In this document: positions 1 through 64,000 of the stretch, piece by piece
Position numbering within the stretch: position 1 is the stretch's first letter
Layout of the letters: each line of letters starts with the position of its first letter
NCBI GenBank assembly: GCA_965198115.1
Contig: OZ240241.1
Coordinates: 1,088,001 to 1,152,000 of the forward strand
Source: Candidatus Latescibacterota bacterium
GTDB taxonomy: Bacteria > Latescibacterota > UBA2968
DNA length: 64,000 nt
Direction of reading: 5' to 3'
Notes under the pieces: model-generated
Database searches by the model: none
What the model was told of the DNA's origin: nothing
The model's input: only the letters and a program-made list of their open reading frames with translations
Program-made: the position numbers and the translations under genes

Positions 1-2
1 GG

Positions 3-2231
3 GTCTGCGCCGAACAGGAAGGGGACTACGCGATCAGCATCAAGGGGAGGGGATTCGGGACACAGATCACGACTGAGTTCGACGAGCAACTGCGCAACTC
101 CTCGTGCACCTTCTGTGGGCAATGCGTGCAGACCTGTCCGACGGGCGCACTTGCAGACAGGAAGGCTCTGCGTGCAATGGACGCGCCTGGCGAAATCGAG
201 GAGACGCGCTCGGTTTGTCCTTACTGTGGCGTGGGCTGCTCGGTCGATCTGATGACAAAAGAAGATCGACTCATCGGAATCCGTCCGGCTATGGATGGGC
301 CCGCCAACGAGGGAGCCCTGTGCGTGAAGGGGCAGTTTGCGTTCGACTTCGTTCAACATTCCGACCGATTGAAGCGGCCTCTTGTGCGGAACGGTCAAGG
401 GGACCTAGAGGAAACGGACTGGGATACTGCCCTCGACCGGGCCGCGGACGGCTTCAGGTCCGTGTTGGCCGAACACGGGCGTCACGCCATCTACGGTGTG
501 GCATCAGGAAGAACCCCGTCCGAGGCCAACTACATCATGCAAAAGTTCATCCGAGTGGGGTTCGGGTCCAATTACATAGACAACTGTAGCCGTGCCTGAC
601 ACGCTCCCACGGTTGCCGGTCTGGCAGCCACGATCGGAAGAGGAGCGATGTCGAACCCCCTGGAGGACATGGAAAAGCCCGATGTCATCTTCTGCATCGG
701 GACGAACATGACCGAATGCCATCCCGTTGCGGCCACACGAATCAAAAAGGCCGTGGCGCGTGGCGCCAGGCTCGTCGTGGCGGATCCGCGCAGGATCCCG
801 CTCGCAGACATGGCCGACCTCTACCTGCCCCTGCGTGTAGGGTCTGACACGGCACTGCTTCTCGGCATGGCTCACGTTATCGCCCGCGATGGATTGGTCA
901 ATCGCCGGTTTGTCGACGATCGAACAACCGAGAGCGACCCGTTCCTCGAACACGTTACCCAGTCCACGCCGGAATGGGCCGAACGGATATCTGGCGTTCC
1001 AGCCAGGGACATCGAGCGGGCAGCCAAGTGGTACGGGGAGGCCGAACGGGGTGCCATTTACTATACCCTGGGCATCACCGAACACATCTGCGGCGTCGAC
1101 AATGTGCAGAGCTTGTGCAACCTGGCCTTGATGACCGGCAACATCGGTCGAGAGGGAACAGGCGTGAACCCCATGCGTGGCCAAAACAACATCCAGGGCG
1201 CCGGTGACAGCGGGGCGATCCCGTCCAATTATCCGGGATTTCAGTCGGTCGAAGATCCGACTAATCAGAAAAAGTTCGCAGCGGCCTACGGGCGGGAAGT
1301 CGACCTGCAAAAAGGGATCACAAAGGTCCGGGCCCTCGAACAGTGTGGCGAGCACATCCACGCTATGTTGATCGACGGCGAGAACACGGTGGTTTCGGAT
1401 CCGGACAGGGCACATTGCGAACACGCCCTGGATGCGCTCAAACACCTGGTGGTGATCGACATCTTTCTGACGGAGACGGCCGAACTCGCCGATGTCGTCC
1501 TGCCTGCAACAGCGTGGGCTGAGACGGATGGCGTCTTTACGAACACCGAAAGACGCGTTCAGCGGGTCAGGGCGGCGGTATCACCGCAGGGTGACGCCAA
1601 ACCCGATTGGTGGATTGTCTGCCAAATTGCAAGACGCCTGGGCTTCGAGGGTTTCCAGTTTGACGATCCCAAATCGATTTTCAACGAACTTTGCAGTCTG
1701 TCCACAATCTACGCTGGGTTGAATTGGGACCGGGTCGAAAAAGGCGAATACCAGTGGCCTGTTCCCGAAGACGGCCATCCCGGGACGCCCATCCTTCACG
1801 AGGGCGAATTTCCGAACGGCCGCGGTATCTTCAAAGTCATCGGCTATCGGGATCCTGCAGAGACGATCGACGAGGATTACCCGGTCTGGCTCACGACGGG
1901 GCGGCGGCTCGCCTCCTACCACACTCGAACCCAGACTGGCCGGGCCAGGGGTATCGACTATTTGCTTTCGGAGGAGGCTTTGGAGGTTCATCCCGATGAT
2001 GTCTCGGCGTGGGGTCTGAGGGACGGCGCCTGGTGCTCGATCGCCAGTCGCCGGGGAACCGTTCGGGTCAAAGTCCGCGCAACCGACCGGTCACCAAGGG
2101 GGACGGTCTTCGCGAGTTTCAGCTTCAACGACGTGCCCATCAACACCTTGACCGGCTCGGGCTACGACCCCACGACCGACACGGCCGAACTGAAAGTCTG
2201 TCCGGTCAGGGTCGAACCTGACGAGGGGTGA
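3..2231 (+). CDS. fdhF: Selenocysteine-containing formate dehydrogenase alpha subunit (5' end outside window); the two track ORFs 126-599 and 648-2231 are one gene read through TGA 597-599
   Basis: Frame is open from position 3 (CTFCGQCVQTCP and CPYCGVGC Fe-S motifs). NCSRA-TGA-HAPTVAGLAATIGRGAMSN continues in frame and matches the FDH C-x-R-x-U-H active site. Downstream are the molybdopterin oxidoreductase motifs RGQNNIQG and TNTERRVQ. Confidence 0.95.
597..629 (+). promoter_or_regulatory. Sec UGA codon plus bacterial SECIS hairpin
   Basis: TGA, an 11-nt spacer, then GGTTGCC-GGTCT-GGCAGCC (611-629), closely resembling the E. coli fdhF SECIS. Confidence 0.9.
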
Positions 2232-3052
2232 GCTTGGCGTCCCAATCGGCAGTTTCGCGCGAAATCGAACGCATTGACGGCGACCGGAAGTCGGTCGAAG
2301 ACCGAGTCGCGGTAGAGGAACCCCTCGAAATCCGTGTGGCGGGAGAGACGGTGGCTATCACGATGAGAACACCGGGAGAAGATCGATGGCTCACCGCCGG
2401 TTTCCTCATCGCCGAAGGGATCGTCCAAGACCTCGGGGACATATCCCGCATCTACCACTGCGGGAGACCGGGCACGGAGGGCTACGGAAACGCGATCGAT
2501 GCGGTTCCCGCCGCCGGCCTAGTCCTGCCGATCGAAAAGACAGATGCGAGCCGAAGGGGTACGCTGACGACATCCGCCTGCGGCGTCTGCGGTCGACAGA
2601 GCATCGACGACCTTATAGCGCGCTGCGAAGTCGTCGAGGATTCGGTTTCGATCGACGTCGGCGTTATCGGTTCAGTCGTGGAGGCGCTTCGAACGAAACA
2701 AGGTGTTTTCGACGAGACCGGAGGCGTGCACGCGGCCGCCCTTGCCAACGAGGCCGGTGAAATTGTCGTCTGCTGTGAAGACATTGGAAGACATAACGCA
2801 GTCGATAAGGTCTTCGGTGCCCTGGCACTCGGCGAAGCCGATTCGGGCGAGCCGGCCATTCTGGCTGTGAGCGGCAGGGCGAGTTTCGAGATCGTTCAAA
2901 AAGCTGCGGCTTCCCGTGTTCCCATCGTGGCCAGCGTCTCCGCGGCGAGTTCGCTGGCCGTAGACCTGGCCCATCGGCTGGGCATCACCCTCGTTGGATT
3001 CGTACGGGGAAAACGCATGAACATCTACACGCATTCTGAACGGATTTCGTGA
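2228..3052 (+). CDS. fdhD: Formate dehydrogenase accessory sulfurtransferase FdhD
   Basis: Motifs EEPLEI, TMRTPG, CGVCG, TGGVHAA, EDIGRHNAVDK; GTGA overlap with the fdh stop. Confidence 0.95.
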   Translation: MSLASQSAVSREIERIDGDRKSVEDRVAVEEPLEIRVAGETVAITMRTPGEDRWLTAGFLIAEGIVQDLGDISRIYHCGRPGTEGYGNAIDAVPAAGLVLPIEKTDASRRGTLTTSACGVCGRQSIDDLIARCEVVEDSVSIDVGVIGSVVEALRTKQGVFDETGGVHAAALANEAGEIVVCCEDIGRHNAVDKVFGALALGEADSGEPAILAVSGRASFEIVQKAAASRVPIVASVSAASSLAVDLAHRLGITLVGFVRGKRMNIYTHSERIS

Positions 3053-4834
3053 ATGTCGACCGATTCCATCACTGATCGGATCGACGCCCTCCGCGACCTC
3101 ATGCGGGATGAGGGGGTTGCGGCCTTCCTCGTTCCCAGCACTGACGAGCACCAGAACGAGTATGTGCCCGCGTGGTGGCGACGACGGGAGTGGATCTCCG
3201 GTTTCACCGGGTCGGCGGGCGACGTGGTCGTAACGACGGTCGATGCGAAGCTATGGACCGACAGCCGGTACCATCTGCAAGCGGCCGAGCAGTTGAAAGG
3301 CTCTGGCGTCGAACTGATGAAAATCGGACGGCCTGATGTGCCGACCCTGGCCGAGTGGCTGGCGTCGACCCTTTCGAGGGATGAGAGGGTCGGATTCGAT
3401 CCCGATGTCCTCTCGAGAAGGGTCCACTCGGACCTGCTCGAAGAGCTGTCACGGAAGGGGATAGAGCTGCATCCCCTGGAGCGGAACCTGGTCGACAAGA
3501 TCTGGACCGACCGCCCGGACGTGTCCAATCGGTCTGTGCGAGTGCTCGAAGAGACTTATGCGGGCGAGCCGGTTCGCGATAAGCTAACGCGTGTGCGTGA
3601 GAAGATGGCCGAGGCTGGAGCCGACGTGCACATCCTTTCATCGCTGGACGCGATTGCGTGGCTCTTTAACCTGCGCGGTGACGATGTAGACTACAACCCT
3701 GTTTTTCTGGCTCACGCGGCGGTGACGTCGGATTCCGCGTATCTCTTCATCAATGAACGCAAGCTGAATGGCGACGTTCGGGCTGCCCTGGACGGTGACG
3801 TAGAGATTCGCCCCTACGAAGCCGTCGGTGCGTTCGTTGCTTCGTGTCAGTCCGACGCGCTTCTGATTTGGGCGGACCCCGAGGCGACAAGCCACAACCT
3901 TGCGCCCGAGAAGGGTGTGGAAAAGCGGTCTCCCGTGGTCGACCTCAAGGCCGTGAAGAATCCGGTGGAACTCAATGGCTTCCGAAGGGCGCACATCGAG
4001 GACGGTGTCGCCATGGTGGCCTTCATCAGATGGCTCGAGGAACACGTTCCCGCAGGCGACGTCGACGAAATGCGGGCTGCCGAGAAGTTGCTGTCGTTTC
4101 GTCGGAAAGGAAACGGGTTCGTCGGAGCCAGTTTCGGAACGATCTCCTCCTACGGGCCCCACGGCGCAATGAATCACTACGCGGTGAGTAACGAGTCCAA
4201 CATACCGCTCGGCACAGACTCGCTGTATCTGGTCGACTCTGGAGGACAGTACAGTTACGGCACGACGGACATCACCCGAACGTTCTGTTTCGGAAAGCCC
4301 ACGCACGAGCAGGTCGAGATGTACACGCGCGTTCTGAAAGGACATATCGCCATCTGCACCCTATCCTTTCCCGAGGGCACCTTCGGAAGGCAATTGGATC
4401 TAGCGGCTCGCAAGCCGCTCTGGGAGGCAGGTCGAAACTATGGCCACGGAACCGGTCACGGAATCGGCCACTATCTGAATGTGCACGAAGGCCCCATTTC
4501 AATCGGCCCTCGCGGCCAGGAGGTGGCCCTGGCTACGGGCCACGTGATTTCCAACGAACCCGGCTACTACGAAGACGGAGCGTATGGAATCCGTATCGAG
4601 AACCTTCTCGCTGTAGTACCGGATCCCGATCGCTCAGCTGGAGACCAGGCTTTTTTGAAGTTCGAGAACTTGACCCGCTGCCCGATTGCGACGAATCTGG
4701 TTGACGTCAGCCTTCTCGATCAGGATGAAAGGGCCTGGCTCAACGATTTCCATCGAATAGTTCGCGAATCGCTTTCCCCGCATCTCGACACGCCGGGGCA
4801 GCAATGGCTGTCCGAACGGACGGAACCCATCTAG
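3053..4834 (+). CDS. pepP: Xaa-Pro aminopeptidase (M24B)
   Basis: Motifs DEHQNEY, SGFTGSAG, DSGGQY..GTTDITRT, HGTGHGIG..LNVHE, SNEPGYY, GIRIEN. Confidence 0.93.
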   Translation: MSTDSITDRIDALRDLMRDEGVAAFLVPSTDEHQNEYVPAWWRRREWISGFTGSAGDVVVTTVDAKLWTDSRYHLQAAEQLKGSGVELMKIGRPDVPTLAEWLASTLSRDERVGFDPDVLSRRVHSDLLEELSRKGIELHPLERNLVDKIWTDRPDVSNRSVRVLEETYAGEPVRDKLTRVREKMAEAGADVHILSSLDAIAWLFNLRGDDVDYNPVFLAHAAVTSDSAYLFINERKLNGDVRAALDGDVEIRPYEAVGAFVASCQSDALLIWADPEATSHNLAPEKGVEKRSPVVDLKAVKNPVELNGFRRAHIEDGVAMVAFIRWLEEHVPAGDVDEMRAAEKLLSFRRKGNGFVGASFGTISSYGPHGAMNHYAVSNESNIPLGTDSLYLVDSGGQYSYGTTDITRTFCFGKPTHEQVEMYTRVLKGHIAICTLSFPEGTFGRQLDLAARKPLWEAGRNYGHGTGHGIGHYLNVHEGPISIGPRGQEVALATGHVISNEPGYYEDGAYGIRIENLLAVVPDPDRSAGDQAFLKFENLTRCPIATNLVDVSLLDQDERAWLNDFHRIVRESLSPHLDTPGQQWLSERTEPI

Positions 4835-4846
4835 GAGAAGGATCCC

Positions 4847-5062
4847 ATGCCCCTCTTTGATTATGTGTGCGATGGCTGTGGACACGCATTCGAGGCACTC
4901 GTCAGTCCGGAACGAAAACCCGCGTGCCCAGCCTGCGATGGCGTCCGTTTGACCAAGGAGCTTTCACGGTTCGCGGTTGCAGCTGCCACGACAACAGGCT
5001 CGCAGCCCGCTTGCGGAACCTGCGGTGATCCCAGAGGAGCCGGAGCCTGTCAACTGGGATGA
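4847..5062 (+). CDS. FmdB-family zinc-ribbon regulatory protein
   Basis: MPLFDYVCDGCG...CPAC zinc ribbon with a C-terminal CGTC..C; RBS AGGAG. Confidence 0.85.
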   Translation: MPLFDYVCDGCGHAFEALVSPERKPACPACDGVRLTKELSRFAVAAATTTGSQPACGTCGDPRGAGACQLG

Positions 5063-5065
5063 TCA

Positions 5066-5137
5066 CAAAAAGAGGCGCCGACCTTGCGAAAGATCGACGC
5101 CTCGGGGGAATGTACACCGACACACACACTTGCCACT
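5066..5137 (-). ncRNA. Candidate sigma28-dependent small RNA (~70 nt) complementary to the flagellin 5' UTR
   Basis: Promoter TAAA-N15-GCCGATAC immediately upstream. A 14-bp stem (5072-5103) plus U5 forms a terminator whose two G.U pairs form only on the minus strand. No ORF. The 5' part GUGUGUGUCGGUG is the exact complement of flagellin mRNA at 6760-6772. Confidence 0.6.
5067..5103 (-). terminator. Intrinsic terminator
   Basis: GAGGCGUCGAUCUU-UCGC-AAGGUCGGCGCCUC-UUUUU on the minus strand. Confidence 0.85.
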
Positions 5138-5141
5138 TATT

Positions 5142-5168
5142 GTATCGGCGTGTTCTCGGATCTGTTTA
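5142..5168 (-). promoter_or_regulatory. sigma28 (FliA)-type promoter
   Basis: TAAA (5168-5165), N15, GCCGATAC (5149-5142), versus consensus TAAA-N15-GCCGATAA. Confidence 0.75.
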
Positions 5169-5175
5169 GCGGAAA

Positions 5176-5394
5176 TTACGTAAGACGTGCGACGGCACCA
5201 GGACCGTTCGGGTGGAGGGGAAGCCCCTCAGCACGATCCGACACGGCGTAGACCGTTTCTTTGACGTTGCTGCTTTCCAGGTCGATCACGTAGTGAACCC
5301 GACTCGCGTCCCAACCTTGCCTCTGAGCGAGCGCGATCAGCACCCGATGGAGTTCTTCCGCGGTTGTTCCGAATTTGACTGCGATCCGTTCCAT
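5176..5394 (-). CDS. Small hypothetical protein (72 aa)
   Basis: GGAGG RBS upstream of ATG 5394 and a TTGACA box further upstream; no recognisable motif. Confidence 0.55.
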   Translation of the reverse strand: MERIAVKFGTTAEELHRVLIALAQRQGWDASRVHYVIDLESSNVKETVYAVSDRAEGLPLHPNGPGAVARLT

Positions 5395-5467
5395 TATCTG
5401 ACCTCCGAGCGATCGTCCATCTAACCTAAAGGTCTGAAGACCACACAGAGCTGTCAAGCACCAACAG

Positions 5468-5490
5468 AAAAAGCCCCATCCGTGGGGCTT
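5468..5490 (-). terminator. Intrinsic terminator downstream of flagellin A
   Basis: AAGCCCCA-CGGA-TGGGGC followed by TTTTT on the minus strand. Confidence 0.8.
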
Positions 5491-5551
5491 CTTTCGTTCG
5501 AGGACCGAGCGAGGCCTGCTCTTCCTTGAGCGGCTAGGGTGGGGGTCTCTG

Positions 5552-6737
5552 TTACAGGAGCGAGATGACGCCCGCCGCTTGGACGTTGGCTTGCGCGAAG
5601 ACGGAAAGGCCGGTGTGTGAGAATCTGGCTTCTGGCCAGCGCCGATACCTCGAGTGCCACATCGGCATCCCTGATCGTAGAATCGCTGGCCTGATCGTTC
5701 TCCGCCATGACCTCGTTCGCACGGATATTCGTGCCCAGTCGGTTCTGTATCGAGCCGAGTCCACCGCGTGTCTGCACGACCTCCTGGATGGCAATATCGA
5801 TGTTCAAAATTGCGGACTGTGACGCCGAAGCAGAGGAGACGGAAGCAGATCCCAGGTTTAGCACGGCGCCAGAGGCTCGCATGTCACGAATCGTCGTCTC
5901 GATCCGGTGGACCGAGCCATCGTCGGGGCCGACCTGAAAAGTGCCACCGGTTCCAGACTCGATTTCGAGGGCGAGACCATTCAAGTCACCGTCGCGATAG
6001 CCATCGGTGGCCGGGTTAATGCCCTCGGCAGCGTTCTGGCCGCTCAGGACGAGCTGAATTCCAAGACGGTCGAAGTTGGCCACGACCGAAGAACCCGACG
6101 CTACGACGCCGCCCACGCCGTCCGTGTCCAGCGCGGCACCGATCGCGACCGTCTGTGTTACGGTACCGTTTCCAAGCGAAATGCTGCGGTCTCCGGCTGT
6201 GTCGGCAAACAGATAGCGACCGGTCTGGGCGCCGGAGATCTGAGTGGATGTGAGGCCGGTGGTGGGGGAGGCGAGGGCGGTGGATACTGTGACATCTGAA
6301 CTCACCGAGTTGCCGAAGCCGGTCAGCAGCGACGTGTTGTTGTAGGTGGTTGCCTGTGCTATCCGGTCGATCTCGTTGATGAGCTGAACGAACTCGGCGT
6401 TCACGGATTCGCGGTTTTGGTTGTTAACGGTCGAGCTGGCCGACTGAACGGCGAGCTCCCGCATTCTTATCAGGACGGTGTTGACCTCGTTCAGAGCGCC
6501 TTCGGCGGTCTGAATCAGATTGATCGCCTGTTCTGAATTCCGAATGCCCTGGAGGAATCCGGAGATTTCCGACCTCAGTCCTTCAGAAACGCTGAGGCCG
6601 GCCGCGTCGTCGGCCGCTCTATTGACTTTGAGCCCCGATGACAAGCGTTCGATTCGCAGTGTGAGATCCCTGGTCGTGTTCCCAAGGATTCGCATGGAGT
6701 TGAACGCAGGGATGTTGGTGTTGACTCGGAGTGGCAT
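5552..6737 (-). CDS. fliC: Flagellin A, with an apparent 2-nt deletion frameshift near 5613-5620 displacing the last ~20 codons
   Basis: N-terminal RLSSGLKVNRAADDAAGL...QTAEGAL..MRELAVQS and C-terminal IRDADVA..SQIL. The canonical end TGLSVFAQANVQAAGVISLL* lies in another frame ending at 5552. Confidence 0.92.
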
Positions 6738-6851
6738 GTGAACACCCTTGCGATGGCCAGTGTGTGTCGGTGGTTCTTCAGTTCCTCCCGTGATGGAAAA
6801 CGCCGCCCGTGGAGTGTGTGTGGTCCAAGGCGTTTCCCGGGTCTACGTGGT

Positions 6852-6879
6852 ATATCGGATACGCTTGAGCGAATCTTGA
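6852..6879 (-). promoter_or_regulatory. sigma28-type promoter of flagellin A
   Basis: TCAA(G), N16, TCCGATAT, about 115 nt upstream of the ATG. Confidence 0.6.
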
Positions 6880-6897
6880 GTTTTGGCCGGAAAAAGT

Positions 6898-7974
6898 TCA
6901 GGCGGGGGGCGACCAGATGCCGGGGAGACGATAGCCGCAGTCCTGGCAGGTACCGTTATTCTTGAGGCGAGAGGAAAGAATCGTAAAACCTAGCCGCTCG
7001 ATCAGCGTTTTCTCACACGAGGGGCAACGGGTGTGCTCGAGGTCGCCCACTCGTCCCGGTGCATTCCCGGCATAGACGAAGCGAAGGCCCTCTTCGTACC
7101 CGATTTCCACGGCGCGCCGAAGGTGGGAGACGCCCGTGGGCTCCGGATCCGTCATTTTGTAGTCGCGATGAAAGGCCGTCACGTGCCAAGGGATGTCAGG
7201 GGAAACGGATGAGATGAAGCGGGCGGCGTCACGCACCTCCGCATCGGACGTGTTCCAGCCGGGGATGAGCAGCGTGACGATCTCGAGCCAGAGTCCGCGC
7301 TCGAAAATCCCCCCGATTGAATCCAGAACGGTCTGCAGCAGGCACCCGAGCTGCCTATAGCTGCGGTCCGACATGGTCTTCAGATCGACCTTATACGCAT
7401 CCGTCTGTGCATCGATGTAATCGAGGACTTCGGGTGTGGCATTGCCGTTCGACACAAACGCTGTTAACAATCCAGCCTTACGAGCCTCCGTGAACACCGA
7501 AATCGCCCATTCGGCAGTGATAAGCGGTTCATTGTATGAGCTAACGATAGAGCCAGCGCCTCGGCTCAGCGCGGCCTGGACCAGCTCTGACTGCGTTATT
7601 TCGGTCGGGCCTCCGGTAGCGGCTGGATCCCGCAGAGCCTGTGACGTGATCCAGTTCTGGCAATACGCACAATGCAGATCGCACCCCAACATCCCGAACG
7701 TGAGCGCCTTGGAGCCTGGAAGCACGTGATAGAACGGTTTTTTCTCGATCGGGTCACATTGAACACCGGCCGCGTAGCCCCACGGGACCTCCAGTCGACC
7801 GTCCTCGTTGAACCGAACTTGACAGATACCCCGCCGACCGGGTCGAATGAGACACCGGTGACCGCAAGCGTAGCAACGTAGCGACCCGTTCTCCTCGTCT
7901 GCATAGAGGGAGCCCAGTCGGGTAAGCGAGTCTATTTTGTCGGCAAGTGAGGAGGTGGCGTCTGGCGGGGTCAT
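6898..7974 (-). CDS. amrS: AmmeMemoRadiSam-system radical SAM enzyme
   Basis: N-terminal CYACGHRC..C, DPIEKKPFYH, CDLHCAYCQN (CxxxCxxC), SYNEP, and C-terminal CPSC..CQDC. Confidence 0.9.
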   Translation of the reverse strand: MTPPDATSSLADKIDSLTRLGSLYADEENGSLRCYACGHRCLIRPGRRGICQVRFNEDGRLEVPWGYAAGVQCDPIEKKPFYHVLPGSKALTFGMLGCDLHCAYCQNWITSQALRDPAATGGPTEITQSELVQAALSRGAGSIVSSYNEPLITAEWAISVFTEARKAGLLTAFVSNGNATPEVLDYIDAQTDAYKVDLKTMSDRSYRQLGCLLQTVLDSIGGIFERGLWLEIVTLLIPGWNTSDAEVRDAARFISSVSPDIPWHVTAFHRDYKMTDPEPTGVSHLRRAVEIGYEEGLRFVYAGNAPGRVGDLEHTRCPSCEKTLIERLGFTILSSRLKNNGTCQDCGYRLPGIWSPPA

Positions 7975-7991
7975 TGGCGAGTAAAAACCTC

Positions 7992-8019
7992 TAAAGGAGT
8001 CTGTTCACTCTGTCGATAC
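7992..8019 (+). promoter_or_regulatory. sigma28-type promoter of flagellin B
   Basis: TAAA(G), N16, GTCGATAC. Confidence 0.6.
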
Positions 8020-8059
8020 TTTCCATACAACGTGGTATTACATGAGTTTTTGTAGAACC

Positions 8060-8101
8060 GAGAAGGGGATCTTCTCCGAGCAACACCTACAAGGAGGTAG
8101 G
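8060..8101 (+). promoter_or_regulatory. Two GGA-loop hairpins (CsrA-type sites) in the flagellin B 5' UTR
   Basis: GAGAAG-GGGAT-CTTCTC and CCTAC-AAGGAG-GTAGG; the second overlaps the Shine-Dalgarno. Confidence 0.55.
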
Positions 8102-8105
8102 GCTT

Positions 8106-9302
8106 ATGTCTGCGCTGGTGGTCAATCATAACATAATGGCGATCAACACCGGGCGCCATCTGAAGATCAACAACAGGGGTCTCGGGACGAATCTCGAACG
8201 TCTGTCGTCTGGTCTGAGAATCAATCGGGGAGCTGACGACCCGTCGGGTCTGCAGGTTTCCGAGGGATTTCGAGCAGAAATCGGGGGCCTTTTGACGGGC
8301 ACCCGGAATGCCGAACACGGCACGAATCTGATCCAAACGGCAGAAGGGGCTTTGAATGAGGTCAGTGCCATTCTGCTGAGGATGCGTGAGCTGGCGGTCC
8401 AGTCGGCTTCCTCGACCGTGAACGACGGCAACCGAGAAGCGATCAATGCCGAAGTCGTTCAGCTGACGTCGGAAATCGACCGAATCGCAAACTCTGCGAC
8501 CTACAACGAGCAGACTTTACTCCGTGGGTTCGGCAACACGGTCAGCCAGGATCTGACTGCCTCGAGCGTGCTTCAGTCGACGACGACAGGCGTCGTGGAC
8601 GTGAAAGTTACCGGGGCGGATTCTGGAAATTACATCTTTATCGACAGCGATCCGACAGACAACCAGATTACTTTGGGGAATGGGGTCGCAACGCAGACGA
8701 TCGACCTCGGTGCCGCCCTCGACAATGACGCCGTAGGTGGTGTCGTCGCGACCAGTTCGAGCATCATCGCGAACTTCGACCGTCTTGGGGTCCTGATCAC
8801 ACTGTCGGGTGCCCGTGCGGCGACCCTGGCTGATCCTGCGACGGACGGCTATCGGGATGGGGAGCTCAACGGGTTGACCCTGGCGGTCGATGGGGGAACG
8901 GGCGGCAGCATCCAGGTGGGTGCCGACAACCGGGCCGTCGACCGAATCGAGATCACGATCAACGATCTGTCCGCAACGGGGGCAGCGCTCGCACTGGGCG
9001 GCCTTTCTTTGAGCACGCTCGAGAGTTCGAGGAGCGCGATCTCCTCGCTCGACCTGGCGATCCAGACGATCGCCCAGATTCGAGGCGATCTCGGTGCACA
9101 GCAGAACAGGCTCGGGCACACCATCCGGAAGAACAACATCGCGATCGAGAACATGACAGCATCAGAATCTTCGATCCGAGACACAGATGTGGCGGCCGAG
9201 GTCACGACGTTCACGAAGAACCAGGTGCTGGTCCAGTCGAGCACGGCGCTCCTGGCCCAGGCCAACGCACAACCCCAGAACGCGTTGTCGCTGCTGCAGT
9301 AG
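8106..9302 (+). CDS. fliC: Flagellin B (intact)
   Basis: RLSSGLRINRGADDPSGL, QTAEGALNEV..MRELAVQS, and RGDLGAQQNRL..SESSIRDTDVA..LAQANAQPQNALSLLQ. Confidence 0.95.
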   Translation: MSALVVNHNIMAINTGRHLKINNRGLGTNLERLSSGLRINRGADDPSGLQVSEGFRAEIGGLLTGTRNAEHGTNLIQTAEGALNEVSAILLRMRELAVQSASSTVNDGNREAINAEVVQLTSEIDRIANSATYNEQTLLRGFGNTVSQDLTASSVLQSTTTGVVDVKVTGADSGNYIFIDSDPTDNQITLGNGVATQTIDLGAALDNDAVGGVVATSSSIIANFDRLGVLITLSGARAATLADPATDGYRDGELNGLTLAVDGGTGGSIQVGADNRAVDRIEITINDLSATGAALALGGLSLSTLESSRSAISSLDLAIQTIAQIRGDLGAQQNRLGHTIRKNNIAIENMTASESSIRDTDVAAEVTTFTKNQVLVQSSTALLAQANAQPQNALSLLQ

Positions 9303-9330
9303 AAGATCTTTCAGATCATCAGTGGCCTAA

Positions 9331-9359
9331 CGGGCCCCGGAAGCCACTTCCGGGGCCCG
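9331..9359 (+). terminator. Strong hairpin after flagellin B (terminator or stabiliser; weak U tract)
   Basis: Perfect 13-bp stem CGGGCCCCGGAAG-CCA-CTTCCGGGGCCCG. Confidence 0.6.
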
Positions 9360-9449
9360 CCTCCATTTGTGCCCGAACTTGCCAGAGATTCGGCCATGAC
9401 CTACATTTACGGCTCCTCGGATGGCCAAATCGTATCTCGTGAGGACTCG

Positions 9450-10121
9450 ATGAATCGAAAACGTTTGACGAAAGAGGACCTCAAAGAAGACGAGGTCTTG
9501 ACGACGTTCTACCGTGCCATCGGATATGCAGAGGCAAATTATCCCAAGATTCTGGCCGGCATCGGGGCCGTCGTCGTCGCTGTCTTGATTGGTTTATTCA
9601 TCAAGAACAATGCCGACAAACGCCAAAGGGCCGCCGTAGACGCCCTTGGTCAAATTCAGATCTCGATGATGCAGGGACAGATGGATGCAGCCCTGGCACG
9701 GGCGGAGCAACTGACGCGGGACCACGAAGGAACCCGCATCGCCGCACAAGCACTCCTGACCCTGGGGAATGCCTACTACGGGACCGGGCGTTACGAAGAA
9801 GCTCGCTCGACTTTCCAGAGATACCTAGACGCCTACGGTTCTACCGGCCCCGATGGCTACGGGGCGTGGGTGAGCGTGGGCGCCTGTCTCGAGCAGACGC
9901 AGAATGCGGTCGCTGCGGCGGATCACTATACGCAGTTCGCGGACACGCACGCCGGTTCGCCGTATTCGCCACTCGCGCTCCTCGAAGCAGCTCGGTCGCA
10001 CAGAGAAGCCGGAAACCGTCAGCAAGCCATTGCGGCGCTGGCCCGAATCACGAGCGATTATGGTGATGCCAGCGTCAAACGCGAAGCAGAGGCACAGCTT
10101 CGAATGTTGGGCGCGTCGTAG
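9450..10121 (+). CDS. Membrane-anchored TPR protein (YfgM-like)
   Basis: RBS GAGGA before ATG 9450; basic N-terminus (KEDLKEDE), one TM helix, then TPR-like repeats. Confidence 0.75.
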   Translation: MNRKRLTKEDLKEDEVLTTFYRAIGYAEANYPKILAGIGAVVVAVLIGLFIKNNADKRQRAAVDALGQIQISMMQGQMDAALARAEQLTRDHEGTRIAAQALLTLGNAYYGTGRYEEARSTFQRYLDAYGSTGPDGYGAWVSVGACLEQTQNAVAAADHYTQFADTHAGSPYSPLALLEAARSHREAGNRQQAIAALARITSDYGDASVKREAEAQLRMLGAS

Positions 10122-10161
10122 CTCGCCAGACCACGCTTCTGCCATCCCGCCGAACGCCCAA

Positions 10162-10189
10162 TTCCAGTATAAGATACATTATGTAAACT
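10162..10189. other. Putative dif site (XerC/XerD chromosome dimer resolution)
   Basis: 28-bp TTCCAGTATAA-GATACA-TTATGTAAACT: an AT-rich intergenic island in GC-rich DNA whose right arm equals the B. subtilis dif arm TTATGTAAACT. Confidence 0.8.
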
Positions 10190-10232
10190 TGAGCTCGTTC
10201 TGAGCTTTCGGTCACGATCTGGAGATCCCCTC

Positions 10233-11327
10233 TTGTCCATCCCGAGTACTGCACTCTACGACCGCCACGTCTCTGCGGGTGCTCGCATCGTTCCCTTTGC
10301 GGGGTGGGAAATGCCGGTGCAGTACTCGGGCATCCGACAAGAGCACACGGCGGTTCGAACCCACGCCGGTCTGTTCGACGTTTCCCACATGGGTCAACTT
10401 GAATTTCACGGGAATGCCGGATTCGGGTGTTTGCAAAGGTTAACGACGAGCGATGTGTCGAAATTGCGTGTAGGGCGCTGTCAATACAGCTTTTTTGTGA
10501 ACGAAGCCGGCGGAACGGTCGATGATGCCATGGTTTACCGTGTTGAGGAAGACCGCATCCTCGTGGTCGTAAACGCATCGAATACCGAGAAGATCGAAAG
10601 CCACGTTCGGGCTCATTTGACTGCGACAGAAGAAGATGCGGTGAGAAATTCAAGCGAGGAGTGGAATCTGATCGCCTTACAGGGCCCGGAGGCTCGGGAG
10701 GTTCTTCGAGGTCTGGGCACCCCCGAGGAACTGGTCTCACTCCCCTTCCACGCTGTCGCTCCAGGTGAGTTGCTCGGGGTGACCACGTATGTGGCCGCTT
10801 CCGGTTATACAGGCGAGAATGGATACGAAATTTTCGTGAAGGACGGAGTAGAAACCGTGTGGGACGGTCTTGTCGACGCGGGTGGAGCGTCCTTTCGCCT
10901 TTGCGGGCTGGGGGCGCGAGACACGCTTCGTTTGGAGGCATCGCTGGCCCTGTATGGCCACGAACTCGACGAAGAAACGACCCCGATCGAGGCTGGACTG
11001 GGATTCGCCGTTTCCAGCGGCGATTACTTGGGATCGGACGTCCTCGCCCGACAGAAGGAGTCTGGGCCGGCGAAACGCCTCGTCTCCCTTGTTCTGGCAG
11101 ACCGGGCAATCCCGAGGCAGGGCTGTCCGGTCGAGTCCGTCGACGGCGAAGTGGTCGGAATCGTTACCAGCGGCACCATGGCTCCCTGGCTGAACAAGCC
11201 GATTGCGATGGCCTACGTTCAGCCAGGAAACCACGGGATTGGGACGCGATTGAACGTCGATGTGCGAGGCAGAAAAGCGGCGGGAAAGGTCGTAAAACGT
11301 CCGTTCTACAAGCGTCCAGCGAGCTGA
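10233..11327 (+). CDS. gcvT: Glycine cleavage system aminomethyltransferase T
   Basis: Motifs [45 protein letters not shown]. Confidence 0.97.
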
Positions 11328-11337
11328 CTCGGGCCCG

Positions 11338-13773
11338 TCAGATCACGACGTTGACGAGCCGATTCGGGACCACGATGACTTTCCTGGGCGTCCTGCCCTC
11401 CAGATGTTTCTGAACGTTCTCTTGATCGAGTGCCAGCCGTTCCACTTCTTCCTTCGGGGCATCCGGCGACACGTCGAATTTTGCCCTGACCCTTCCGTTG
11501 ACCTGAACGGGCATTTCGATCGTCGACGGTTTCGCGAGGTCGGCATCCCACTCCGGCCAGGGCTGATCGTGAACACTGTACTCCCCACCCGCCCGTTCCC
11601 ACAGTTCTTCGGCAAAAAAGGGCGTGATGGGCGCCAGGAGCAGGATCATCGCCCGTCCCGCTTCTTCCCACGACGGCGTACCGTGCAAGCCCTCCGATTT
11701 CGCCTTCTGAAGACCGTTCGTAAAGGTCATCAGGGCTGCGACAGCGGTGTTGAAATTGAACGTGTCGATGTCTTCGGTCACCTTCCGAATCGTCTGGTGT
11801 GTCAGCTGCCTCAACTCATCTTCGGATCCGACGCACGTTTCGTCCGTTTCTGGCGAATCGACCAGGAGCGACCAGGTCCGATTCAGAAATCGGGGCGCTC
11901 CCTCCATACTTGCCGAGTTCCAGGGTCCGCCCTGGTCCCACCTGCTGATAAACATCAGATAAAGCCGGACTGCATCAGTCCCGTGCTTGCCGATCAGTTC
12001 ATCGGGATTGACGACGTTTCCTCGTGACTTGCTCATTTTCTCCGAGTCTTCACCGACAATGATTCCTTGGTTGAACAGGGATGCCATGGGTTCGTCGTCT
12101 TCTACCAGACCGACGTCCCTCATGGCCTTCGTGAAGAACCGTGTGTAGAGCAAATGCATCGTGGCGTGCTCGATGCCACCTGTGTATTGGTCTACCGGCA
12201 GCCAGTAGTTTCCCTCTTCAGGATCGAAAGGCCCCCCTGAGAAGCTGGGGCTCAAATAGCGATACTGATACCACGAGGAGCAGATGAACGTGTCCATCGT
12301 GTCCGTCTCTCGAACCGCCGGTTCGCCACACTTGGGACACGTCGTCTGCTTGAACTCTTCGTGGAGCTTCAGCGGCGACTCGCCCGTCGGCAGAAACTCA
12401 GCGTCATCCGGCAAGAGAACGGGCAAATCCTCCTCGGGGACGGGAACGATCCCGCAAATGGGGCATTCGACCGTGGGGATGGGGCAGCCCCAGTAGCGCT
12501 GACGCGATATCAGCCAATCGTGGAGACGGTAGTTGATCCGTCTCTCCCCGATCCCCCGCGATTCCAGTGCATCGGCCACGGCTTCCCATCCCTTTTCCGA
12601 CGGCATCCCGTCGAACGGGCCGGAATTGACCATCGTCCCCTCGCCCGTATACGCTGCTTCAGGGGGATCACCATCCCATCCTTCCTGGGCGATGACGACC
12701 GGAATGTCGATCCCGTAGCGAACGGCGAAGTCGAAGTCGCGCTCATCGTGGGCAGGAACGGCCATAATCGCCCCGGTTCCATACGTGGTGAGTACGTAGT
12801 CGGCCACGTAGATCGGAACCTTCGCGTCCGTGAGCGGGTGGATGGCATAGGCACCCGTGAAGACCCCGTCTCTCTCTTTCTCTGTCGACAGCCTTTCGAT
12901 CTCGGTTTGTCGTGTCGCCTTCTCACGATACGCTTCGACTTCGGCCCTTTGGGCTTCCGTAGCGATCGTATCGACCAGGTTGTGTTCGGGCGCCAGCACG
13001 GTGAACGTCACTCCGTAGACGGTGTCGGGGCGCGTCGTAAACACCCGAAACGCCGCGTCGTGACCGGAGACAGCCATTCCGAACTCAACGCCCTCGCTGC
13101 GACCGATCCAATTCGTCTGCATGGCCTTCACGCGATCGGGCCAGTCGATTTCCGAAAAGTCGAGCAGCTCCTCCGCGTAATCGGTGATCTTGAGGTACCA
13201 TTGCTCCAGGTCCTTCTTGATCACGGGTGTTTCGCACCGCTCGCAGTGTCGGTCGTCGCCCCAGACTTGCTCCCGTGCAAGGGTTGTGTTGCACTGAGGA
13301 CACCAGTCCACGGGTGACAACTGTTTGTAGGCCAGACCGTGTTTGTGGAACTGGAGAAAAAGCCACTGCGACCAACGGTAGTATTCGGCGTCCGACGTAA
13401 TCGTCTCCCGTTTCCAGTCGAACATCGCGCCCATCGACCGTAGCTGGCGACGCATGGTGTCGATGTTTTCGTAGGTCCAGCTCACCGGGTGAACGTTTCT
13501 TTGAATAGCCGCGTTCTCGGCAGGAAGACCGAACGCATCGAAGCCCATCGGAAAGAGCACGTTGTATCCACGCATCCGCATCCAGCGCGCCCGCACGTCC
13601 GACGGCGCCATGGCATACCAGTGGCCGATGTGCAGGTCACCCGACGTGTAAGGGAGCATGGTGAGCGCGTAGTGCTTGGGACGACTTTTGTCGATTTCGC
13701 TTCGGTAGATGTCCGTGTCGGCCCATCTGGTCTGCCATTTGTCTTCTGCGTTTTTGAAATCGTAGTCGCTCAT
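11338..13773 (-). CDS. leuS: Leucine--tRNA ligase
   Basis: HIGH, KMSKS, WLISRQRYWG and editing-domain FTTRPDT motifs. Confidence 0.98.
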   Translation of the reverse strand: MSDYDFKNAEDKWQTRWADTDIYRSEIDKSRPKHYALTMLPYTSGDLHIGHWYAMAPSDVRARWMRMRGYNVLFPMGFDAFGLPAENAAIQRNVHPVSWTYENIDTMRRQLRSMGAMFDWKRETITSDAEYYRWSQWLFLQFHKHGLAYKQLSPVDWCPQCNTTLAREQVWGDDRHCERCETPVIKKDLEQWYLKITDYAEELLDFSEIDWPDRVKAMQTNWIGRSEGVEFGMAVSGHDAAFRVFTTRPDTVYGVTFTVLAPEHNLVDTIATEAQRAEVEAYREKATRQTEIERLSTEKERDGVFTGAYAIHPLTDAKVPIYVADYVLTTYGTGAIMAVPAHDERDFDFAVRYGIDIPVVIAQEGWDGDPPEAAYTGEGTMVNSGPFDGMPSEKGWEAVADALESRGIGERRINYRLHDWLISRQRYWGCPIPTVECPICGIVPVPEEDLPVLLPDDAEFLPTGESPLKLHEEFKQTTCPKCGEPAVRETDTMDTFICSSWYQYRYLSPSFSGGPFDPEEGNYWLPVDQYTGGIEHATMHLLYTRFFTKAMRDVGLVEDDEPMASLFNQGIIVGEDSEKMSKSRGNVVNPDELIGKHGTDAVRLYLMFISRWDQGGPWNSASMEGAPRFLNRTWSLLVDSPETDETCVGSEDELRQLTHQTIRKVTEDIDTFNFNTAVAALMTFTNGLQKAKSEGLHGTPSWEEAGRAMILLLAPITPFFAEELWERAGGEYSVHDQPWPEWDADLAKPSTIEMPVQVNGRVRAKFDVSPDAPKEEVERLALDQENVQKHLEGRTPRKVIVVPNRLVNVVI

Positions 13774-13819
13774 GGCGTTCGTTGCCTTTGTTGAAGGAGA
13801 TCTTGAAGCGCGTGATGGG

Positions 13820-15127
13820 TCAGGGCGTGAGACGTTGCAACATCCTCGGAAACGGGATCGTTTCTCTCACGTGACGCAGACCACAGATCCACGCGACTGT
13901 CCGCTCGATGCCCAGCCCGAATCCTGCGTGGGGCACGGACCCGTATCGTCGAAGGTCGAGATACCAGTTGAACGGCTCTTCATCAAGATCGTGTTCGGCG
14001 ATCTTTCGCCGGAGTTCCTCCAGATCATCCTCACGCTGTCCCCCACCCACGATTTCTCCATACCCCTCTGGCGCAAGCACGTCCATGCACAGCGCCACGC
14101 GTCCGTCGTCGGGATCGGTCTTCATGTAGAAAGCTTTACACGCAGCCGGATACCGATGGACGATGACGGGGCGATCGAATGCTTCGGCGAGAACGGTCTC
14201 TTCGTCTCCACCGAAATCATCGCCCCACACGTGATCCACACCCTTGCTCTTGAGGCGTTCGACGGCATCCGTGTAGGAAACGCGAGGGAAAGGTTTCTGC
14301 ACGCGCTCAAGCGCTGCCACGTCCCTCTCCAGAGATTCGAGTTCGGGGCGATGCTTTTCCAGCACTCGTTTAACGACGAATACGATGAAATCCTCGGCCA
14401 GATCCATGTCGCCATCCAGGTCCATGTAGGCGACCTCGGGCTCGACCATCCAGAATTCTGTCAGATGTCGGCGGGTCTTCGATTTTTCGGCCCTGAATGT
14501 GGGCCCGAAGCAATAGACTTTGCCAAAAGCCATGGCTCCCGCCTCGACGTAGAGCTGCCCACTCTGCGTCAGATAGGCGTTTTCGCCAAAGTAGTCGGTG
14601 GCGAACAGGGTGGTCGTCCCCTCACACGCATTGGGCGTGAAAATGGGCGCGTCGATGAGCGTATAGCCGTTGCTGTCGTAGTACTCTCGGCACGCGGCGA
14701 CGATCGAGCTGCGAACGCGCAGAATCGCGTGCTGGCGCGAGGATCTCAGCCAGAGATGGCGGTGGTCCATCAGGAAAGCCGTGCCGTGCTCCTTTGGCGT
14801 GATCGGATAGGGTTCGGCCTGATGGAGGACTTCCAGGGCGACGACGCCGAGCTCGAATCCAAGGGGCGATCGCTCGTCCTTTCGCACCTCACCCGTCACT
14901 CGTAAGGCACTCTCCTGGGTCAGATGCCCCGCGGCTTCGAAGGTCTCTTCGTCGACCTCCCCCTTGAAGACGACGCACTGGATGGTCCCCGTGCCATCAC
15001 GCACCTGCAGGAAATGGAGCTTCCCGCTCGATCGCTTGTTGTAGAGCCAGCCATTTATCGTGACCGTCAGGCCATCCGACCCTGCGATCGTACTGATGTT
15101 CACGCGCTCGTGCATGATCCCGTTCAC
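13820..15127 (-). CDS. asnS: Asparagine--tRNA ligase
   Basis: OB-fold N-terminus, [31 protein letters not shown]. Confidence 0.96.
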
Positions 15128-15128
15128 C

Positions 15129-16247
15129 TCAGACGTTAATCGTATCGCTGACGGGTGTGTAGGCCAGCTGCCAGGCCTCCGCCACGCCCTGATGAGTCAC
15201 CTTCCCCCTCACAACGTTGACGCCAGCGGCAACGTGAAGGTTTTCCGCGCTGGCCCGTTCCCACCCCTTGTCTGCGATTTCGCAGGCCAGGGACAGCGTC
15301 GCGTTCGTCAGGGCGAAGGTCGAAGTACGGGGGACGGCTCCGGGGATGTTGGTCACGCAGTAGTGGCTGACACCGTCGACCACATACGTCGGGTCACGAT
15401 GCGTCGTCGGCCGGCAGGTCTCCACGCAACCGCCTTGGTCCACGGCGACATCCACGATGACCGAGCCCGGCTTCATCTGCCGGATCATCTCCCTGGTGAC
15501 AAGCGTGGGCGCCTTCGCGCCGGCCCTCAACACCGCCCCAATTACGAGGTCCGCGGTCGTGACCACTTTGTCCAGATTATACGTGTTGGACACGAGCGTC
15601 GTCACATTGGCCGGCAGAATGTCGTCCAGGTAGCGCAGACGTTCGAGATCGATGTCCAGGACGAAAACATTCGCTCCCAACCCGGCGGCGATCCTCGACG
15701 CGTTGCTTCCGACGACCCCTCCCCCGAGTACGACGACATCGGCGGGTGCGACACCGGGCACCCCAGCGAGCAGGATTCCGCGACCTCCCTGGGGACTCTC
15801 GAGATACTTGGCCCCTTCCTGAACGGCCATCCTTCCAGCCACCTCGCTCATGGGAACGAGAAGAGGCAGCGTGCCCGAATCCGAGGTCACCGTCTCGTAG
15901 GCGATCGCGATCGCCCCCGTGTTCAGAAATCCTGTTGTAAGCTCTTCGCTCGCGGCGAAGTGAAAGTAGCAGAAAACGGTTTGGTCTTCCCGAATCAGGC
16001 AAAGTTCCGACGCCTGTGGCTCCTTCACCTTGACGATCAGGTCCGATTCGGCGTAGACGGCCTCGGCGTTCGATGCCAATCCCGCCCCCGAACGCTCATA
16101 GTCTTCGTCTTCAGCCCCCGAGGCCGAGCCGACACCACGTTCCACAACCACACGATGACCCGCGGCAACGAGGGCCTGGACACCCACAGGGAGCAACCCG
16201 GCCCGATTCTCGTCCGGCTTGATTTCTTTGGGGAGCCCGACGGTCAT
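15129..16247 (-). CDS. ald: Alanine dehydrogenase
   Basis: [42 protein letters not shown]. Confidence 0.96.
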
Positions 16248-16249
16248 TG

Positions 16250-17491
16250 TTACGGACCGACCGTAATCTGATGCATGCGGGGCGTATCAACCAGGGCCTG
16301 ACACGCTTCCCACACGCCCTCGAGGGTCACCCGTTCGATGTGGTCGATGGCGATCTGCGGCGCGTCATATCTTTGCAGATAGATCTCATCCCGGGCCAGG
16401 TTGCTCATACGGCGGTTGACGCTCTCGGCCCCCAGGATGAGCTCGCCACGGAGCTGGGCCTTTGCGCTATCGAGCTCGGTCGGAGTGACACCATCCCGTT
16501 TGAACCGGTTCAGCTCGTCCCAGATCACGTCGACGGCGCCGTCGAGGCGCGTACGATCACACGCCATGTATGCGCCGAACAGACCCGTGTCCTCGAGCAT
16601 TTCCAGATAGGAGTATACCGAGTAGGCCAGTCCGCGTTTCTCCCGAATCTCCTGGAACAGACGGGACGTCATGCCACCGCCGAGCACCGTGTCGGCCACG
16701 AGGAGATCGTATTGCCGGGGGTGGTCATAGGGCCACGCCGTCGTGCCGAGACAAAAGTGTGTTTGATTGATATCTCGGGGATAGTGCCGTACGACACGGT
16801 CGGCCCCCTTCGGGGCCAGCCGTTTCGGCCGTCTGATGTCGATCCCTTTCTTCGGAAAAAGGCGGCTGGCCAGCTCGACGATACGCTCGTGGTCCACGTT
16901 TCCGGCGGCGGAGAGCACGATGTTGCCGGGGTGGTAGTTCTGCGCGACGAAGCGATGCAGAATGTCGGACTCTATCCCCTTCAGACTATTCGGCGTTCCG
17001 AGTATGGGTGCCCCGACAGGGTGCCCGCCCCACACCGATTGAGCGAACAGGTCGTGAATCAGATCTTCGGGTGTGTCCTCGACGCTCTGGATCTCCTCGA
17101 GCACCACACGACGCTCCTTTTCGACCTCCTCCCGGTCGAACCGGGCGTTCAGAACCAGGTCGGCGAGCAGATCGACCGCCGTCGACCAGTGTTCGTCGAG
17201 GCACCGAATGTAATAGCACGTCACGTCGCGACTCGTGAACGCGTCCACACTCCCACCCAGCGACTCGATCCCGTTCACGATCTCGAACGCGTTACGTCGT
17301 TCCGTGCCCTTGAACACACAGTGCTCGACAAAATGGGCGATGCCGTGCTCGACGGGTCGCTCGTCACGCGTACCGATTCGGACCCAGAGCCCAATCGAAA
17401 CGGATCGCACGTGCTCCAAAGCCTCGGTAACGATGGTGAGCCCGTTGTCTAACCGTGTACGACAGAATTTTCCAGCAAGCATTTCATTCAA
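16250..17491 (-). CDS. M16B family zinc peptidase
   Basis: Inverted zincin HFVEH and GGGMTSRLFQEIREKRGLAYSV; typical position downstream of pnp. Confidence 0.92.
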   Translation of the reverse strand: MNEMLAGKFCRTRLDNGLTIVTEALEHVRSVSIGLWVRIGTRDERPVEHGIAHFVEHCVFKGTERRNAFEIVNGIESLGGSVDAFTSRDVTCYYIRCLDEHWSTAVDLLADLVLNARFDREEVEKERRVVLEEIQSVEDTPEDLIHDLFAQSVWGGHPVGAPILGTPNSLKGIESDILHRFVAQNYHPGNIVLSAAGNVDHERIVELASRLFPKKGIDIRRPKRLAPKGADRVVRHYPRDINQTHFCLGTTAWPYDHPRQYDLLVADTVLGGGMTSRLFQEIREKRGLAYSVYSYLEMLEDTGLFGAYMACDRTRLDGAVDVIWDELNRFKRDGVTPTELDSAKAQLRGELILGAESVNRRMSNLARDEIYLQRYDAPQIAIDHIERVTLEGVWEACQALVDTPRMHQITVGP

Positions 17492-17501
17492 TCCTGAAAG
17501 A

Positions 17502-17529
17502 GAAAAGACGACCGGAAGGGCCGGTCGTC
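17502..17529 (-). terminator. Intrinsic terminator after pnp
   Basis: GACGACCGG-CCCTT-CCGGTCGTC followed by TTTTC. Confidence 0.7.
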
Positions 17530-17570
17530 CTCTCGTAGCGCCAAGTTCATCGATCCATGATCAAGAACGG

Positions 17571-19691
17571 CTACGGACGGTCTCCCTTGCCGCTTCGCTC
17601 TCTGGCCCCCCCGCCATCGGCGGGAGGGTCGAGAAGAACTTTCCGGCTCAGTCGAATTTTGCCCTGATCGTCGATTCCGATCACCTTGACCTTGCTCGTG
17701 TCTCCCTCCTTGAGGACGTCTTCGACCTTGCGAACCCGATGGTGTTCGAGTTCGGAAATGTGGCAGAGCCCGTCCTTGCCGGGAAGGATTTCGATGAACG
17801 CGCCAAAGTCGGTGACCCGTTTAACGGTCCCTTCGTAGATCTGTCCCACCTCCGGGTCCTCCACGAGGGCGCGAATCATGGCCATGGCCGATTCGCCGGC
17901 CTCCGGTTCGACCGAGGTTACCGTAATCATGCCGTCGTCCTCGACGCTCACGGTCACACCCAGTTCTTCGATGGACCTGATGGTCTTTCCACCGGGACCG
18001 ATCACGATGCCGATCTTCGACTGGTCGATCTTGATCGAAAGAATACGAGGCGCGAAGCGGGAGAGTTCTTCTCTCGGCGCGGGAATCGCCTCCTGCATCT
18101 TATCGAGAATGAAATTCAACGCGCCTCTCGCTCGCTTGAACGCTTCCTCCAGGATCTCGAAACTCACACCGCCGATCTTGATGTCCATCTGGACACTCGT
18201 CACGCCGTCCGACGTGCCCGTGATTTTGAGATCCATGTCTCCCAGGTGATCTTCGGCACCCAGAATGTCGGTCAAAACTTCCCATCGATCCCCCTCGATG
18301 ATCAGACCCACACCCGCGCCGGCGACCGGACACTTGACCGGCACGCCCGCGTCCATCAAGGCGAGCGATCCACCGCAGACCGTGGCCATCGAGGAGGAGC
18401 TGTTCGACTCGAGAATCTCCGAGACCACGCGAATCGTGTAGGGAAAATGCTCCTCGGACGGAACGACGGGTTCGATTGCCTTCTCGGCAAGGGCACCGTG
18501 TCCGATGTCGCGGCGGCTTGGTGCGCCCGGACGGCGGACCTCCCCCACGCTGAACGAAGGAAAGTTGTAGTCGAGCATGAAGCTCTTGAAAGACTTCCCC
18601 TCCAGGTCGTCGACCATGCGCGTGTCCATTTTGCTTCCGAGCGTCGTAGTACACAGCGCCTGGGTCTGGCCACGCGTGAAGATGGCCGATCCGTGCGCCC
18701 GCGGAAGCACGCCAATATCGATCGTGATCGGACGTATTTCGTCGATGGCGCGCCCGTCGATTCTGCGCTTCTCGTCGAGGACCATTCGGCGCATGTCGTG
18801 CTTGACGATGGCATCGAGCTCACCTGCGATTTCATCCTCCAGCTCGGGATAGGCTTCAGCCAGGGCTTCCTGGACTTCAGTCGACAGCTGTGACAGAACG
18901 GCGTCACGATCTTCTTTGACCGGAAGTCGGTTGGCGTCGTTCACACGCTGTTCGGCGAGCTGCCTGACTGCGGCGATGAGCTCCTCGTTCGCTTCGGGCT
19001 CGACGACCTCTCTTTTCGGCTTTCCGGCCCGATCGACCAACTCCTGCTGGAAGTCGATGATCTCGCAGATTGCCATGTGGGCGACCGAGAAGGCCTCCAG
19101 GACCTCTCCCTCGGGGATCTCGTGGCATTCGCCCTCGACGGCGATAATGCCTTCGCGATTGCCCGAGACGACCATGTCCATGTCGCTCTCTTCGCGCTGG
19201 CTGTTCGTCGGATTGACCAGAAACTCGCCGTCGACACGCCCGATGCGTACGGCGCCGATCGGGCCGTCGAAGGGGATGTCGGAAAGCATCACGGCCGCAC
19301 TGGCACCATTCATGGCCAGAACGGCCGCATCGTTTTCGCCGTCGTAGGATACGACGGTTACCATGACCATCGTCTCGACGTTCCGAAGCAGGAACAACGG
19401 TCGAATCTGATGATCGATCAGGCGTGCGTGCAGCTTTTCAGCGGTGGATGGGGCACCTTCTCTTTTGAAGAAATTGCCCGGAATCCTACCGCCCGCGTAG
19501 AACTTTTCGCGATAGTCGACGGTCAGTGGAAAGAAAGGCACATCGGATGCTTCCTTGTTCGCGACGGCCGCGACGAGTACGATCGTGTCGCCGTATCGCA
19601 TCCAGGCCGCACCGTTGGCCTGCTTGGCGACTCGACCCGTCTCGATCGACAGAGGTCGTCCCCCCAGGTCCATCTCTACTTTGTCTACCAT
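17571..19691 (-). CDS. pnp: Polyribonucleotide nucleotidyltransferase
   Basis: FFPLTVDY, RAHGSAIFTRGQTQ, EDHLGDMDLK, plus KH (IGPGGK) and S1 domains. Confidence 0.98.
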   Translation of the reverse strand: MVDKVEMDLGGRPLSIETGRVAKQANGAAWMRYGDTIVLVAAVANKEASDVPFFPLTVDYREKFYAGGRIPGNFFKREGAPSTAEKLHARLIDHQIRPLFLLRNVETMVMVTVVSYDGENDAAVLAMNGASAAVMLSDIPFDGPIGAVRIGRVDGEFLVNPTNSQREESDMDMVVSGNREGIIAVEGECHEIPEGEVLEAFSVAHMAICEIIDFQQELVDRAGKPKREVVEPEANEELIAAVRQLAEQRVNDANRLPVKEDRDAVLSQLSTEVQEALAEAYPELEDEIAGELDAIVKHDMRRMVLDEKRRIDGRAIDEIRPITIDIGVLPRAHGSAIFTRGQTQALCTTTLGSKMDTRMVDDLEGKSFKSFMLDYNFPSFSVGEVRRPGAPSRRDIGHGALAEKAIEPVVPSEEHFPYTIRVVSEILESNSSSSMATVCGGSLALMDAGVPVKCPVAGAGVGLIIEGDRWEVLTDILGAEDHLGDMDLKITGTSDGVTSVQMDIKIGGVSFEILEEAFKRARGALNFILDKMQEAIPAPREELSRFAPRILSIKIDQSKIGIVIGPGGKTIRSIEELGVTVSVEDDGMITVTSVEPEAGESAMAMIRALVEDPEVGQIYEGTVKRVTDFGAFIEILPGKDGLCHISELEHHRVRKVEDVLKEGDTSKVKVIGIDDQGKIRLSRKVLLDPPADGGGARERSGKGDRP

Positions 19692-19778
19692 ACTGCTAAA
19701 CCTCCAAGTGTTGCGATTGCTTTTTGGGCGATGGGTTGAGGGGAGTGTCGTGCCCAGAGAAGCGGAGTGTGCTCGGAA

Positions 19779-20048
19779 TCAACCTCTGATGCCGAGCTTG
19801 GATATGAGTTCGCGATAGCCTTCGAGATCTTTGCGCTGTACGTAACGCAGTAGCCTGCGTCGACGTCCAACGAGCTTGAGCAGACCCCGCCGGCCGTGGT
19901 GGTCCTTCTTGTGCGATTCGAAGTGCGTCGTTAAATCTTGAATCCGCTGGGTCAGCATCGCGATCTGTACGGCCGCTGAGCCCGTGTCGGATTCATTGAT
20001 CCGGTGGGCACCTATGACTTCGGACTTCTTTTCCTGCGTGAGAGCCAA
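19779..20048 (-). CDS. rpsO: 30S ribosomal protein S15
   Basis: [21 protein letters not shown]; TTG start with GGAGG RBS. Confidence 0.98.
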
Positions 20049-20052
20049 CAGA

Positions 20053-21000
20053 TTACCTCCGCGTGATGGTTAACTCCCGACTGGCGAGCAAGGACCGAGC
20101 CTTGGTGACGTCAGTCGCGATCTGATGTTTGAGTTGTGGTAAACTTTCGAATTTGGCCTCGTCGCGGAGTCTGTGAACGAGATCCAACTTCAACTGCGTA
20201 CCGTATAGGTCATCCTCGAAGTCGAGCAGATGTGCCTCGAGACGAAGCGTTTGGCCCCCGACCGTCGGCCGCGAACCGTAGTTCACGACGGCCGCGCTCA
20301 ACCCCTCCGCCGTTTCGGCCCACCCTGTGTAGACGCCGGGTGGGGGCATCAGCTTCCTGTCCACGTCGACGTCTATGTTCGCTGTCGGGAATCCAATCTC
20401 TCGACCGCGTCGGTCTCCTTCCACCACGTCTCCGACGACAGGGTAGCCTCCACCCAGAAGAGCACCTGCCCCGACGAGATCGCCAGACGCGATGAGCGAG
20501 CGAACGCGTGTGCTACTGACCGGCAAGTCATCGACGTGCGAGGCCGCAACCGAATGGACCGAGAATCCGTGCGAGGACCCCAGGTCCCGGAGTGTACCGG
20601 AATCTCCGCTTCGATCTCGTCCGAAACCGTGATCGTGTCCGACGACGACGGAACTGGCACCCAGTCGTTCGACAATGTAGCGCGTGACGAATTCGAGTGG
20701 AGACAGGCTGCGGACACGGTCGTCGAACGGCACCACGGCCAACACGTCAATCCCGGCTGCGCCGATTCGCCACGCCCTTTCGTCCAGCGTGGTCAGGAGC
20801 GGAGGTGCGTGATCCGGGTCGATGACCTGACGCGGATGGGGGTCGAAAGTGACGACCACCGAGTGACCGTCGCCATCCTGCGCAAGACGTCGCACTTCGT
20901 CCAGAACCGCCCGATGCCCGACGTGAACGCCATCGAACGTGCCGACCGTCACGACCGGTCTGCGGCAATCCGAGTTACGGTCAAGCGTGACGCGGCGCAT
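20053..21000 (-). CDS. ribF: Bifunctional riboflavin kinase/FAD synthetase
   Basis: [37 protein letters not shown]. Confidence 0.96.
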
Positions 21001-21874
21001 CGCTTCGTTCCGAAAGCACACATTTGGGCGTGAGCGTCGCAGCCGTCACGCTCCCGATTCCCAACAACGCTCCCCTTTCGCTTCTTACCCTGATCGGGCC
21101 GTCCACATCCTCCAACTCAGCACCCGTCGAAACCGCCGTGCCTTTCGTGAACCGATCGGCGAGGCGGTCGGGCAAAGCGACTTCCGGCAAGTCGGCCAAC
21201 GCCTCGTTCGGGTCCATCAGTGTTCGCTCGATGTCGTCGAGTTCATCGATCGACCGACACTGGGCGATCGTAATCGGCCCGCTCGCCGTCCTTCGCAACG
21301 AAGCGATGTGGGCGCCGCACCCGAGCGTCTGCCCGATATCGTCGGCGAGTACACGAACGTAGGTACCCTTCGAACACGCCACGTGAAGGTCGAGATACGG
21401 CGGCTCATAGCCCTCTGCACGGAGGATCTCTACGTGGACGTCGATCGGTGCCCGTTCCACGACCTTGCCGGCGCGAGCCAGACGATGCAGCCGCTTGCCA
21501 CCGATTTTTTTTGCCGAAAACATCGGCGGAGTCTGCTGAATCGCACCACGAAACGATTCGAGTGTCGGCGTGATCTCGTCGATCGCGAGGGGAATGTCAT
21601 CGATCCGGGAAAGGACCTCACCCTCGGCATCCATCGTGTTCGTTCTCACACCCAAACACACACGGGCCCGGTAGTACTTGGCGTGTGCCGTCAGGTAGGG
21701 GCTCAGACGCGTGGCCTGGCCCACACACAGCACCAGAACGCCTGTGGCCAAAGGGTCGAGTGTGCCTGCGTGACCCACTTTCCGGGTGCCCAGGTTCTTC
21801 CGAACACGATCGACGGCATCGTGCGACGTCCACCCCTCGGGTTTGTCGAGCGGAAGAATCCCCCACGTGTTCAC
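20981..21874 (-). CDS. truB: tRNA pseudouridine(55) synthase
   Basis: KVGHAGTLDPLATGVL, PPMFSAKK, CSKGTYVR. Confidence 0.97.
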   Translation of the reverse strand: MNTWGILPLDKPEGWTSHDAVDRVRKNLGTRKVGHAGTLDPLATGVLVLCVGQATRLSPYLTAHAKYYRARVCLGVRTNTMDAEGEVLSRIDDIPLAIDEITPTLESFRGAIQQTPPMFSAKKIGGKRLHRLARAGKVVERAPIDVHVEILRAEGYEPPYLDLHVACSKGTYVRVLADDIGQTLGCGAHIASLRRTASGPITIAQCRSIDELDDIERTLMDPNEALADLPEVALPDRLADRFTKGTAVSTGAELEDVDGPIRVRSERGALLGIGSVTAATLTPKCVLSERSDAPRHA

Positions 21875-22224
21875 GCGTTTTCCGATGACCTCAGGTCTTC
21901 GAGGATTCGATCGATTCTGGCGCCACGTTCCATTGTGTCGTCGTAGGAAAAGATCAGTTCGGGTGTGTGTCGCAGGCGAACGCGCGCGGAAAGTTCTCGC
22001 CTCAGGAAGGAGGTGGCTCGCCTCAGCGCATCGAGCGTTTCCTGTTGTTCGGACGAGGCTCCCATCACACTCACGAAGACGGTCGCGACCTTCAGGTCCT
22101 TGGAGACCCGGACACCCGTCACCGTCACGAATCCCAGGTGGGGATCACGGATCCTCAGCCTGATGATCTCGCTCAAGGTTTCCTGAATCGACTTGCCGAC
22201 GCTTTCGGGTCGCCACTGTGCCAC
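21871..22224 (-). CDS. rbfA: Ribosome-binding factor A
   Basis: IRDPHLGFVTVTGV..DLKVA..LRHTPELIF; synteny. Confidence 0.95.
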   Translation of the reverse strand: MAQWRPESVGKSIQETLSEIIRLRIRDPHLGFVTVTGVRVSKDLKVATVFVSVMGASSEQQETLDALRRATSFLRRELSARVRLRHTPELIFSYDDTMERGARIDRILEDLRSSENA

Positions 22225-22506
22225 TTAGATCATCTCGAACGAAAAATCGATGAGCTGAGCCCGGTGTTCCATCTCGACGAGCTCGACGACCTTGTTGAGC
22301 ACCTGATTGGCAAAGACAGAATCGGCTGACACGATCGCCACGCCGACGATGGCCTTCTGCCAGAGGTCGTGGGCATCCAACTCGGACACCGAGACATTGA
22401 ATTTTTGACGGATGCGTACGGTCAGGCTCTTCAGGACGCTACGCTTTTGCTTGAGTGACCCGGCTTCGGGCAGATGAAGAACCAGTCGACAAAACCCGAT
22501 CGTCAC
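22225..22506 (-). CDS. DUF503 (YlxP) family protein
   Basis: SLKQKRSVLKSL..KFNVSVSE..DLWQKA; lies between infB and rbfA. Confidence 0.9.
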   Translation of the reverse strand: MTIGFCRLVLHLPEAGSLKQKRSVLKSLTVRIRQKFNVSVSELDAHDLWQKAIVGVAIVSADSVFANQVLNKVVELVEMEHRAQLIDFSFEMI

Positions 22507-24863
22507 GACTCCAGTGTCCGACTGATTTCAACGACTTCGTAGGCTTCGATCACGTCCCCGACCTTGATGTCGTTGAAGTTCTCGATCCCCACCCCGCATT
22601 CGAACCCTGCCTGGACCTCGCGAACATCGTCTTTGAATCGACGCAGGGAGCCGACGCGTCCATCGTAGATCACAACACCGTCGCGCAGGAGCCTGACCTG
22701 GCTGCTGCGCTCGATCTGGCCTTCGGACACGAACGAGCCCGCGATCGTGCCGGCACGGGGGACGCTGAAGATCTCGCGCACCTCGACCGTAGCGACCACC
22801 TTCTCATCCAGCGTCGGCCGCAAGAGACCAGAGAGAGCGGCTTTGACATCCTCGACGGCCTCGTAAATCACGCGATAGGGTCGAATGTCCACCTGCTCTC
22901 GCTCTGCCACGGCTCGAGATCTCGCATCGGGGCGCACGTTGAAACCGATGATGATCGCATCGGAGGCCGTCGCAAGCAGAACATCCGATTCGGTAATGGC
23001 TCCCACCGCCCGATGGATGACGTTGATCTGCACCTCTTCGTGTGATATCTGGAGCAACGCATCTTGGAGCGCTTCGACCGAACCGTCCACGTCCCCCTTG
23101 AGGACCAGGCGCAGTTCCTGCATCTCGCCCGCCTGAATCTGGTCGTGAATGTCCGTCAGACTGACGCGACGAACATTTCGGAAATCCTGTTCTCGCCGAA
23201 GCTGTTGGCGCTTCTGGCTGATTTCGCGGGCCTCGCGTTCGTTTTCAAGAACGTTGAACTGATCGCCTGCCTGCGGAAGACCGTCAAGACCCAAGACCTG
23301 GATGGGCACGGATGGGCCGGCTTCTTCCACGTTGTTGCCGCGTTCGTCGAGCATGGCCCGAACACGACCGTTGTAAAGACCACTGACGAAGGGGTCGCCC
23401 ACCTTCAGTGTACCCTGTTGCACGAGGACGGTGGCGACGTTCCCACGACCCCGGTCCAGCCGGGCCTCGACGATTGTGCCTTTTGCACGACGGTCGGGAT
23501 TGGCCTTCAGTTCGAGGATTTCTGTTTCCAAAGCCAGCCGATCGAGAAGCCCGTCAACGTTCTGTCCCGTGACGGCCGAGATCTCGACCGACTGAACTTG
23601 GCCGCCGAAATCTTCGACCAGGACACCGTTTTCGGACAGCTCTCTTTTGATCTTGTCGGGAATCGCCGTCGGGAGATCAACTTTGTTGATGGCGACGAGC
23701 ATCGGTACTTCCGCCGCCTTCGCGTGATCGATCGCCTCGATCGTCTGCGGCATGACGCTGTCGTCGGCGGCCACGATGAGCACGACGACATCGGTCACTT
23801 GAGCCCCACGGGCGCGCATGGCGGTGAAGGCCTCGTGACCCGGTGTGTCGAGGAACGTGACCATCCGTCCGTCGGGCAACTCGACGTGGTAGGCCCCGAT
23901 GTGCTGCGTGATTCCGCCGGCCTCGCCGGCGACCACGTTAGTGCTTCGGACGTAGTCCAGAAGGGACGTCTTGCCGTGGTCCACGTGACCCATGATGGTC
24001 ACGACGGGTGGACGCGGTTTCAGATCCTCTTCGGCCTCTTCTTCGACCTCTTCGACGATGTCTTCGGCAAACTCCTCGAGTTTTTCGACTTCGAATCCGA
24101 ACTCGTCGGCCACGAGCTCGATCGTATCCATGTCGAGCCGTTGATTGATCGTGACCATCACACCCATCTGCAGACACTTCGTGATTACTTCGGTCGGGCG
24201 CACATCCATCAGTTCGGACAGTTCGCCGACCGTCGTGAATTCGTTGACCTTCAACAGCCCGGCATCGAGTTCCTCGTCACCGCCCTCTTCGTCATCGCGA
24301 CGTCGTCGTCTGCGACGGGGGGTCGTGGTCGTCATTTGCGCCATCGTTCGACGCACACTCTCGGCGACTTCGCGTTGATCGACAGCCGGACGCCCGCGAC
24401 GTCGCCGCCTGCGCTTGCCCTCCTTGTCGAGGTCGGGCGGTGGCTGATTGGCGCCGGGTTCGGTTTTGGGTGGATGAGCCGATCGTGAGCCGCCCTTCCG
24501 GCCCCTTGGTTTGTCCTTCGGAATCTCGACGACCTCGATGTCCGGAGGCTCGGCCACCGCCTTCGCTTTGGCCTTTTTGGACTTTTTGGCAGGAGCTTCT
24601 GCCTCGGCACGCTGGCGGGCCTGGTCGGACTTCCGCTGCATTTCCTCCCGGGCGGCGCTGCGTTCTTCCTCGAATTTCGTCTGGACCTTCGCGACCATCT
24701 CGTCGGTACAGACAGCCATGTGATTCTTGACGTCGAACCCCAGGCCCTTGATGACGTCGACCATCGCCACGCTGGAGAGGTTGAACTCTCGTGCCACTTC
24801 GTAGATGCGCTTCTTCTTGGGCTTGGCTGCGGCCTTCTTTGCCTTCTTGGTCTGGTTTGCCAA
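22503..24863 (-). CDS. infB: Translation initiation factor IF-2 (TTG 24863 follows AGGAGG; the track start 24875 overlaps the RBS)
   Basis: [31 protein letters not shown]. Confidence 0.98.
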
Positions 24864-24912
24864 GGTCCGGATCACCTCCTCGTCATTTCGCCGGCACGCT
24901 CACCGGCTACAG

Positions 24913-26637
24913 TCATTCGTCGTCGACCTGTTGAACGGGTTCGGAAGCATCCTGCCCATCCTCGACGGAACTCGTCGACGGTTCTGCCGCTGTATCCTCG
25001 AGTTCGCTCTGGGTCGGTTCGTCCTGGGGACCATCCGACTCCTCCATAACGGGTGCTTCCGCTTCGACTGGTATTGCCGCCGGCTCCGGCTGTTCGGAGT
25101 CGGCAGAATCGGGAGCATCTTCATCCGACGCCGCAATCTCCGATGCGGCCACTTCCTCCTGGGTCTCTTCCCCATCTGCCACCACAGCGTCGGCCTGCGC
25201 TCCCTCTTCGGTTTCTACCGCTTCTTCGGGAGCCTCGGCAGCCTCTGCTTCGGCGGCCGCAGCTGCAGCGGCTGCCTCTTCTTCCGCACGCTTGGCTGCT
25301 TCGGCCGCTTCTTTGGCTTCCGCTTCGGCCCTTGCGACCTCTTCGGCCTCTTGTTTGATGCGCATCTCTTCCCGATAGGCCCCTACTTTGGCATCGACAA
25401 GGACGTGAGAGGCTTCCTGAATCTTGCTTGCGGTCGCCTCTCCCAGACCGGGAACGGTCGTCAGACGATCGAGCGGCACTTCGATCAGGTCGTTGGCCGT
25501 CTGCACCCCGTATTCCTGAAGTCTGTCGCGCATGACCTTGCCGATACCGTCGACGTCGGCAAGATGCACGACGGTCGCTTCCTTCTCGGCCTGGATTTCG
25601 GCGTGTCGCGTTTCCGTCAGGATGTCGACCTTCCAGCCCGTCAGTTGCGAAGCAAGCCGCGCGTTCTGTCCCGACTTTCCGATGGCCAACGACAGTTGGT
25701 CATCGTCGACGATGGCCGCCATCTGCTTGTTGCGACGGTCGACGACGACCCGCTTGATCTGTGCAGGGCTAAGGGCCCGAGACAAGAAAATGGCCTCGTC
25801 GTCGGTCCAGGGGACGATGTCGATACGTTCGTTGCTCAGCTCACGCACAACGGCCTGAACGCGAGACCCCTTCATTCCCACGCAGGCCCCGACCGGGTCG
25901 ATGCGTGGATCGTTCGAGTGAACGGCGATCTTCGCGCGTTCGCCCGGTTCGCGCGCGACGGCCTTGATCTCGATTACGCCTTCGTAGATTTCGGGCACCT
26001 CGACCTGGAACAGCTTGACCAGCAGGTTGGGATGGGTGCGCGAGAGCACGACTTGAGGTCCTTTGGAAGTGCGGAGCACGTTCACGAGAATCGCACGAAT
26101 CGGGTCCCCCTGGCGGTATCGCTCCTTCCGAATCTGCTCCTTGAGAGGAACGATGGCCTCCGTTCGCCCCATGTTCACGAGGACATCGCCCCGACTGATC
26201 TGCTGAACGGTTCCAGAGATGATTTCGCCGACACGACCCTGGTAGTCTTCGAAGATACGTTCGCGTTCGGCCTCTCTCACACGCTGTACCAGGATTTGCT
26301 TGGCGGTCTGAATGGCGTTCCTGCCAAAGTCCGCGAACGGCAGCTCTTCCTTGACTTTACCTCCGGATTGGGCATCCGGGTCGATCTCCTGAGCGTAGCT
26401 CAGCTCGATCTCCAGGCCGGAATCCTCCAGTTTGCCGTCGGCGACAACATCCTTTTCTGCCAGCACTCGGATGGTTCCGGAGGCCTGGTCGATCACGACC
26501 TCGACGTTGTCACCCGTGTTGAAGCGCTTCTTCGCCGCCGAGATGAGCCCGATTTCGAGCGTTTCGATGACAAGGTCACGACTGACGTTCTTTTCTTGAG
26601 CAATCTGGCGGAGCGCTTCGATGATTTCGTAGTTCAC
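24913..26637 (-). CDS. nusA: Transcription factor NusA with HhH repeats and a long acidic Ala/Glu tail
   Basis: FGRNAIQTAKQ, AREPGERAK, DPVGACVG, AIGKSGQNARLA. Confidence 0.97.
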   Translation of the reverse strand: MNYEIIEALRQIAQEKNVSRDLVIETLEIGLISAAKKRFNTGDNVEVVIDQASGTIRVLAEKDVVADGKLEDSGLEIELSYAQEIDPDAQSGGKVKEELPFADFGRNAIQTAKQILVQRVREAERERIFEDYQGRVGEIISGTVQQISRGDVLVNMGRTEAIVPLKEQIRKERYRQGDPIRAILVNVLRTSKGPQVVLSRTHPNLLVKLFQVEVPEIYEGVIEIKAVAREPGERAKIAVHSNDPRIDPVGACVGMKGSRVQAVVRELSNERIDIVPWTDDEAIFLSRALSPAQIKRVVVDRRNKQMAAIVDDDQLSLAIGKSGQNARLASQLTGWKVDILTETRHAEIQAEKEATVVHLADVDGIGKVMRDRLQEYGVQTANDLIEVPLDRLTTVPGLGEATASKIQEASHVLVDAKVGAYREEMRIKQEAEEVARAEAEAKEAAEAAKRAEEEAAAAAAAAEAEAAEAPEEAVETEEGAQADAVVADGEETQEEVAASEIAASDEDAPDSADSEQPEPAAIPVEAEAPVMEESDGPQDEPTQSELEDTAAEPSTSSVEDGQDASEPVQQVDDE

Positions 26638-26654
26638 TTCGCCTCCCTTGAGTC

Positions 26655-27146
26655 TCAGAACTCGAAGTGTAGATTGGCCTTGGCCACGTCATCCAGCGAA
26701 AGCGCGACGGCTTCGCCTTCGACATCTACGATCAGTCCCGACCCGACAGCCTCTCCAAGCGCGCCGACGAGAACAGAACCATTTTTGCAGACGATCTTTA
26801 TGTGCTTTCCCGCCGCCCGTTGAAAGTCGCGGGGAGTTCTGAGCGGCCGCGTCAAGCCTGGGGAGGAGACTTCGAGTGTGTAGGACCCCCGGATCGGATC
26901 GTGGGTGTCCAATACGTCGGCCAACGACCGGCTAAGACCCGCGCATTCACCGATTGAAATGCCTTCGGGTCGATCGACGAACACCCTGAGCATGCGGCGT
27001 CGATCATTCCCCGTCAGGGCCATCTCAACCAACTCGATGCCCTGCGCGTCGAGGATTGGCTCGATTAGATGTTCGACCTTTTGGGCCAGATCAAAGGAGC
27101 CCGTTTCTTCCAAAGCACGCCAGTCTTTTTCCCAGCCCATATTCAA
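26655..27146 (-). CDS. rimP: Ribosome maturation factor RimP (true start probably further downstream)
   Basis: YTLEVSSPGLTRPL; first gene of the nusA-infB operon. Confidence 0.93.
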   Translation of the reverse strand: MNMGWEKDWRALEETGSFDLAQKVEHLIEPILDAQGIELVEMALTGNDRRRMLRVFVDRPEGISIGECAGLSRSLADVLDTHDPIRGSYTLEVSSPGLTRPLRTPRDFQRAAGKHIKIVCKNGSVLVGALGEAVGSGLIVDVEGEAVALSLDDVAKANLHFEF

Positions 27147-27169
27147 AAGAGTGGGCGGTTGCCCACTCT
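27144..27169 (-). promoter_or_regulatory. rimP leader hairpin (terminator-like attenuator)
   Basis: AGAGTGGGC-AACC-GCCCACTCT-TTT directly upstream of rimP, matching the conserved GAGUGGG..CCCACUC rimP leader. Confidence 0.7.
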
Positions 27170-27184
27170 CGTTTCAGACGGGTA

Positions 27185-27213
27185 AATATAAGAGAATGCT
27201 GAGTATTACGCAA
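27185..27213 (-). promoter_or_regulatory. sigma70-type promoter of the rimP-nusA-infB operon
   Basis: TTGCGT-N17-TATATT. Confidence 0.65.
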
Positions 27214-27215
27214 CT

Positions 27216-27608
27216 TCATTCCGGTTCGCGAACGTCCTCTCCGCTAACGAGTGCCTTAAGCTCGACCAGTGATTCGCGCAGTTCTGCTAATACTTTTACG
27301 TCGGGTGGAGCGAACGGGATTTCACCCTGCGGACCCTCGGCCCCGGAACTGGCCTCCCTCGGTAGTTTGAGCCGTTCACTCGCCCCCTGGATCGTGTACT
27401 TCTGGTCCCAGAGCAGTTGACGGATCTCTTTGACAATCTCGATGTCCCGGTCCTTGTAGGTGCGGTTTCCAGACCGGCCTCGCCGAGGTCTGAGCACGGT
27501 AAACTCCTTCTCCCAAAACCTGAGCACGTGGGGCTCCACCCCGGTCAATTCCGTCACTTCGCTGATCGAATAGTAGAGCTTCTTGAGGGGTTGGCGATTC
27601 ACAGACAC
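27216..27608 (-). CDS. MerR-family HTH regulator
   Basis: YYSISEV..VEPHVLRFWEKEF..PRRGRSGNRTY. Confidence 0.9.
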   Translation of the reverse strand: MSVNRQPLKKLYYSISEVTELTGVEPHVLRFWEKEFTVLRPRRGRSGNRTYKDRDIEIVKEIRQLLWDQKYTIQGASERLKLPREASSGAEGPQGEIPFAPPDVKVLAELRESLVELKALVSGEDVREPE

Positions 27609-27609
27609 C

Positions 27610-28929
27610 TCATTTCTTCTTGAAGATCAGTCTCACCGGTGTGCCTGTCAGGTCAAAGTTCTCTCGAAGCCGGTTGACGAGGAACCGACGATAGTGCTCG
27701 GGGATGTCCTGGGGACGTGCTGTAAAGAAAAGCAGGGTCGGGGGTTCTGACCGGGCTTGCACACCGTAAGTCACCCGAAACGGCCTCCCCTTCTTCGTCG
27801 GAGGTGAAGTCGTCTCGTTGAGAAGTTCGATGAACCGGTTGATCCGGGGCGTTGGGATACGCGCGCGGCGTCGATCGTAGACCTCGAGGGCGGTATCGAT
27901 CACCCGCCAGGCTCGCTGCCCTGTCAGGGCTGATGTGAATAGGATAGGATAGGGCTCTATCGACGGGAACCGCGCCACGATGTCACGTCGCGTCTGCTCC
28001 GCGGTCATTGTGTCCTTCTCGATCAGATCCCACTTGTTGTAGCAGAGGACCACGCCCTTCCCGAGTGTCTCCGCGCTCTCGGCAATCTTGATGTCCTGGA
28101 TCGTCACGCCCTCTTCTCCATCCACGAGGAGAATCGCCACATCGCAACGCTCCAGGCTGCGAGTCGTGCGCAAGCCGCTGTAGTACTCGACCTGTTCCTT
28201 CACCCGTGCCCGCCTCCGGAGGCCGGCGGTGTCGATCAGCTTGAAATTCCGGCCCTTGCGGGTCATGGGCAGATCGATCGCATCACGTGTCGTGCCCGGC
28301 ACGTCGCTGACAACGACGCGTTCCAAACCCTCGAGCGTGTTGACGAACGTCGACTTTCCGACGTTGGGTCTCCCGATCACGGCCAGGCGGGGAAGCTCCT
28401 CAGGCTTGGACAGTGGCTCGGTTCCTTCGGGAAACAGGTCAATCACGCGATCCAGTAAGTCCCCCGCATTGCGCCCGTTCAAGGCCGAAACGCGCCACGG
28501 CTCGCCCATGGCAAGGCCGTAGAACTGAGCGGCATCCGCGTCGTCGCGATCCGAATCGACCTTGTTGGCCACGAGGACTGAAGCTTTACCGCTCTTCAGG
28601 ATCAAACGGGCCATTTCCTGGTCGATGTCCGTGGGGCCGGTCTGGATGTCGACCACCAGGAGAATGACGTCGGCATCCGCGATGGCCATGCCGACCTGGT
28701 CGGCGACCGAGCCGGATAGACCGTCGTCTGTGTCGGGCAGGTATCCCCCGGTGTCGATAAGGGTGAAGACCCGCCTGTTCCAGGCCACCTCGGCATAGTT
28801 TCGATCTCTCGTGACACCTGGCAAATCGTGGACCACAGCCCGCCGCTCACCCAAGAAGCGGTTGAAGAGCGTGGATTTCCCGACGTTTGGCCGCCCGACG
28901 ATGGCAACGGTGTGCTGACGATCAGACAA
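27610..28929 (-). CDS. der: Ribosome biogenesis GTPase Der (likely TTG start at 28929)
   Basis: Tandem GRPNVGKST G-domains, PGVTRDR/PGTTRD, and a C-terminal KH-like domain. Confidence 0.97.
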   Translation of the reverse strand: MSDRQHTVAIVGRPNVGKSTLFNRFLGERRAVVHDLPGVTRDRNYAEVAWNRRVFTLIDTGGYLPDTDDGLSGSVADQVGMAIADADVILLVVDIQTGPTDIDQEMARLILKSGKASVLVANKVDSDRDDADAAQFYGLAMGEPWRVSALNGRNAGDLLDRVIDLFPEGTEPLSKPEELPRLAVIGRPNVGKSTFVNTLEGLERVVVSDVPGTTRDAIDLPMTRKGRNFKLIDTAGLRRRARVKEQVEYYSGLRTTRSLERCDVAILLVDGEEGVTIQDIKIAESAETLGKGVVLCYNKWDLIEKDTMTAEQTRRDIVARFPSIEPYPILFTSALTGQRAWRVIDTALEVYDRRRARIPTPRINRFIELLNETTSPPTKKGRPFRVTYGVQARSEPPTLLFFTARPQDIPEHYRRFLVNRLRENFDLTGTPVRLIFKKK

Positions 28930-30376
28930 GACCGGCTTCCTCGTCGGGAAACTGCCCGGATGCGATGTAAGGATGTCCTCGATCCGGGTCCCGAAAACCC
29001 GCCTCGAAGTGACCCTCAGCGAAATCACTCAGACAGCCTGCAAGGTCGTACGTCCCAACGAGGACTCGTGCGCCAAACCGAGTCTCCAAATCGGACGGTT
29101 GGTGGTCGTCGAGAAACAGACCGTCGTGGTTGATACAGTTGGGAGGCAAGACCACGACCTCACCTGGATTCGGAGGGGTTGCCTTCATCGCTTCCGCGAT
29201 ATCGTCGCCCGCCAAGAGACCCGACACCGTGATCCGTGGTCCCAGAAATCGATTCTCCACGACGATCGCTCGCGCTTCGACCTGCGGCAGATGATTGAGC
29301 CGCTCGACCATGGGGGGAAGAAATCGACCACCCAGAACACCCGTGACGAGGCAGACGCGTAACGGTGGAATCGACCCTAATCGGTCGAATGCCGCGTCGA
29401 ACGCATCTTGAAACCGCCGCACCATCCCTACACCGTTTTCGACCAGCGGGAACCCGTCGTAGGCTGACCGGCCGGGCAGATCTTCGCCCGCCAGGAGGTA
29501 GAACTCATCGGCCGCATACACGAAATTCGTGCCCAGACGAGGCAACAGGGATATCTGATGCTGCTCGACCTCCGAAAGCACGGTCTGCGCGATCTGAGGG
29601 GTCACCGGGGCCAGATCGGGAAGATTCTGTCGGAAACGCGTAAGCCCCAACGGCACGACCCCGACAGAAGCCACGCCCGGATGGCGCTCGGCGAGGTCGA
29701 AAACGCTCCGCTTGAGCTCGATCCCGTCGTTGATGCCCGGGCAGAGAACGATCTGAGTGTGGGTTTCGATGCCGGCTTCGATCAAACGATCGATCGGTCC
29801 CAAAACGTCGACCGGATCCGGACGACCCAGCAATCGGCCCCTCACACCCGCGTCGGTCGCGTGGACGGACACATACACCGGGGTGAGGCGCTGCTCGATG
29901 ATCCGGTCAAACTCGGCGGCGTCGAGGTTGGTGAGCGTGACATACGCGCCGTGCAGAAAAGAAAGTCGAAAGTCGTCGTCCTGATAGTAGAGCGTCTTCC
30001 GGAGGCCCTTCGGCATCTGGTGAAGAAAACAGAACACGCACTTGTTGTCGCACTTGAGGATGCCCATTTCCTCGAAGTCGACCCCCAGATCGTCTTCGGG
30101 GTCTTTTTCGATGTCGAACACGAGCTTTTCGGCCTCGCGGATGACCTCGAGCGATACGTCCTCATCGGCGAAATGGAATCGAAAGTCGATCGGGTCCCGG
30201 ATGGGCGCACCGTTGATGGCCAGGACTTCGTCGCCGGGTCGCAGGTCGATAGATTCGGCCATACCACCCGAGTGCACAGCCCGGATTCCGAGCCCGGCCT
30301 CGACACGATCGAGGAGAGGCACACCTTCTTTTCGGGGCATCGTGTTGGCTTGCCTATTCAAAACGCCGTATCTCAT
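28922..30376 (-). CDS. DUF512 family PDZ + radical-SAM-like protein
   Basis: N-terminal PDZ (LRPGDEVLAING), CDNKCVFC, DDDFRLSFLHG, ENGVG. Confidence 0.88.
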   Translation of the reverse strand: MRYGVLNRQANTMPRKEGVPLLDRVEAGLGIRAVHSGGMAESIDLRPGDEVLAINGAPIRDPIDFRFHFADEDVSLEVIREAEKLVFDIEKDPEDDLGVDFEEMGILKCDNKCVFCFLHQMPKGLRKTLYYQDDDFRLSFLHGAYVTLTNLDAAEFDRIIEQRLTPVYVSVHATDAGVRGRLLGRPDPVDVLGPIDRLIEAGIETHTQIVLCPGINDGIELKRSVFDLAERHPGVASVGVVPLGLTRFRQNLPDLAPVTPQIAQTVLSEVEQHQISLLPRLGTNFVYAADEFYLLAGEDLPGRSAYDGFPLVENGVGMVRRFQDAFDAAFDRLGSIPPLRVCLVTGVLGGRFLPPMVERLNHLPQVEARAIVVENRFLGPRITVSGLLAGDDIAEAMKATPPNPGEVVVLPPNCINHDGLFLDDHQPSDLETRFGARVLVGTYDLAGCLSDFAEGHFEAGFRDPDRGHPYIASGQFPDEEAGLV

Positions 30377-30494
30377 TGTGGCACAGCATAGTGCCGAAAT
30401 AGATGTATGGATGGCTTCAAAAACTTAGGCCAATAAAAAAACGCGGTCAAGCCCAACAGGGCTTCCGCGTCTCTGCTTATGCCGTGTGGTTAAA

Positions 30495-30540
30495 TGGAGC
30501 GGGAATCGGGACTCGAACCCGCGACATCAAGCTTGGGAAG
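30495..30540 (-). other. 3' half of tRNA-Gly(CCC): att core of an integrated element
   Basis: CTTCCCAAGCTTGATGTCGCGGGTTCGAGTCCCGATTCCCGCTCCA covers the anticodon loop, T-arm and acceptor CCA. No D-arm or 5' strand follows; an integrase is adjacent. Confidence 0.88.
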
Positions 30541-30658
30541 CCGATTCCTGCTTTTCTGTCTGTTTCGGTTTATCTCCGTTTATCGTTGTCTGTCAACCAC
30601 TTATGACAGAAAACCTTTCGGTCTGTTGGTCCTCATTTCTGCCTGATTGACTCCTGTC

Positions 30659-30678
30659 CATTAGACATTCATTAGACA
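30659..30678. repeat. Tandem 9-bp direct repeat, probable integrase arm-type sites
   Basis: CATTAGACA-TT-CATTAGACA between the att core and the integrase stop. Confidence 0.5.
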
Positions 30679-30696
30679 AAATTGAAAAGCAACCGT

Positions 30697-31935
30697 TTAT
30701 GTGCCGATGGCCTTAGTCTCTTGGTCAACTCCAAATAACGCCTTGCCAAAACGTGTTGCAGCCTCGCGATTCGAGTCGGGGAATAAGTGCCCATAAGTAT
30801 TAAAGGTCATTTCGATCGAGGCGTGTCGCATTTGCTTCTGGATGTACTTCGGGCTTTCCCTGGCATCAATCAGGATTGACGCGCACGTATGCCGCAGATC
30901 GTGGAATCGAACCCGGCGCAACCCAGCGGCCTCCAAAGACGGGAAGAACACTCGCTGCTTCACGTGAGAATCGTTGAGGGGTCCTCCTGTAGCCGTGGCA
31001 AAGATAAGATCCTGGTTTTGGTAGCCCGGCCCTGCCTCCAACATCTGAGCCTTCTGGCGTTTTCTGTGGGCCCTGAGGTCGTCGATGGCCTCAGGCATCA
31101 GATCAATGGGAGACGCAGATGCTTCAGACTTTGGGGGCCCGAACGAAGGGGGCTCACCCCCACGTGAACGTAACCAAGTCTCCTTGACGTGGCACTGACC
31201 GCTACGCCAGTCCAGGTTCGTCCAACGCATTGCGAGTGTCTCGCCGATCCGAAGCCCGCCCGCAACGGTCACGAGAAAGAAGGGCTGCCACTCTTCTGGT
31301 AGCTTTTCGTAGAGTGAACGAAACTCGGCGGGTGACAGCGCGTCCATCTCGTGTTTGGGGATCTTCGGGTTCTTCACCTTGTCAGCCGGATTTACCCGAA
31401 GGTATCCCCAGTCGATCGCGTGCCTGAACATCTGTCGAATCAATCGGAGGTGGTGCTTCACTGATTGCGGGGAGTTCCGTGGCACAAGCGCTGTCTCTCC
31501 GTTCTCCTTCTTCCTTTCCTTAAGCGCTTTGAGCTTCTGCGCCTTGTAATCCTGGATGTCCTTCACTGTGATGGCTGTCAACTGCTTCGGGCCAAAGGCC
31601 GGGACCAGATGATTCTTGAAGAAGCCTCGGTATTGTATGAGGGTTGACGGCCGAATCTCGCCCTCGCCTTCCGCGTAAGTCTCCATCCAAACGTCCTTGA
31701 ACTCGTCGAATGTGATCTGGCGTGGTTCGACGAATTCCCCGCCCGCAAGCTCCGTGATCCGCTTCGCCAAGAGATTCTGGGCATCAGTCAGCTTTGCGAA
31801 GCGTTCCCCTGGTGCAGGTGGAACTTTCTCCCACTTCTGTTTGCCGCCCACTTGATAGACAGCGTAGTAGCGCGACCTGAGTTTGCCGTGGTCGTCTCGC
31901 TTCGTGCTCTGTCGCTTCACTATTGATCCACGCAT
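30697..31935 (-). CDS. int: Tyrosine recombinase/integrase
   Basis: GLRIGE (R), RFHDLRH (HxxR), MRH and TFNTYGH (Y), with an N-terminal SAM-like domain. Confidence 0.95.
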   Translation of the reverse strand: MRGSIVKRQSTKRDDHGKLRSRYYAVYQVGGKQKWEKVPPAPGERFAKLTDAQNLLAKRITELAGGEFVEPRQITFDEFKDVWMETYAEGEGEIRPSTLIQYRGFFKNHLVPAFGPKQLTAITVKDIQDYKAQKLKALKERKKENGETALVPRNSPQSVKHHLRLIRQMFRHAIDWGYLRVNPADKVKNPKIPKHEMDALSPAEFRSLYEKLPEEWQPFFLVTVAGGLRIGETLAMRWTNLDWRSGQCHVKETWLRSRGGEPPSFGPPKSEASASPIDLMPEAIDDLRAHRKRQKAQMLEAGPGYQNQDLIFATATGGPLNDSHVKQRVFFPSLEAAGLRRVRFHDLRHTCASILIDARESPKYIQKQMRHASIEMTFNTYGHLFPDSNREAATRFGKALFGVDQETKAIGT

Positions 31936-32159
31936 TTTCTGTTCCCCCTCAGCAAACGCCTACTGTAACCCCTGCCCGCCCTTCCGTTTGTAATCACTTC
32001 ACCTTCTTGATTCGTCGACGGGCCATTACCTCAGCTCTTTCCCTTGATAGGTGGCCAGCGAAGGTGTTCACATAAGTCGGCCACTGTTCGGCTAGAGCGG
32101 CTGTGACCTCCTCCACTACAGGCTGCTCTGCAGTAATATCGGGGTCGCAAGCGGTGAGC

Positions 32160-32297
32160 GGTCAAGTCGGCCTTTGTGACCGATGCTTCCCCACTGGACC
32201 GGATGGCGCCTACGATAGCTTCAGCCTGTTTGGATTCAATCCCGGCGGCTTCAAGTGAGCGGGCCGCGCTAAGGGTGTCGAAGGTTGCGGTGTTCAT
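32160..32297 (-). pseudogene. Truncated DUF1640/CCDC90-like coiled-coil protein
   Basis: FDTLSAARSLEAAGIESKQAEAIV...VTKADL, then loss of similarity. Confidence 0.55.
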
Positions 32298-32422
32298 GTT
32301 CGGATTTTCCTAAATCAGTCTGCCCATTCTCCCACGCCCCCAAGACAAAAACCACAGAGACAAGCGCCGACGCGCTCTGGAAAAACCAGCAAAACCGAAG
32401 CCTCCAGGGTGCTTCCAGGTTC

Positions 32423-35400
32423 TCATAAAGCCCTCCCTCCCGCTGGGAAATCCGCCCGCATCAGCTCGGGCAAGCCCGTGACGATGCGGGCGGTTTCCAC
32501 GCTGACATGGACGATCCGGCAGATCGCCGCGACCAGTTCTCGTGGATCGTCAAACCAGCCGTTGGGATCGTTGACGATGCCGCTTTCCTTGTCCTGCGTG
32601 ATTCGGTAGCGGTCGATGAACCACTCTAGCGGCGTCCGCCCGTTGACCTGATACGTGTGCGCCGCGGCGGGGATACCGCGCAGGCTCACATGCTCGTTGA
32701 CGGCGAGGACAGTCTTTTCATCGTCAGCAAATCGCATGGCCCGGTCGCCAATTCGGAAATGCGCCGGTCGGGGTTCTCCTTCGCGGGCAAACACAATCTC
32801 AAGCGGATATTCCTCGCAGGTCTCATAGCCGAGATGAAGTTCCGCGAGTTCACGTCCGGCTTTGGCGAAGGCATGGAAATCGGGCGCGAGCGGAATGCGC
32901 GGCAGTTCCTTCGCCAGATCGTTGGCGAAGCGTTCCCGGTAGGCGGACGCATGCAGAACGCCGTAGACGTAATCGAAGATCGCGTCCTTGGTGATCGTGT
33001 TGTCGTTGTAACGCACGCGGAAGGCGCGCAAGGCCGTGTCTGAGATGTTGTCGAGGCGCTCCCGGCCCGATTCGATCCCCGGAAGCTCCCGCTGCACCTC
33101 CGCCCGCTCCCGATACCGGTAGCGCGGGAAACACTGGCCATTGAACATCAGCTGACGATCCGGCATCGTATCGGCCACGAGAGCCGAGAACGGCTTGGTC
33201 GATCCGATTCCCGGAACGCAGATCGCGCGGTTCTCGCTGTCGGACGCAGGGAAAATGTCGCCTGTAAGTGCCGGACGTTGAGAAAAGGTCTGATCAGCAT
33301 AAAGATATAGCTTCACGAACGGTCGATGGTCAAGTCCCATAGTCAGTTGAAAACTCATCGGGCCCCGTAGTTTGGTCAGGCTCTCTTTTGAGCATTCTGT
33401 TCGTTGTCGAGATTCAGATCTTTGTTCAGTGCTTGCCTGAGTAGGGGAAGATGTTTGTATCCGCTCACGCGTCGCAGGCGAGGTTCGATGTCGAGGAGTG
33501 CGGCAGCCACCCATCTGTGTCTCTGGGGAGAGTTGTTCCAGCGTCTGACCTTCCGAGTGAGCTCGCCGGTCATGCTGTTGAGGGCTTCGATGCAGTTGGT
33601 GGTTCGGAAGCTTCGTTTCAAGAATGGGAGCATACCCAGCCGGTGGAGGGTCAGGGTTTCCTCCAGGCCTTCCTCGAGGCTCGTTACGGCAGACTGATTC
33701 ATCAGCTTCAGTTCGGGTTTAAGTGATTCGAGTGCGGCCTTTGCCTCCTCGTAGGTGTCGCAGTCATAGGCTTTCTGGAGCTTCCGTCGAACTCTTGGAC
33801 GTTCCCTCTCCGGGAGATAGCTGACGACATTCTCGCGCTTGTGCCACTGACAGCGATGCACGCGCACATACCCTTTGAGGGCTTTGGTGACAGCACTGCG
33901 GAGTCCCTTTGAGCCGTCAAGCACAACGAGAAGGCCCTGGTCGTAGCACAGGCCTCTCCGGATGAGGTCCTGGATCAGCTGGCGGCAGATCCGTTCGTTC
34001 TCCGTCGCCGATTCGACGAAGCCCAGGGGGATCTTCTGGCCGTCCATCGTGACCCCCAGAGCGATCACGATCTCTTCGTCGGCAAAGCTCTTTCCGTCAA
34101 TGAACAGGGTCACGAAGCCGTAGTCGTCGAGGGGACGCTCCTGGAACTGCTTCCGCTTCTTCGCGGTGGCTTTGATGAACCGCCGCGAGACGGAGGACGC
34201 TGAGATACCAAACGCTTCTGGAACCGATTCGGCACAGGCCTTGTAGTTGCGGCACGAGATCCCCTTGAGAACACGAAGCAACAGCCCCTCGTCCGTCTTC
34301 TTGGGCGTCTGTAGAGCCCGGTATGCAGCCAGGGAAACCTCTGCGTCGGCCTCGACGTCGCGCACCCGGGGAACGTCTAACGGGAGCTTCTGGTCCATCA
34401 GATACACGGATCCCTTCTGGCTTCCCCACCGACGATGCGCCTGCTCCGAACCTTTGCGCGCATACCGAACGCCTGCGAGCTGCTCGACCTCCTGCTGGAG
34501 GAGGTCTGCCACTGCCTCCAGACCCAACGGGATCAACGCCTGGATCACCGACAAACGCGTCTCCAAATCGATGACATCGCCCTCAACCTTGACTTCACCA
34601 TCGCCTACAAATAGCTTCTCCATCTGGGCTCCTTTCTTACGGGTATACGCTCCTACACGTCTACCCAACGTAAGTTTGGAGCCCTCTAAGTTTCAACTAC
34701 GATAGGCACAACACCCGGTCGATAGGCCACTTTTCGAATGAATGTGTCTGCAAACTCCGCAGTCGTTCTTCGCCCAACGAGATTCTTCAGTTTGCCGTCC
34801 CATCGAAGATTCGAGGAATGACGGAGTGTGATTTCTTGAATGATCTCGTCCGAGGGTGATCCATTCTTGAATTCGTCCAACTCCCGCCGAGCACCCAGAT
34901 AGTCGTCTACCATCTTGCAGGCATTCTTCGTACAGGCATCGCGGGAGAAGTTGTACACATAGGCATCACGCCCGGTCTGGTAGCCGTTGCTGAACAGCGT
35001 GAAGACCGCCTCATCCGTTCTACCGGCCTTTGCGGTCTTTGAACCCACCGGATAGAGCCTTTGGAATTCCTCGCTTCGCTGGCCGATCCAGTCGTGATGC
35101 CGGTCAGGCGTGATCGTCCGCCAATCCTCGATGCCAGCGATCGACCCCGCCTCGCGCAGGACCGCCAGCTTCTCCTCACGTTTGAGATAGTCGCCGATAT
35201 CGCGGTAGAGGATGCGGCAGCCGTCAGCTTCCGGGTTGCGGACCAGGATCGTGATCGCGACCGGTGCACGGGAGCCTTGACCGAATACCTTGCCGCCCTC
35301 CTGGCGCGAACGTTCTCCCTGAGTCCGCTGATTGCCCCGCAGGTTCAGAACGTAGATCGAGCTGAACTCCTCGGCCAGGCAGGCGCGAACGCCCGAATCG

Positions 35401-36212
35401 ACATTGCTGTCGATCCAGGAGCCGTTGGTGACAAGCGCGATCACGCCCTGCTTGCCGATCCGGTCCGACGCCCAGCGGATCGCCATCTTGTAGGTGTCAT
35501 AGAGGCTGTTCTTGTTCGTCGCCGTGGACCGTGCGGCATAGGTTTTTGCGACGCGCCGCTCAAGCTCGGGATAGTCGACGTTGGGGTTGTCGTCCGCCGA
35601 GCTCCTCTGCTTCGCCGACCATGGTGGATTGCCGACGATGACCTGAATCGGCAGATCCTGCTGGCGTTCCGCGCGTGCGCTGTTGACCGGAAGCCAATTC
35701 TTCGGGAAGCCGGTCCTGTCGGTGTGCAGATTGAACGTGCCGCGCCGCCCGTGGAACGCCTCTTCGATGTGGATGGCCGCGATGTAGTAGGCCAGCAGGA
35801 CGATCTCGTTGGCGTGAAACTCTCCGTGGTATTTCCTCGCGAGATCGGATTCCCGGACCAACGCGGACTGGATCAGCCGGACGAGAAAGATGCCGGTGCC
35901 GGTGAAGGGATCGAGGACATGAACGCCCTCGTCGCTCAGGCTTCGCCCGAACTCCCAGCGCACCACGTGATCGGCGCTGTTCAAGATGAAATCCACGATC
36001 TCAACCGGCGTGTAGACGATGCCGAGGCGGTCCGCGTCCTTCTTGAGGGCCGTGGCGAAGAACTTCTCGTAGAGTTCCATCAGCACGTGCTGACGCGCTT
36101 CGCTGTTGTCGAGGCCGCGGGCGCGCATGCGCACGCTCTCGTAGAAGCGCTCCAGATCCCGCGTCTCGTTCTCCAGCCCGAACTCCCCGAAATCCTGCCG
36201 CAGGGCGTCCAG
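32423..36212 (-). pseudogene. Type ISP restriction-modification enzyme (MTase plus target-recognition part), 5'-truncated and split by IS256
   Basis: GIVYTPVEIVDF, LDPFTGTG, GNPPW, NLRGNQR, YRPF (split), IFDYVYGVLH..LPRIP and YQVNGRTPLEW. Confidence 0.9.
33328..34715 (-). mobile_element. Complete IS256-family element (transposase within 33376-34668) with 8-bp TSD CGGTCGAT
   Basis: DDE motifs FIDGK, VLDGSKGL, CQWH and TTNCIE; imperfect IRs GGT...AGTTGAAA; TSD at 33320-33327 and 34716-34723. Confidence 0.95.
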
Positions 36213-37303
36213 GAGCATACCCAATCGATGGAGGGTCAGCGTTTCCTGCAGGCCCTCCTCGAGGCTCGCAACGGCAGACTGATTCATCAGCTTCAGTTCG
36301 GGCTTGAGCGCTTCGAGCGCGGCTTTTGCCTCCTCACACGTGTGGCAGTCGTAGGCTTTTTGAAGCTTCCGTCGGACTCTGGGACGTTCTCTCTCCGGGA
36401 GATAGTTGACGACGTTCTCGCGCTTGTGCCACTGACAGCGATGCACGCGAACATATCCCTTCAGGGCTTTCGTGACGGCACTGCGGAGTCCCTTTGAGCC
36501 GTCCAGCACAACGAGGAGGCCCTGGTCGTAGCACAGGCCTCTCCGGATGAGACCCTGGATCAGCTGACGGCAGATCCGTTCGTTCTCTGTTGCTGATTCG
36601 ACGAACCCCAGAGGGATCTTCTGGCCGTCCATCGTGACGCCCAGAGCAATCACGATCTCTTCGTCGGCAAAGCTCTTTTCCGTCGATGAACAGGGCGACC
36701 AGATCGTAGTCGTCGAGCGGTCGTTCCTGGAACTGCTTCAGCTTCTTTGCGGTGGCTTTGATGAACCGTCGCGAGACGGAGGATGCCGAGATTCCGAACG
36801 CTTCGGGTACCGATTCTGAACAAGCTCTGTAGTTGCGGCAGGAGATTCCTTTGAGAACACGAAGCAACAGACCCTCGTCCAACGCTCTGGGGCTCTGGAG
36901 TGCACGGTGTGCCGAAAGGGAAACCTCCGTGTCGGCCTCGACGTCGCGCACACGAGGTACGTCTACTGGGAGCTTCTGGTCCATCAGATACACGGACCCC
37001 TTCTGGCTTCCCCATCGACGATACGACTGCTCCGAACCCTTGCGCGCATACCGAACACCAGCCAGCTGCTCCACCTCCTGCTGGAGAACGTCTGCTATGG
37101 CCTCCAGACCCAGCGGGATCAACGCCTGGATCACCGACAAACGTGTCTCCAAATCGATCACGTCTGACTCAACCTTGACTTCGCCATTACCTGCAAATAG
37201 CTTCTCCATCTGGGCTCCTTTCTTACGGCTACACGCTCTCGCACGCGTACCCACAACGTAAGTTTGGAGCCCTCTAAGTTTCAACTAGGATAGGCACCAC
37301 AAC
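36213..37303 (-). mobile_element. IS256-family copy 2, frameshifted (~36675) and 3'-truncated, fused to the type ISP gene
   Basis: Close paralog of 33328-34715; left IR present; ends after HRLGML. Confidence 0.9.
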
Positions 37304-37464
37304 CGTGCGTCCGAGTGCTCACGAAGTCGTAGGACCAGACATGATTCCGGTGCAGCGGCCTTAGCCGGATGCACGAGCCATCGTTGAGCCACAGTCGGCC
37401 CCGTTTCGGCTGCCGCCTGCGCGGCCAAGCCAGGCAGCGAAACCTCGTTATTCTGAGTGCCTCG

Positions 37465-38274
37465 TTAGCGAAGTTGGGCAGCTATTGGCTCGAGGTCGCC
37501 GTCTGGTATCAAGTAAAGGCGCATCTGGTAGTAGATGTCTACACCGAGTGCTTGTGGCATGGCGACGCCCGGGTTGACGTCTACTAGAGCTGCCGCTAAG
37601 GTGCCACCGAAGTTGATTAGGCCTCTGTTGTAAAGGTCGTAGTACTCGTAAATGAGTTGGTACAAGTCCTTGGAGAAGTCATCTTGTCCCTCGTAACCTC
37701 GACTACGTAAATTGAACCTATCCTTAGTCGCGGACAGTTGCAGGATGCAGAGCTGCCTATAGGTCATGGACTCGGCCGCCTTTGTCATTTGATGTGCCAT
37801 AGCGGCACTGATCTCCGTGTTGAAAGCCAAGTTGGCCAGCAAATGCGCCATATAGGGCAGTTTCTTCTCTTCCGGCTCTCTCTGGCTCTTCAGCAACGTG
37901 CTTTCCCATACTTCCTCCGCCTCTGAACGTCCACGGCCTCCAGTGTCAAAGAACCCGTCATCCCGGACGCTTTCGCCGTTCCGGCATCGCTCGACGATCT
38001 CTGCTGCGGCAAGGGCGAACACACCTCCAACCCTTGCCTGTTCCCTCGGAGAAAGCAGACGCGTGGACAGGTCATGACCGATCGCCTTAACAGCCATAGT
38101 CGCGGCCGCTCCAACGGTTCCTCCAACGGCGGCGCCCGCTGGTCCCGTTAGGAAGGACCCGATCACTGTGCCGATGGCGGGGCCAGCGGCCCCTCCCGCA
38201 AGTTCAGCCCCCTTGTTGATCAGGAGGCGCAGGCGACCGTCGCGGTCCTGTCGGTTATCAGCGTCGTGCTCCAT
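37465..38274 (-). CDS. Hypothetical protein with an N-terminal glycine-zipper-like segment
   Basis: Uninterrupted 269-aa ORF containing GAELAGGAAGPAIGTVIGSFLTGPAGAAVGGTVG. Confidence 0.7.
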   Translation of the reverse strand: MEHDADNRQDRDGRLRLLINKGAELAGGAAGPAIGTVIGSFLTGPAGAAVGGTVGAAATMAVKAIGHDLSTRLLSPREQARVGGVFALAAAEIVERCRNGESVRDDGFFDTGGRGRSEAEEVWESTLLKSQREPEEKKLPYMAHLLANLAFNTEISAAMAHQMTKAAESMTYRQLCILQLSATKDRFNLRSRGYEGQDDFSKDLYQLIYEYYDLYNRGLINFGGTLAAALVDVNPGVAMPQALGVDIYYQMRLYLIPDGDLEPIAAQLR

Positions 38275-38309
38275 AGAATCTACACGTCACTCTCAGCATT
38301 CAGTCAGAA

Positions 38310-38962
38310 AATGGTCACCCTGTCCAGATATCGCGCGGACCTGTACCCCACGAGCCGCTTCCGGAGAGCCTGCGACCTTCTGGAGGAGCAATGCCCGCGG
38401 CGGCAAGCTCACGTGCTGTATCTCCGGCTGCTGCACCTTGCCGCGCCGGAGGGCCAGGAGAAGGTCGACCGCGCTTTGGATGTCGTCCTGCGCACAGGTG
38501 CACCCCTACACCCGGAGTCCATCGGATCGTCACTGACCTCTGCTCACGTGCCATCCACGCCTACCGTGGATGTCGCTTAGGTGAGGCTGGATTGCTACGA
38601 TCGTCTGCTCGAGGAGGCCGCCGGATGAGACGCGCTCAGGCCACCCAACTCCGCGACGGCCTCAGGACACTACGCCTGGCCACCATCCGCGAATGTTACC
38701 GCGAGCAGGCTGACCTGGCACGGAAAGAGACCCTCCCCTACGAAGCCTACCTGCTCGAACTCGTCAATCACGAGTGCGAGACCCGCGCCCACAACCGCGT
38801 GCAGCGATTGCTCCGGGAGTCTCGACTTCCTTTGGAGAAGAACCTGGACACCTTCGACCGCACCCGGCTGCCCGCGAAGGTCGATGGTCTGGTAGCCACG
38901 CTTCCCGAAGGCGATTTCCTGGAGCGCTCCGAAAACGTACTGGCCTTCGGCAACCCCGGCTC
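38310..38962 (+). mobile_element. IS21-family remnant (istA 3' end plus istB 5' end)
   Basis: istA-like YRADLYPTSRFRRA with a premature TAG; ATGA-coupled istB LRLATIRE..KNLDTFD..ENVLAFGNPGS, cut inside Walker A. Confidence 0.85.
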
Positions 38963-39038
38963 CGCAGTATCGTAGGCCGCCTTCGATAGTGCTTGCATAG
39001 ATATCGCAAGCAGGTTCGCGACTACCTCCAGTCGACCG

Positions 39039-39123
39039 GCCACCTTTAGGTGGCGCTTGGTTTCCAACCGCTTTGAGCGGTTCACAAGTTTTCAAGCCTC
39101 CGGCTTTGCCGGAGGTCATGACT
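39039..39123 (+). repeat. Solo right end of the IS200-like element
   Basis: Matches 40820-40904 (three hairpins, ending TGACT). Confidence 0.9.
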
Positions 39124-39152
39124 TGAATAACCGCACCGGAGACGCCCGTCCC

Positions 39153-39945
39153 TCAGCCGTCGAGGAAATCCTTCAACGTCTTCCCGGCTGGCGGTTCGTC
39201 CGCCCGCGTTGTGAACTCCGGAGGGGCAAACAGGGGGTTGCCCGGGGACCACAGTTCCAGGCTTTCGGCGTGTTCCTCGAAATGCTCCGGATCGGTGGTC
39301 ACCCGCAGTCGCTCGGTCATGCCAGGGGCCAACAGGCCGTATTCACGATGTCCCAGGGGTTGGATATCGGTCCCCGGCGGCATCATGTCGGATGACCAGA
39401 TCATCCTGTCGAGATCCGCCATGGTGACAACTGATGGCGTGCGCACCGGCATGGCGAGGTCGCTCTCCGTCACCGCATCGATATCGAAACCCCGCTCCTC
39501 GGCTTCCCGCGCCTGTTGCTCGATTGCGTCCACGACATTGGCGCGCTCCGCGCCTTCGCGTCCGCTGCCCGACAACACGGCATCGGATATGGCGCGCGGC
39601 ACTTGCGCCAGAATCGGCTGCAAGCGGCCGACCATGGACTCGAACAGGCCGATGCGGTTCCTGAGTGCCCGGTAAACGTCGGTTTCGACCGTGCCCTCGT
39701 AGTGCAGGTTGACGATCCGAATGATCTCATGCCGCTGGCCGAGGCGATCGATGCGGCCGATGCGCTGTTCCACCCGCATGGGGTTCCACGGCATGTCGTA
39801 GCGGAACCGCCGTTTGGCATCGTCGCGGCCGATCCGGCGCCAGGAGCCGTCGGCGGAGGGTGTTTCTCCACCACGTCCCGAGAAGCACATCAACCTTTGA
39901 TCGGCACCTTTCAGGAGTTCTCCGCGCAGGAAATCCATGGTGGTG
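39153..39945 (-). pseudogene. C-terminal fragment of an SNF2-like helicase with an internal deletion
   Basis: YDMPWNPMRVEQRIGRIDRLGQ (motif VI); motif V is missing. Confidence 0.85.
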
Positions 39946-40260
39946 TCTCGATCTTCTTCGTTTCGATCACGTTTGGCGCGCCCTCGAGTCCGTTAGCGAT
40001 CGTCGCCATCCGCGCGTCGTATTCGGCAAATCGCGCATCGTGGTCCATCGAGAACCAGTCCTCGATACCCGTGAGAAGCCCGACAATCTCCTGAGTATCG
40101 TCGTTTCGAGAGAACGATTTCGTTTTCGAGAGGAACCTGGAGGAACTCAGACGCTCACCGACACATCGAGTGCGCCCATCTGTGTGGCAGGCTTGAACTT
40201 GCGGCATCCCAGGACACGAAAAGAATGGCCGAAGAATGCGGCGTTACGAGGACCACGATC

Positions 40261-40904
40261 TATAACTAAACCTTGGTAAGCCCCCGGCTCTGCCGGGGAG
40301 ACTCCCAGAGTTTGACAGTTCCAGAAATATGTAAGAGCCTCCCTTGCCGTGGACCGCTCAAAGCACACGGAAGGAAGGCTCTCTAATGAACAACGTAAGG
40401 AGTCTACGTCACACGGTATGGGAGTGCAAGTATGACGTTGTTTGGGTTCGGAAGTATCGTAGAAAAGTGTTGTATGGTGAAATTCGTCGCTATCTGGGCG
40501 AGGTGATTCGGGATCTGGCCGCACAGAAGGAATGCCGTGTGGAAGAGGGTCACCTGCGATCCGACCATGTGCACATGCTGATTTCGATCCCGCCGAAGCA
40601 CTCAGTAGCTCAGACGGTAGGGTTCATCAAAGGAAAGAGTGCGATTCACATTGCTCGGAACTATCTGGGACGCAGGTCGAACTTCACCGGGCAGCATTTC
40701 TGGGCAAGAGGCTACTGGGTCTCCACCGTTGGCAAGGATGAACAGACGGTTCGGGAGTATATCCAGAACCAGGAGCGGGAGGACCTGAGTCTCGACCAGC
40801 TCAACATTTTCAGGTAATCGCCACCTTTAGGTGGCGCTTGGTTTCCAACCGCTTTGAGCGGTTCACAAGTTTTCAAGCCTCCGGCTTTGCCGGAGGTCAT
40901 GACT
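40261..40904 (+). mobile_element. tnpA: IS200-like element (IS200/IS605 family, TnpA only; CDS 40386-40817; left boundary approximate)
   Basis: HUH motif DHVHM, FWARGY and YIQNQ; subterminal hairpins CCCCGGCTCTGCCGGGG and CCTCCGGCTTTGCCGGAGG. Confidence 0.93.
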
Positions 40905-40934
40905 GGTCAAATCATTCAAACGGGCTGAATCCTT

Positions 40935-41402
40935 GGTAGTGGTTCACTTTGACTAACTGCGGTCCTCACGGTTGATCCGCCCGCCCTTCATCAGTTTCCG
41001 TTCCTCATCTTCTAGCAGCTTCACTAAGTCCGTCACGCTCCAAGCCCTGTCCGTCAGGCCAGCGGCCATTGCAGGCGTCCTTCCCTTCAGCGTCTTGTGC
41101 TTCCGGCAGAAGTTGTAGTAGAACATATGTAGGGCAATAGCGTGCGCGTGGTTGATCCACTTTTTTGAGAAGCCATTGGTCAAGCGCGTGAACCGCCGAT
41201 TTCCCATCCTCATCGTCAAATTCGACCGCTCGATATAGGACGTGGAGATATGGGCGGGATCGGGGTTGCCGACCACAGGCCGAACGTCGATACCGATGCA
41301 CTTAGCTGGGCTGTAAGTCCTGTCCGCGTCGGGATCGGTCCCGTACTGTTTCACGAGCTGGGCAAAGTCACAGGCCCCACCAAAAGCCTGCTCAATGGCC
41401 TC
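40935..41402 (-). mobile_element. 3' part of an IS1-family (ISMhu11-like) element with its right end
   Basis: HISTSYIERSNLTMRM..RRFTRLTNGFSKK..YNFCR..TPAMAAG; terminal TCAAAGTGAACCACTACC. Confidence 0.75.
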
Positions 41403-42451
41403 TTCCTCGAGGCTTGCCACGGCAGACTGATTCATCAGCTTGAGTTCGGGTTTGAGTGATTCGAGTGCGGCCTTTGCCTCCTCGTAGGTGTCGCAGTCAT
41501 AGGCTTTCTGAAGTTTCCGTCGAACTCTTGGACGTTCTGCCTCCGGGAGGTAGCTGACGACGTTCTCGCGCTTGTGCCACTGACAGCGATGCACGCACAC
41601 ATCCCCTTTGAGGGCTTTGGTGACGGCACTGCGGAGTCCCTTTGAGCCGTCCAGCACAACGAGAAGGCCCTGGTCGTAGCACAGGCCTCTCCGGATGAGA
41701 TCCTGGATCAGCTGACGGCAGATCCGTTCGTTCTCCGTCGCCGATTCGACGAAGCCCAGGGGGATCTTCTGGCCGTCCGTCGTGACGCCCGGAGCGATCA
41801 CGATCTCTTCGTCGGCAAAGCTCTTTCCGTCGATGAACAGGGCGACCAAGTCGTAGTCGTCGAGCGGTCGTTCCTGGAACTGCTTCAGCTTCTTTGCGGT
41901 GGCTTTGATGAACCGTCGCGAGACGGAGGATGCCGAGATTCCGAACGCTTCGGGTACCGACTCTGCACAGGCTCTGTAGTTGCGACAGGAGATTCCCTTG
42001 AGCACACGAAGCAGCAGCTTCTCATCCATCGCTCTGGGCCTCTGCATCCCCCGGTATGCGGCCAGAGAAACCTCCGTATCGGACTCGACGTCGCGCACAC
42101 GGGGAACGGCCACCGGCAGCTTCTGGTCCATCAGATACACGGACCCTTTCTGGCTTCCCCATCGACGATGCGACTGCTCTGAACCCTTACGCGCATACCG
42201 AACGCCTGCGAGCTGCTCCACCTCCTGCTGGAGCACGTCGGCAACGGCCTCCAGACCCAGCGGAATCAGCGCCCGGATCACCGATAAACGCGTCTCCAAA
42301 TCCATAACGTCTGACCCAACCTTGACTTCGCCATCCCCTGCAAATAGCTTCTCCATCGTGGGCTCCTTTCTTACGGGTACACGCTCTCACACGTCTACCC
42401 ACAACGTAAGTTTTGAGCCCTTTAAGTTTCAACTAGGATAGGGACCTCACC
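41403..42451 (-). mobile_element. IS256-family copy 3, 3'-truncated and fused in frame to the IS1-type fragment (ORF 40953-42356)
   Basis: Left IR GGTGAGGTCCCTATCCTAGTTGAAAC; transposase intact up to ASLEE. Confidence 0.9.
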
Positions 42452-42462
42452 GGTGGTGTAGC

Positions 42463-42719
42463 GAAAAAGGAAAGGCCCCCGGTCGTTCGACCGGGGGCTG
42501 AGTTCCTTTCCTACCGTCTTGGTGGATTCCTACACCTACACCTGATGTGTCAGTATTAGGTTAATCAGCAAATCTGTCTGCGTCATCCCCTCGGCCTCGG
42601 CGCGGGCCCTCAAAACTTCCTTTACATCTTCGGGCACTTTTGGTAAGGAAACCACGCGATCATACTTCCTGGGTCTCCCCCGACCCCTCTTCTTCGGCTG
42701 CACGGTCATTTTGCCTCGC
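42463..42719 (-). repeat. ~257-bp repeat copy 1 (inverted relative to 44649-44904)
   Basis: Near-identical reverse complement with a few substitutions and one indel. Confidence 0.92.
42536..42709 (-). CDS. 57-aa AT-hook + ribbon-helix-helix-like DNA-binding protein
   Basis: KKRGRGRPRK followed by VSLPKVPEDVKEVLRARAEAEGMTQTDLL; GAGG RBS, upstream TTGACA and a downstream terminator. Confidence 0.7.
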   Translation of the reverse strand: MTVQPKKRGRGRPRKYDRVVSLPKVPEDVKEVLRARAEAEGMTQTDLLINLILTHQV

Positions 42720-43329
42720 CCGGCCCTTGAAGAACCTCCCCGCAAGATTTTGTCAAGCAGGAGAAAACCACTGAGCCGACAAAAGGGCTGAGTCCGGACC
42801 TGTCGCCTGACACCACCCAATTCGATGGGGTGCACAACTTCCGGTTCTCGCCACCCGTTTCGGTCAGTCAATACAGTTCCAGTTGGACGATTAACGCGAG
42901 GCAGGGCCGCGGTGCTTGGTGAAGTACCGGTCGCGCACAGCGTCCTCAAAGGCTTTCCAGTCAGACTCATGCTTGTGCGCCAGATCCAGAAGGACCGGAA
43001 GGTCGATCTGCGCGGGCGAGAACTCGCTGCCGAATGGAAGATCGCTGCGCGTTATCAAAGGCTCCTATTCACTCGCGTCGGCTTTCGGGGTGTGTCGTGG
43101 TTGAAAAACTCCTGGTTATCGAGAGCAACGGAGACTCTGGTTTTTAGTTGCCATGGGGTTCAGAATGATGATGGTGTAGATAGGGTAAGATGTCAAACTT
43201 ATCGGTGGTCGGCTGCCAGTTTCATCGCATCCGGAGAGCCGCAGCGGAGCGCGAAGGTCCGGTACACCAGCCACAGGTTTCGTTTGAACGATTTGAGAAG
43301 CCCCACTCAAGAGAGGGAAACCGAGCCGG

Positions 43330-43903
43330 ATCCCTGACCCGTGCCAGACCGCCACCGAATGCGGTGGCGGTCTTGATCGGACCGAAGGAGAACAACGTTA
43401 GATCGGAGGTCGCGTGTCCCGTCCACCCCGGCCCGGCGTACGCCTCGGCGCAATCTTCCACTAACTGCACGCCACGATCTCTCGCCATCGCCATGGCACC
43501 GGACACGTCCACCCTGGCCCCATACAGGTGGGTGAAAACGAGCACGCGCGTGCGCGGAGTCATGGCCGCGGCCAGCGCATCGAGATCGGGTTCGGTGGAA
43601 AGCGGGTCGAGATCGACCGACGCGACCTCGAGGCCGTGCTCCCGCGCGATGCGCGGCATGTCCGCCACCGTCAAAGCGGTGAACAGGATGCGGTCCCCAG
43701 GCGCCCATCGGTTCACGGTGAGATACAGGTCGAAGAGGCTGCGCACGGACAGACCGACCATGCCCTGGCCCTGTGGCGACCACAGGGCCTCGACTCGTTC
43801 CGTCGCCCCTTCCCCAGTCGGTGAGGCACACGCCCATATAGCGAACAACCAATCATCGAAGGAGAAGTCGAGACGCTTCGATGCCCACGCCTTCACGGGC
43901 ATG
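43330..43903 (-). pseudogene. DegT/DnrJ/EryC1-type PLP aminotransferase fragment
   Basis: FTHLYG, VEDCAEA, FSFGPIKTATAFGGG; C-terminal half missing. Confidence 0.8.
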
Positions 43904-43909
43904 ACCAGC

Positions 43910-44130
43910 TCAGAGGGCCGCCTGGTAGATGCGGTACCCTCTTGTATGGGGCAAGTCCAAGCTGGGTGGCGAGGCTGTTCACGTCGTCGTTGATGTCCTG
44001 TGTCCAAGACAGCTCACCCGACGCATACCGGGTCTGCGCCCGCGTGATCGCTTCGTAGATGAGCAGGGCCGTGCCGCCCCGCTTTCGATACTCGGGCAGC
44101 ATGGCGAATACCGCCCACCGGCCCTGAATG
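43910..44130 (-). pseudogene. GNAT acetyltransferase C-terminal fragment
   Basis: AMLPEYRKRGG..GELSWT..N..YKR. Confidence 0.6.
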
Positions 44131-44454
44131 CTACGCCCGAAGGAGAAGTCGAGACGCTTCGATGCCCACGCCTTCACGGGCATGATACAGGTCGAAGAGG
44201 CTGCGCGCGGACAGACCGTCTTGCCCACTGGCGTACCGCCATTTTCATAGGTCCGTGTCCCTTCTTTAAGCGCCCCCTCCGGGGGGCTGTTCCGAGCCTT
44301 CCCGCAGGGATAAATGAGGACGAGAGTGACCCCCCGGTTTTGGGGGGAATCTCGGTGAACTCTCCTAACCAGAAGCGATGACAACCCGGTAGAGCAGACC
44401 GAAGACGGTCGTGGCAAGCAGACCGATCAGCGGCCAGATCACCCGCTGGAGAAC

Positions 44455-44615
44455 GTTTCAGCGCATCCCGCGCCATGTTTTCGCGGGCGAGTGAGATCAC
44501 CTTGAAATCGGTATGCTCGCGCAAGCTCGCCCAAGCAGAGGCGGACCCTTGCTTGTCGGCGTCGATCAAAAGGACATTGTGCCCGTTACGGGCCAACCCA
44601 GCGGCAAGGAGCTGG
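44455..44615 (-). pseudogene. ParA-family partition ATPase fragment
   Basis: LARNGHNVLLIDADKQGSASAWA..ARENMARD. Confidence 0.7.
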
Positions 44616-44648
44616 ACAAGTCCATCAAGAGCGCGAAAGATCGAGAAA

Positions 44649-44904
44649 GCGAGGCAAAATGACCGTGCAGTGAAAAAGAGGGGTCGGGGGAGACCCAGGA
44701 AGTATGATCGCGTGGTTTCCTTACCAAAAGTGCCCGAAGATGTAAAGGAAGTTTTGAGGGCCCGCGCCGAGGCCGAGGGGATGACGCAGACAGATTTACT
44801 GATTAACCTAATACTGACACATCAGGTGTAGGTGTAGGAATCCACCAAGACGGTAGGAAAGGAACTCAGCCCCCGGTCGAACGATCGGGGGCCTTTCCTT
44901 TTTC
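44649..44904 (+). repeat. Repeat copy 2; its AT-hook/RHH gene is inactivated (ATG ACC GTG CAG TGA)
   Basis: Reverse complement of 42463-42719, including the GGAAAGG..GCCCCCG..CGGGGGC.CTTTCC-T5 hairpin. Confidence 0.92.
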
Positions 44905-45285
44905 AGACAGCTATATCCAACCTCACGGAGCCAGTTCGTGGCGGCTGATCGGGTCTGGGGCGATATGAACGACAGGGCCCCTTTGGCAACAGGAGAAGCC
45001 ATCGTCAGGGCCGCACTGGCCACGTAGTCATACCACGTCTTCGGCTCAGAAAGGCCCTCGACCTGGGCTGCCCCCATCGTACCGAGCAGGCCGTGATCCA
45101 CCACGTGACAAGCTTCGTTGGGGGATGTCCGATCCAGAACCAATTCCTTAGAACTGCTCACACAAGTGGTTTGTGACACGTGTCCGATTCGCGGGTTCTC
45201 TTATAATATGAGGAGCCCCTGCTGCCTCCGAGCGTTAAAGAAGGCGAACCCGCTCATCCACATCGCCCTGTTCCAGGAGCCTCTC

Positions 45286-45801
45286 GTGCGAACCGATCGA
45301 TTCCTCACGCTTTTGGTCTTCCTACTCGCCTCATCGGCCGAGTCGGCGGACATCGCCCCCGACTTCAACTTGAAAACACCGGAGGGCAAAAGGCTTCACC
45401 TGCAAGCCATGTTGGAGGAAGGGCCCGTTCTCCTCGACTTTTGGGCGACCTGGTGTAAACCCTGCCTCAAAGGCATGCCCAAGATCCAGTCCATCTACGA
45501 GACGTATCGTGAACGGGGCCTTGCAGTCGTGGGGGTGAACGAAGACGGCCCACGCGGGCAGGCCAAGGTAAAGCCTTTCGTCCGCGCACGGAAAATCACC
45601 TTTCCCATTGCGCTCGATTCCGACGGCCGGCTGATGAAGCGCATTCGTGCCGTGACCCTGCCCACGACCATCCTGATCGATCGCGACGGAGAAATCGTTC
45701 TGCGTCAGAGTGGCTACTCACCCGAAGGCGAACAGGCTCTGATCGACGCCATCGAATCTCTGTTGACACCGACCCGAGACGGGGAATCAGCCGAATCGTG
45801 A
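45286..45801 (+). CDS. TlpA-like thiol:disulfide oxidoreductase with signal peptide
   Basis: AGGAG RBS with GTG start; APDFNL, LLDFWATWCKPC, LPTTILIDRDG. Confidence 0.9.
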   Translation: MRTDRFLTLLVFLLASSAESADIAPDFNLKTPEGKRLHLQAMLEEGPVLLDFWATWCKPCLKGMPKIQSIYETYRERGLAVVGVNEDGPRGQAKVKPFVRARKITFPIALDSDGRLMKRIRAVTLPTTILIDRDGEIVLRQSGYSPEGEQALIDAIESLLTPTRDGESAES

Positions 45802-47366
45802 GCTGCGCGTCTCATCATCCCCGACTGTTCTACGCCGTGCTTCTCCTGCTTTCTCTCGGGCCTGGCAACGGCTCAGCTCAGCTTTCCTTCACCAGTCTGA
45901 CCGAAACGCAGCGAGGCCGGGTCCCCAACGAAGACGCTGAGGCCTATTCCAATTTCTACGAGCAGCTCAACGTCGACTACATAACCAACCGGATTCAGGC
46001 CGGAGGACGGCTAGAAGTTTACCGCGCCACCGCAAGCGATCGAAGTTTGACCTTCCTGAGCCAGCGATATCTCTCCTGGTCGACCGGGCCCGCCTACCTG
46101 ACAGCCGGCAATTTCCAGGGCATCCTCGGAAGAGGACTCACGCTCCGCGCATTCGAGCTCCCGGGCGTCATCCTCGAGAACACCCTGTTTCGGCGTCGAC
46201 ACACGAGTACGTCCGATATGGAAGGTGTTTTCGGATCCTGGACGCACGACCGTTTTGAAATCAAGGCTCTCTCGGGTCGACCGGTAGCGGGCGACATTCC
46301 CCCCGGTTTCCCCGACACCCTTAACACGTTCGATCGCCTCGTCGGTCTCGGCGGCGATCGTCGGCAGGACTGGGTCACGGGCGGGGAAGTCAGTTTCGGC
46401 CTCCGCAACTTCCGAGTGGGAGCAACTGCGATTCATCTACGTCCCAAGCGCAGCGACCGCAGCCACGCGTGGTCGTGGCTCGCCGGTCTCGATCTGACGC
46501 CCACCCTCTCCCGGCTCGGAATACGCGACGCCTACGGTGAACTCTATGTAGAAATCGCCAGACGCGAGGGGACGACCCCGGGGGGACACGGTCGCTACGT
46601 CTCCTCGGATTTTGGCGTGGGATCCTTCGGACTGAGCATCGAGTACAAGGATTATGACAACTTCAATCTCCTCGCCAACGATCCTCCCCAGCTCGTCCGG
46701 GAGCACTCTGCCTTCCTGCTGAACAGAACGACGCATGTCCTTGAAACTTTCAACGAGAAAGGCTACCAGATCGAAGCCATCTATCCGGTCCCCGGACTCG
46801 GCACTGTGACGGGCAACGTGAGCTACGGAAAGAATGTGCTGGCGCCGACTGTCTCGACCGTGTTCGACGAACGGTTCGTCTCACTTGACCTCGATGTCTT
46901 GCCGCCCACCCACACGGCTTCCGTCTTTTTCGATTGGGGAAAGGACGAGTTGGACGGGCGCCGTGCCCGGAGGACGGGTGGCATCCTCCTTGGGACGACG
47001 GCTGTGACCGAGCAGATCTTCGAGCTCGATCTGCAGCTTCAGCGAGGGAAGCTTACATTGAGTGAGGAACCTTCCTACTGGGACACGTATGGCGCGCTCT
47101 CGTGGCAGTCGTCCCGCGGTTTTGGTATTGCCCTCGTCGCGGATCGATCGACCGATCCTCTGGAAACGGACATTCCAACGACGTTCGATATCGCGGAGAC
47201 CGAACCGGTCGTCTTCTGGTCGGTTAACGTGAGTGGACGGTTCGGCCCACACGAGGGATTGCTCTTCATCGGCGAAAGACGAGGCGGAACCGCGTGCACG
47301 TCCGGGACGTGTTATGAAGTGCTGGCGTTCAGAGGAGCGGAATTCCGGCTGACGACAAGATTCTAA
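45798..47366 (+). CDS. DUF6029-like outer-membrane beta-barrel protein
   Basis: Signal peptide, AGNFQGILGRGLTLR, C-terminal RRGGTACTSGTCY and a terminal Phe; coupled to tlpA. Confidence 0.7.
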   Translation: MSCASHHPRLFYAVLLLLSLGPGNGSAQLSFTSLTETQRGRVPNEDAEAYSNFYEQLNVDYITNRIQAGGRLEVYRATASDRSLTFLSQRYLSWSTGPAYLTAGNFQGILGRGLTLRAFELPGVILENTLFRRRHTSTSDMEGVFGSWTHDRFEIKALSGRPVAGDIPPGFPDTLNTFDRLVGLGGDRRQDWVTGGEVSFGLRNFRVGATAIHLRPKRSDRSHAWSWLAGLDLTPTLSRLGIRDAYGELYVEIARREGTTPGGHGRYVSSDFGVGSFGLSIEYKDYDNFNLLANDPPQLVREHSAFLLNRTTHVLETFNEKGYQIEAIYPVPGLGTVTGNVSYGKNVLAPTVSTVFDERFVSLDLDVLPPTHTASVFFDWGKDELDGRRARRTGGILLGTTAVTEQIFELDLQLQRGKLTLSEEPSYWDTYGALSWQSSRGFGIALVADRSTDPLETDIPTTFDIAETEPVVFWSVNVSGRFGPHEGLLFIGERRGGTACTSGTCYEVLAFRGAEFRLTTRF

Positions 47367-47556
47367 GGCGATTCGCCCGATATCCGCAGTCATCCAACGT
47401 GTCAAGGCCAATCACACCGATTCCAGATTTTAGACTTTTGTGATTCTTTCTACGTTGGAATCGCCCATATTTTAGGGTCGGAAAGTCCGGAAACAGAAAA
47501 GGGCCGTAGATAACTGGCTGTTTACCATCCATTTAGCAATTGTCGAGAAAATCGAA

Positions 47557-48840
47557 ATGCGAATCATCACGATCGCTCTCGCCGGATGCCTGATTTTGGG
47601 TCTCTCTTCGACGGCCCAGTCTCAGACCCGGCCCGGCAACCCGATTCACGACTTTACTCTGCAGGATCTGAACGGGAACAGCCACCGCCCGAATCAATAC
47701 AGCGGTCAGGTCCTTCTCCTCTTCCTCCTCGGCCATAACTGAGGCATTTGTAGAGCGGCGGCGCCGCTCGTGCAACGTGAAGTCGTCGATGTGCACCGGC
47801 AAAAACCCGTGCAGATGCTGGGCGTCGGGGAATGGCTCGCAGTCGCAGCTGTCCCTGTTCCGTTCAGTGACGGGGGTCGACTTCCCGCTGCTGCAGAGAG
47901 CGGGAACGGGCGGAATCCCCTGGGGTCTGGGCGTTGAGAACATCGTCGTGGTCAACCAGGAAGGAACCATCCACGACATCTTCGACATCTCGGATCGTCG
48001 CCGGCTCAACGAGGCGGTCGACTTCCTGCTCACACCCGTGCCTGCGCCGGTATCCCGGCTTAACCGATCCTCGCTCGACTTCGGCTCAACCGGAATCGTC
48101 GGAACCGACATCAGCATCATCCTCACGGTCGAAAACACCGGAGACGCGCTCCTCGAAGTCTCGAGCATCACGTCGGACCACTCCGACATACGGTTCGATC
48201 AGAGCACGTTTACGGTCAACCCCGGGAGCCGCGAAGACGTCACCGTCACCCTCTCCCCGGCGGATGCAGGCTCGATCTCCGGTCGCGTCACGGTCACCAC
48301 AAACGACCGCACCTGGACGCTACTCGTCGACCGGATCACCATCGAACGGCCGCTGCCGATGATCGCCCTACCGGCATCTATGCTCGACTTCGGTACGATC
48401 GAGGTTGGACGCGCCGATTCCCGGGGGCTGGAGATTCGGAACGATGGACCGGGTCCGCTGAACGTGACGGATGTGCGGACGGACATTCCGGGCATCACAT
48501 TCTCCGCCCGTGTCTTCACCGTAGCTGCAGGTGAGGTTTCCACGATCACCATCCTCGTGGACGCCCAAACCGAGGGCCTGATCAGCGGCATCGTCGAGAT
48601 CATCAGCAACGACCCCGATATGATGAGCTCGACGTCACGGTCTCCGCTACGGCAGAGATCGACGTCGCAGATGCACGCGCAGACTTCGATGGCAGCGGCA
48701 CGATCGACTTTACCGACTTCCTAGGCTTCGCGGTCGCCTTCGGTACATCCGATTCGGCCTACGACATCAACGAGAATGGCCAGGTCGACTTCGCAGACTT
48801 TCTGACCTCTGCACAGAATTTCGGGAGAGTGGTAAACTAG
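47557..48840 (+). CDS. Putative secreted selenoprotein: redoxin (UxxC) + two Ig-like (ASH/choice-of-anchor-D-like) domains + dockerin/EF-hand tail; two apparent frameshifts (~47828, ~48620)
   Basis: Signal peptide, DFTLQDLNG..VLLLFLLGHN-TGA-GIC, then VTGVDFPLL..IVVVNQEG; LDFG..NTGDALLEV and LDFG..NDGPGPLNV repeats; ADFDGSGTIDFTDFL..YDINENGQVDFADFL* ending at 48840. Confidence 0.75.
47740..47769 (+). promoter_or_regulatory. Sec UGA plus SECIS-like hairpin
   Basis: TGA, 10 nt, then GAGCGGC-GGC-GCCGCTC. The GG-starting loop is 17 nt after the UGA (18 nt in the fdh SECIS of this window). Confidence 0.7.
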
Positions 48841-48898
48841 AGCCGTTCGCGAGCAGGGAAGCCTATTCTGGACGAAAGGCAGAACGGTACGGATCAGA

Positions 48899-49428
48899 TC
48901 AATGGATTGTCGGCTTGTCCACTGCGATGGTCGAGATGGCCTGTTGGCGTGCTCGCTTGCCGGAAAGTACCACCGCGTGAAGTTCTTTCTCCACGATGCG
49001 TGAGAGTTCCACCACATTCTTGAAGGTACTCATCATGTCCTCTTGCGACGCCGATGGTGCCAGTTCTCTTGCCATGAGGCCGAGAGTGCCGTGCAGCATT
49101 GCGTTGATATCGGCGAGATGACTCAGAGCTTCGTTGGCCCGTTTGGGTAGGTTGATGACTTCTTCGTCGCCGAACAGGCCAAGTTTTGGAAGGCGTCTAC
49201 CTGCAGTCTCTCGATTCGTCTCCGGGTCCTGGAAAGTGCAGTGTCGGCCTGTCCAAGTCCCAAGGCGAGAGTCCGGTACGCCGAAACCATCGACAGGTCG
49301 TCCTGCACGACCTCGCTATCCGCCTCCACAGACCTCGCGGTCGCCGACAGGCCGGTTGGCCGCGCGAAGAGCTCGGCGACGACCAGCCGCCTGCACCGGC
49401 ACGTCTGCCCACCTCTTCTCGCCGCCTG
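48899..49428 (-). pseudogene. Frameshifted, 5'-truncated gene of unknown function
   Basis: Protein-like reading (..LFGDEEVINLPKRANEALSHLADINAMLHG..) split over two frames and abutting an IS630 remnant. Confidence 0.35.
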
Positions 49429-49663
49429 CACACCAACGTATGCCTCCTGGCTAAACCAGGTAGAGATCTGGTTCGGCATCATCACACAAAGAGCAATCCG
49501 ACGAGGAACCTTTCGGAACGTCAAGGATCTGATCACCTGCATCCAGAAGTTCACAGACCAATACAATCAGAACTCAAAGCCTTTCGTGTGGACGGCAACC
49601 GCTGACTCGGTCCTCGATAAACTCAACAGACTTCTAAAACTTATTCGCGGGACACGACACTAG
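49429..49663 (+). mobile_element. IS630-family 3' remnant
   Basis: TPTYASWLNQVEIWF..PFVWTATAD; ends GGGACACGACACTAG. Confidence 0.85.
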
Positions 49664-49938
49664 TGGCCTGTTACAGACTCGGACTGTGTTTTGAGTCTTT
49701 AGGATTCTTTTGTCGGAGGCGTTTTTATTTGGCTATATCTGGATCTCTCAACTAGATGAAGTGGGTGAAGGTGCCGTAGTTCCTGGCATGGTCACCGTTG
49801 AGAAACCCGGATAGAGCCTGAAAAATAGACGACAGTTGTCAAGGCCATGCGGCGGCATTTGCTTGCGATGTCTTGAGGCGCCGGCACGTGGCTCAGCCCC
49901 AAACCGCCCTACCACCCGCCAACCAGGAGTGACTGACA

Positions 49939-52900
49939 ATGTTCGGCGACTTCACCCGTCGTATCCGGCCCGCACACCTCGCATGGCCGCTCTTTGCTCT
50001 GCTGCTTTTTTCCCATTCCCAAGGATCGGCCCAGGTGACATTGACCGGCACCGTGGTGGATGCCGACGATGGCCTCGGATTGCCCGGAGCCAACATTGTC
50101 GTTGAGGATGCCGTGACGGGAGGCGCCATCACCGATGCGCAGGGCGCCTTCAGAGTCGACGTCGACCGCCTGCCCGCGACCTTGATCGTCAGTCATATCG
50201 GCTACGAGACGAACAGGGTGGTTGTCAGCGAAAACGTGGCCATCGAAATCATGCTGCGCGGGGTCGCTGTGGAAATGGAGGAGCTGGTTATCGTCGGCAG
50301 TCGCGCGGAGGGGCGCTCGGTCACCAAGTCGGCCGTACCGGTCGACGTCATCCGGGCTGAGGACTTCGCCCGCCAGGGCAGTATCGACCTGGCAGATCAG
50401 TTGCGGACCGTCGTCCCCTCCTTCAACATCAACATTCAGCCGATCAGCGACGCGGCGACCATCGTCCGGCCGGCGAACCTGCGCAACTTGGCGCCCGATC
50501 ACACGCTGATCCTGGTCAACGGCAAGCGCCGCCACCGCGCGGCGGTCATCGCTTGGCTCGGCAACGGTATCGCGGACGGCTCGCAGGGGCCGGATATTTC
50601 CGTCATCCCCTCGATTGCGATCCGGCAGGCCGAGGTACTGCGCGACGGCGCTGCGGCACAGTACGGCTCGGACGCCATCGCCGGCGTCATGAACTTCCAA
50701 CTCAAAAATGCCCGATCGGGCGGTAGCCTGGAGTTGCGTACAGGAGCCTACCGCGATGCGAGCCCGGGCGACACGTCAACCTGCGGGGAAGGAATCATCG
50801 GCGACATCAAGCATTCCTGTAACGGGATCGGCGGACATGGCCGCCGGTTCACGATCGCCGGCAATGTCGGGCTGCCGCTCGGTCCGAACGGGTTCGTGAA
50901 CCTCAGTATGGAGTACGGCAACGCCAGTCCGACCAGCCGCAGCATTCAGCGCAACGATGCGCAGGCCATCATCGCAGCCGGCAATACAAACCTGCGCAAC
51001 ACGGCGCAGGTCTGGGGATCGCCGGAAATCGAGGACGACCTGAAGCTGTTCGGCAACTTCGGCTACCTGTTCGACAACGGATTTCAGTTCTACGGCCACA
51101 GCAACTTCACGAGCCGCAGGGTGACCGGCGGATTCTACTTCCGCAATCCGCATACGCGCGGCGGCGTGTTCCGCGGTCACAGACTTCACCCCATCTCTCG
51201 CCTCAACGTATACAACGCCGACGGCGTGTTCACGAATTTCCCCGATCCCAAGGAGCTCGACCCCGAGGAGTCTGATCACCGCGACGCCATCGTTTACGAT
51301 GCAAACGGCCAAGTCGCGAGCCTCCCCGGGCAGGCGGGCACCCCTTCGCTCCTCGTCGGCGACCGGCGCTGGGCCGAGACCGGCGCCTACGCCGCAGGCG
51401 GCTGCGCCACGATCCCGATCGTCGGCAACGTTCCGGATGCGGCCGCCCTCAGGGCGGTCGAGGACGACCCGAACTGCTTCACGCTCTACAGCCGGTTCCC
51501 CGGCGGGTTCACGCCGCAGTTCGGCGGCGACCTCATCGACTATTCACTGGTCAGTGGCCTTCGCGGGTCCATGAGCAACGGCTTGATTTGGGATGCGAGC
51601 GTCAACATCGGCACCAGCGACGTTAAACAGTTCATCTTCGATACGGTCAACGCGTCGCTCGGCTACGACACGCCGACGTCGTTCAAGCCGGGAAGCTACC
51701 GGCAGGACGATATCAACTCCAACTTCGACGTCTCGTACCAGGTCAACGATTTCGTGCACGCCGCGGGCGGCGCGGAGTGGCGCCAGGAAAAGTTCACGAT
51801 CGGCGGGGGCGGGCGGCCGTCGTGGGAGATCGGTCCGTATGCCGCACAGGGCTTCAGTTCCGGTTCGAACGGCTTCAACGGCTACCGGGAAGACACGACG
51901 GCGGGGGACTGGAGCCGCAGCAACATTGCGGCCTACGGGGACGTCGAGTTCACCGACCCGGGCGACCGGTGGATGATCGGTACAGCCGTCCGGTTTGAAA
52001 ACTTCGAGGACTTCGGCACAACGACGAACGGCAAGGTCTCAGGGCGCGTCGGGTTGACCGACGCGGTCTCTCTTCGCGCCGCGGTCAGCAGCGGGTTCCG
52101 CGCGCCGACTCCGGGGCAACAGAACGCGTTCAACGTGACGACCGCGTTCATCGGAGGGCAGTTGACCAACAACGGCGTTGTCCCGTCCACGTCCGCGGTG
52201 GCCATCGAAAGGGGCGGCGAGCAGCTCCAGCCTGAGAAGTCGCTCAACTACAGCGCAGGCGCAGTGGTCGAGCAGGGGCCGCTCACCTTCACCGCCGACT
52301 TCTTCCGCATCGACATCGACGACCGCCTCGCCCTTTCCCAAGAAATCAAACTGACGGAAAGCGAGATCCAGACGCTGCTCGCGGAAGGGATTGCCGAGGC
52401 GCAGAATTTCCCGGTGTTCCGGTTCTTCCTGAACGACTTTTCGACGACGACCCAGGGCATCGACCTGATTTCGACCCTGGCGGTCGGGTCCACGACGTTC
52501 AGCGCGGTCTTCAACTACACGGACACGGCGATCAAAAACGTCGAAGCCGACACCGCCATCGATGAATTCCGCATCTATACGCTGGAACAGGGACTGCCGA
52601 AGACCCGGTGGAACTTGACCGTCAACCACACCGCCGCACGGTGGAGCCTGCTGGCCCGCCTGAGCTACTTCGGCGAGTTCTGGGACAGCGAGGATGCGCG
52701 GAACGCGAACGACCTGGGCGCCGTGAGCGAATCCGTTCTGTATCCGGCCTATTCCGGCAAGGCGCTGCTCGACGTCGAGCTCGGTATTCCGCTCGTCAGC
52801 GGCGCCACGCTGGCGCTCGGCGTCCAGAACGTGCTGAACACCTACCCCGAGGTGAACAAGAACGGCGCGGACACGGTGGGCAACCAGTACGGCCAGTTCT

Positions 52901-52965
52901 CGCCGTTCGGCTTCAACGGCGCCTACTACTACACCCGTCTCGGTTATTCCTTTGACAAGCCGTAG
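49939..52965 (+). CDS. TonB-dependent receptor with an N-terminal carboxypeptidase-regulatory-like domain
   Basis: Signal peptide, LTGTVVDA..LPGANI, plug motifs LILVNGKR and EVLRDGAAAQYGSDAIAGVMN, barrel end YTRLGYSF. Confidence 0.93.
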   Translation: MFGDFTRRIRPAHLAWPLFALLLFSHSQGSAQVTLTGTVVDADDGLGLPGANIVVEDAVTGGAITDAQGAFRVDVDRLPATLIVSHIGYETNRVVVSENVAIEIMLRGVAVEMEELVIVGSRAEGRSVTKSAVPVDVIRAEDFARQGSIDLADQLRTVVPSFNINIQPISDAATIVRPANLRNLAPDHTLILVNGKRRHRAAVIAWLGNGIADGSQGPDISVIPSIAIRQAEVLRDGAAAQYGSDAIAGVMNFQLKNARSGGSLELRTGAYRDASPGDTSTCGEGIIGDIKHSCNGIGGHGRRFTIAGNVGLPLGPNGFVNLSMEYGNASPTSRSIQRNDAQAIIAAGNTNLRNTAQVWGSPEIEDDLKLFGNFGYLFDNGFQFYGHSNFTSRRVTGGFYFRNPHTRGGVFRGHRLHPISRLNVYNADGVFTNFPDPKELDPEESDHRDAIVYDANGQVASLPGQAGTPSLLVGDRRWAETGAYAAGGCATIPIVGNVPDAAALRAVEDDPNCFTLYSRFPGGFTPQFGGDLIDYSLVSGLRGSMSNGLIWDASVNIGTSDVKQFIFDTVNASLGYDTPTSFKPGSYRQDDINSNFDVSYQVNDFVHAAGGAEWRQEKFTIGGGGRPSWEIGPYAAQGFSSGSNGFNGYREDTTAGDWSRSNIAAYGDVEFTDPGDRWMIGTAVRFENFEDFGTTTNGKVSGRVGLTDAVSLRAAVSSGFRAPTPGQQNAFNVTTAFIGGQLTNNGVVPSTSAVAIERGGEQLQPEKSLNYSAGAVVEQGPLTFTADFFRIDIDDRLALSQEIKLTESEIQTLLAEGIAEAQNFPVFRFFLNDFSTTTQGIDLISTLAVGSTTFSAVFNYTDTAIKNVEADTAIDEFRIYTLEQGLPKTRWNLTVNHTAARWSLLARLSYFGEFWDSEDARNANDLGAVSESVLYPAYSGKALLDVELGIPLVSGATLALGVQNVLNTYPEVNKNGADTVGNQYGQFSPFGFNGAYYYTRLGYSFDKP

Positions 52966-53128
52966 TCTCTAAACGCTACGTTGCGCTGGCGTTCGCTTGC
53001 CGAGCTGGTATCCGGCACCTGGAGGTCTCTCGGGCCGAGGTTGGCGCTCTCCACCGTGACCGCGCACGGACAGGTCGTACTCGATCTGGATGTCGCGACA
53101 GGCAACCAGGGCGTCCGTGAGCGGACTG

Positions 53129-53175
53129 CATTTTCAGGTAAGCGCCACCTTTAGGTGGCGCTTGGTTTCCAACCG
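53129..53175 (+). repeat. Internal piece of the IS200-like right end
   Basis: CATTTTCAGGTAAGCGCCACCTTTAGGTGGCGCTTGGTTTCCAACCG. Confidence 0.85.
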
Positions 53176-53458
53176 AGGTTGGAGGTCGGAACTTTGTTCA
53201 TCGAGCCGGGCAGCCCGTGGGAGAACGGATACATCGAGAGCTTCAACGGGAAGCTCAGAGACGAGCTACTCAACGGTGAGATCTTCACGACCTTGGAGGA
53301 GGCTAGGGTGTTGACCAAGTGGTGGCGCTGGCAGTACAATCACATCAGACCACACAGCTCATTGGGCTATCGCCTACCTGCACCTGAAGCGGTCACCAAA
53401 CCGCTCACCGCAGCCATATCCTAACTCTGGATGTGGACACATAGATGGGGGCAGGTCA
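53176..53458 (+). mobile_element. IS3-family 3' remnant with right IR
   Basis: FIEPGSPWENGYIESFNGKLRDELLN..YNHIRPHSSLG; ends GGGGGCAGGTCA. Confidence 0.88.
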
Positions 53459-53654
53459 CTCATCGTTCGCAATCCCGACGATGACCTCGATGCGATCCCG
53501 GCGGTGCGTGAGCGGAATATCGGACAAGTCAACGCGGAATTCGGCCAAGGCCCGGGCTTTTTCGGCCAGAAACGCATCATCTTTGAACCAATTGTAGATC
53601 GTGGCCCGAGTAACACCACATTTTTGGGCCATAACTTTCGTGTCCTGGCCCGCG
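53459..53654 (-). pseudogene. Phage-like HTH protein fragment
   Basis: MAQKCGVTRATIYNWFKDDAF, cut by IS ends on both sides. Confidence 0.5.
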
Positions 53655-53762
53655 CAGCTCAACATCTTCAGATAATCGCCACCTTTAGGTGGCGCTTGGT
53701 TTCCAACCGCTTTGAGCGGTTCACAAGTTTTCAAGCCTCCGGCTTTGCCGGAGGTCATGACT
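53655..53762 (+). repeat. Solo right end of the IS200-like element, abutting the last codons of ispH
   Basis: Matches 40797-40904 with two substitutions. Confidence 0.9.
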
Positions 53763-54345
53763 GAACCAGTCCCTGAGGGAGTGCGAAATGGACGTTCTCG
53801 TCCTCAAGAACCAGTCCCTCTACCTGAACAGATGGTGACAGCTTCAGGTGGTCAACGACGCGCAGAACAATTTCCTCTGGAGCCGAAGCCCCGGCGGTCA
53901 CGCCCACGACCTCAGCATGGCTCAACCACTCCGGCTGGATCTCAGTTTCATCGTTAATGAGATAAGCGGAACCGTCAACCGTTTGAATGACTTCTGTCAG
54001 TCGCTGCGAGTTGGAGCTGTTGCATGATCCAACAACCAAGATGAGATCTGCCTTCTTTGCTAATTGTTTTACGGCATTCTGGCGGTTTTGCGTTGCGTAG
54101 CAGATATCGTCTTTTTTGGGTGACGTCATCTGAGGGAACCGCATTCGTAAGGCCTCAACGATTTGAGCAGTGTCGTCCAGACTGAGGGTAGTCTGGGTCA
54201 GATAGACGACCTTGTCAGGATTGGAGACTTCCAGGTTTTCGGCATCCTGGACGGAACCGACGAGCTGCATAGGCGCTTCGCCCATTGTCCCGTCTACTTC
54301 CTCGTGGCCGAGGTGGCCAATTAAAACCACTGAGTAACCCGTGAC
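53755..54345 (-). pseudogene. ispH: 4-hydroxy-3-methylbut-2-enyl diphosphate reductase, 5'-truncated
   Basis: IGHLGHEEVDG, TQTTLS, DICYATQNRQ, SSNSQRL, TAGASAP; the N-terminal third is missing. Confidence 0.9.
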
Positions 54346-54380
54346 ACGGGATCGCAACCCGAGTATAGTCTATCTGTGCA

Positions 54381-55550
54381 ATGAAGAAGCTCCTTGCGGG
54401 CACGAGGAAGAGCGCGCCCGCGATTGCGATGATGACGCCCACCTCGAACGGGTCGACGAACGGTGACGCGGCGTTCCAGGCGGAGATGCTGCAAGGCGTC
54501 GCCCGCAGCTTCGCCCTCACGATTGCACTTCCGGACCCGTTGCGCGACGTGGTGGGCAATGTCTATCTCTTGTGCCGCATCGCGGATACATCGAGGACGA
54601 GCCTGCGCTGTCGCTGCGGCAGAAACGGGCATTCTCGGAGCGCTGGGTCGAGGGTCGGGTCGCCGCGGACCCTTTCGCGCGAGAGCTCGGCGCGTGCCTG
54701 TCATCGTCGACTACCGAAGCCGAGCGCGGTCTGGTCGTCGACGCCGCTCGGGTCGTGGACATCACCCACGGGTTTCGAGCCCGCCAGCGGCGCGCACTTG
54801 AGCGCTGCCTGCGGATCATGACGCGCGGCATGGTCGAGTTCCAGCAGCAGGCAACCCTCACCGGCCTGCAGAACCTGCCCCACCTGGATCGCTATTGCTA
54901 CCACGTCGCCGGCGTGGTCGGCGAGACGCTTACCGAGCTGTTCTGCGACTACTCCGCCGAGATTGACAGGCGTCGCGAGCAATTGCTGGCGCTGTCGGCG
55001 TCCTTTGGCCAGGGCCTGCAGATGACCAATATTCTCAAGGATATCTGGGGCGATCTGCGCCGCGGGGCGTGCTGGCTGCCGCGGAACGTCTTCCGCGCCA
55101 CTGGCTTCGGCCTGCGCACGCTCTCCCCCGGAGAGGCCGACCCGGGCTTCGTCGCAGGTCTGACGGAGCTCGTGGCGGTTACACGCCACCATCTCGCGGA
55201 GGCACTACGGTTCATCCTGCTGATTCCCGCCCCGCGAGACCGGTGTCCGTCGGCACCTGCTGTGGACGCTGTGGCTCTCCGTACTGACGTTGCGACGCCT
55301 CCACACGACGCCCTCGTTCCGCAACGGTCAGGAGGTAAAGCTGTCGCAGTCGAGCATACGGTCGGTCATCCTCCTGACCAGCCCTGACTTGGTCGGACAC
55401 CGCCCTGAGGCTCCTTTTCGGGGCGACGACCCGCGGCCTGCCCCCCGCCGAGTCGCCACGTGCGTGAGCTGGCCGAGATGTGCCGAAGACTCCGTCGCTC
55501 CCGCCGTTCTCATGCAGCGACGTGCTCTCAGCGCGGAGCACGGTGATTAG
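54381..55550 (+). pseudogene. Squalene/phytoene synthase family gene with frameshifts (~54590, ~55230)
   Basis: VARSFALTI, YLLCRIADT/IED, YCYHVAGVVG, GQGLQMTNILKDI. Confidence 0.85.
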
Positions 55551-56839
55551 AAGTTGTAGCTCAAACTGACATCAAAGAAGCTGTCGTGTCGCATGTTGTA
55601 GTGAAGATCCGCTTCGTCTACGCCGAGAAGACCGACCGCTTCCGCCCGGAGGGACCATCGGTTCGAGATGCGCCGCCCGAATTCGACAGACAGCGTGCGT
55701 GTGGCTCGCCGCGCGTCAACCACCACGCCGACGGTAAGCTCAGTGCTCTGGATATCGTTGAACGCAATGCGCGCGGCAAAGAAAATGTCGTTCTCGAGGG
55801 GGACGGGCGAACGGCTCGGTGTCGCGTTCGGGCCGCGGCTGTCGTAGCTCCACTCTCCCACCAGACTGAGGTCGGCGTCGTCGCCCGCGACCGCATAAAG
55901 CGTGTGCTCCGCACCGAGCACAGTCGCGCCGTAGGCCTGCTCCCGTCCGATGAGATTGAGCGCGCCCGCGCGTTGAATCGCCTCCGCCTTGAGCAGCCAT
56001 GACCCGACCGTCAACTGGGCGTCCAGGCCGAACTGGCGGATCTGCCCGTAGTACTGAATCAGGGCCGGCTCGCCATCGACCTCGCCGCCCGGCAGCAGAA
56101 ACGGCTCCCGGCTGGTGCCGTCGAATATGCTGACGCCAAGATCGAGAGGGCCCAGGCTGTGACTGTATCGTGACGCGAAATCGAGATGCCATTGCCCGGC
56201 CGAGCTCTCATACTGGACGTTGTCGTGGTCGATGACGAGCGGCAGGCGGAGGCGCCCGCGCCTCCCCGGAAAGGTGCGTGCGCGGTGGTAGGACATTCCA
56301 AGCACTTCAATCGTACCCCAGTCCCCGAACCAGGTGACGTGCGCCATGGGTTGCCCCAGCTTGACTTCTCCGTTCGGATGCTCGACGAAATCTACCTGAT
56401 TGACCACGTCCACCAGACGCTGCGATTCGGTGACGCCCCAGGACACTTGGCCTAAGCCCAAACGCACCTCCCAGCCGCCGTCGCCAGCATCCCCGAAGAG
56501 CAGCAGATAGGTTTCCCGAAGATCGAAGTGGGTGCGCCGCGGATCCGCATGGTCGTAGCGAAAGAACGGCGTCAGCGTGAAGCTCCGGCCGTCGGCATTC
56601 TCCACGTGGAGTGTAGGCTCGGCGACGAAGCCGCTCGCCAGCGAGCGCTGGCCGGAGAAGGAGGTCTCGGCGGGAAACGCGCGGCTCTCAGCGCTCAGGC
56701 GCCCCGAAAGCTCGACCTTTATTTGCGGCGCCTCAGCTTCATTGTCGCCCTCGCCGGGCCGGGCCGCGACGGTTGACATGGAAGCCGCTATCCAGGTCGC
56801 GCCGAACGCTACGCGACCAAGTGCGGCTCCGAATCGCAT
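55547..56839 (-). CDS. Predicted outer-membrane beta-barrel protein
   Basis: Signal-like N-terminus, amphipathic beta strands, DLRETY..LGQVSWG, terminal LSYNF; coupled to the upstream gene. Confidence 0.75.
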   Translation of the reverse strand: MRFGAALGRVAFGATWIAASMSTVAARPGEGDNEAEAPQIKVELSGRLSAESRAFPAETSFSGQRSLASGFVAEPTLHVENADGRSFTLTPFFRYDHADPRRTHFDLRETYLLLFGDAGDGGWEVRLGLGQVSWGVTESQRLVDVVNQVDFVEHPNGEVKLGQPMAHVTWFGDWGTIEVLGMSYHRARTFPGRRGRLRLPLVIDHDNVQYESSAGQWHLDFASRYSHSLGPLDLGVSIFDGTSREPFLLPGGEVDGEPALIQYYGQIRQFGLDAQLTVGSWLLKAEAIQRAGALNLIGREQAYGATVLGAEHTLYAVAGDDADLSLVGEWSYDSRGPNATPSRSPVPLENDIFFAARIAFNDIQSTELTVGVVVDARRATRTLSVEFGRRISNRWSLRAEAVGLLGVDEADLHYNMRHDSFFDVSLSYNF

Positions 56840-57663
56840 CACCGAGCCCTTCGCAGGCTCGTTTGTGTGAAATCGCTTTCTTTGAGGCCGGTTCCGAATC
56901 GGTAATCGGCCCAGGTCATCACCGTGCTCTTGCCGGTCAGGTGATTCTCCATCGTCATCTGGCCCGGTCGCCAATACCGCTCCAGGGACCGCGTGTAGTC
57001 CGTGAGAGTGAGCGTCTTCAGGTGGTCATCCTTGCGGTCGTAGTACTCGATCTTCCGGATGCGAAGCTCGTCCCGGTCGTGCCAGACCAGTTGGCGGCGA
57101 TAGTTCGACCTCCTGACCTTCGGAACGCGTTCCGTGACAGTGCACGTCGAGGTGCCGCACGGCTCCTCTCGTAGGAATCGATAGGTGAACTTCTCCACTT
57201 CCGGAGAAGTCAGGTCCTCGTATGCGAACTCGCTGCCCATGAACGATCCGGACCGGTTCGCCGAGCTGATGCGCTTCACGCGTCTCAGCGCCGGCAGATA
57301 AATCCACTGATCGTCAGCGTCTTCACGGTGAGCGTGAACCAGAAACGCGGTGCCGCGAACGTCACGGGGATCATCGAAAACGAACAGGCTCCTGTCCCCG
57401 TCGTCGGGCACCTCGAGAACCTGCACATGGAGTTCGCGACGGCTCTCCTGCCCCCGCCCGTTGCGCAGCACCATGACCTGCCGGGCGGTGAAGTCGCTGA
57501 AGCCTCTCTGCCGAGCCCGAGCGTCCTGCGCGATCGCCCGGCCGATCTCCTCCGGAGTGTCGTTCTCCGCGTGCGCCCGCTCCGTCCCGCCGATCCACGC
57601 TACGATCGCCAGGCACAGCGTGAAGAGCAGGAAAATCGGTCGCGCGTCGCTGTATAAAGTCAT
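56839..57663 (-). CDS. LolA-like outer membrane lipoprotein-sorting protein
   Basis: PRDVRGTAFL..DDQWIYLPALRRVKRI..SFMGSEFAYED..YYDRK..LKTL. Confidence 0.88.
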   Translation of the reverse strand: MTLYSDARPIFLLFTLCLAIVAWIGGTERAHAENDTPEEIGRAIAQDARARQRGFSDFTARQVMVLRNGRGQESRRELHVQVLEVPDDGDRSLFVFDDPRDVRGTAFLVHAHREDADDQWIYLPALRRVKRISSANRSGSFMGSEFAYEDLTSPEVEKFTYRFLREEPCGTSTCTVTERVPKVRRSNYRRQLVWHDRDELRIRKIEYYDRKDDHLKTLTLTDYTRSLERYWRPGQMTMENHLTGKSTVMTWADYRFGTGLKESDFTQTSLRRAR

Positions 57664-58116
57664 CAACAAGCCTCCAGATTATCGCTGAACTGTCGCCGGT
57701 AAGCCGGCGAATGTAAGCCGCCGGCCCAGCTCCGCCCCTCGCGCCCCGCCCGCGCAACGCATCCACCGATGTCGAGCGTACCTTACGCACACGCACCAAC
57801 CGCTGTCAACCATGCACCAATCTTCCCCACGAAACCGACCGTGTTCCGGGCGCCGGCCCGGAATCCGCTGTGGTGTTGTCTCTTGCCGCGTCGGCGGTCG
57901 AAGCCTGCGGGCCGGAGCGAGTTGCAATTCGAGCAGGATGCGAAGAGGGGAATGAAGCTGCGGCCGATCTGCCGAGCAGTTCCGGCCACCCTGCGAGACC
58001 AAGAGACTGCGGCTACCGCGCGTGGACCCGTTCGTTGACCTCGTTCTGCGCTACAGATGGCTTTACCCCCGCTAAACGAATACCACGAAACTTTGCCTTG
58101 ACGGAACATGTGCTGT

Positions 58117-60420
58117 TCATGGTCTCCTCCGGTCGATGGCCATCAACAAAGGCGGGAGGAGTAGGAAATCGGCGAAGAGTGCGAAGATGAGCGTGATCGC
58201 AACCAGAAGGCCGAGCGCCCAACTGACCTCGAATCCCGATGCAGCGAACACTAGAAAGCCCAACGACAAGACCACCGTCGTGGTCCATAGTGCTTGACCT
58301 ACGGTGCGAAAGGCGGAGCGAACGGACTCGGGCGCCGGGAGGCCCTCGCGGCGGGCTTTCTGATATTTGCTCAGAAAATGAATGGTATCATCCACGATAA
58401 TACCAAAGGCGACGACGGTGACCACCGAGGAGGCAATACCCACACGGCCGACCAGATAGCCCCACAGACCGAAGCTCATGGCCGCGGGGATAAAATTGGG
58501 CAAAAGGCTGATGAGGCCAAGGCGTATGCTTTTGAAAACCCCGATCAGAATGAGCGAAATGAGGACCATAGCGATGATCGTGCCACGCAGAAGGCTGTCG
58601 ATGTTTCGTTGGGAAATGTGAGCGAAGATCATACTGATACCCGATGCCGCGGTCGCCAGGTTGGGCGCATTGGCGAGGAGCCAAGCCTGCGCGCGCGCAT
58701 CCAGCTCGCGCTGTTTCCGAGCCGACGAACTGCGGACCACGGCGGTCATGCGCGTAGCCGACTTGGCGACGTCAATGCGGTTGTTGAGGTCACTTCCGAA
58801 CGGAAGCGAAAGCTCGTAAAGCAACAGATATTGCGCAGCGAGCTCTGGATCGGCAGGTAAGCGATAGAAGGCTGGGTCGTCGCCGTGCATGTTCTTGTTC
58901 AGACGTTTCATGATGTCCGAAAAGGCTTGCACATGGGTTACTTCGGGCTGCCCCCGGTACCATTCGGCGAAATCATCGACTGCGCGCAGATAATCGGGAT
59001 CGGCGATGCCGCCTTCTCTCCCCGCTTTCAGCGAGTATTCCAGCGCATTCAAGCCGGTCAGGTTTTCGATGACGAAGTTCGTATCGCGCCGGAACTGGTA
59101 ACGCTCATCGAAATACCGTGTCCAGTTGTCGCTCAGTTCATTGCGAGGAATGCCCATGACCAGAGCGCCTGCCAGAAGGGCGGCAGACCAAAACAGGAAT
59201 GTGCGGCGTGCGATGACGAAGGTAGCGAAACGGTCGAAGAAAACAGGCGGTCCAGCACGGACCAGAGGCGCGCGCAATGGCAGGATCGAAAGCAACGCCG
59301 GCAGGAGAGTCATGGAATAGACGAAGGCGCATGACACGCCAAACGCCACGAGATTGCCCAGGACGTGAAAAGGCGGCGAATCCGAGGCATTCAGGCTGAG
59401 AAACCCGATCGCCGTCGTGAGCGAGGTGAGGAATACCGGATAGGCATTACTGCGAAGAGATTCCGCAATCGCCGCATTCCTGTCCAGGCCATTCCTCATA
59501 CCCAGCAAAGTAGCCGCGACAATGTGGACGGAATGCGCGACGGCGATCGCCATGACGATGAGCGGTACGCCGGCATTGGTGGGGCTGAACGCCGTGCCGA
59601 TCCAGCCGGCGAACCCCATAGTGGTGTTGATGACGAACACAAGCACGACAACGATGGACAGGGTGCCGAATACTGAGCGCAGGAGAAAGGCCGCGGCGGC
59701 TACGATGATGAAAAACATGATCGGTGCGAGGGTCCGAATATCGTCCTGGGTGGCGTCGGCGAAGGCGCGGTTCATGACAACGTCGCCGGTCAGGTAAAAG
59801 CCGATGTCCGGATGGTCCGTTCGCGCCTGATCCAGGAGGGCGTTGAAATAATCGGTAATCTCGATCACCGCGGCGTCCAGATTTTCGGGCAGGACAAAAT
59901 TGATCGCCAACCCGCCCACGCGTCCGTCATGGGAAACCATCCGCCCGGCAAGATCGGGCGCGCTCAGCGCGACCCTCTCGATTCGCGCCAGATTGGCATC
60001 GCTCAGCGACTGGGCGTCTTCGACCAGCGGTTCGACGATCAAATCGTCCCCGAACGCCTCGCTATGGGAATAGTTGGTGAGGGCGTCAACTCGACTGGAA
60101 TAAGGCGCGCGCCACGCGGCTTCGGTCAGTTCCTCAATGGTGCCAAGCGTCTCGCGGGTAAACACCGAACCCTCCCGCGGCGCGATGGCAATCAGTACTG
60201 TATTGGACGCGGAGTAAGTGTTCTCCAAGGAGTCGAAAGCGGCAAGTTGCGGATTGTCTTCACCGAACAGAATACGGTAATCGTTCGTAACGACGATGAA
60301 GCGGGCACCCCCCGTCATGACCAGCATGAGCAGCGTTGCGAGCGAAGCGACCAGCCACCGACGGCGCAGAATGGCGGCAACGTAGCGGTTCAGTACAGGA
60401 GTCATGGCCTTGGCCATCAC
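58117..60420 (-). CDS. MMPL/RND-family lipid transporter
   Basis: Two TM bundles; LTSLTTAIGFLSL and GIIVDDTIHF. Confidence 0.92.
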   Translation of the reverse strand: MMAKAMTPVLNRYVAAILRRRWLVASLATLLMLVMTGGARFIVVTNDYRILFGEDNPQLAAFDSLENTYSASNTVLIAIAPREGSVFTRETLGTIEELTEAAWRAPYSSRVDALTNYSHSEAFGDDLIVEPLVEDAQSLSDANLARIERVALSAPDLAGRMVSHDGRVGGLAINFVLPENLDAAVIEITDYFNALLDQARTDHPDIGFYLTGDVVMNRAFADATQDDIRTLAPIMFFIIVAAAAFLLRSVFGTLSIVVVLVFVINTTMGFAGWIGTAFSPTNAGVPLIVMAIAVAHSVHIVAATLLGMRNGLDRNAAIAESLRSNAYPVFLTSLTTAIGFLSLNASDSPPFHVLGNLVAFGVSCAFVYSMTLLPALLSILPLRAPLVRAGPPVFFDRFATFVIARRTFLFWSAALLAGALVMGIPRNELSDNWTRYFDERYQFRRDTNFVIENLTGLNALEYSLKAGREGGIADPDYLRAVDDFAEWYRGQPEVTHVQAFSDIMKRLNKNMHGDDPAFYRLPADPELAAQYLLLYELSLPFGSDLNNRIDVAKSATRMTAVVRSSSARKQRELDARAQAWLLANAPNLATAASGISMIFAHISQRNIDSLLRGTIIAMVLISLILIGVFKSIRLGLISLLPNFIPAAMSFGLWGYLVGRVGIASSVVTVVAFGIIVDDTIHFLSKYQKARREGLPAPESVRSAFRTVGQALWTTTVVLSLGFLVFAASGFEVSWALGLLVAITLIFALFADFLLLPPLLMAIDRRRP

Positions 60421-60522
60421 CGACTGCGAACGGCGAAGAACTCACCGACTCGAATGAACGGCGCGATCGACACAGCCAACTGTAGATAACTTCGTTGCAT
60501 CTGGCTAACTCCCTGTTCTCTT

Positions 60523-61683
60523 TTACCAGGGGCTCGATTTCGATGTGTCTACGTGGTCGGGCATCCTGTAACTGATTCCGTCGTCGTCGTACACCGAGAT
60601 TTGGAGAAGCTGAGTAAAATTTCCTGATCTGAGCAGTTGGCTGCTCTTCAGAAATCGCTGAAAACGTTGTTTCATCCGGTAACCGAACAGTGTTCCCAGC
60701 GTACTGGTCTTTGGAAACTGAAACTGGTCAGCGATTTTGTTTCCTATGAGTGCACGTGAAAGGCGGTAGGCCAAAATTGTCAACTCTTTCTGTTGAACTG
60801 GATCTTTTATATCCGCAACTGACGGAATGGCCTGGATCAACAGATTCGCCACGGCTATCGAATCGGCATCCGGTGGCGGCTCGCACATATAGCTGAGCCT
60901 GTATATTTTTTCTGCATCCGCGCCGTTGGTATATAGGATGGTTTCAGGTATCCCCATGAGATAGCCGGTGTAGCGCCAGACATCAAGAACACTCTTTTTT
61001 TCTTCCTGGTTAAAACTCGCGCCCACCAACATCGAGTATTCCAACAGGCGCTTGGAAAAGACGGAGATGGCAAAACCCAGGTGCGCCGCGCTTACCGGCA
61101 TGCCCCAAGTTTCGTGATTCCAATCGTCGGATTTCGCCAGCAGGCTCCTTATCTGAGCATGGATGAAGCGAATGCGCGTGGATAGCTTCCATCCATCGCC
61201 ATCTCTTTGCAAGCCGCCGGGGAAAAATATATCCATCATGTGACGGTTGTTCTGCTGGAGGCGTCTTTTGGTGGATGCCACTCGCCCGGTGATTCTGAAA
61301 GACTTGGCGATAAGCGTCGAAAAGCCTTCCACCAGCACCCCCGTAACGAACGCGACGAGCATGAGGTCTACATTTGCGTGGAAGGCGCGAATCCCTGGAC
61401 GAAAGGCTTCGTAGTCGAGCCAGGAAGGAGTTTCAGAGTCCAGTTTGTCGAAGACATCGCGCAGGACCTGCGGCGCAGCACGCAGAATCTCATACCGCTG
61501 CTCTATGCCAGCCCCGACGAACCGGTGCAGGTCACTACGAGGCAACGAGGCGAGCTCCTCCATCACTGGGTCCAGCATAGGATCACCCATGGTGGTGTGC
61601 TTGATATAATTGTCGGCAAGTTCTTGATCGTAGAGGCGGGCTTTCCGATAACCCTCAACGTACGCCAAAGGTGATCTTAGCAT
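60523..61683 (-). CDS. MpaB/Lcp-like (DUF2236, rubber-oxygenase-type) heme oxygenase
   Basis: MGDPMLD, PSWLD, TRIRFIHAQIR (heme His), WGMPVS, WRYTGYLMGI. Confidence 0.8.
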   Translation of the reverse strand: MLRSPLAYVEGYRKARLYDQELADNYIKHTTMGDPMLDPVMEELASLPRSDLHRFVGAGIEQRYEILRAAPQVLRDVFDKLDSETPSWLDYEAFRPGIRAFHANVDLMLVAFVTGVLVEGFSTLIAKSFRITGRVASTKRRLQQNNRHMMDIFFPGGLQRDGDGWKLSTRIRFIHAQIRSLLAKSDDWNHETWGMPVSAAHLGFAISVFSKRLLEYSMLVGASFNQEEKKSVLDVWRYTGYLMGIPETILYTNGADAEKIYRLSYMCEPPPDADSIAVANLLIQAIPSVADIKDPVQQKELTILAYRLSRALIGNKIADQFQFPKTSTLGTLFGYRMKQRFQRFLKSSQLLRSGNFTQLLQISVYDDDGISYRMPDHVDTSKSSPW

Positions 61684-61698
61684 TTTTCAATCTCCCGA

Positions 61699-64000
61699 TG
61701 ATCTTCCCCCAAACTTAGTGCATGGTTTCATAAACATTATTACGTATGTTCTGAACATTATTTGTAGCTTATGTTCTCCTTCAAAAGGAGGAGAACAATG
61801 CCAAGACGTTCGCCTTATGTGGTGCTACTGTCTGAGAAGGAACGGGTCGACCTCGAGCGAATGGCTGGACAATATACGTTACCGTATTATCAAGTGATCC
61901 GATCGAAAATCGTGCTTCTCGCCGCCGAGGGATTATCCAACAAGATTATCGCCCAACGGTTGGATGTCCCGCGTCCGATCGTAAGCAAATGGCGTAAGCG
62001 CTTTTTCGAAGAGCGTCTTTCGGGACTCGAAGATAGATCTCGTCCCGGGCGCCCGCCCGGTTTTCCCCCCTCAGGTGGTCGTTCAGATCAAGGCGCTGGC
62101 GTGTGAACTACCGAGCGAGAGCGGGATACCGCTCTCGCGGTCCAGCTGTTCCGAGATTGCCGCCGAGGCAGTGCAAAGGGGCTTCGTTGCCAAGATCAGC
62201 GGCGCCACTGTCTGGCGCTGGTTGAACGAGGACGCGATTCGTCCTTGGTATCATCGCTCCTGGATTTTCCCACGGGACCCGGACTTCCAAACCAAAGCAG
62301 GTAGAGTCCTTGATCTGTATCACCGCCAATGGCAAGGAAAGCCTTTAGGGCCGAGGGAATATGTACTTTCTGCCGACGAAAAGACCAGTATTCAAGCACG
62401 AGCTCGCAAGCACGTTACCCTACCGCCAGCCTCGAACAGAGCGGCACGCGTTGAAACACGAATACGAGCGGAAAGGAGCCCTGGCCTATCTGGCTGCTCT
62501 CGACGTGCACAATGGTCGAATCTTCGGTCTCTGTGAGTCTTCTTCGGGTATCGAGCCCTTCAACCGGCTCCTGAGCCTGATCATGAGCCGGAAACCCTAT
62601 TGCTCGGCAAAGAAAGTCTACCTCATCGTGGATAATGGCTCCTCGCACCGAGGGCAAACATGCATCGACCGTATCCAGGGGAAGTGGCCAAACATCCACC
62701 CCGTTCACCTTCCGATCCACGCAAGCTGGCTCAATCAGATCGAGATCTACTTCTCGATCCTCAAACGCAAGGCTCTGACACCTATCGAATTTGCATCGCT
62801 CGAAGAGCTTGAGGCAAGAATCCTCGGTTTTCAGGAACGCTACGGACGTATCGCCACACCCTTCAAATGGAAGTTCACACGAACAGATCTCGCGGAGATG
62901 ATCGACAAACTCAGGTTCTACGATACGCCCTTGGCAAAGTCTGCTTAGAATACGTCACCGTATTTGAGAACAGGAGTACTAAGTTCCGACTTCCAGAGTG
63001 AGGAATTGATCGAATTATCCCCGCCGTCGTGACTGTGGGAAAGTGGGAAACTCGAAGAGTTTTCCAAGGTCGCGGAGCGACCGGCTTTTCCACAGCCCCT
63101 CTCGCCCACCAAACGGAACTGCTCTGGACTGTGAAAGTCTAGCGAACTGTGGGGACGGACCGTGTTGTAGTGGATCCGCCAGGCCTCGATGCTGCGTCGG
63201 GCATCGGCGAGATCGACGAACCAGTGTTCGTTCAGGCACGCATCGCGGAACTTGCCGTTGAAGCTCTCCACCAGCGCGTTCTGAATCGGCTTCCCAGGCT
63301 GGATGAACCGCAACTGGACGCCGGTTTGCTGGGACCAGAGGAACATCGCCTTGCTGGTGAACTCCGGCCCGTTATCGGTGACGATGGCTTCTGGACGAGC
63401 CCGTTGCAAGACCACCTGATCCAGGAAACGACTGACGCGTTCGCCGGAAATCGAGAAATCCACCATCTGGCCGATGCATTCCCGGCTGTAGTCGTCTACG
63501 ACGTTCAGAATGCGGAAGCGCCGCCCCGTCGCTAGCTGATCCGACATGAAGTCCATCGACCACCGCTGATTCGGTCCGCCTGGAATCGGCTTGGGAACCC
63601 GGTCGCGTGCCGGCAGGCGTTTCCGCCGCTTGCACCGGACCTGGAGCCTCTCCTCCCGGTAGATTCGATACGTTTTCTTCTCGTTCACGACCAAGCCCTC
63701 CGTCTTCAACATTCCGTGCAGCATCTGGTATCCATACCGTGGGAACTCCGTTGCCAACGCTTTGAGCCTCTCCCGAAGAGCTGTATCACTTCCACGACCA
63801 GGTTGGCAACGAGCCACCGATCGGTGAACTCCGATGAGTCGGCAGGCCCGTCGCTGGCTCGACTTTCCCAGCTCGACCAGATGGGCGACAGCTCGGCGGC
63901 GTGCAACAGGCCCTACCAGTTTTTTGACAGCAGTTCCTTTAGCGCAGCGTTATCCAAGTGCGCTTCGGCCAGCAACTGCTTCAGCTTCCAGTTCTCGGTC
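61699..64000 (-). mobile_element. IS3-family element (orfA end at 63913, AAAAAAC -1 frameshift, orfB), with its right IR split by IS630; left end outside the window
   Basis: LLSKNW*, RYGY, WSMDF, TDNGPEF, QNALVESFNG; IR pieces TGATCTTCCCCCAAACT (61699) and AGTTCCGAC (62982). Confidence 0.9.
61716..62981 (+). mobile_element. IS630-family element (HTH orfA 61798-62106, TTTTCCCCCC frameshift site, DDE orfB with an extra A near 62455)
   Basis: ADEKT, VDNGSSH, HASWLNQIE; TA-flanked imperfect IRs. Confidence 0.92.

Follow-up and report, generated by a model that had tools for sequence, protein, structure and literature searches.

A conserved sigma28-type small RNA gene behind a flagellin gene in an uncultured phylum, with predicted pairing to the flagellin leader

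Described flagellin-regulating small RNAs and the RNA1 gene

Control of the flagellin mix by small RNAs is known from Proteobacteria and Campylobacter. FlaX of Vibrio is reported to lie downstream of a flagellin gene, to pair with the 5' UTR of a minor flagellin at several sites and to shape filament composition, being a sigma54-class RNA that is cut by RNase E from the flaA 3' UTR, is bound by ProQ and targets other flagellins (PMC11879080). FlaY, also from Vibrio, is presented as a sigma28-dependent candidate sponge of FlaX (bioRxiv 10.64898/2026.08.28.747715). The E. coli RNAs UhpU, MotR, FliX and FlgO are described as sigma28-dependent, UTR-derived and Hfq-linked, and as pairing inside the fliC coding sequence (PMC10578931), while the short sigma28-dependent RNAs of Campylobacter, CjNC1 and CjNC4 (PMC4626219) and CJnc170 (FlmR; PMC11187230), are reported to repress flagellar 5' UTRs of the sigma54 class independently of Hfq. 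Outside flagellar control, GcvB is described as an Hfq-dependent, multi-target regulator of an enteric amino-acid transport regulon (PMC4474525), which on yifK pairs with an ACA enhancer sequence immediately before the Shine-Dalgarno (PMC3879156).

The locus studied here lies in a stretch of 64,000 nucleotides (the window) of an 8.4-Mb genome, G000; other G-labels denote relatives and L-labels denote loci. Behind the flagellin A gene (flaA), a small RNA of about 71 nt, RNA1, is predicted on the minus strand (5066..5136, with the 5' end inferred from the -10 box). Like FlaX, RNA1 is encoded behind a flagellin gene and has a predicted pairing in the 5' UTR of a minor flagellin and, as in the FlaX/FlaY pair, a sigma28-type RNA (RNA2) is predicted to pair with it. 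Unlike FlaX, it is only about 70 nt long, has its own sigma28-type promoter and the adjacent gene as its predicted target, and occurs in hosts with no match to ProQ or Hfq; flaA and RNA1 are separated by a terminator, a small gene (orf72) and a further promoter, whereas FlaX is processed from a 3' UTR. No kinship in sequence with FlaX is indicated by the Rfam search, which gave no match. With the E. coli RNAs, RNA1 would share sigma28 control and pairing with a flagellin mRNA, but it is predicted to pair in the leader and in genomes where Hfq was not detected. The Hfq-independent repression described for the Campylobacter RNAs is what is proposed for RNA1, whose target would, in contrast to theirs, be a sigma28-class flagellin reached through a GU repeat. 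As with GcvB on yifK, the predicted duplex adjoins the Shine-Dalgarno over ACA triplets; the sequences are unrelated and, unlike RNA1, GcvB needs Hfq and has many targets. By analogy, RNA1 would resemble FlaX and the Campylobacter RNAs in its working, whereas it lacks those defining features of FlaX that can be tested. If this is true, small RNA control of the flagellin mix reaches an uncultured phylum, and its occurrence without detectable Hfq or ProQ would suggest that the logic of FlaX and FlaY was invented repeatedly.

The RNA1 promoter (5142..5168, minus strand), located by pattern search, consists of a TAAA box (5168-5165), a 15-nt spacer and GCCGATAC (5149-5142), and its assignment to sigma28 follows the general consensus. 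The pattern TAAA-N15-GCCGATA occurs once in the window against none in 100 shuffles, and five times in the whole genome. Both this promoter and the terminator had been described in an earlier note on this DNA and both are in place, the latter (5067..5103, minus strand; from folding and paired-column changes) as a 14-bp stem at 5103-5072 that contains two U-G pairs and has U5 after it (fold z -3.4). The pairing region between them (5104..5136, minus strand; from the alignment), which the same note took to be unstructured, is weakly structured by folding, not fully open. Its core, GCAAG-(GU)n-YGGUG (5133-5115), is near-invariant, and a UUCCC tract comes next. Searches against Rfam 15 gave no match at gathering score in the window, RNA1 included, and five matches at chance level only on eight loci with RNA1 or RNA2. 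The GGA motifs typical of protein sponges of the CsrB/RsmY type were not seen in the G000 RNA1. No published account of RNA1 was found in the literature searched.

In five relatives a first survey with 13-mers located the cassette downstream of the flaA orthologue. Of 53 genomes from the order, 10 yield a full RNA1 with a covariance model built from these five copies and that of G000. Four of these lie outside the training set (G005, G041, G012 and G043), the G043 copy being weaker and without its -10 box. Flagellin was searched in 45 of the 53 genomes and found in 14; all ten copies fall within these 14, and the 31 genomes where flagellin was not found have no full match, counts that come from genomes related by descent and not independent. 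Among flagellin-bearing genomes that are 82-98% complete, RNA1 was not found in G003, G009 and G042, and G006 holds a degenerate remnant only; a pattern search for displaced copies in these and in G043 returned three matches. Weak model matches in G008, G003 (C91 and C33), G006 (C427) and G020 were rejected as RNA1, all lacking the seed. Across 151 genomes of the phylum, strong matches occur in eight genomes of the order only, and those outside it are weak and mostly confined to the terminator part. A metagenome scan gave ten loci, comprising six new copies, three repeats of known sequences and one unrelated. The alignment shows the sigma28 boxes and the seed conserved and the spacer variable. 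The terminator has 96.9% of alignment cells paired and covaries, with 6 of 13 pairs changed on both sides (2 of 500 shuffles as high). Judged by its DNA elements, conservation and covariation, RNA1 is a real, conserved sRNA gene that is absent from catalogues. G003, where RNA1 was not found, has a different short RNA gene of sigma28 type, which carries a terminator and one GGA hairpin of the CsrA type (L154, about 1500-1605, minus strand; G003:C33:10358-10461).

Predicted pairing with the flaA leader and its direction

Comparison with orthologues shows that flaA (5552..6737, minus strand) carries a frameshift some 60 nt short of its normal end, which the earlier note overlooked; identical letters stand in two Logan contigs of one sample, possibly the source of this DNA. 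Its sigma28-type promoter (6852..6879, minus strand) has a double-box form with an extra TCAAG in the spacer, and its leader of about 109 nt (6738..6846, minus strand) has a weak Shine-Dalgarno and no CsrA-type motif. Two sites of complementarity to RNA1 had been proposed in this leader. The first, a perfect 13-nt complement at 6772-6760, i.e., -35 to -23 from the AUG at 6737, is present where it was placed, and complement search and pairing extend it by flanking helices to -42 to -16 (6752..6779, minus strand). The second, a 10-nt complement located by complement search and folding (6813..6822, minus strand), does lie in a hairpin loop (9 of 10 nt), but the stability of the hairpin does not exceed that of shuffles (z +0.3 to +1.0); it is also present in L234 and G041 and weak elsewhere.

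We propose that RNA1, of about 70 nt and transcribed by sigma28, would use its GU-rich 5' half to pair with the CA-rich sequence that immediately precedes the ribosome-binding site of flaA, and would repress translation of this one minor flagellin, either by blocking 30S loading or by covering an enhancer of the ACA type, in the manner of GcvB on yifK. RNA1 would in this way tune filament composition, most other flagellins having CsrA-type motifs instead. To this reading, of a sigma28-dependent sRNA that pairs with the flaA leader and represses it, we give a probability of about 0.5, and on complementarity we consider it likely that pairing with this leader is a main role of RNA1.

Apart from RNA1 itself, perfect complements of at least 13 nt to its 5' 38 nt occur at only five loci in the genome, two of which lie within sigma28-type transcripts, namely the flaA leader and RNA2. 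Of the 7,673 called genes of G000, 3,565 were scored with opening costs, the others having raw energies too weak to pass flaA. By accessibility-corrected energy the flaA leader is the top predicted target; by raw duplex energy it ranks 4th or 14th of 7,673, and the top genome-wide rank that the earlier note had looked for is therefore reached with opening costs and not on raw energy. Comparison among relatives supports the complementarity claimed for this leader, given that flaA is the best-scoring flagellin leader in all six genomes having both parts, with 5-7 recovered leaders per genome. The margin over the next flagellin leader is 0.1 kcal/mol in G036, 0.4 in G005 and 1.5 in G000. One other flagellin leader in G000 (L042, G000:C1:~2510400) and one in G001 (L172) score near flaA and pair across a CsrA-type hairpin, and L028 of G005 and flaB of G036 also come near their own flaA.

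The best RNA1 site falls within -47 to -10 of the flaA leader in all eight pairs, with duplexes of -20 to -34 kcal/mol before opening costs. Against dinucleotide shuffles the outcome varies with the method: plain duplex energy passes in 4 of 6 pairs, the windowed method with opening costs in 5 of 8 (failing in G012, 11/100; G005, 33/100; and L232, 51/100) and cofolding in 7 of 8 (at most 1 of 40; failing in G010, 11/40). RNA1 thus has a conserved complementarity to a flagellar mRNA, G010, G012, G005 and L232 being exceptions depending on the method. Covariation between RNA1 and the leader is anecdotal, since the cross-species matrix shows no general cognate preference, a leader's own RNA1 being the best binder for only 2 of 8. 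Leader changes in L234 and L232 turn Watson-Crick pairs into G-U wobbles and keep the pairing. Lineage-specific perfect helices occur in G041 (12 bp, with its own U-rich RNA1 segment) and in G036 (10 bp, at the RNA1 5' end). In G003, where RNA1 was not found, the flaA leader motif is lost; G009 and G006 keep much of the site though they have no clear RNA1. When the site was searched as an exact 12-mer in 13 relatives, its counts were close to those of the reversed control. In some cofolds the GUGGCA at the RNA1 5' end pairs with UGCCAC across the flaA start codon (6737-6730), letters that also start several other flagellins.

Concerning the direction of the effect, in 7 of 8 pairs the end of the duplex falls at -10 to -17; the duplex adjoins the weak Shine-Dalgarno and spans one to three ACA triplets, a position that favours repression. 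By its ACA counts flaA does not stand out among the flagellins. A less probable reading, with a precedent in some flagellins that FlaX is reported to activate likewise (bioRxiv 10.64898/2026.08.28.747715), is that the pairing takes place as proposed but activates or stabilises the flaA mRNA by freeing its weak ribosome-binding site. Occupancy of the site lowers the opening cost of the ribosome-binding site in 7 of 8 leaders by 0.5-4.3 kcal/mol, most in L232, G036 and G005, which makes activation possible as well. Nonetheless, the change in G000 is only 1.4 kcal/mol, and the duplex ends in those 7 of 8 pairs fall inside the 30S footprint.

CsrA is present and, among the flagellin leaders recovered, the CsrA-type motif occurs in no flaA leader and in most others. 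No match was found to Hfq (PF17209) or ProQ (PF04352) in 14 genomes, some of them incomplete in the case of ProQ, or to KhpB (Jag_N) in five; the long RNA1-flaA duplexes may explain why neither Hfq nor ProQ is needed.

RNA2, a candidate sponge

The longest complement to RNA1 in the genome, 15 nt and perfect (G000:C1:7258363-7258377), lies in RNA2, a conserved sigma28-type non-coding RNA of 220-350 nt (G000:C1:7258130-7258474, minus strand; L038, about 3130-3475). In G000 it takes up 294 nt of non-coding sequence from a sigma28-type promoter to a terminator, upstream of a response-regulator-like gene, and its orthologues are found at L120-L124, L126, L128-L130, L136 and L142. Of 27 loci with such a gene 18 were read: all 12 from flagellin-bearing genomes contain the RNA2 stretch, five from genomes where flagellin was not found (four) or not sought (one) lack it, and one locus was too short to judge. 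A hairpin loop of RNA2 holds GACCUC, which resembles an anti-Shine-Dalgarno, and RNA2 could itself act as a base-pairing regulator. The frame of a small ORF in RNA2 is not conserved by eye, and the GGA counts of RNA2 exceed expectation only modestly.

The RNA2 promoter (G000:C1:7258474, minus strand) has the same double-box form with TCAAG as that of flaA. This pattern, which was defined post hoc from these two promoters, has exactly two matches genome-wide, the flaA and RNA2 promoters themselves, and occurs in 5 of 6 flaA promoters versus none of 30 other flagellin promoters. The common form ties RNA2 to flaA independently of RNA1 and points to a sigma28 sub-regulon. A convergent sigma28-type promoter (G000:C1:7258075, plus strand) is found in 11 of the 12 RNA2 loci; the predicted start of its transcript is an inverted near-copy of the RNA2 GCCGACCUC segment, from which it runs antisense into RNA2.

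RNA2 may titrate RNA1 in some lineages, and is regarded as a candidate sponge with mixed support. Against shuffles, RNA1-RNA2 pairing passes in 3 of 9 genomes by the windowed method (G000, G001 and G036) and in 2 of 9 by cofolding (G041 and G005), with no genome passing both when judged strictly. In G005 the cofold pairs through the 5' hairpin instead of the homologous site, G012 fails despite a 14-of-15 match by eye, and in genus g2 (three of the nine genomes) the site is missing and pairing fails throughout; the flaA site, too, has decayed in this genus. A tentative extension is a chaperone-free, RNA-only flagellin switch, in which a special sigma28 promoter subclass would co-drive flaA and a decoy RNA2 of about 220-350 nt carrying the same site, RNA1 would silence flaA until RNA2 absorbs it, and the convergent antisense promoter would check RNA2, so that three RNAs would set the timing and dose of one subunit without Hfq, ProQ or KhpB.

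The length of the perfect complement also fits a different reading, that RNA2 or other RNAs are the main partner of RNA1 and the flaA pairing is secondary. RNA1 is retained despite a broken or leaderless flaA in G001, G002, G007, G010 and L234, and in several relatives flaA is decaying while RNA1 is kept, which makes other partners likely; on this distribution flaA is probably not the sole one. In G001 the flaA leader is lost and both RNA1 and the RNA2 site are present, and in G000 and G001 another flagellin leader comes near the flaA score. However, the absence of the RNA2 site from genus g2 and the disagreement between methods, in comparison with the more consistent flaA pairing, render it rather unlikely that flaA is secondary.

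Other readings of the locus and the state of the flagellar genes

Between flaA and RNA1 lie a terminator hairpin (5468..5490, minus strand), which parts flaA from what follows, a TTGACA box (5452..5457, minus strand), present upstream of orf72 in six genomes and presumed to act as its sigma70-like promoter, and orf72 itself (5176..5394, minus strand), which encodes a conserved 72-aa protein without a known family and in most loci immediately precedes RNA1. It has 23 homologues and a confident alpha/beta structure prediction (pLDDT 87), with no Pfam family, no atlas match and no clear match in fold comparison (best Z 4.6). It is lineage-restricted and carries a conserved C-terminal LPLHP motif. 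No terminator-like hairpin was seen between orf72 and RNA1 at the window locus, a point overlooked in the earlier note, and RNA1 can therefore also be the 3' end of the orf72 mRNA, which the RNA1 terminator may end too. It could be argued from this that the stretch is nothing but the 3' UTR and terminator of orf72, with AC/GT repeats that bind protein or are of low complexity and pair with no RNA, as the dinucleotide repeat of the seed and the lack of cognate preference would allow. This is improbable, given that the sigma28 boxes are conserved, that RNA1 occurs without orf72 beside it in G012, that the GU sense is always in RNA1 and the CA sense in its partners, and that wobble-keeping changes occur.

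The inverted repeat that the earlier note named as a caveat, formed by the 13-mers on either side of flaA, is present and perfect over 13 bp (5115-5127 and 6760-6772). That these repeats serve as a DNA inversion switch is very unlikely: Watson-Crick identity spans only 7-12 nt in the seven other pairs, none of the 13 distinct loci covering flaA and RNA1 differs in gene order or orientation, no recombinase is seen among six neighbouring proteins scanned, and Logan contigs, which drop rare variants, hold no inversion joint. That RNA1 is the guide of an RNA-guided DNA-binding flagellin repressor of the TldR type, whose guides are reported to target flagellin genes (bioRxiv 10.1101/2025.07.22.666180), is very unlikely, because the adjacent gene encodes a 72-aa protein that matches no Pfam family and no clear fold, RNA1 has no scaffold beyond its terminator, its targets require bulges and wobbles, and the six neighbours scanned at this locus include no TnpB-like gene.

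The favoured reading, of repression of flaA by RNA1, has to be seen against the condition of the flagellar genes in G000. FliP and FlhA have no match in this genome, about 14.8 kb of the flagellar operon of its congener G001 is missing at a single junction (G000:C1:4520149-4520152), and fliA, fliF, fliD, flgK and flgL are frameshifted. Six of its seven flagellins are disrupted, the only intact one lying at 8106-9302 of the window. At L015 (G000:C1:~773743) a flagellin has its first ~17 codons replaced by unrelated sequence, possibly an insertion. In 13 control regions frame changes affect 14 of 152 orthologues, so that assembly error may account for part of the disruptions. The simplest reading of these sequences is an ongoing loss of motility in G000, where the RNA1-flaA circuit is probably a recent relic.

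The feed-forward loop of the earlier note, in which sigma28 would switch on both flagellin and sRNA, is upheld as far as the conserved sigma28-type sRNA gene and its complementarity to flaA are concerned. In G000 it is probably not working, given the frameshifted fliA, the lack of fliP and flhA and the loss of about 15 kb of the operon. In contrast to G000, fliA is intact in all ten relatives tested and fliP is found in 12 of 13 flagellin-bearing relatives; activity of the circuit is more likely in G036, G041, G005 and G012, which by sequence have intact fliA, fliP and flaA. G005 also encodes another FliA-like sigma factor, which scores above the family cut-off (G005:C435:5424-6083; L113).
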